Virus record (IMG/VR): IMGVR_UViG_3300010376_000120
Span: 1 to 25,945 of that record
Source of the DNA: a virus
Taxonomy: Duplodnaviria > Caudoviricetes
DNA length: 25,945 nucleotides
Reading direction: 5' to 3' (one strand)
Shown here: positions 1-25,945 of the stretch, piece by piece
Layout: each line of letters opens with the position of its first letter
How positions within the stretch are numbered: the stretch's first letter is position 1
Made by a program: the position numbers and the translations under genes
The notes under the pieces: generated by a model
Seen by the model: only the letters and a program-made list of their open reading frames with translations
Told to the model about the DNA's origin: nothing
Database searches by the model: none

Positions 1-2513
1 CACTGGTAGCCTTCCTCGCTGGCCAGGCGGGCGTACCGGGCGGCGGCGGGTTCATGCGCCCACGCGGACAGCGCACCGGTCCAGTTGCCGTCTGGTGCCT
101 GAAACCCGCCGAGGTCGGTGAACAGGTTGTCGTTGACACCCTGGACGGAGAAGTGGCCCATCGCGGAGCCGACGAGGCCGCCGCCGAACTGGACGCCGGT
201 GACACCGCCGACCGTCCCGGCGAACGTGCCGCCGGTGGATCCGAGGGCTACCTGCCCGCCGGGGGTCATGACGAACAGGCTGCCCTGAATGTTGCCGCCG
301 CCCGCGTTGACGACACCGATGTTGACACGGCAGGCGGCGAGGGTGGAGAGCCCGAACGCGAACCCGAAGTTGATGACCTGCGAGCCGGCGGCGTTGTATC
401 CGTTGAGGGTGAGCCCGCCGCCGGTTGTGTAAACCAGTTCGAGGCGGGCGACGGTGCCCTGACTGTAGACACGTGCGATGACAGCGTTGTTGGTGTCGTC
501 GCCGGACGGGACGGCGAGGAGGAACCGGGTGATGTTGTCCGTCCACGTCACGCTGGCGGGGTCGACGAGGGCGGCGCAGCTGCCGCCGTTCATGACGGGC
601 AGCGCCGCGGAGCATGCGAACGCTGACGATGACGCCATGGTGAGCCCGGTGTTGCCCATGGGGATTTTCCCGGCGAACTGCCCGATCTGCGTTGCCTGGG
701 GTGCGTCTTCGGCGGGCCAGTACGCGGCAAGGTTCAGCGACGAGGGCAGGCGCAGGTAGGCGCGTGCCATCGCTGAGGCTGCCGGGTTCTGCTGTTGCTG
801 GAGCCGGCTGGTGATCCCGGCGGCGGTGGCCTGGGAGTACACGTCGACGCCGGCCGGGTCTGATGTTTTGGGCAGCGAGTTGAGTTCGCCGTGGAACCGG
901 TACGAGCGTCCGGACAGTTCCGCTGTGCCGTTCAGGGTCCACGTGTTCGCCTGAGCGTCAGCGAATGAGGACACGCCGGGGGTCTGGGACGTGAACACAG
1001 GGTCGGCGATAGGCGTCCCGGTGGACAGGAGCTGGAATTCGTACACTTCGCCTTGCATGCCGCGGAACGCGGGAATGCCCGCGATCGTCGACGACCCGAT
1101 AGTGCCGACCTGCACAGCCTGCCCGGCACCACCGGACAGCGACACCGCCGAAGTGGTTTTAACGTCGCCTAGCTGCGTCCACGACCCGGCCATTGTCGGG
1201 GCGGTGAAAAACGTGACTGTCTGCGCTGAGATGTTGTAATCGGCGCGGATCGCGATGCGGCCGGTGAAGTAGGGCAGCGGCAGTGTCGACGGGGTGCCGA
1301 GGATGTTCGACCCGTCGAAGTGGACGAAGTTGACGGTGCCGTCGGCGTGGCCGGTGACGGACTGGTTGGCGCTGACCAGCAGAGCCCATGACTGGCCGGT
1401 GCCACCCCATTTCCCGGCTAGCGCAGACCCGCGGAAGTCAGTCATGCGCACGTCGATGCGCGCGGACAGGGTGCCGGAGGTGATCTGCAGGCCGCCGACG
1501 GATGCGGCTTTGAGGGTGATAACTCCGGCGCGCCCCGCACCACCGTTGGTGATCGTCGACGAGCCCGAATAGGTTTGCGTGCCCGTGCTCGAGAGGATGT
1601 TGGTTCCGGCGACAGTGGTCTGCCACGACGAGCCGGTGAAGTTGTTCGTTTCGTCGGTGACGTTGACCCACGGCGACGACGGCCCGGACACGGTCGGGGG
1701 TCCGGATGCGGTGAACTCGACGGCCAGGCCGACAGCAATTTCCTTCGCCTGCGCGGTGGTCCCGGTCGCACCCGAGCTGAACGAGGTGCCGGATGTCCAC
1801 GCCGCCCCTGCGGACTGGTCGAACGGCGTCGAGGTGGCGACGCCGGACAGTTCGAACACGTGGGCGTTGGTGATAACGCCGGTTGATGTTGACAGGGTGA
1901 TCTGCACGGCGGTCTGCCCGCCTGCACAGTTCGGGTCGGCCCAGAATTCGACCCGCCCGGACGCCGATGACCCGGAAGCGAACACCGGGCTCGAGCCGAA
2001 GTTCCCCGCCGCGCCGCCGAGGGTGACCCCGGTGATGGTCTGGTTCGTGGCGCCGGTGTTGCCCATGCCGACGGCGACTACCAGGCAGTTCCCGGCAGTG
2101 GTGTTCGACGTGAGCGTGACGGTGAGGGTGGTGAGCCCGGAGTTGTGCCCGGATTTCTGCTGCACCACCGCCGGGGTCGAGAACGACCCGGAGTCGGGTG
2201 CCGACGCATAGGATGCGGTGTCGGTTTCAAGCCGCATATACGCGGGGATGCCCGCCAGCGAACTCGGGACGGAGAACCTGATTGGTGACGACTGCACCAA
2301 CTGCCCGAACCAGGGGCCGGTGGGGTCGCGGACCGTCCACCGGTTATCCCTGTTATTCACCGTGAACGTGGCCTGCGACGGTGACAGGGTCGCGGCTTCG
2401 TTGGGGCGGCCGTGGGAAAACGCCACCGGGTTCCGCTGGTAGATCTGGTGGGTGGTATCGGTCCACGTGCCGAGGTTCACCTCAGCGCGCAGGTCAAGGA
2501 ACGGGGCAGCCAT
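1..2513 (-). CDS. Minor tail / distal tail protein (3'-truncated by window edge), >837 aa
   Basis: Missing from the ORF track because it has no stop in the window. ATG at 2513 reads MAAPFLDLRAEVNLGTWTD...SHGRPNEAATLSPSQATFTVNNRDNRWTVRDPTGPWFGQL and later ...LAAYWPAED..., ending EEGYQ at the edge. This resembles the actinophage gene that follows tape measure. Thr/Ser/Gly-rich, beta-like interior. Confidence 0.85.
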   Translation of the reverse strand, partial: MAAPFLDLRAEVNLGTWTDTTHQIYQRNPVAFSHGRPNEAATLSPSQATFTVNNRDNRWTVRDPTGPWFGQLVQSSPIRFSVPSSLAGIPAYMRLETDTASYASAPDSGSFSTPAVVQQKSGHNSGLTTLTVTLTSNTTAGNCLVVAVGMGNTGATNQTITGVTLGGAAGNFGSSPVFASGSSASGRVEFWADPNCAGGQTAVQITLSTSTGVITNAHVFELSGVATSTPFDQSAGAAWTSGTSFSSGATGTTAQAKEIAVGLAVEFTASGPPTVSGPSSPWVNVTDETNNFTGSSWQTTVAGTNILSSTGTQTYSGSSTITNGGAGRAGVITLKAASVGGLQITSGTLSARIDVRMTDFRGSALAGKWGGTGQSWALLVSANQSVTGHADGTVNFVHFDGSNILGTPSTLPLPYFTGRIAIRADYNISAQTVTFFTAPTMAGSWTQLGDVKTTSAVSLSGGAGQAVQVGTIGSSTIAGIPAFRGMQGEVYEFQLLSTGTPIADPVFTSQTPGVSSFADAQANTWTLNGTAELSGRSYRFHGELNSLPKTSDPAGVDVYSQATAAGITSRLQQQQNPAASAMARAYLRLPSSLNLAAYWPAEDAPQATQIGQFAGKIPMGNTGLTMASSSAFACSAALPVMNGGSCAALVDPASVTWTDNITRFLLAVPSGDDTNNAVIARVYSQGTVARLELVYTTGGGLTLNGYNAAGSQVINFGFAFGLSTLAACRVNIGVVNAGGGNIQGSLFVMTPGGQVALGSTGGTFAGTVGGVTGVQFGGGLVGSAMGHFSVQGVNDNLFTDLGGFQAPDGNWTGALSAWAHEPAAARYARLASEEGYQ

Positions 2514-4053
2514 TACTGTCCAAGCGCTTTCTGAACCGAGCCCGGTCCGCCGCCGCCCCTGGTACGGACCTCGAACTGCAGGCTCGGCCAGATCGCTTTC
2601 ACAAGGGCCATGAAGTTGGGTGCGCCGGCGCCGGTGATAACCAGCTGCATGGCACCCCCGCCGCCGCCACCAGGCCCAGGGCCACGCCGCCGCTCAGGCC
2701 GGTGGAATGCAGGCCGCGGAGAAACCCCTGCCCCGCTTTCTGCCCCGCCTTCACCATCTGCGTCGCCTCAGACGGCTCGGAGAAGTGGATGCCGAACGGC
2801 GCGCCGATCGCGTTGGCGATGTCATGCCCCCACGATTCCGCCCGTGCGAGGAGCCCCCCGAACATGGATTCGGCGCCGTTCGCCAGCCCCATGATGGCGT
2901 GGACTCCGATGTCGAACAGGTCACCGGCCAGGGTGGACAGGGCGTGGACTATCTCGCCGGGGAGCCGCTGAAAAAACCGTTCCAGCCCCCGCCAGAACCC
3001 GATCACCCTGCCGACGATGTTGTCGACGTCCTGCGCCCAGTTCGCCAGGTCAGACATGGCACGGATCAGCCATTTGCGGGTGTCCTGATACCACATGGCA
3101 ACGTCGTGGGACAGGTCATCCCAGTTCTTCATAGCCCCCTTGATCCATTTGGCGGTGGTGGTGAAAAACCAGGCGAGCGTGTCGAACAGGATGTTGATGG
3201 CATGCTGCACGTCGTGGGGGGACATGGCGGTGAGAAGCTGCGCGAACGCGCCCGCGACCTTCAGTATCCCGTTGCCGATGGCGGTGATCGCACCGGGCGT
3301 GATCTTCTCCAGCTGCGTCATCAGGTTCTGGAAACCCTGCGAGTCGATTTTCCTCGACAGGGACTTCATGAACCCTTCGATGGCGGGGGCGGCGGCGTCG
3401 GCGAACTGTGCCACATACGGGAGCAGCGCCGAGGCGATGTTGAGGGCCTGGTTGAACAAGTCGAGGACGACGGGCTGCAGCGGCTTGGCGAACACCTCGA
3501 ATTCCTTGCCGAGGGCGTGGATTCCGTTGATGACCCCAGTGACCGCCGGGCCGGCTTGCTGCTGCGCCACTTTCAGGTTCAGCAGCGCGGTGGCGACGGC
3601 GTGGGCGTTGGTTTTCGTCGGATCCAGGTGCTCTTTCGTCAAAGCGGTGTTGTAGGCGTTCTGCGCCGCGGAGATGGCGGTGTAAGAGTTCTTGATTTTC
3701 TCGAACGTGGGCAGGGCGAGGAGCCCGAACGCGCCGACACCTGCGGCGGCGGCTGTGAACCCGGCGAGGAGCCCGTCAAGTTCGACGACGATCGCGGCGA
3801 TAGCGGGGGCGATGGTCAGCGCCCCGGTGGCGAGGGCGCCGACGTTCTGGAAGTTGCCGCCGAGGATGCCCATGAGCCCGCCGGTGCCGCCGCCGTTGCC
3901 GTTCCACATGTTCCCCAGCCGCCGTGCGAACCGGGCCGAGAACGCCTGCCCCGCCTCATCCCCGGCCAGTTCGGCGTCCGCCTTGGCCTGCGAAAACCCG
4001 GCCTTGGTGTCGTTCCTGGACTTGACCAGGATTTCGACAATGTTCTGTGCCAC
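2513..4053 (-). CDS. Tape measure protein with an apparent 1-nt frameshift near 2670-2695
   Basis: ORF 2599..4053 is Ala/Gly-rich, helical, has W-spaced repeats and FGIHFSEPS, and follows the tail chaperone. The -1 frame continues GPGGGGGGAMQLVITG...EVRTRGGGGPGSVQKALGQ* to a TAA at 2513-2515 that overlaps the next ATG. Confidence 0.85.
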
Positions 4054-4242
4054 CTACTCCTCACCTCCTCTCACCGCTGCGAGCATTTTCAGCCTGCGTA
4101 TCCACGTCGCATCCGACTCGAGCGCCCGGTCACCTGGTATGCCGAACTGCTGCCACATCGCGGCGAGGATTTCCGTTTCGGCTAGTTCGTCAGCGCCTCC
4201 ATCGGCAGGTCCTCCATCCCATCCGCCGGTGAGGCTTTTGGG
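4054..4242 (-). other. -1 programmed frameshift site and GT extension of tail chaperone
   Basis: Slippery heptamer C CCA AAA at 4242-4236 is in frame. The -1 frame is open (SLTGGWDGG...ELAETEILAAMWQQFG...RRLKMLAAVRGGEE*) to a TAG at 4054-4056, abutting the tape measure GTG. Confidence 0.8.
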
Positions 4243-4565
4243 GCCTGCGTCATGCCCTCAAACCAGACCGTGACGATCGCCATGAACACGTCGGTGTCCA
4301 GGGACCGGACACCGGCTTCGGTGACAGGGACGGGGCGGCCGTCGTCGCCGTCGATGTTCCACGACACCAGCCGCGACGCCACCAGCTGGAACAGCTGGGT
4401 GGTCTGCCCGATGGTCGCTTTCCCGGCCTGGAACTCGTCAGCCAGCCCGGCGAGGGACATGAGCTGCCCGACCGACACGGCGCGCATGACCACCTCCAGG
4501 CCGGGGAAATCCTCGAACCGGAGGATGACCTGCCGGGCTGCGAGCTGGAACCGGGCACCGGTCAT
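4182..4565 (-). CDS. Tail assembly chaperone (G)
   Basis: MTGARFQLAARQVILRFEDFPGLEV...LVSWNIDGDDGRPVPVTEAGV. Lies between tail tube and tape measure; ATGA overlap with the tail tube stop. Confidence 0.85.
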   Translation of the reverse strand: MTGARFQLAARQVILRFEDFPGLEVVMRAVSVGQLMSLAGLADEFQAGKATIGQTTQLFQLVASRLVSWNIDGDDGRPVPVTEAGVRSLDTDVFMAIVTVWFEGMTQAPKASPADGMEDLPMEALTN

Positions 4566-4993
4566 GACCATGTGGGGACGGACCCGTTGGCGAGGACACC
4601 GGGCACGGTGAACGTGAGCTCGCCGGCGGCGGCGCGGGTGATGCCGTAGTCGGTGAAGTTCACCGCGCCGTTTCCCGCACCCGAGGATCCGAGGTTCAGG
4701 TTCTTCCCGTTGACCGTGTTGGTGATCGCCCGCGCCACGCTGGTGGACGGGACTGTGGAGAACACGGCGTGGGAGAAGTTCGCCGCCGGGTTGAACACCC
4801 CGTTCAGGGTGCAGGTGAAGTCGGCGAGGAGCAGAAGTGTTTCCTTCGCCGACTTGTCCAGGCCGGTGACGTCCTGTGTTGCCCTGGGGGTTGTCCACGC
4901 GATGTTGGTGAGGTCGTTGCGGATGTCCTGCAGGGTGTTGGTGGCGTCGCCCACTGAGAACGTGGTGTAGGCGAGACCGGTCGACTTAGCCAT
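4562..4993 (-). CDS. Major tail (tube) protein
   Basis: 143 aa, MAKSTGLA...QDVTGLDKSAKETLLLLADF...YGITRAAAGELTF. Directly upstream of the chaperone. Confidence 0.8.
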   Translation of the reverse strand: MAKSTGLAYTTFSVGDATNTLQDIRNDLTNIAWTTPRATQDVTGLDKSAKETLLLLADFTCTLNGVFNPAANFSHAVFSTVPSTSVARAITNTVNGKNLNLGSSGAGNGAVNFTDYGITRAAAGELTFTVPGVLANGSVPTWS

Positions 4994-4998
4994 GTGCG

Positions 4999-5343
4999 TT
5001 ACCTTTCTGTTACCTGTGCGGCGGCGGGCGGGACCACGGGCCCGTCTGCGTTCAAACCCTCTCCTGCCGGGTTGCTACCGGCTCCCGCCCTTACCGGCCC
5101 GGCGGCCGCTTCCCGCGCCTGAATGTGATGCCGGTTGCACCACACCGACCCGTCCACGTGGTGCCTTCCGATGCGCCAGCACCGGTACTGGTGACAGTTC
5201 AGCGCCCGGAACTTGTGGTACATCAGCCCGACGAGAGACAGCCCTGCGATACCCGACAGGGCGTCGTACGGCTCGAAGTGGCCGTACGGGTAGCCGTAGT
5301 CGCTGCCGGTCCAGTGGACGAGGAAGTGAAGGAGGGTGAGCAT
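4999..5343 (-). CDS. Small membrane protein with Cys/His cluster
   Basis: Hydrophobic segment followed by CHQYRCWRIGRH...WCNRHH. Coupled to the upstream stop (TGATG). Confidence 0.65.
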   Translation of the reverse strand: MLTLLHFLVHWTGSDYGYPYGHFEPYDALSGIAGLSLVGLMYHKFRALNCHQYRCWRIGRHHVDGSVWCNRHHIQAREAAAGPVRAGAGSNPAGEGLNADGPVVPPAAAQVTER

Positions 5344-5732
5344 CAGCCACGCTCCGCGATGTCAGCGAGGCGGATCTGGTTGTTGGCGAACGAGTCAACC
5401 CAGTCATCAGCGCGGGTGTGGTCGCGGCGCCCCCACAGGCCATGCTCGAGGAGCCGTTCCTGGCCGTCCCACGGCATGGCGTGCTTCGCAAAGCATTCCT
5501 GCCCGGCTTCGAACTTAAAGGCAGTCAGGCCAGGGCGCTCTTCGCGGTCCTCAGTGAAACGACGTCCGCACTCTTTCCTGATGTAGTGCGCTTGCTGGCG
5601 ACCCAGATCAGTTGACTCATCAACGACCACCTTGAAGCCGTCCCTGTACCGCCAGCAGCCGTATTCGGCGCATGTCGCCGGGCGGGGGGGCCGGACGATC
5701 CGGAATGTGGTGAGGAACTGGGGGGGCAGCAT
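5343..5732 (-). CDS. Hypothetical tail-region protein
   Basis: MLPPQFLTTFRI...RPATCAEYGC...FEAGQECFAKH. TGATG coupling at both ends. Confidence 0.7.
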   Translation of the reverse strand: MLPPQFLTTFRIVRPPRPATCAEYGCWRYRDGFKVVVDESTDLGRQQAHYIRKECGRRFTEDREERPGLTAFKFEAGQECFAKHAMPWDGQERLLEHGLWGRRDHTRADDWVDSFANNQIRLADIAERG

Positions 5733-6463
5733 CAGAACACCACCGCGACCGGGTTGAGGCAGAACTGGACGAAAAACACGGCGTTGGTGAACACGCCGGT
5801 GGTGGTGACCTTGAGGAACTCGTTCACCGCGCCCGCCGCGGTGCCGCGGACCGCGACAGGGGCGACGGACTGGGCACCGAAGTCGATCAGCGTCGTATAA
5901 GACCCGCCGGACGTGGTGGCGTGCTGGATGACAACGTCCACCGACCCCGACCCGAGGCTGACAAGATGCAGGTATGCCTGCGCGCCGAACCCTGGGCCGG
6001 CGGCGCCGAGGTCGAAGAACGCGCCCGTGGTCGCGGACGCGTCGGTCCGCGGGTCGGCGGTGAGCTGGATACCCCACTCAAGGCCGAACCCGTTCGACTC
6101 CTCGTCGGTCGCGAATGTCAGCATCCCGTCAGCGGCGCGGGTCGCATCGTAGTTGAGTTCTTTCGCGTTGCACGAGGCGGCAGGGCCGCCGAGCGTCTGG
6201 CCGCGCAGATACGTGATGATCTGGTCGGACGTGGGCAGGGGCGCGAACGCGGCGTGCGCGGCGCCGAGAGCGGGGTCGTGGTAGGCGACCACCTTGATCG
6301 CACCGGTCCGCTGCCCGCCCAGGCGGGCATGCGCGGACTGGGTGATGTCAGTGACATCCAGCTGGTTGTTCGGGCCGCCGTTCGCGGTGAGGGACTGGAT
6401 GTCGCCGCCGATGTGGAACCCTGCCACATACAGGTCGTCTCCGAGGCCGCCAGTTTTCGCCAT
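5732..6463 (-). CDS. Second tail-tube-like protein with C-terminal extension
   Basis: 243 aa. Shares MAKTGGLG, DVTDITQSAHARL and YDATRAADGMLTF blocks with 4562..4993. Confidence 0.7.
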   Translation of the reverse strand: MAKTGGLGDDLYVAGFHIGGDIQSLTANGGPNNQLDVTDITQSAHARLGGQRTGAIKVVAYHDPALGAAHAAFAPLPTSDQIITYLRGQTLGGPAASCNAKELNYDATRAADGMLTFATDEESNGFGLEWGIQLTADPRTDASATTGAFFDLGAAGPGFGAQAYLHLVSLGSGSVDVVIQHATTSGGSYTTLIDFGAQSVAPVAVRGTAAGAVNEFLKVTTTGVFTNAVFFVQFCLNPVAVVF

Positions 6464-6936
6464 CAGTCCACCTGCGTCCAGAGGTTGTCGATGATCACGG
6501 GAATAGTCAGGTCAGCTACCCGGTAGTAGGAGCCGTCCATGTCGAGGTAGCCGACCTGCGTCACCTCGAGCGGCACCCCGTACGCGCCGAGAAGGTCTAT
6601 CTCCATGACCGTCCCGGCGACGGTGATCTCCCCCGAGTAGAACCCGACCATCTGCAGGACGGCGCGCATCATGTCGGTTTCGATCTCATCCTCAGATTTG
6701 GCGAGGAACGGAGTGTAAATCCGTGCCTGCACTGTCACCCGCCCCGCCGACGCGTTCAGCCCGGACACTGCGGGGACGGGGGTGATCGGGCCGAGCCACA
6801 GCGCGTACGTGAAACCCCCTGTCGGCGCCGAACGGGGTTCGTGGCCGAGGACCTGCCGGAACAGTCCCGACGTTTTCGCCTGGGTCCGCAGGTTCGCGAA
6901 CAGGCTGAGGATGGCCTGCGAGTTGAAGTTACTCAC
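6463..6936 (-). CDS. Tail terminator / completion protein (putative)
   Basis: GTG start, SNFNSQAIL...SGLFRQVLGHEPRSAP...IPVIIDNLWTQVD. Called from position and size. Confidence 0.65.
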   Translation of the reverse strand: MSNFNSQAILSLFANLRTQAKTSGLFRQVLGHEPRSAPTGGFTYALWLGPITPVPAVSGLNASAGRVTVQARIYTPFLAKSEDEIETDMMRAVLQMVGFYSGEITVAGTVMEIDLLGAYGVPLEVTQVGYLDMDGSYYRVADLTIPVIIDNLWTQVD

Positions 6937-7339
6937 GACGGCCGCCCATCTCCTCGATGTACTTGAGGAGTTCGTCGTCCGCGGTCTTCCGCGCCTCACG
7001 TGCCACCTTGAGACGGGTTTTGCGGAACAGGTGATACCCCTTAAACCGGCTGCGCTCGTTCCGCCTGGACACCCCTTCCAGCCACGGGGTGAACACGACA
7101 CCGCGGATCTTCGGTCCCGGTATCGCCTCAACGTCACCCATGCGGGTGACCCGGTGAATGTTGGCCTGGAAACCGCCCCGCGCCCGCCCGGTCTTATCCA
7201 TCGGGAACGAGCGGAGCTCGTCAACAGCGTGGTCGGCGACTTTCCGGCGGGTGTCCTGCAGCCACCGGTTCACGGCCATGTCCGCCTCACCGTCCCACAA
7301 CGGTCCCTTGACGATGACAACGCCGACACGTGAGGCCAT
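6929..7339 (-). CDS. HK97-gp10-like neck protein (putative)
   Basis: Basic 136 aa with KTG...FQANI and PWLEGVSRRNERSRFKGYHLFR, in the connector position. Confidence 0.65.
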   Translation of the reverse strand: MASRVGVVIVKGPLWDGEADMAVNRWLQDTRRKVADHAVDELRSFPMDKTGRARGGFQANIHRVTRMGDVEAIPGPKIRGVVFTPWLEGVSRRNERSRFKGYHLFRKTRLKVAREARKTADDELLKYIEEMGGRRE

Positions 7340-7340
7340 G

Positions 7341-8480
7341 TCACACCACCCTCTGCCGGGCTTTGCGGCCGAACGTGGTGACCGCCTCGTCCCACAAGTC
7401 GGCGAGGGCGACGCCGGGTGCGGCCACGGCCATGTCAGGGGATCCGACGGTCCGGGCGTACCCGGCGGTTTCCTGGAGGACCTGGTTGACCGCCTCGGCG
7501 ATGTTCAGGTCACGGATCAGCTGCGGCGGCCGGTGCCGTGCCACCGTCTGACCGGCGGTGTAAGTGGCCGCGGTGGTGCCGAGCTGGCCGCGGAGCACCG
7601 TGAACGCGCGCAGAGCGTTCACCGTCGCCGCGGAGTGGGTGGCCAGGACGGTGGAATCCCAGCCGCGGATGACAGTGGCGACCCCGGCGACGATCTGCGT
7701 TATCAGCATCCGCTCGGCGTCGAGAACGACGACTTCGCCGACCACGAGGGTGCCCGCCCCTGTGGTGGCGAGCTGGTTGTCAGCCTCCGACGCCGTGGTG
7801 CAGCCGGCACCGGTCTGGGTCAGCCCGGTCGCCGCGGCGGCGACGTCCTGGACGATGACCCGTTCCCCGGTCAGCGGCGCGAACGCGCCGAACGTGTGCG
7901 CATACTGGGCCTGGGAGAACGGCACCGCACCCGTGCCAGGGTTGAGGATGAGCACATCACCGGGCCCGCACTGGCTACCATCAGACAGCGTGACGCTGGT
8001 CGCCGACGCGGAGGAAACGTTGGCGGCCAGCGTCGCCACATTGTCCATGTCGGCGGTGAACCCCCACGTCCCCGTAGCCCAGATCGACGCCTGCGGCGAG
8101 CTCGCGGACCCGAACGACGCCGAGGTGCCCCGGTCAAGCTGGATGCGGCGGATCGGGAACCCTGGCTTGCGGTTCAGCGGGTACGGGATGGCCTGGTTCA
8201 GGCCGATGACCGTGCCGAACGGAGACTCAAGGTCGGTGAGGATCTGCAAGTCCCAGTTGTCGAGGTACAACTGCCACGGATAGGTGCCCTGATAGTTGGG
8301 CCAGTCGAACCGGTACGTGGTGTCGCGGGGGTAGAACACCCGGTGGAGCTGCCCGTCGATACGGTCCGCGGCGGATTCGAGGGCACGGTCTATCCGCGTG
8401 TTGTCCACGTAGCCGTTCTTGAAATCGGGTGCCCGTTGCACTTCGGTGCGGTTGCAGTAGCAGGGACGGGTTATCGCCAT
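7341..8480 (-). CDS. Head-to-tail adaptor with inserted beta-rich domains
   Basis: YCNRTEV...IDRALESAADRIDGQLHRVFYP is a typical gp6/gp15-like N-terminus; C-terminus reads PPQLIRDLNIAEA. Confidence 0.75.
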   Translation of the reverse strand: MAITRPCYCNRTEVQRAPDFKNGYVDNTRIDRALESAADRIDGQLHRVFYPRDTTYRFDWPNYQGTYPWQLYLDNWDLQILTDLESPFGTVIGLNQAIPYPLNRKPGFPIRRIQLDRGTSASFGSASSPQASIWATGTWGFTADMDNVATLAANVSSASATSVTLSDGSQCGPGDVLILNPGTGAVPFSQAQYAHTFGAFAPLTGERVIVQDVAAAATGLTQTGAGCTTASEADNQLATTGAGTLVVGEVVVLDAERMLITQIVAGVATVIRGWDSTVLATHSAATVNALRAFTVLRGQLGTTAATYTAGQTVARHRPPQLIRDLNIAEAVNQVLQETAGYARTVGSPDMAVAAPGVALADLWDEAVTTFGRKARQRVV

Positions 8481-8953
8481 GGCGTCCACACCTCGTCAAT
8501 CTGGTCAGTCCACGGTGCCCACAGCCGCCCCCACGACCACCAGCGGCCGTCAGGCGCGACCGCGACCGCATGAGGTTCCGGGTAGCTGATGCCGAGAACC
8601 GGCATGCGCAGCCGGCCGCCGAGCAGTGAGACCGCATCGGCGATGGGAACACCGGCGTCAGGGTCGGCCGTGAGCGTGAAATAGGCGGCGGCGAGTTCGT
8701 CGTCTGTCAGTCCGGCGCCGAGGGCAGTCACCAGAGCGCGCAGTGAGCACAGCGCGATGTCGCCGTCGATCGTCCATTTGCGGGCTTTCTTCGGCTGGTG
8801 CTTGTGATGCGCCGCGGCGTGATGCTTGCCCGTCGCCGTGCCCTTGCCGCCGGTCGCGGACGTGCCACCGCCGCCTGGCTTAGCAGGCTTGGCGGCCTTC
8901 CCCACAGCGTGCGTCGTAACACGGTGGTGGACCGCGTGGTGCGGCGTTTTCAC
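8471..8953 (-). CDS. His/Lys-rich N-terminus plus minimal papain-like peptidase domain
   Basis: RBS-like GGA upstream of GTG. Motifs C..AL, Y..LT..PDAG, HAV, SWG and DEVW are collinear with 19487..20203. Confidence 0.55.
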   Translation of the reverse strand: MKTPHHAVHHRVTTHAVGKAAKPAKPGGGGTSATGGKGTATGKHHAAAHHKHQPKKARKWTIDGDIALCSLRALVTALGAGLTDDELAAAYFTLTADPDAGVPIADAVSLLGGRLRMPVLGISYPEPHAVAVAPDGRWWSWGRLWAPWTDQIDEVWTPWR

Positions 8954-9006
8954 GTCCCTTGTCCTTGCTTCCTGGACCAGCCCCCAGGGGGCGGGATGGA
9001 TGATGC

Positions 9007-9168
9007 TTATTCGGTTGTGTCGTCAGCGGCCGGAGCCGCCTCCTCTGCAGCGGCCTTCGCCGCAGGCTTCGGCTTCGCCTTCAGCTTCGGCGCCGGTGTC
9101 TCCTCGACGGGGGCCGGGTTGTCTTCGGAGTACGCTGACCCGCCGCCCTCCACGGTTGCCTTCGGCAT
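9007..9168 (-). CDS. Small low-complexity Ala/Lys/Glu/Pro protein
   Basis: MPKATVEGGGS...KAAAEEAAPAADDTTE, with GGGGA RBS. Confidence 0.7.
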   Translation of the reverse strand: MPKATVEGGGSAYSEDNPAPVEETPAPKLKAKPKPAAKAAAEEAAPAADDTTE

Positions 9169-9169
9169 G

Positions 9170-9385
9170 TCACATCCCCTGGTCACGGTCGGGGTCGTAA
9201 TCCCGCGGGTACTGGTAGTCGCCATTCGGGCAGAACAGCACCGCGGGCTGCTGCGGAGGTCCCAGCAGCAGCGGCGTCCCGTCGAACGGGCACGCCACCG
9301 GCGGCTGAGCCCGGTAGTAGGTGTAGTACTCGGACTGGAGTTGCAGGGTGGCGTACAGGTCCCAGCCGGTGACACCAGAAGCCAT
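9170..9385 (-). CDS. Small protein with CPxDG...CPxG motif
   Basis: MASGVTGWDLY...PPVACPFDGTPL...LFCPNGDYQYPRD. TGATG coupling. Confidence 0.7.
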   Translation of the reverse strand: MASGVTGWDLYATLQLQSEYYTYYRAQPPVACPFDGTPLLLGPPQQPAVLFCPNGDYQYPRDYDPDRDQGM

Positions 9386-9735
9386 CAGGACACCCCCGTG
9401 ATCGCTACCGGGGTGCCGTTGGCGTTCAGCGCGGCGAGGAACGTCACCGGAACCGCCCACGTCCACGTCGGCGTCGCCACGGTGTAGGCGACGGAAATGG
9501 ACGTCAGGCCCGGCAGGGTGTACGTCCCCGCACCGGCGCCGACAGTGACACCGCCGACAGACACGTTGGTGATCGTCGCGCCGTTCGCCGAGATGACCAC
9601 CGTGACCGCCGTGGTGGACGGGTTGGTGACCGGCACCCCAGTCGCGGGGAACGTCGGCGCGGCCAGCGCAGGCCACACCTGCGACGTGTACGAGCCGAAC
9701 GCCCCGGCTGACTCGCCGGTCACCGTCCTCGCCAT
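9385..9735 (-). CDS. Probable virion structural protein (Thr/Val/Gly-rich beta protein)
   Basis: 116 aa with GAGG RBS, in the post-capsid cluster. Confidence 0.65.
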   Translation of the reverse strand: MARTVTGESAGAFGSYTSQVWPALAAPTFPATGVPVTNPSTTAVTVVISANGATITNVSVGGVTVGAGAGTYTLPGLTSISVAYTVATPTWTWAVPVTFLAALNANGTPVAITGVS

Positions 9736-9737
9736 AT

Positions 9738-9890
9738 CTAGGTCCTCGTGTCCTTGCAGTTCGAACCGTCAGGGTTCTTGTGCGGTGTCGCGGTCACGGT
9801 GATGGTGACCGCCGAGTTGTACACCGCCGGCAGACCTGCCGACGACACCGTTTCGAAGACGCCAGGGTTGGCAACTGCCGCCTTAGCCAT
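9738..9890 (-). CDS. Hypothetical 50-aa protein
   Basis: GGAGG RBS, MAKAAVANPGVFETV...NCKDTRT*. Fills the gap exactly; below the ORF-track length cutoff. Confidence 0.6.
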   Translation of the reverse strand: MAKAAVANPGVFETVSSAGLPAVYNSAVTITVTATPHKNPDGSNCKDTRT

Positions 9891-9899
9891 CGCTGCCTC

Positions 9900-10355
9900 C
9901 TACGCAGACGGGATCCGCAGGTTCTGCGGCTTCCGCTGCACCGTCAGGTCGTACAGGATCGCCATGGGGCAGGTGGCACCCGTCCCGGCGACTGTGGCGT
10001 TGATGTAGTCGAACGTGTCCGCGAGCTGCGACACGAGAATGTCGACGTAGTTGAACTGGGTGTTGGCCGCGGGCATCGTCAGCGCGTTGCTGGCCCATGA
10101 CGCGGTGTTCTGCACCCACGCCGCGGTGTTGGCGGTGCGGGTGAACACCGCGTTGGTCTGCCCGAATCCGTTCGCCGGTGTCCACGTGGTAGACGAGCCG
10201 CCGAACGACGGCTTGGCGACGAACGTGAGGGTGGTGGCGGTGCTGCCCGACACGACGGCGTAGGCGATGCCTGACACGTCCTTGAGGCAGATGTCCACTC
10301 CGGACGGGTTGAACACCACGTCCACTACACGCCCGAGGGCGCGCATTCCAGCCAT
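9900..10355 (-). CDS. Capsid-associated / decoration protein (putative)
   Basis: Strong AAGGAGG RBS; first gene after the capsid gene; ends LYDLTVQRKPQNL. Confidence 0.65.
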   Translation of the reverse strand: MAGMRALGRVVDVVFNPSGVDICLKDVSGIAYAVVSGSTATTLTFVAKPSFGGSSTTWTPANGFGQTNAVFTRTANTAAWVQNTASWASNALTMPAANTQFNYVDILVSQLADTFDYINATVAGTGATCPMAILYDLTVQRKPQNLRIPSA

Positions 10356-10370
10356 GTGATTCCTCCTTGG

Positions 10371-10430
10371 AACCGGGGGTTAATGCGGTTTTGCTCACTC
10401 GGCCGGGCGGGGTGTTAATGCCGCCCGGCC
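10371..10430 (-). promoter_or_regulatory. Tandem stem-loops with near-identical 10-nt loops between capsid gene and next RBS
   Basis: Stem 10401-10410/10421-10430 (10 bp) has loop CAUUAACACC. Stem 10371-10375/10386-10390 (5 bp) has loop CAUUAACCCC. Confidence 0.65.
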
Positions 10431-10441
10431 TACACCAGTGG

Positions 10442-11869
10442 TCAGGCGTGCAGTCCGACGTACGCGGACAGCGTCACCGTCGAGTTGTTGTGCGGGGTGA
10501 GCGCCGACTGCAGCCACGGGCGGCCGTCGACACGCTCGATGATCCGGAACGCCGTCTGGTCGTTCTGGAACGCGAAATGCTCGGACGACTGGACAGACAT
10601 GGCCTGCCGGTCACCGACCAGGTAGTACGACGGGTCGATCAGGGAGATGTCGCCGAGGGTGCCCAGCTTCGGGACCTTCTCAGTGAAGTAGATCGGCCGG
10701 CCGAACAGCTGCATCGGCGGGGTGTTCGTCGCGTCGTTCGACGCGTACCCGCCGAACCAGATACCCGGCGACGCGTTCGCCGTCGACAGTTGCAGGCTGG
10801 CGATCTGCGCGAACGTGTCATGGGAGGCGATCCAGATAGCGTTGCGCTGCGACTGCGGCAGAAGCTGCTGCCACATGGCTACAACGTCCGGGTACTGGAT
10901 CTTGTTGGCTGTGGTCCGCGCGCCCGCGTTCGGGCCCACCGCCACATACGCGGGGGAGCCGATGACACCCTCCGGGGTCCCGGCGCCGGTTTCGGTGAGG
11001 AACGCGATGTCCTCGAAGTAGGCCAGGCCGACCGGGATACGCGAGTCGAACCAGCCGGAGAACGCCGGAGCGTCCGCCAGGAGCTCGTTCGGGACCTTGA
11101 AGAACCCGGTGAGCTTCTTCGCGTCGAGGACGATACGGCCGAACGACGCCTGCGACTCGGGCATCGCCGCGGACTCCTCAGCCCAGAAGAACTGAACCCC
11201 GCCGAACACGCTGGACACGTGCGAAGTGTCGTCAACGGTCGGGATCGGCACCCGCAGGGTGTTCATCGGGATCACGGTCGCCCGCGGCCGCATCACCGCT
11301 TCCTCCAGCGCCAGCTCGAGCAGCTGGGAGCGGAGGATTTCGGGGATGAGGAACCCGCCAGCACCTGGGTCCTCCGAACCGAACGAGTTCTGAAACTCGC
11401 GGACGTTGGCGAGTTTCTGCAGCATCGCCAGCCGGTTCGAGTTCGTCGTCGGCCGTGCTTCCTCGCGGATGGCCTGCAGGTACTCGCCGACCGACGTGAA
11501 CCGGTCCTCAGGCTTGACCTTCTGCTCCATCTGCGCGCCCGGAGCGTTCCGGTTGTACATCTGGCCCTTGTTGCGCCGGTTCAGCGGCGCGCCGCCGACG
11601 GTGACCTCGGGGCGGCCGTCTGCGGACAGCCGGGCGCCGATCCCGCCGGAGCCGGACACCATTTCCTGCACGCCGGCCTGGATCTGGTCCCGGAGCTGTG
11701 CCTGCAGGTCCGGGTCCCTGAGGGCCATCGTCCGGGCGTACCGGTTCATGAACTCGTCAGCGGTGTCCGGGTTCTCATACACCTTGGCGAACCGCTTGGG
11801 GTCGTGGTAAATCTCGCCCAGCTCGTCGGCGCTGGTCGGGATCGGAACCCCGTTGACCTTTTCGGCCAT
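10442..11869 (-). CDS. Major capsid protein (HK97 fold)
   Basis: 475 aa with GGFLIPE, FWAEESA, LFGRPIYFTE, DPSYYLVGDR and FQNDQTAFRIIERVDG; N-terminal delta-like domain. Confidence 0.95.
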   Translation of the reverse strand: MAEKVNGVPIPTSADELGEIYHDPKRFAKVYENPDTADEFMNRYARTMALRDPDLQAQLRDQIQAGVQEMVSGSGGIGARLSADGRPEVTVGGAPLNRRNKGQMYNRNAPGAQMEQKVKPEDRFTSVGEYLQAIREEARPTTNSNRLAMLQKLANVREFQNSFGSEDPGAGGFLIPEILRSQLLELALEEAVMRPRATVIPMNTLRVPIPTVDDTSHVSSVFGGVQFFWAEESAAMPESQASFGRIVLDAKKLTGFFKVPNELLADAPAFSGWFDSRIPVGLAYFEDIAFLTETGAGTPEGVIGSPAYVAVGPNAGARTTANKIQYPDVVAMWQQLLPQSQRNAIWIASHDTFAQIASLQLSTANASPGIWFGGYASNDATNTPPMQLFGRPIYFTEKVPKLGTLGDISLIDPSYYLVGDRQAMSVQSSEHFAFQNDQTAFRIIERVDGRPWLQSALTPHNNSTVTLSAYVGLHA

Positions 11870-11872
11870 GTT

Positions 11873-13108
11873 TTACTCCCTCCCAGCCAGTGCCAGGAAC
11901 CGCGCCGCCGACCGGTTGTCAGCGGACGAATCGTTGCCCCCCGAGGCGTCCCAGTTGTCCGGGATCGCCGACGACAGGCCCAGCGCCTTCGCGCGCTTGA
12001 TGATGTGCCGGCGTATCGCGTCGTGGGACGAGCCGCCGCGGCCGACAGCGTGGATAGCGTTGAGGAGGTCTTCCTCGTCGGCGATCGGATACGACCCGTC
12101 GGGCATCGCCTGCCCGTTAGAGGCCATCCGCCGCCGGTCGTCGGCGTTGTACTTGTCCGCTGCGAGGAGCACCGGATACCACCGGTTCGCCGGGAAATGG
12201 TCGTGGTCGGTGTCCCCGGCCGCGGACGTGTCGTTGTCGCCGTCACCGTCGAGGTCGTGCTCGTGGTGGTGGTCAGCGTCGCCGTCGTGATCATGCTGGT
12301 GGGCGGTGTGGTTAGCCGCCCCGTAGGCGGGATGGGCGTGGGCGTGGCTGCCGGTCATCGGCTCATGGTTGCCGTCCGCGGCCCGGAGTTCGTCGCGGAC
12401 GATGGAGCGGAGAAGGTTCTGCGCGGCCATCGCGTCGCGGCAGCACTGGTGGCCGAGTTCGGCGCAGGACTGCTGCCCCGCCTTGACGGGCAGCGTGCGC
12501 AGCGACGCGGCGATCTGCGACGGGACGTGGTAGGCGGCGAGGTCGAACCCGGCGGGCAACTCCGCGCCAACCCCTGCGACCCGGTCCGCCAGCCCGCGGC
12601 TGACGGATTCCTCGGCGGTAAACCAGGTTTCCTCATGCATGAGCGCCCGCCACTCACCGCGGCTCCCGCCCGCCCGCGACGCGTAAATTCCGGCCAGGTT
12701 GTCCGACACCTGGTCGAGGGTCTTCGCCATCTTCGCCATTTCGTCGGCGTTGCCCTCGAACGGCGCGAACGCGTCGTGGATCATCAGCATCGCGCCGGGC
12801 TGCACAACACGCTCGTGACCGGCCTGGAAGATCACCGACGCGATCGACGCGGCGAGCCCGTCGACGATGGTGGTCACCTTCCCTTTGTGACCCTTGATGG
12901 CGTTCATGATGGCGATGCCGTCCCAGACGACGCCGCCGCCGGAGTTGATGTGTACGTCCAGGGCTCCCCGCACACTGGAGAGGGCGCCGGCGAAGTCAGC
13001 GGCGGACACCCCGCCGCCGAACAGCCCGCCGCCGATGTCGTCGTAAACGTCCACCCGCGTCGTCTGGCCCTCGTTGCTGATGCGGCATTTCAGGGGGTGT
13101 TGTCTCAC
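11873..13108 (-). CDS. ClpP-like (S14) prohead protease with His-rich linker and C-terminal domain
   Basis: VHINSGGG, DGLAASIAS, MIHDA, ETWFTAEE, GLAD. Located between portal and capsid. Confidence 0.92.
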   Translation of the reverse strand: MRQHPLKCRISNEGQTTRVDVYDDIGGGLFGGGVSAADFAGALSSVRGALDVHINSGGGVVWDGIAIMNAIKGHKGKVTTIVDGLAASIASVIFQAGHERVVQPGAMLMIHDAFAPFEGNADEMAKMAKTLDQVSDNLAGIYASRAGGSRGEWRALMHEETWFTAEESVSRGLADRVAGVGAELPAGFDLAAYHVPSQIAASLRTLPVKAGQQSCAELGHQCCRDAMAAQNLLRSIVRDELRAADGNHEPMTGSHAHAHPAYGAANHTAHQHDHDGDADHHHEHDLDGDGDNDTSAAGDTDHDHFPANRWYPVLLAADKYNADDRRRMASNGQAMPDGSYPIADEEDLLNAIHAVGRGGSSHDAIRRHIIKRAKALGLSSAIPDNWDASGGNDSSADNRSAARFLALAGRE

Positions 13109-14484
13109 CGGGCACCTTCCAGGGAATTCCAGATAGCCAGCTGCCGCAGCGCCGCCGCGGCCTGGTCATCACCGCCGGCGGGGAGCGCCTGCTGTTCGGG
13201 CACCCAGCCAGGCGGCGCGGCCGGCGCCTGCGTCGCCACCTCAACCACGCCCATGTCCGGCAGGCCCACAACCTCGAGGACGTCATGCGGGTCGTAACCC
13301 GACTGGACGAGTTTCTGCGCCGCCTCCGCCTTCGCGGTCAGCTCCGCGTTGTCCTGTTCCCGGTTCACCGGCAGCGAGTAGATGTAGTCGAACTCGTACG
13401 GGATGACCGCGCCCGGCGGGTAGAACAGGGGCAGGAACTGGGTGTTAAGAACGTCTTTCCACCGGTCCAGCCGCGGCATGATCTTCCAGCTTCCGAACAC
13501 TTCCTCGCCGGTCTGCGCGTTGGCACGGTTGACGTCGTCGGTCACACCAGTCATCACCTTGTGCATGCCGTACGCCTCACGGATCGCATCCCGCGCGTCC
13601 AGGCGCAGGTTCACGAAATCCATGTCTTTCGCCGACGTGGACGTCTGCACGAAAGTGGCACCCTCCAGGGCGGCGATCCGGTGCGCGCGGCCCACACCGC
13701 GGTGCGCTTCACGCCACCGGTCGCAGAACTCGTCCCACTCGTCGTCCTCAAGCCGGTGATCAGTGGACAGGACACCGTCCGGGCGAGCCGAGTTGAGGAA
13801 AAAGTTCCTGTTCCACTCCCCCGCGTACCGGATCCCCTCAATCTCCGTCAGCACAGCCTGCGTCGGCCCGAGCCCGTCATACGGGTCGGTCGGGTTCGGA
13901 TACCGGTTCCAGATCACCTCATGGGGCAGAAGCGGCACTTTCTCCGACGAGTCAGGGGCGGTGTACCAGTAGCCCTTCAGGTAGTTGTCCGGGTCGGGCA
14001 CCGGTGTGAGACGGTCGGGGCGTACCGGCCACAAGCCGACGGGGAACGTCACGTTGGCGAAGTCGGCAACCCACGCCGACTTCCCCAGAATCTCCATCCA
14101 CAGCCCTGACAGTTCGAACATGCCGAACCGTGAGAACGCGGTCAGCCGGCGCCCGCCCGCGGTGTACACGGCAGGCTGGTTGAGGACGTTGAGGGCGGCG
14201 TGCTTGAGCACCTCGGTGCGCTGGTCGGAACCCTCGCTGGCGGTGGAGTACCGGACCCGGCCGTCAACTTTCGCCTTCTCATACAGCCGCCACTCCGGCT
14301 TCGCCGTGCTCGAGGCGAGAAGGCTGACGTTTGAGTTGACGGTGCCCTGCGACGCGTACGCCCGCAGCAGCGACTCCGCATCCCCGCCCATGCTCGTCGT
14401 TATGAACGTCGTCACCATCGACGACTGCGGGCCCGTCATCGGCACAGGAGTCCGGCCAGACACCTTCCCGATGAGCGACGCCAC
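13105..14484 (-). CDS. Portal protein (HK97 family)
   Basis: LWPVRPDRL, GLGPTQA, NFFLNSARPDGVL, KDMDF, REAYGM, NRANA. Confidence 0.93.
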   Translation of the reverse strand: MASLIGKVSGRTPVPMTGPQSSMVTTFITTSMGGDAESLLRAYASQGTVNSNVSLLASSTAKPEWRLYEKAKVDGRVRYSTASEGSDQRTEVLKHAALNVLNQPAVYTAGGRRLTAFSRFGMFELSGLWMEILGKSAWVADFANVTFPVGLWPVRPDRLTPVPDPDNYLKGYWYTAPDSSEKVPLLPHEVIWNRYPNPTDPYDGLGPTQAVLTEIEGIRYAGEWNRNFFLNSARPDGVLSTDHRLEDDEWDEFCDRWREAHRGVGRAHRIAALEGATFVQTSTSAKDMDFVNLRLDARDAIREAYGMHKVMTGVTDDVNRANAQTGEEVFGSWKIMPRLDRWKDVLNTQFLPLFYPPGAVIPYEFDYIYSLPVNREQDNAELTAKAEAAQKLVQSGYDPHDVLEVVGLPDMGVVEVATQAPAAPPGWVPEQQALPAGGDDQAAAALRQLAIWNSLEGAR

Positions 14485-14488
14485 CGTG

Positions 14489-14737
14489 CTAGCCCTGGAT
14501 CTTGAAATCCGCGATGAGCAGCGACACGCCCACCGACACCCACCCGGCCACAAACCCGAGGTGGAACATGCCGACCGTCACCGCAGTCAGGGCAGCGAAC
14601 GTGAGGACGTGTTCCTGCACCGCGGCCGCCAGGCGAGACGGCCGCCCCGACCGTCGCCGCGACCGCGCGTGCAGGACACCGATGACCGCGCCCAGCAGCG
14701 AACGACGGGGACGGCGTTCGGCGGTCACAGCGGTCAC
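14489..14737 (-). CDS. Small membrane protein preceding portal
   Basis: Basic N-terminus and two hydrophobic segments. GTG lies 6 nt after a TATGAT hexamer. Confidence 0.7.
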   Translation of the reverse strand: MTAVTAERRPRRSLLGAVIGVLHARSRRRSGRPSRLAAAVQEHVLTFAALTAVTVGMFHLGFVAGWVSVGVSLLIADFKIQG

Positions 14738-14743
14738 GAGCAA

Positions 14744-14797
14744 ATCATAAACCACAGATTGTGGGACTCCCACAATCTGTGCACCACAAAATAGCAT
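14744..14797. promoter_or_regulatory. Divergent promoter pair with perfect 29-bp palindrome
   Basis: CACAGATTGTGGGA-C-TCCCACAATCTGTG at 14753-14781. -10-like TATGAT (minus, 14749-14744) and TAGCAT (plus, 14792-14797) each lie 6 nt before a GTG with no RBS. Confidence 0.75.
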
Positions 14798-14803
14798 GTC
14801 GTT

Positions 14804-15130
14804 GTGGGAAACCTACGAGACGCCGACGACCTGCTCGAGTCGGCCGTGCGTGTCACCCTGGCCGCCCTCCACCTCGGCGACGAAGACCAGGCCGCCGCCA
14901 AAGCCGCGGTGATGATCGCCGAGAACATCGACGCCCACACTGACAAGGTGTACGCATGCCGGTGGCTGATGCCTGAACTGCTCAAATACCTGGTTGAACT
15001 CGGCGCCACCCCGGCCGCGCGGACAGCCATCAAAAAGGCCGCAGGTGGTGAGAACAATGCCCCCGCGACCGTCTCCCGCCTCGACCAGCTCCGCCAGTCC
15101 CGGACTACGCGCCGCCCCGCTGGGACTTAA
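14804..15130 (+). CDS. terS: Terminase small subunit
   Basis: 108 aa, helical, with LVELGATPAAR and SRLDQLRQSR. Directly upstream of TerL. Confidence 0.85.
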   Translation: MGNLRDADDLLESAVRVTLAALHLGDEDQAAAKAAVMIAENIDAHTDKVYACRWLMPELLKYLVELGATPAARTAIKKAAGGENNAPATVSRLDQLRQSRTTRRPAGT

Positions 15131-16589
15131 AGGCCGCACACAGCCCCGCATTTACACCCCGCCGCTACGACCCCTCAACCGGCGCACATCCGACGGGTAT
15201 GAGGTCGCTGACTTCGCTGAAATCACCGGGCAACCGCTCCTGCCCTGGCAGCGATGGACAGCTATCCACGCCCTGGAACTCAACCCGGACGGGTCTTACC
15301 GGTTCCGCATCGTCCTCATCATCGTCGCCAGGCAGAACGGCAAATCAGATCTCAAGCGCACCATCAGCCTGTGGCGCATGTACATGAACCCGCGCAGCCG
15401 GATACTCGGCGTCGCCCAGGAAGTCGGACTGGCCCGCGAGCAGTGGAACTTGTGCCAGGAAACCATCCACGGCGCTCCCGAGCTCGCCCCCGAATTTGAC
15501 CGCGCCAGGAACGTCAACGGCGACGAAATGTTCTGGCTCACCAACAAATCCCGGTACGCCATCAAAGCCGCCTCGAGGAAGGCAGGCCGCGGCGGGTCCA
15601 ACGACGAAGTCAACTTTGACGAGCTCCGCGAACAGAGAGACTGGCGGGCATGGGCGGCCGTCAGTAAGACGACGATGGCGCGGCCCAACTCGCAGATCTT
15701 CCTCATGTCCAACGCCGGCGACGACGAATCAGTGGTACTCAACCAGCTCCGCGAAGCCGCCATCACCGGCCGCGACCCCACCATCGGCATATTCGAATAC
15801 TCCGGTGCCTACGACGACCAGCGGTACTGCGACATCGACGACTGGCAGGAACTGGCGCAGGCAAACCCCGGACTCGGGTACATCATCAACCCGGCCGCGA
15901 TCGCATCCGCGATGACATCCGACCCCGCCGGGGTGTTCCGCACCGAAGTTCTCTGCCAAAGGGTCCGCCACGTCGACGCCGCCCTCGACATGAACGCCTG
16001 GGCCGACTGCGCAGACCCCGCCGTCACCATGGACACCCTCCGCCAGCGGCTAGCCGTATGCTTCGACGTCGCCCCCGACGGAGCCCACGCCACCCTCGCA
16101 GTCGCCGCACGCACCCAACACGGCCACATCCGCGGCGAAATCGCCGCCAGCTGGAACAACTTCGACCAGGCCTGGCGGGAACTCCCCGACCTACTCCACC
16201 GCATCCGCCCCTGCGCCGCCGGATGGTACCCCTCCGGACCATCCGCCGCCGCCGCCCCCATCTTCCGCCGCCCCGACGGCCGCATAGTCGACATGGACCA
16301 CGCCCGGCCAGGCGTCCCAGCCTACGAAGCCCTCCAGGGCGGCGCCGTCGTCGAAGCCTGCATGGGACTCGCCGAACTCGTCAAAGCCCGCCAGATCTTC
16401 CACAACAACGACCCCCTCCTCAACGACCACGCCGGCAACGCCACCCGCCTCAACGTCGGCGACGGCTGGCGATTCGCACGCCGCGACACCGAAACCGGCC
16501 ACGTAGACGCCGTCTACGCATTCGCCGGCGCCGTCCGCCTCGCCCTCCTCCTCCCCGAACGCAGACGAGTCCGCCTCCTCACTGCATAA
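15057..16589 (+). CDS. terL: Terminase large subunit (start uncertain)
   Basis: LLPWQ, Walker A ARQNGKS, Walker B VNFDE, coupling motif SNAG, ANPGLG, nuclease FDVAPD and VDAVYA. Confidence 0.96.
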   Translation: MPPRPSPASTSSASPGLRAAPLGLKGRTQPRIYTPPLRPLNRRTSDGYEVADFAEITGQPLLPWQRWTAIHALELNPDGSYRFRIVLIIVARQNGKSDLKRTISLWRMYMNPRSRILGVAQEVGLAREQWNLCQETIHGAPELAPEFDRARNVNGDEMFWLTNKSRYAIKAASRKAGRGGSNDEVNFDELREQRDWRAWAAVSKTTMARPNSQIFLMSNAGDDESVVLNQLREAAITGRDPTIGIFEYSGAYDDQRYCDIDDWQELAQANPGLGYIINPAAIASAMTSDPAGVFRTEVLCQRVRHVDAALDMNAWADCADPAVTMDTLRQRLAVCFDVAPDGAHATLAVAARTQHGHIRGEIAASWNNFDQAWRELPDLLHRIRPCAAGWYPSGPSAAAAPIFRRPDGRIVDMDHARPGVPAYEALQGGAVVEACMGLAELVKARQIFHNNDPLLNDHAGNATRLNVGDGWRFARRDTETGHVDAVYAFAGAVRLALLLPERRRVRLLTA

Positions 16590-16759
16590 ACATGCAGCCC
16601 AGACACACAAACGCATGGGTTCGAAGATCGTTAAGACGTGCCCCGGCCGCCTGGGGGGAGGGATTTAGAGTGGCGGGCTCTGGTGGGCCCTTATCTCACT
16701 GGACTTTTTCGCGTCGGATGCCGTCGCGGCGAGAGAATATGCGGTGCATAACCATGCAG
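16582..16759. other. Putative cos/pac (packaging) region bounded by repeated palindromic motifs
   Basis: CTGCATAAACATGCAG at 16582-16597 and GTGCATAACCATGCAG at 16744-16759. GC-rich CCCCGGCCGCCTGGGGGGAGGG lies between them. Located between TerL and HNH, where strand skew inverts. Confidence 0.55.
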
Positions 16760-17051
16760 TGGATGGTTTAGGTGCAGGGTCTTGTGTCTGGCTGGTCTGC
16801 CGGTAGCCTCTGCCCTGCTGTGCTGTGACCTTGCGGTGGCACCCTTCGCAGAGGGTGCGGAGGTTGGTGAGCTGGTGTGTGCCGCCTTGTGAGACTGGGG
16901 TGATGTGGTCGACTTGCGGATGCCGGTTGCTGCCGCATAGGACGCATTGCCCCCTGTCTCGTTTCAGGGCGAGCCCCCTCTGTTTACGCCAGTCGGGGCC
17001 GTATGTGCGGCTACTCTGCCGGCGGGTCTGCGGATCGTTCTTCCATGGCAT
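16665..17051 (-). CDS. HNH endonuclease (terminase-associated type)
   Basis: YGPDWRKQR..ALKRD, CVLC, VDHITP...GG, NLRTLCEGCH. Confidence 0.93.
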   Translation of the reverse strand: MPWKNDPQTRRQSSRTYGPDWRKQRGLALKRDRGQCVLCGSNRHPQVDHITPVSQGGTHQLTNLRTLCEGCHRKVTAQQGRGYRQTSQTQDPAPKPSTAWLCTAYSLAATASDAKKSSEIRAHQSPPL

Positions 17052-17184
17052 TGCGTGCGTAGATTCTGTCGGTGAGTGGTGTGGGCGGGATGATGGCGGC
17101 GGTTACTTCTGCTGCGAGCATGTGGAAGATGTCGGTGACGCATAGTTCGATGCGGTCGCGGATGCGGTCACGCAGGCTTGCCAC
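17011..17184 (-). CDS. Hypothetical 57-aa protein
   Basis: GAGG RBS, then GTG: MASLRDRIRDRIELCVTDIFHML...PPAE*. Fills the gap before HNH. Confidence 0.5.
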   Translation of the reverse strand: MASLRDRIRDRIELCVTDIFHMLAAEVTAAIIPPTPLTDRIYARNAMEERSADPPAE

Positions 17185-17371
17185 GTCTACCTCGGAATAG
17201 GCGTGTGACAGTGTCGAACACGTATTTGATGGGCGCGAAGATGAGCCATAGCAGGGCGAGCAGGAACGCTATGGGCAGGCCTTTCCAGCCCCAGAACGCA
17301 GGCAGGCCGGGTGTGTCGTCGTTCTGCTGCCCAGATTCGCCATCCGATGGTGGCGAGGAGTGCGGCGTCAC
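17168..17371 (-). CDS. Small single-pass membrane protein
   Basis: LPIAFLLALLWLIFAPI followed by a basic tail; GTGA overlap. Confidence 0.6.
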   Translation of the reverse strand: MTPHSSPPSDGESGQQNDDTPGLPAFWGWKGLPIAFLLALLWLIFAPIKYVFDTVTRLFRGRRGKPA

Positions 17372-17646
17372 CGAGTAGCAGGCTTAGCAGCAGCTGGAGC
17401 ATTGGGGGTGACCGGGCGTGGTGCGTGGCGCGGGATGAGGGCGAACCGTCCGATCCACGGGAACCACTTCTCGAGCTGGCCGACGATGATGGTGACGGCT
17501 GCTGTGCCGGCGGCGGTGAGTGCGCCGGTGATCCAGACTTGCAGGTCGGCGGGGACGGTCCAGCCGAGGTGTGCGACCCAGGCGACGAGGGCGCCGACGA
17601 CGATGCTGACTGCGAGCTTGAGCAGGGCTAGCAGGTACTGCGTCAT
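17368..17646 (-). CDS. Holin-like membrane protein
   Basis: Two TM segments, LEKWFPWIGRF and a basic C-terminus; GGAG RBS and ATGA overlap. Confidence 0.6.
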   Translation of the reverse strand: MTQYLLALLKLAVSIVVGALVAWVAHLGWTVPADLQVWITGALTAAGTAAVTIIVGQLEKWFPWIGRFALIPRHAPRPVTPNAPAAAKPATR

Positions 17647-18398
17647 GGTGTGCTCCATTGCTGGTAGGAGTTGATTACTAGCGGGGTGCTGGTGCCGGAG
17701 GTGTCGAACATGACGAGCAGCGGCGTGGGCTCGCCGTTGGCGACGTCGGTGGGGAAGCTGGCTTCTTTGACGCCCTGGTAGTAGATGTCGCAGCCGCCGT
17801 CGGGGCGGCGGACGATCGTCACCGTGTACGTGCCAGCGGTGTGCTCGAGGCAGCCGGATGCGTAGGCGTTGGTGGCACCGTGGGCGTGGTAGAAGATTTC
17901 CCAGCAGCCCGAGTTGGGTGCCTCAGCAGCGTCGATTTCACCGTTGGCTGTCCACGCGCCGGCGCCCTGGACGTTGGAGAAGCCGGACATCCAGAACGCA
18001 GGGTGGCCTGACAGGGTTGCGGTGGTGATGGTGGCCTGGTAGATGCCTGCCTTATAGGCGGCGGGGCTGCCGAGGTCTGCGCATCCGCCTGTGGTGGTGC
18101 CTGTGAGTACGGCGTTGGTTCCTGCGGGGGCGACGTGTCCGCCGCCGCACCACGTGTTGACGGGGTCAGCGTGCCAGGCGGCGTACAGTTCGGCGCCCGT
18201 GTAGTTGGTGATGAGTGCGCCGACCTGGTCTGCGGGGACACCGAGCGGCATCGGCTGCGTTGGTGTCGGCGATGGTGACGGGCTCGGGCTGGGGCAGTCG
18301 AGTGGTGTGAACGCGCCTGTGGTGGTGAAGAACAGGAACGCCGCCACACCGGCAGCGGCGGCGACGAGCAGCCACCTCGAGCGCAGAACCCGGATCAT
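17643..18398 (-). CDS. Exported/anchored GH16-like glycoside hydrolase
   Basis: N-terminal signal/TM, (PS)n linker, HPAFWM...W...GEIDAAE matching the GH16 ExDxxE catalytic motif, then YTVTI and IYYQG. Confidence 0.7.
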   Translation of the reverse strand: MIRVLRSRWLLVAAAAGVAAFLFFTTTGAFTPLDCPSPSPSPSPTPTQPMPLGVPADQVGALITNYTGAELYAAWHADPVNTWCGGGHVAPAGTNAVLTGTTTGGCADLGSPAAYKAGIYQATITTATLSGHPAFWMSGFSNVQGAGAWTANGEIDAAEAPNSGCWEIFYHAHGATNAYASGCLEHTAGTYTVTIVRRPDGGCDIYYQGVKEASFPTDVANGEPTPLLVMFDTSGTSTPLVINSYQQWSTP

Positions 18399-18847
18399 GC
18401 AACCTCCCACAACGTTCGTGCCACTGACAGATACGAGCCGTTGTCACGGGGCCGTGATGGCGTGTCCCACCCTTTACGCGGCGGCCGCTCGGCGACGATG
18501 CGGAATCCGGCTCCGCGGAGGCTGGCACCTGATTCGCCGGCCTGGTTGTAGGTGATGAGACGCCGGTATCCGAGGGCGAACGCGGCCCGCGCAGCTGCGC
18601 CGTACAGCATCGAGTTGGCGTTGGGGTAGCCGTCGGTGACTGTGCGGGTCACTTCAAGGGTGAGCCCGTTGTCGAACGCGGAGGATACGGGGCGGCCGAC
18701 GATGGCGACACCGATAAGGACGTCGTTGTCGGTGGCTACCCCGGTGGAGAATTTGTGGCCGGGTGGCGGTGTGGGGTGGGTGCGGTGCCAGCCGCCGCAG
18801 AACTCGCGGGCGGTTTCCCACGACACTGGGACGAGGCGCAACGTCAT
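18395..18847 (-). CDS. Mom-like GNAT-fold protein (XF1762-like)
   Basis: AREFC..WHRTH..PPGHKFS, GVAIVGRPVS, LEVTRT.TDG..NANSMLYGAAARAA.ALGY.RLITY...ESGASLRGAGF; GGAGG RBS. Confidence 0.8.
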   Translation of the reverse strand: MTLRLVPVSWETAREFCGGWHRTHPTPPPGHKFSTGVATDNDVLIGVAIVGRPVSSAFDNGLTLEVTRTVTDGYPNANSMLYGAAARAAFALGYRRLITYNQAGESGASLRGAGFRIVAERPPRKGWDTPSRPRDNGSYLSVARTLWEVA

Positions 18848-18851
18848 CGGC

Positions 18852-19097
18852 TCACCTCCACACATGGTCGACGATGTGGGGCCAGAGCCAGAAGAACAGG
18901 CCGAACAAGGCGACGGCGATGATGCCGCGGACGATGGTGACGTGGCCGCCGAATGGCTGCTCGAGCCGCCAGAACTGGGCGGACAGGGTGTCGTTGGGCC
19001 GGTGGGTGACGAGCGCCCATGTTTCGGGGACACCGAACATGAGGACGATCCACGCCAGCCAGTAGAGGGACATCCAGTTCCACCGGCCGAACATCAC
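18852..19097 (-). CDS. Trp-rich two-TM membrane protein
   Basis: YWLAWIVLMFGVPETWAL...DTLS...LFFWLWPH; GTGA overlap. Confidence 0.7.
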   Translation of the reverse strand: MMFGRWNWMSLYWLAWIVLMFGVPETWALVTHRPNDTLSAQFWRLEQPFGGHVTIVRGIIAVALFGLFFWLWPHIVDHVWR

Positions 19098-19189
19098 CGG
19101 GCCCGCTTCCAGGGTGCCCATGCGAGGAGGGCGACGAACCCTGCCCAGGCGAGGGCGGGGAGTATGGGTGACCAGATGAGGGTGTGCAT
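19094..19189 (-). CDS. 31-aa single-TM peptide
   Basis: MHTLIWSPILPALAWAGFVALLAWAPWKRAR; TAATG coupling. Confidence 0.55.
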   Translation of the reverse strand: MHTLIWSPILPALAWAGFVALLAWAPWKRAR

Positions 19190-19278
19190 TAGCGTCTCAT
19201 CAGCGCTAGGCCGATGGTGCCGGCGAGGAATATGCCGGCGCAGACAGCGCCGTACACGACTGCGCCGGTGACGCTCAT
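19189..19278 (-). CDS. 29-aa single-TM peptide
   Basis: MSVTGAVVYGAVCAGIFLAGTIGLALMRR; GAGG RBS and ATGA overlap. Confidence 0.6.
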   Translation of the reverse strand: MSVTGAVVYGAVCAGIFLAGTIGLALMRR

Positions 19279-19490
19279 TTGGCACCTCGCGCTGCGCTGC
19301 GGAAGGGATAGTCGCGGCGGCAGGTCCTGTGTTCGCGGAGGGGGTGCATACCGCCGCAGTTGTCACACCAGAACGGTTTCGCCGCGACTGATTCGTACAG
19401 TGGCAGGTTCGGGCGGATGTCTACCCGGCGGTTACCTGATCGCATGAATCCGCCGTGCAGTCCGCTGCCCTGCCATTCGTAGCCGCTCAT
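19275..19490 (-). CDS. Small zinc-binding protein
   Basis: WCDNCGGMH...H..C; ATGA overlap. Confidence 0.6.
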   Translation of the reverse strand: MSGYEWQGSGLHGGFMRSGNRRVDIRPNLPLYESVAAKPFWCDNCGGMHPLREHRTCRRDYPFRSAARGAK

Positions 19491-20203
19491 TGGAGCTGGT
19501 TGAGGTCGGCTTGCAGCTGGGTGTAGTTGATGCCGCGGCCGTCACCCTGGGTGAGTTCGCCGGTGAGGACAACCCACGCCTCGTCCATCATCGCGACGTA
19601 GGCGGCCCAGGCGACGGGCTGGAGTTTCCCCCACGTGATGACGGTGGCGCGGTGGGATCCGTATGCGGTGGCGGGTACGCAGTGAAGGCCGACGGTCTGG
19701 GAGTTGAGGGATTCGAGGGTCCAGTCTTCGCCGGCGGCGTATTCGTCTTCCATGCGGGCTGTGACGCGGATGCCGGTGTAGGCGAAGTCGAAGAGTGCGA
19801 TGGCCTGCCGCATTTCGGTCACGCTGGTGTGGTTGACGGGGGCGTAGGCGGAGATTTTCTCGCCGTAGTAGCCGTGTTGCCGGGTGTAGCCGAGGAAGTC
19901 GGAGAGGACGACACCTGTGTCTTGGCCGCCGGTGTAGGCGAGGTAGTAGTCGACGGCCTGGGTGGCGGACGGGGGGGCGTTGACGATGCCGTGGGCGACG
20001 AGGGCTTGTGCTTCGAGTCCGTGTTCGAGGCCTGCTACGCCGCAGTCGCCGTATTGGTCGTTGCCGAGCATGCCCCATGCGTAGTGTTCGCCGGGTACGC
20101 GCACGAAGGCTGGCGGGTCTGCCAGCTGGCCTGCGACGTAGTGGGTGAGGGTTTTGAGCTGGCCGGGGAATTGTGCGGGAAGCCGCCCGTATTTGCGGGT
20201 CAC
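19487..20203 (-). CDS. Papain-like (C1-related) cysteine peptidase
   Basis: Probable GTG start (TRKYGRLPA). MLGNDQYGDCGVAG, GGQDTG, LHCV..TAY, ITWG, DEAW. Confidence 0.7.
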   Translation of the reverse strand: MTRKYGRLPAQFPGQLKTLTHYVAGQLADPPAFVRVPGEHYAWGMLGNDQYGDCGVAGLEHGLEAQALVAHGIVNAPPSATQAVDYYLAYTGGQDTGVVLSDFLGYTRQHGYYGEKISAYAPVNHTSVTEMRQAIALFDFAYTGIRVTARMEDEYAAGEDWTLESLNSQTVGLHCVPATAYGSHRATVITWGKLQPVAWAAYVAMMDEAWVVLTGELTQGDGRGINYTQLQADLNQLQ

Positions 20204-20356
20204 GTTGCCTGCCAGGGGTTGTGGGTTACACGCTCGCTGTGTGTTGCACAAACATGGTAGCGGTTGGCGGGCGCGGGGGCGTGTTACCACCTTGGGGTTT
20301 TGCTGCTGGGGTCTGTCACTGGGTTGTGTTGAGCTCGGGGTGTTGGTTGTTTCGGG

Positions 20357-20592
20357 CCAACTGCTGGGCGACGGAGTCGCCAGCAGTTGGGTCTGGGGGT
20401 TTGGGGGTGGAACCCCCAAAGTCTTAGCGGAACTTCGTTCCGCCAGGGGCAGGGTGTGCCCGGCCGGTCGCTGTGCAGTTTTGGGGTGGAGGCATGCCAA
20501 ACACAATGTGTGGCGTTCGGGATGCCTTTCCGTTACACTCAGGGACGTCGTCTGGTAAGCGGCTATGTTACTCCCAACTGTTGGGGGTAGCA
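20357..20592. repeat. Cluster of inverted repeats in non-coding gap
   Basis: Hairpins at 20357-20390, 20400-20420, 20427-20443 and 20566-20592. Confidence 0.7.
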
Positions 20593-20593
20593 C

Positions 20594-20629
20594 AAGACCC
20601 CCCGCTCGAGGAATCTCGCGGGGGGTCTT
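20594..20629 (-). terminator. Probable terminator hairpin of early operon
   Basis: 12-bp arms AAGACCCCCCGC/GCGGGGGGTCTT, starting 14 nt after the MT-A70 stop; weak U tract. Confidence 0.6.
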
Positions 20630-20642
20630 CGTCTGTGCCAGG

Positions 20643-21272
20643 TCAGTCGTCGAAAAGCACATACTGCCCGTCGTCGAACGGTTCCCGCGGTGGCGGTGGC
20701 GTGTGATGCCGTTCGGTCAGCAGACGGTCAAGGCTGACCCGGATATCCTCACCTCTGGTGGACGGGCACTCATTGCCCACCGTCGTCCACCCATGCCGTT
20801 GCTGCCGGGCGAATACCTCTAGGTACGGGCCTGGGAATCCTCCGCGTTCCACCATTTCGTGGACGTGTTCCGGCTTGCGGCTATGTCCTAGTTCCTGCGT
20901 GAGTATGCCGACTAGGTTGCTTCTGTAGGACTTTCCACGTTTGGCGACGAGGATAGGTTCGGTGCATCCGCGGAACCAATACCCGACGCCGTAATGCAAC
21001 TGATTGCGGCCGTCGAGTTTCACCCACGGCAGGCCCGTGACGTACTGGAATCCCCAGGCGTCGACCACTTGCAGTGCATCGGGCACGAATGGCCAGGTTG
21101 TCCATAGGAACAACACTGACTCGTCGGTGGCGAGGTCGCCGATAGGCAGTGCGCACAACTCTTTGGTGGTGAGCGGGTTATATTCAGCGTCCGAGTAGCC
21201 AGACAGTTTGTGATGGCGTGAGGTCTTCTCATACGCCCAGGGTGGGTCAGCGACAATGGTCCCGAACGTCAT
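20643..21272 (-). CDS. MT-A70 family adenine methyltransferase
   Basis: IVADPPW, LFLWTT, AWGFQY, WVK, G.GYWFRGCTEPILVA, HSRKPE, YLEVFAR...GW..VGNE. Confidence 0.93.
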   Translation of the reverse strand: MTFGTIVADPPWAYEKTSRHHKLSGYSDAEYNPLTTKELCALPIGDLATDESVLFLWTTWPFVPDALQVVDAWGFQYVTGLPWVKLDGRNQLHYGVGYWFRGCTEPILVAKRGKSYRSNLVGILTQELGHSRKPEHVHEMVERGGFPGPYLEVFARQQRHGWTTVGNECPSTRGEDIRVSLDRLLTERHHTPPPPREPFDDGQYVLFDD

Positions 21273-21604
21273 GCCGGAACCCGCCATTCGAGAACGTGTC
21301 GCTTGTATGCCTCTTCTGCTCCTATCAGCGGAACATCGGCAAGCGCTTCCCAGACCATCTGGGCACCCTTGTGGCCCGGCTGATTGAATATCCGGTCCTC
21401 GTTGTCTGCGAAGAGTTCCGCCAGGAGCATCAAGTCGTACAGGGTTGGAGTCACCCAAGGAGGTGCCCAGATGTCTATGCGCTGGTCTGGCTCGTGCGGC
21501 CACGGCTTCACCTTCGAGCCGGGCATCTGCCGGACCCAAAGGCCCGAACTGGTTCTCTCGGCCTTGCCTAGCGGCCACTTCGACTCCCGTGATCTACTGT
21601 CCAC
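21269..21604 (-). CDS. Hypothetical protein
   Basis: GGAGG RBS before GTG at 21604; ATGA overlap with MT-A70. Confidence 0.65.
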   Translation of the reverse strand: MDSRSRESKWPLGKAERTSSGLWVRQMPGSKVKPWPHEPDQRIDIWAPPWVTPTLYDLMLLAELFADNEDRIFNQPGHKGAQMVWEALADVPLIGAEEAYKRHVLEWRVPA

Positions 21605-21679
21605 AGGCCGGTTCCTCCCGAGGTGAGGGTCCTGGTTTAGACCTGGGCTGAGCGGCAATCTCAGCCCAGGTCGCTTCCG

Positions 21680-21862
21680 TTATTTGTCGTTGGTCGGCGG
21701 CGGGGCTGGAGCGGGCACTCTCCCCGCCGCCGGGGTCTTGGGGTGGTGTTTCTCCGCCACGTGGGCGTCCCACCGGGTGCGGAGGATGTGACGGCTGTGA
21801 CGGTGACACCAGATGTACTGGGACCGGCCACCGTCGGCCGCGGTGAACGCCGGGTCGGTCAT
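21680..21862 (-). CDS. Small His-rich hypothetical protein
   Basis: WCHRH...WDAHVAEKH; ATGA overlap. Confidence 0.55.
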   Translation of the reverse strand: MTDPAFTAADGGRSQYIWCHRHSRHILRTRWDAHVAEKHHPKTPAAGRVPAPAPPPTNDK

Positions 21863-22053
21863 GCGGCACGTCCCAGGTCCCAGTATTGGGCGATGGTGAG
21901 CCCGAACTCGGCGGCCTCATCGCGGAGGGCGTTGTGGTAGCGGCCTGAGCAGCGGCAACGGCAGATGTCGTCCCGGGCTTTGACACAGTTCCAGTGGCAC
22001 TTGCCGGTGTCGACGGCTTCGAGCCAGTCCTCCGGCCAGGGGCGTCGGCTCAT
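21859..22053 (-). CDS. Small Cys-rich protein
   Basis: CHWNCVKA...CRCRCSGRYH; ATGA overlaps at both ends. Confidence 0.65.
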   Translation of the reverse strand: MSRRPWPEDWLEAVDTGKCHWNCVKARDDICRCRCSGRYHNALRDEAAEFGLTIAQYWDLGRAA

Positions 22054-22196
22054 TGGAACGCCCAGTCGTCGGAGTCGTCGTCGTCCACGTCCACATGGCA
22101 ATGGCACATGCAGGCGTCTTCGCGGACGTAGTCGTCACGGTCGGGGCAGTCCTGGCAGCGGCCCCACTGACACGCCAGGGACAGTTCCTCAGTCAC
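22050..22196 (-). CDS. Small Cys-rich acidic protein
   Basis: GGAGG RBS; LSLACQWGRCQDC...CMCHCH. Confidence 0.6.
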   Translation of the reverse strand: MTEELSLACQWGRCQDCPDRDDYVREDACMCHCHVDVDDDDSDDWAFQ

Positions 22197-23091
22197 CGGA
22201 TGCCTCCTCGTGGTCGAGTAGCCGGTCAAGCGCGGCCCGGTCCTTACACCCCGCCAGCGCTGCTTTGACCCGCACACCTTCCGCGGCGGTGAGGTCGTTG
22301 GTCGACCCGATCGTGCCGGTGCGTCCGGCGAGCTGGGCGGTTATCTGGAGTCGTGCGTCCCTCCACTGGTCGCCGGGGTAGCCGAGCCGTCCGAGGTGCA
22401 TGACGATGGCCTGGGCGGTGTCCTGCGCCGGCCGTGGCCTGGGCAGGGGCTGGGGGGGATCGGCGTACCACGGGTCGTCGTCGGGGGTCTGGTCGAGCCG
22501 GTCAGCTTTCCTGTCCTGCGCCTGCGTGTCCTTGGCGAGCCGGTTGTGTTCGCGTAGCTGCGCGTCGGTCATCTGCCCCGTGGCGGCGAGTTCGGCGTCG
22601 GTGGTCCGCGACCGGCTTACCGACCCGTCGGTGTTCCGCGGCAACTCGTCCTTGCTGCGTGGTGGTGGCTTCTGCCTGCCCGGCTTCGCGCCCTGTTCCG
22701 CGGCGCGGCCGTCGTCGTCTTCGTCGGCGACAATCCCTGTCACCGCGGCAAGGCAGTACCGGCGGGCGTAGGTGATCGCCGACCCGAGTTGCTGCGGACT
22801 GCCGGTGCCGAGGGGGTATTCGCCGTCGATGCTGGTTCCCGAGCTCGCGTGGCGCAGCGAGTAGAAGAGCACGAACTCGCGGACGTCGGGGGGGAAACGG
22901 AGCAGCGTCGGCCGGGTGGTCCACGCCAGGCCGCGTTTCGACATGAGGGGGAACAGTTCCCGGCAGATGTCGGCCAGGTCGGCGTATTTGGTGGGCCTGC
23001 CGCCGGCGTTGCCTGTGGTGGCTTTGGTGATGACGGGCAGGACGCCTTGCAGGTCGGCGAGAGCATCGTCAACGTTCTTAAAGTCGCTCAT
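22189..23091 (-). CDS. erf: ERF family single-strand annealing protein
   Basis: KYADLADI and QQLGSAITYARRY.L.A.TGIVADEDDDG signature. Confidence 0.93.
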   Translation of the reverse strand: MSDFKNVDDALADLQGVLPVITKATTGNAGGRPTKYADLADICRELFPLMSKRGLAWTTRPTLLRFPPDVREFVLFYSLRHASSGTSIDGEYPLGTGSPQQLGSAITYARRYCLAAVTGIVADEDDDGRAAEQGAKPGRQKPPPRSKDELPRNTDGSVSRSRTTDAELAATGQMTDAQLREHNRLAKDTQAQDRKADRLDQTPDDDPWYADPPQPLPRPRPAQDTAQAIVMHLGRLGYPGDQWRDARLQITAQLAGRTGTIGSTNDLTAAEGVRVKAALAGCKDRAALDRLLDHEEASGD

Positions 23092-23696
23092 ATGAATGTC
23101 TGCGCCCCGTTCCGGTCTAGTTCGTCAAGCCACCCGAGTAGCCGTGGCAGGTTTTTGTCGGGGCCGTAACGCAGGTATCCGCCGTCGGCGGAGTCGCAGC
23201 CCATGCCGTGTGCCTGGCGGATGCGGGTGAGGCTGTTGCACCGGCCCCAGTGGACGTGTTTGCCGCGGGCGCGTGCCTGACGGGTGTAGTCGGCTGCGAT
23301 GACACCCCATTTGAATTCCATGCTGCCGGCGATGAACAGGACGTCGAAGTCGTCCCACGGGAGCCGGCAGTCGTCCTGGAGTGCGAGCGCTGCGGGGTAT
23401 CCCATTCGCCGGATGTGGTAAAGCCACGGCCGGGACAGGCGCAATGTGGCGGCCATGTCGAATGGGACGTCGGGGGCGACAGCGAATGCGCATGTCTGGG
23501 CGTAGGGGCGGTAGGAGGCAAGCCACGCTTCGTAGCGGAGGGGGCCGGGCCAGCCTTTGCCGAACCGTCCGTTGTCAGCGCACCATGGTGCGCCGGGGGG
23601 AATTGTGTTTCCCTGCCCTGGGGTGATGATGCAGCCGATACGTCCGGCGGACATGTGGTCACGCGCCGCTTTCACGGGGTTGGCGTAGTACAGCAC
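23088..23696 (-). CDS. Short TGT/DpdA-like base-exchange transglycosylase
   Basis: WCADNGRF (cf. DSGGF), VAPDVPFD, ALQD, LFIAGS, HVHWG (cf. HxLG), CDSADG (cf. DS.DSS). Overlaps a YhhQ-like gene. Confidence 0.7.
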   Translation of the reverse strand: MLYYANPVKAARDHMSAGRIGCIITPGQGNTIPPGAPWCADNGRFGKGWPGPLRYEAWLASYRPYAQTCAFAVAPDVPFDMAATLRLSRPWLYHIRRMGYPAALALQDDCRLPWDDFDVLFIAGSMEFKWGVIAADYTRQARARGKHVHWGRCNSLTRIRQAHGMGCDSADGGYLRYGPDKNLPRLLGWLDELDRNGAQTFI

Positions 23697-24210
23697 GGCG
23701 TATCACCACCCCGAGCGCGACGACACCGGCGGTGACGTATGCCTTGCCGAGGAGCTGACCGCCGAACGTGGCCGTGGTGACGGGGAACCCGGCGAGAGTG
23801 AGGAACAGGAACGTGTCCGCGGCGATGCCGGTCGTGTTCGCAGCGCCGACAACCAGGGACCAGCGGCCGGTTCCCCAGCCGGTCCGGCGGCGCAGCGGCG
23901 TGTACACGGCGAACTCGAGGGATTCGCCGATGAGGAATGTGGCACCGGACGCGAACGCGATCTGGTGGCTGGATGTGGCATACGAGAGGGCAGCTCCGGC
24001 TGTGATCGCGGCGAGGACCGCCCAGCGGCCTAGTGCGTCCTGGAGGAAGTCGCGGGTCATGATCGCGCCGCCTGCGGCGAACGTTCCGGCGGTGGTGAGA
24101 TAGCCGAACCCGGCGGCGATGAGCCCGTATCGGGTGGTGAGCCAGTTCGCCGCCCAGATCGAGGTGATGTAGGTGGCGAGGAGTGCGATGCCGGTGGTGC
24201 GTCTAGTCAT
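23659..24210 (-). CDS. yhhQ: Vut/YhhQ family queuosine-precursor transporter
   Basis: Multi-TM protein: IWAANWL, AGTF.AG...RDFLQ..LG, IAFAS..TFLIGESLEFAVYTPLR, DTFLFL.LAG, GQLLGK. Confidence 0.85.
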   Translation of the reverse strand: MTRRTTGIALLATYITSIWAANWLTTRYGLIAAGFGYLTTAGTFAAGGAIMTRDFLQDALGRWAVLAAITAGAALSYATSSHQIAFASGATFLIGESLEFAVYTPLRRRTGWGTGRWSLVVGAANTTGIAADTFLFLTLAGFPVTTATFGGQLLGKAYVTAGVVALGVVIRRAVLRQPRESGA

Positions 24211-24355
24211 CGTCGTCGTCCTTGTCCTGGACGAAGATCGCCCACGCGTAGGGGGTGTACAGCTGGCAGGCTGTGCAGTAGAACCCGTCGGGTTCGGTTT
24301 CGACGTCGCCGTAACAGTCACGGCACACGGGGATGTCGCGGACGCGGGCGGTCAC
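24203..24355 (-). CDS. Small zinc-ribbon protein
   Basis: CRDC...YCTAC with acidic tail; GTGA overlap. Confidence 0.6.
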   Translation of the reverse strand: MTARVRDIPVCRDCYGDVETEPDGFYCTACQLYTPYAWAIFVQDKDDDDD

Positions 24356-24660
24356 CGGTCTTCGTCTTCGGTTGCGTGGCGGAGGTTCGACCATTCGGAG
24401 TGGGCGTACTGGGCGAGTATCCTGCGGTGTTCGGCGCGGATCTGTGCTTCCTGGGCGCGGCGCAGAATGTTCGCCTGCACGTCGGGGTCGGTGCGCCGGG
24501 CGAGCCGGGTTTCGCGTCGGTGCAGCCAGCCGAGCCAGGGCAGGGTGCCGATGAGGAGGAGTCCTTGCGGCTGCCCGGCTGCGGTGAGGAGGATTGCAAC
24601 GGCGAATGCGATCCACGCGCCGGCGTGGTAGACGAACGCCGCGGCCCGGTGGCCGTTCAT
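24352..24660 (-). CDS. Two-TM membrane protein
   Basis: MNGHRAAAFVYHAGAWIAFAVAILL...; ATGA overlap. Confidence 0.6.
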   Translation of the reverse strand: MNGHRAAAFVYHAGAWIAFAVAILLTAAGQPQGLLLIGTLPWLGWLHRRETRLARRTDPDVQANILRRAQEAQIRAEHRRILAQYAHSEWSNLRHATEDEDR

Positions 24661-24821
24661 GGCCTGCGTCCTTCGTCGATGTGCCAGGGGCAGCCCCGTA
24701 CCCAGTGGGTGCGGACCCACCGGGGGGGGCGGGTGGAGTGCTGGTTGACTGGCTGGGAGTAATGCCAGGTGCATATGCAGTTGCGGGGGATGTCGCGGGT
24801 TGCGGTGTCGTCGCGGGTCAT
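24657..24821 (-). CDS. Small Cys/His protein
   Basis: RDIPRNCICTWH...WVR...CPWH; ATGA overlaps at both ends. Confidence 0.6.
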   Translation of the reverse strand: MTRDDTATRDIPRNCICTWHYSQPVNQHSTRPPRWVRTHWVRGCPWHIDEGRRP

Positions 24822-25639
24822 GTCATGCACCACCCGTTGTCGCAATGGACGTCGTCGTCGGTTCCTGCAAGGGTGAGCTGGCCCGGATGCCCGATCGGCG
24901 CTTCGAGGAGCGGCCGGGCGAACCTGGTCAGATAGACGTGGTCTTTGCCCAGGGCGTCGCGGCGCTCGTTTAGCAGCGCCTCAAGTTCGGCAGCCTTGTA
25001 AAACAGTTCGGGTTCGTTGCGCTGCATGTACGCCCACGTGTCAGGGCGGTGGAACGGGCAGAAGTAGCAGGCTGATTTGCCTGGAACTGGGAGGCCTGCG
25101 GCGCGGATGACGTCCATGCAGTCGGTGCGCCGCAGGCGCAGGTCTAGCAGCGGGTAGACAACGTTTTCGTAGGGCTCTACCTTGCGGTTATTGGCGCGGT
25201 GGAGTTCGTCGACGCTGATGCCAACGGCGACGGTGGCGGGGTTGTCCGCACTGGCACCGTGTTCCTTGAGCCACTTCCCGATCACCTTGATTTTGAAATG
25301 TGAGGTGCAATTGCGGGTTCCGGGTGCGCCGTTGTCCATGCGGACGGGGATGGGAAGTGACCGGGAACCTTCGCGGGTGAGGCGGCCGTACAGGGTTTCG
25401 ACTCCGACGAACTGGCCGCGGACGTTCACCTTTTGCAGTTCATGGATGGTGATGCCGTGCGCCTGGGCGTAGGGCACCGCGATTTCGCGGAGGTAGCGGA
25501 GAGTGGCGGGGTGTTCGGAGTCGTCGCCGACGTTGGCGAATAGGAATGTCTGATAGTCGATGCGGCCGGTGGCTGCGAGGACGAGCATGGCTGTGGTCTG
25601 GACGCCGCCGCCGTGGGAGACGACTCGAAGCGGGTTCAT
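24818..25639 (-). CDS. PAPS-reductase-like PP-loop (adenine nucleotide alpha hydrolase) protein
   Basis: VVSHGGGVQTTAM, FANVG..E, RNCT..FKI, GISVDE..R, YPL, KSACYFCPF. Start taken at ATG 25639 rather than 25942. Confidence 0.85.
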   Translation of the reverse strand: MNPLRVVSHGGGVQTTAMLVLAATGRIDYQTFLFANVGDDSEHPATLRYLREIAVPYAQAHGITIHELQKVNVRGQFVGVETLYGRLTREGSRSLPIPVRMDNGAPGTRNCTSHFKIKVIGKWLKEHGASADNPATVAVGISVDELHRANNRKVEPYENVVYPLLDLRLRRTDCMDVIRAAGLPVPGKSACYFCPFHRPDTWAYMQRNEPELFYKAAELEALLNERRDALGKDHVYLTRFARPLLEAPIGHPGQLTLAGTDDDVHCDNGWCMT

Positions 25640-25794
25640 GACGGGTGCTTTCCGCAGGTTGCGCCGTCGCGGCGCACCCACTGCTGCAGTTCGGGGTTCC
25701 AGGTGTGGGGGCAGCGGCAGTCGCGGGGAACGTCCCTGTGCCATGCGGCTTGCTGGACCGCGTGCTTGACGACGTCGTACACGGGGGCGGTCAT
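25636..25794 (-). CDS. Small Cys/His protein (52 aa)
   Basis: MTAPVYDVV...RDVPRDCRCPHTW...WVRRDGATCGKH; ATGA overlaps at both ends. Confidence 0.6.
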   Translation of the reverse strand: MTAPVYDVVKHAVQQAAWHRDVPRDCRCPHTWNPELQQWVRRDGATCGKHPS

Positions 25795-25945
25795 GACGCT
25801 CTCCGCTTGGCGCGGAGCTGGTTGTCGTTACCCCGTGCACACCACCGGCACAGGGGTGCGCCGTCTTTGGCGGTGATGGCGTCGCATGGGTTGATGCTGA
25901 GGCAGGGGACGGGGTTGCGGCACCGTCCGCACACGCAGTCATAGC
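25791..25945 (-). CDS. 5'-truncated Cys-rich protein
   Basis: ...CVCGRCRNPVPC...LCRWCARG...RAS*; stop overlaps the next ATG. Confidence 0.5.
   Translation of the reverse strand, partial: YDCVCGRCRNPVPCLSINPCDAITAKDGAPLCRWCARGNDNQLRAKRRAS

Follow-up and report, generated by a model that had tools for sequence, protein, structure and literature searches.

How might a phage come to carry a modified guanine in its DNA when no genes for making the modified base are seen in its sequence? The question is raised by two overlapping genes of virus record IMGVR_UViG_3300010376_000120, one for a YhhQ-like membrane transporter and one for a very short enzyme resembling DpdA and the tRNA-guanine transglycosylases (TGTs). 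Phages with DpdA and no synthesis genes form the largest group in a 2019 survey (PMC6884629), which left their role open and proposed precursor uptake without a test; three of its catalogued phages combine DpdA with YhhQ and lack preQ0 synthesis genes, as our window does. The layout and the uptake hypothesis are thus already in print and a label for such enzymes is already in GenBank, but the large enzyme branch described here appears never to have been tested. Our original prediction of an import-and-insert module was right about the pair and overstated the novelty of its layout. A tblastn search with the enzyme found none of the survey's listed DpdA-without-synthesis phages, and the 2019 table lists no phage that carries its family.

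Gene arrangement and the transporter

The window is the whole record, a linear contig of 25,945 nt estimated to be 71% complete, from a phage described as soil-type. The 202-residue reading frame, the membrane gene and their 38-nt overlap, all predicted from the letters alone, were confirmed by coordinates and a Vut_1 match (Table 1). So was the coupling of the enzyme to ERF, whose start shares an ATGA at 23088-23091 with the enzyme stop and whose identity is given by PF04404. The transporter frame has its stop side at 23659, and its longest open form starts at GTG 24321. GC3 values of the two frames (0.78 and 0.82) are those of coding genes here (capsid, 0.91). Profiles of QueC, QueD, QueE, two QueF-like types and FolE gave no match at E ≤ 0.05 when the window was searched in all six frames, in line with the predicted lack of folE, queD, queE and queC; because about 29% of the genome lies outside the contig, this absence holds for the window only. 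The window has no tRNA gene.

Table 1. Positions of the cassette and of the genes around it in the window
Feature	Position	Strand	Details
Compact DpdA/TGT-like transglycosylase (candidate)	23088..23696	(-)	202 aa; GTG start; phrog_15826 (E 1e-72); predicted bare (beta/alpha)8 barrel with D41, D76, Q107, G124, H149, D171
Short YhhQ/QPTR (Vut_1) membrane transporter (putative)	23659..24210	(-)	183 aa from ATG 24210; Pfam, hhalign
Overlap between the end of the transporter gene and the start of the enzyme gene	23659..23696	(-)	38 nt
PAPS-reductase-like (SspD-like) gene	24818..25639	(-)	phrog_424; SspD E 5e-16; within the same coupled gene run
Two small ORFs, overlap-coupled, directly upstream of the transporter	24203..24660	(-)	Context only
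Small ORF, N-half hydrophobic	24352-24660	(-)	102 aa; context only
Small ORF, two CxxC	24203-24355	(-)	50 aa; context only
ERF ssDNA-annealing protein	22189..23091	(-)	PF04404 E 6e-14; ATGA-coupled downstream of the enzyme; context only

Judged by its sequence, the transporter is a short, divergent member of the YhhQ/QPTR family. It narrowly exceeds the cut-off of Pfam Vut_1 (PF02592; 28.4 versus 27.2 bits), aligns with E. coli YhhQ (hhalign, 95.7%, E 9e-9, 123 columns) and has 119 homologues of which 118 match Vut_1 at E ≤ 0.001; against the NCBIfam preQ0/preQ1 transporter equivalogs it reaches 20.8 bits, where the cut-offs are 252 (NF008406) and 50.95 (TIGR00697). The window copy departs from the consensus at D99E. 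Its relatives occur in 16 of 50,697 phage records, and in 15 of these the compact enzyme lies no more than about 350 nt away; the one remaining record has a DpdA-type gene at a distance of two genes. Such pairing is far beyond chance. The same short YhhQ is present in three of the four actinobacterial dpd DNA-modification loci that were fetched.

Fold and family of the compact enzyme

The enzyme carries the motifs DNG (at 41), PDV (75), QD (107-108), HWG (149) and DSADG (168). Called degenerate in the original prediction, these motifs are instead the near-invariant norm of the family: DNG is found in 99 and the strand-5 Gln in 106 of 107 sequences, D41, D76, Q107, H149 and D171 are each present in 105-107 of the 107, the catalytic set is 98-100% conserved, and all six site residues are intact in 98/105. 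The AlphaFold2 model (pLDDT 96.6) has eight strands alternating with helices in a TIM barrel and one helix only after strand 8, at the chain end; the enzyme is confidently predicted to be a bare (beta/alpha)8 barrel, the fold of the TGT/DpdA superfamily. In the model, D41, D76, Q107, G124, H149 and D171 follow strands 38-40, 69-73, 102-106, 119-122, 147-150 and 169-171. This reproduces the layout expected of the superfamily, in which the acid/base, base-reading and nucleophile Asp residues stand where strands 3, 4 and 8 end, and Gln/His, Gly and Tyr/His belong to strands 5-7. A conserved Lys129 and an H-x-G-R-x-N motif, both family-specific, line the site. The window enzyme is off-consensus at G109D, M150W, V153C and T173G, partly in common with its closest relatives.

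The closest structural match of the model was Cap10 of type IV CBASS (9ntn; Z 14.2, rmsd 3.1, 194 aligned). Other TGT-family chains were also among the top matches (bacterial TGT, Z 13.6; archaeal TGT, 13.5; DpdA 7ui4, 12.8), spanning 12.7-14.2 with Cap10 included. TGTs are not set apart by the fold match, since equally good scores went to PdxJ (14.0), RPE (13.8) and pyruvate kinase (13.6). Foldseek on the PDB placed only unrelated TIM barrels at the top, which does not exclude a TGT, and the best named viral structural match was a phage 'queuine tRNA-ribosyltransferase' (E 9e-6). Weak EAL matches in 15/60 homologues were taken as generic barrel similarity; Prod 1, the sole match in sequence searches of solved structures, is implausible.

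The Cap10 match raises the alternative that the protein is a deazaguanine binder or transferase directed against deazaguanylation-based defences (type IV CBASS, QatABCD) and not a DNA modifier. Cap10 has the same His-Asp catalytic pair 22 residues apart (H226/D248), but its Z score is tied with those of five other chains, and it is a 325-residue chain that binds deazaguanylated CD-NTase, whereas neither the window nor a set of 113 neighbour proteins from selected loci yielded a named CD-NTase or Cap9, and PADLOC gave no match. An importer or queC/D/E nearby also fits consumption of a free base better than a sponge, and we regard a Cap10-like role as highly improbable.

The enzyme is homologous to phage DpdA1, with its catalytic residues in register. 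Its profile aligns with a DpdA1-type profile (hhalign, 97.2%, E 3.2e-11, 133 columns; at most 0.74% in 20 column-shuffled controls), matching D41/D76/Q107/H149/D171 to D63/D105/H131/H187/D206 of phiG7 DpdA; the TGT-type barrel of the original prediction was thus recovered in the model with its catalytic Asp residues aligned. This was the sole comparison set to give the enzyme a profile link. Pfam, NCBIfam and PADLOC returned nothing for it, and hhalign was not significant against single sequences (Sonali gp87, HVTV1_69, E. coli Tgt) or a 31-sequence TGT profile. Directly, tRNA TGT profiles reached a probability of 0.2%, which is not significant; the residues are placed in register with tRNA TGT indirectly, by way of the DpdA1 profile (probability 8.8%, E 0.004). 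When viral relatives of Sonali gp87 were sought, the scan brought back gp87 alone.

Within this homology, the enzyme belongs to a large, separate family, phrog_15826, which is neither DpdA1 nor DpdA4 and comprises 2,127 clusters at 50% identity, with 27 cultured-phage records; the predicted 'poorly characterised subfamily' was right. Phages that make preQ0 de novo (CAjan, Rosebush, 9g) have DpdA1 enzymes of phrog_887, which gave no match for the window enzyme at E ≤ 0.01. The DpdA1-type profile made here did not match the window at E ≤ 0.05, although some homologues do score E 1e-9. DpdA1 proteins have about 300 residues and the compact family about 200-220 (medians of the fetched sets, 296 and 222). 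The DSG motif and strand-5 His of phiG7 DpdA are replaced by DNG and Gln, and H-x-x-G by H-x-G-R-x-N. Small size, which the original prediction had stressed, is real at 202 residues but not unique. Pam5 gp30, from the Salmonella phage 7-11/SEN1 singleton group, is a DpdA of 230 residues. It shares the DNG and PD motifs, has the same short YhhQ in its vicinity and gives a weak full-length alignment (probability 44%, E 2e-4), but belongs to phrog_887.

Other placements failed. DpdA4 (DUF6610), proposed by the Atlas, is likewise a divergent TGT-like viral enzyme and was the nearest named family by language-model features (Halovirus HVTV-1 gp69, score 0.90, a lead only), but the window enzyme has no PF20314 match, where HVTV1_69 itself scores 190.8 bits, and no significant hhalign alignment to HVTV1_69; no DUF6610 was found in 301 actinobacterial genomes. 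A tblastn search of the phage collection returned no nt-1 (DpdA2) or phiST/Campylobacter (DpdA3) phages. Bacterial DpdA has the same catalytic Asp set, and actinobacterial dpd loci share the short YhhQ; it is, however, about 400 residues long and was assayed with DpdB and ATP, whereas the window enzyme and three homologues lack a PADLOC DpdA match (control, L324 DpdA, E 9e-183) and no DpdB-like gene was seen beside the window enzyme. A C-terminal zinc-binding part that docks tRNA is a defining feature of tRNA TGT; the model has none, and Pfam gave no PF01702 match.

Some homologues in GenBank already bear the SEA-PHAGES label 'DpdA-like tRNA-guanine transglycosylase', for which no assay was found. 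These proteins are of the same family, 50-56% identical to the window enzyme, and come from cluster P mycobacteriophages (GreaseLightnin, Ksquared and others), Arthrobacter phages Aoka and Sonali (gp81) and Rhodococcus phage ReqiPine5 (gp03). The YhhQ-then-enzyme order is the same in GreaseLightnin, ReqiPine5 and Aoka, where a QueF-like gene lies between the two in Aoka, and the upstream transporter is mostly annotated as a hypothetical or membrane protein.

Transporter or synthesis genes in related loci and hosts

Genes near the compact enzyme were counted in 139 dereplicated related loci. The transporter lies beside the enzyme in 94, the linkage that had been predicted for homologues; queC/D/E, the kind of synthesis genes that accompany DpdA1, are present in 8, and no locus has both (Fisher p 8e-5, uncorrected for kinship), so the relatives either import or make the precursor. 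On a quick tree the 'make' label changes 7 times for 8 rows, at least 3 of the changes being forced by well-supported branches. In five loci (L022, L026, L053, L073, L286) the compact gene abuts queC/E/D and the fetched DNA has no DpdA1-type gene. A QueF-like gene occurs in 18/139 loci, 14 of them with YhhQ, and two QueF-like proteins exceed the Pfam QueF cut-off; 33/139 have no supply gene nearby. Overlap of transporter and enzyme is the rule among relatives (121 of 132 adjacent pairs in the raw loci, with peaks at 41, 32 and 4 nt). Two further genes of the window do not belong to a fixed module: a PAPS-reductase-like gene is merely an occasional neighbour (14/139 loci), and ERF has 9 matches in 319 loci, those listed lying 2-6.6 kb off.

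These loci bear on whether the cassette, while still importing a base and exchanging it in DNA, handles a different one (CDG, ADG, queuine or another purine) or serves as an additional DpdA with a separate sequence motif. Four examined phages (Sonali, L067, R29Z and phiG7, where it is split) carry the compact gene together with DpdA1, which allows it a different job. Gln107 stands where DpdA1 has His, Lys129 and H-x-G-R-x-N are peculiar to the family, and dADG has been found in singleton DpdA phages. QPTR members differ in substrate, the Chlamydia QPTR carrying queuine only. Against this reading, the synthesis gene most often adjacent to the compact enzyme is QueC, the preQ0 maker, the 14 QueF-like genes in YhhQ loci act on preQ0, and no site residue separates the import, import-plus-QueF and make groups. 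We give it little credence.

Among hosts, 10 of 15 actinomycete genomes with the transporter-enzyme pair lack QueC, which, with the replacement of transporter by queC/D/E (together in 0/8), favours the predicted scavenging. Neither QueC nor Vut_1 is present in 28 of 50 actinomycete genomes with the compact gene, and tRNA TGT is over the cut-off in 0/50 of these against 43/81 in a phylum-wide sample. This last contrast would suit an enzyme acting on tRNA or other RNA and giving deazaguanine marks to hosts without tgt, as would Gln107 and the 22-residue H149-D171 spacing, both like tRNA TGT. But nothing follows the last barrel helix for zinc-binding tRNA docking, the closest profile is that of a DNA-acting enzyme, and tRNA genes were called in only 4/52 related loci, whereas among the neighbours are DNA methyltransferases, Mom, primase, helicase and polymerase. 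The lack of a tRNA gene in the window, the rarity of tRNA genes in the loci and the DNA-acting neighbours count for DNA as the target, and we consider an RNA target very unlikely.

A candidate import-and-exchange cassette

We favour, as the probable explanation, that the two genes exchange imported preQ0 or preQ1 for guanine in phage DNA. The YhhQ-family protein would import a 7-deazaguanine base, probably preQ0 and possibly preQ1, and the compact enzyme would swap it for guanine in phage DNA after replication, which may blunt host restriction. By analogy with DpdA chemistry (PMC10164549), D171 would act as the nucleophile, displacing guanine to give a covalent intermediate with DNA; D41 would be the general acid/base, D76 and Q107 would read the Watson-Crick edge and F45 would stack on the base. 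With no synthesis genes seen in the window, how far the DNA is modified would be set by the precursor reaching the enzyme from outside the cell or from the host.

We count against this explanation the 33 loci without a supply gene, the 28 hosts without a source, the lack of tRNA TGT in all 50 hosts, the fold ties, the non-significant direct comparison with tRNA TGT profiles, the co-occurrence with DpdA1, the off-consensus residues, the differing substrates of QPTR members and the 29% of the genome that lies outside the contig. Deletion of yhhQ in CAjan caused no change, although CAjan makes its own preQ0. On M. smegmatis, Orion, a phage with DpdA only, has unmodified DNA, and 7-11 and MED16 reach only 0.02% and 0.13% dADG, MED16 without noticeable protection from restriction. 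Such cases would fit a cassette that is meant for DNA modification yet mostly idle or working at trace level, its precursor rare or coming from occasional preQ0-making hosts, and giving little protection. The hosts without a source would agree with this, as would the splitting of the gene in phiG7 and SHIN8 and the Brusacoram-type cluster P phages, isolated on the same host as cassette-bearing ones but without the cassette region. However, the intact site residues and the retained overlap point to selection, and full 7-deazapurine pathways, reported mainly in Actinomycetota (10.64898/2026.04.15.718813), offer a plausible soil source. An idle cassette seems unlikely to us.

We tentatively propose that phrog_15826 may be a minimal subfamily of phage DpdA, the fifth, whose size in metagenomes far exceeds what its cultured-phage records suggest. 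Its own importer would allow DNA modification in hosts without any queuosine metabolism, with the base drawn from neighbouring microbes, and both restriction protection and exposure to deazaguanine-targeting glycosylases would be switched on by community chemistry. A bolder form, in which the family acts on RNA or deazaguanylated defence proteins, is less likely and in our view improbable. The compact family makes a clean test case. Across its tree, importer and synthesis genes stand in for one another; QueC is missing from most of the actinomycete hosts examined and tRNA TGT from all of them; and on M. smegmatis there are nearly identical cluster P phages that differ in having the cassette or not. 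If confirmed, a stand-alone DNA base-exchange enzyme of 200 residues would be a handy labelling tool, and phage DNA modification would hinge on a metabolite shared among microbes.

Family placement and putative active site

The original prediction described a 202-aa open reading frame carrying five motifs of a DpdA/TGT-like enzyme, overlapped for 38 nt by a YhhQ-like transporter gene and joined to ERF by an ATGA junction, and all of these elements are present in the window. The protein has no match in Pfam, NCBIfam or PADLOC, and matches a PHROG family of unknown function, phrog_15826 (E 1e-72). Of 1,446 candidates, 803 proteins belong to this family when counted at the 90% level, and at the 50% level it has 2,127 clusters (E ≤ 0.001); it occurs in 27 of 50,697 records of the phage collection, several of which GenBank labels 'DpdA-like tRNA-guanine transglycosylase'. 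An AlphaFold2 model built from 107 sequences (pLDDT 96.6) has eight strands alternating with helices and ends at the last helix, with nothing further. In a structural search of 48,161 solved chains, Cap10 (10.1101/2025.04.06.647259) ranks first (Z 14.2, 194 aligned at rmsd 3.1), on a par with PdxJ, RPE, pyruvate kinase and the TGTs of bacteria (13.6) and archaea (13.5); DpdA (7ui4) reaches Z 12.8. The top Foldseek entries in the PDB are unrelated barrels, and the best named match among viral models is a phage 'queuine tRNA-ribosyltransferase'. Because these matches mix TGTs with unrelated barrels, the modelled fold by itself shows that the enzyme is a barrel, not which family it belongs to.

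At the level of sequence, the predicted placement within DpdA/TGT is settled by a link to DpdA1: the compact-enzyme profile (110 proteins) aligns with a DpdA1-type profile (123 sequences) at 97.2% (E 3.2e-11, 133 columns), with 20 column-shuffled controls at or below 0.74%. D41, D76, Q107, H149 and D171 align with D63, D105, H131, H187 and D206 of phiG7 DpdA, follow predicted strands 3 to 8 and are kept in 105–107 of 107 sequences. The DpdA1-type profile aligns weakly with tRNA TGT (8.8%, E 0.004), placing phiG7 D63, D105, H187 and D206 on E. coli D89, D143, Y242 and D264, and H131 one residue off Q187. In Salmonella DpdA, Asp95 is the acid/base, Asp130 and His181 read the base, Phe99 stacks and Asp256 is the nucleophile (PMC10164549); by analogy, these catalytic roles may carry over to the compact enzyme. 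DpdA1 membership was rejected, the window protein matching neither phrog_887 nor the DpdA1-type profile, as was DpdA4 membership, although the Atlas gives DUF6610 as the nearest named family (0.90). The small size is not unique, because Pam5 gp30 (7-11/SEN1 singleton group), which aligns weakly end to end with the enzyme (44%, E 2e-4), has 230 aa.

The enzyme's small sub-branch carries G109D, M150W, V153C and T173G at otherwise conserved site-proximal positions, changes common in part to four homologues (P0002 and P0004–P0006), which could shift base or sequence preference. Long forms of 514–863 aa with C-terminal extensions, which may reflect fusion or read-through, also occur, and that in L084 has a weak PD-(D/E)XK nuclease match (E 5e-4). 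DNA is the favoured target, because the link to DpdA1 is accompanied by DNA-acting neighbours in relatives (methyltransferases, Mom, primase, helicase and polymerase) and by a scarcity of tRNA genes, with none in the window and calls in 4 of 52 related loci (one a tRNA-Asn GTT).

Proposed import or synthesis of the base

Neighbourhoods were drawn from 319 loci: five annotated phages plus, from each of four scans (474, 236, 509 and 441 confirmed stretches), the 80 best, with six loci repeated. This choice leans to close relatives. Collapse at 90% identity gave 201 clusters, and removal of 62 with short flanks left 139 loci. YhhQ lies within 1.5 kb of the enzyme in 94 of these, directly upstream in 77, and 121 of 132 adjacent transporter–enzyme pairs overlap (raw loci). 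Genes queC, queD or queE appear in the fetched DNA of eight loci, never together with YhhQ (Fisher p 8e-5, kinship uncorrected); at 70% identity the counts are 44 with YhhQ, 4 with queC/D/E and 0 with both among 65 (p 0.009, likewise uncorrected). Five loci have queC/E/D directly adjoining the compact gene, and their fetched DNA contains no DpdA1-type gene. A quick tree of 105 rows requires seven changes to account for the eight with synthesis genes, at least three of them forced by well-supported branches; thus, the switch between import and synthesis occurred more than once. Tiny QueF-like T-fold genes adjoin the enzyme in 18 of the 139 loci, 14 of them with YhhQ, often between enzyme and transporter; one type (about 110 aa) has a Pfam QueF match and the other (about 84 aa, phrog_37496) is QueF-like by eye only. 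None of these supply genes lies near the enzyme in 33 loci.

The transporter clears the Pfam Vut_1 cut-off by a narrow margin and scores far under those of the NCBIfam equivalogs. Vut_1 is matched by 118 of 119 aligned homologues, whose profile aligns with E. coli YhhQ (95.7%, E 9e-9) with one loop of about 20 residues missing. N22, R53, D132, F136 and K156 are invariant, and position 99 is Glu in the window copy versus Asp in 95% of homologues. All 16 phage records carrying a transporter of this type have a DpdA-type gene nearby. QPTR substrates vary, the E. coli member carrying preQ0 and preQ1 and the Chlamydia member queuine, and other transporter families also carry preQ0/preQ1 (PMC11130926). 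The short YhhQ subfamily (E ~1e-60) recurs in three of four fetched actinobacterial dpd loci (L323–L326) holding queC/E/D and a bacterial DpdA, which were chosen because QueC and Vut_1 matches shared a contig and show that the link exists, not its frequency. L324 additionally holds DpdB and a likely FolE2-type gene. Beside full synthesis genes, the short YhhQ might import or export.

Hosts were checked in 50 of 80 genome loci, draft genomes that we selected among actinomycetes. A tRNA TGT over the cut-off is found in none of the 50, whereas 43 of 81 genomes sampled across the phylum have one; QueC is found in 10 and Vut_1 in 19. Ten of the 15 genomes with the transporter beside the enzyme are without QueC, which fits import, but QueC and Vut_1 are both missing from 28 of the remaining 35. 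Of 20 rows of the tree set with orphan enzymes (no supply gene nearby), 18 nevertheless keep the site residues intact, and several orphans have Mom and PAPS-reductase-like neighbours in mobile elements of Streptomyces. The orphans in L133, L113 and L087 sit in apparent conjugative elements of Streptomyces and Kitasatospora, most hosts of which are without QueC, Vut_1 or tRNA TGT; the order in L133 is PAPS-like, enzyme, unknown, Mom, PAPS-like.

Gene run, natural absence and co-occurrence

The record is linear, with 25,945 bases, 66% GC and an estimated completeness of 71%. Profiles for QueC, QueD, QueE, QueF-like and FolE find no match in the window, in agreement with the original prediction, and about 29% of the phage genome lies outside it. 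The overlapping minus-strand run reads PAPS-reductase-like gene, small ORFs, transporter, enzyme and ERF. PAPS-reductase-like genes lie near the enzyme in 14 of the 139 loci, and one group of Streptomyces elements has them immediately upstream of it. The window copy could be a separate DNA-modification enzyme. Together with the MT-A70 and Mom-like genes and the enzyme–transporter pair, it brings the candidate DNA-modification functions to four. The ORF matching phrog_19005 has Cys and His motifs that we take, by eye, to resemble those of a cysteine protease. An actinomycete host is likely, because 22 tree rows that include the enzyme form a well-supported set, whose named members are from Streptomyces, Kitasatospora, Micromonospora and their kin.

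Features of the window and of related loci
Feature	Locus	Position	Strand	Remark
PAPS-reductase-like gene	window	24818-25639	-	phrog_424; PADLOC SspD E 5e-16; transporter lies three genes downstream
MT-A70 type DNA methyltransferase and Mom-like gene	window	20643-21272 and 18395-19033	-	further on
ORF	window	19487-20662	-	C-terminal part matches phrog_19005 (unknown)
Portal, Clp-type protease, capsid, major tail and tape-measure genes	window		-	
DpdA1 with compact gene	L358	2638-5351		
DpdA1 with compact gene	L359	2375-5303		
DpdA1 with compact gene	L001	5001-8878		
DpdA1 with compact gene	L067			
QueF-like gene	L003	4667-4996		
QueF-like gene	L021	7702-8034		
QueF-like gene	L081	550-804		
Long enzyme form	L084	8001-10589		
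Long enzyme form	L090	8001-10067		
Long enzyme form	L046	7926-9554		
Long enzyme form	L141	8001-9542		
Transporter remnant, Brusacoram	L365	1315-1578		
Counterpart, GreaseLightnin	L005	4487-6305		
Actinobacterial dpd locus	L324	2572-10138		
Orphan enzyme element	L133	6525-11648		

Brusacoram and GreaseLightnin, both cluster P mycobacteriophages, are 96–99% alike in the flanks, and Brusacoram is missing a 1,638-base stretch containing the enzyme, two small genes and the greater part of the transporter gene. The cassette region is dispensable in this cluster. Of the transporter gene, Brusacoram retains a 5′ remnant, and the two phages form a natural without/with pair on M. smegmatis. The compact gene and DpdA1 occur together in Sonali, L067 and R29Z, and phiG7 has the compact gene in two pieces beside an intact DpdA, a combination compatible with a second motif, another base or redundancy. 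In Seuratvirus phiG7, and in SHIN8, the split gene adjoins DNA polymerase.

Relation to known DpdA-plus-YhhQ pairs

Earlier work set out a DpdA-only phage group, proposing a precursor from the host or outside, and remarked on YhhQ in some phages, with CDKM15, eHP-6 and phiLM21 having DpdA and YhhQ alone; Orion was unmodified and 7-11 had 0.02% dADG (PMC6884629). ReqiPine5, Ksquared, StevieRay, Majeke and R6L are absent from its supplements. DpdA3 and DpdA4 were added later (10.1101/2023.04.13.536721), and none of six phages of the enzyme family is in that journal supplement, whose table is confined to viruses carrying the genes newly described there. Full 7-deazapurine pathways are reported chiefly in Actinomycetota (10.64898/2026.04.15.718813), and the accessible part of PMC13313380 does not mention DpdA. 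Deletion of yhhQ in CAjan was without effect (PMC7544227), and MED16, with 0.13% dADG, had no noticeable restriction protection (PMC8306585). Host glycosylases attack deazaguanine-modified phages (10.1101/2025.10.29.685425), and the mark therefore carries a cost. Our literature search, mostly of papers outside subscription, found no study of the compact-enzyme subfamily, of which a description may exist.

The gene pair is real and was correctly read at the outset. Its best explanation, which we consider moderately probable, is that it imports a 7-deazaguanine base and exchanges it into phage DNA. The pair would work as proposed for other DpdA-plus-YhhQ pairs, a layout already described, but its enzyme comes from a large branch of its own that has apparently never been assayed.
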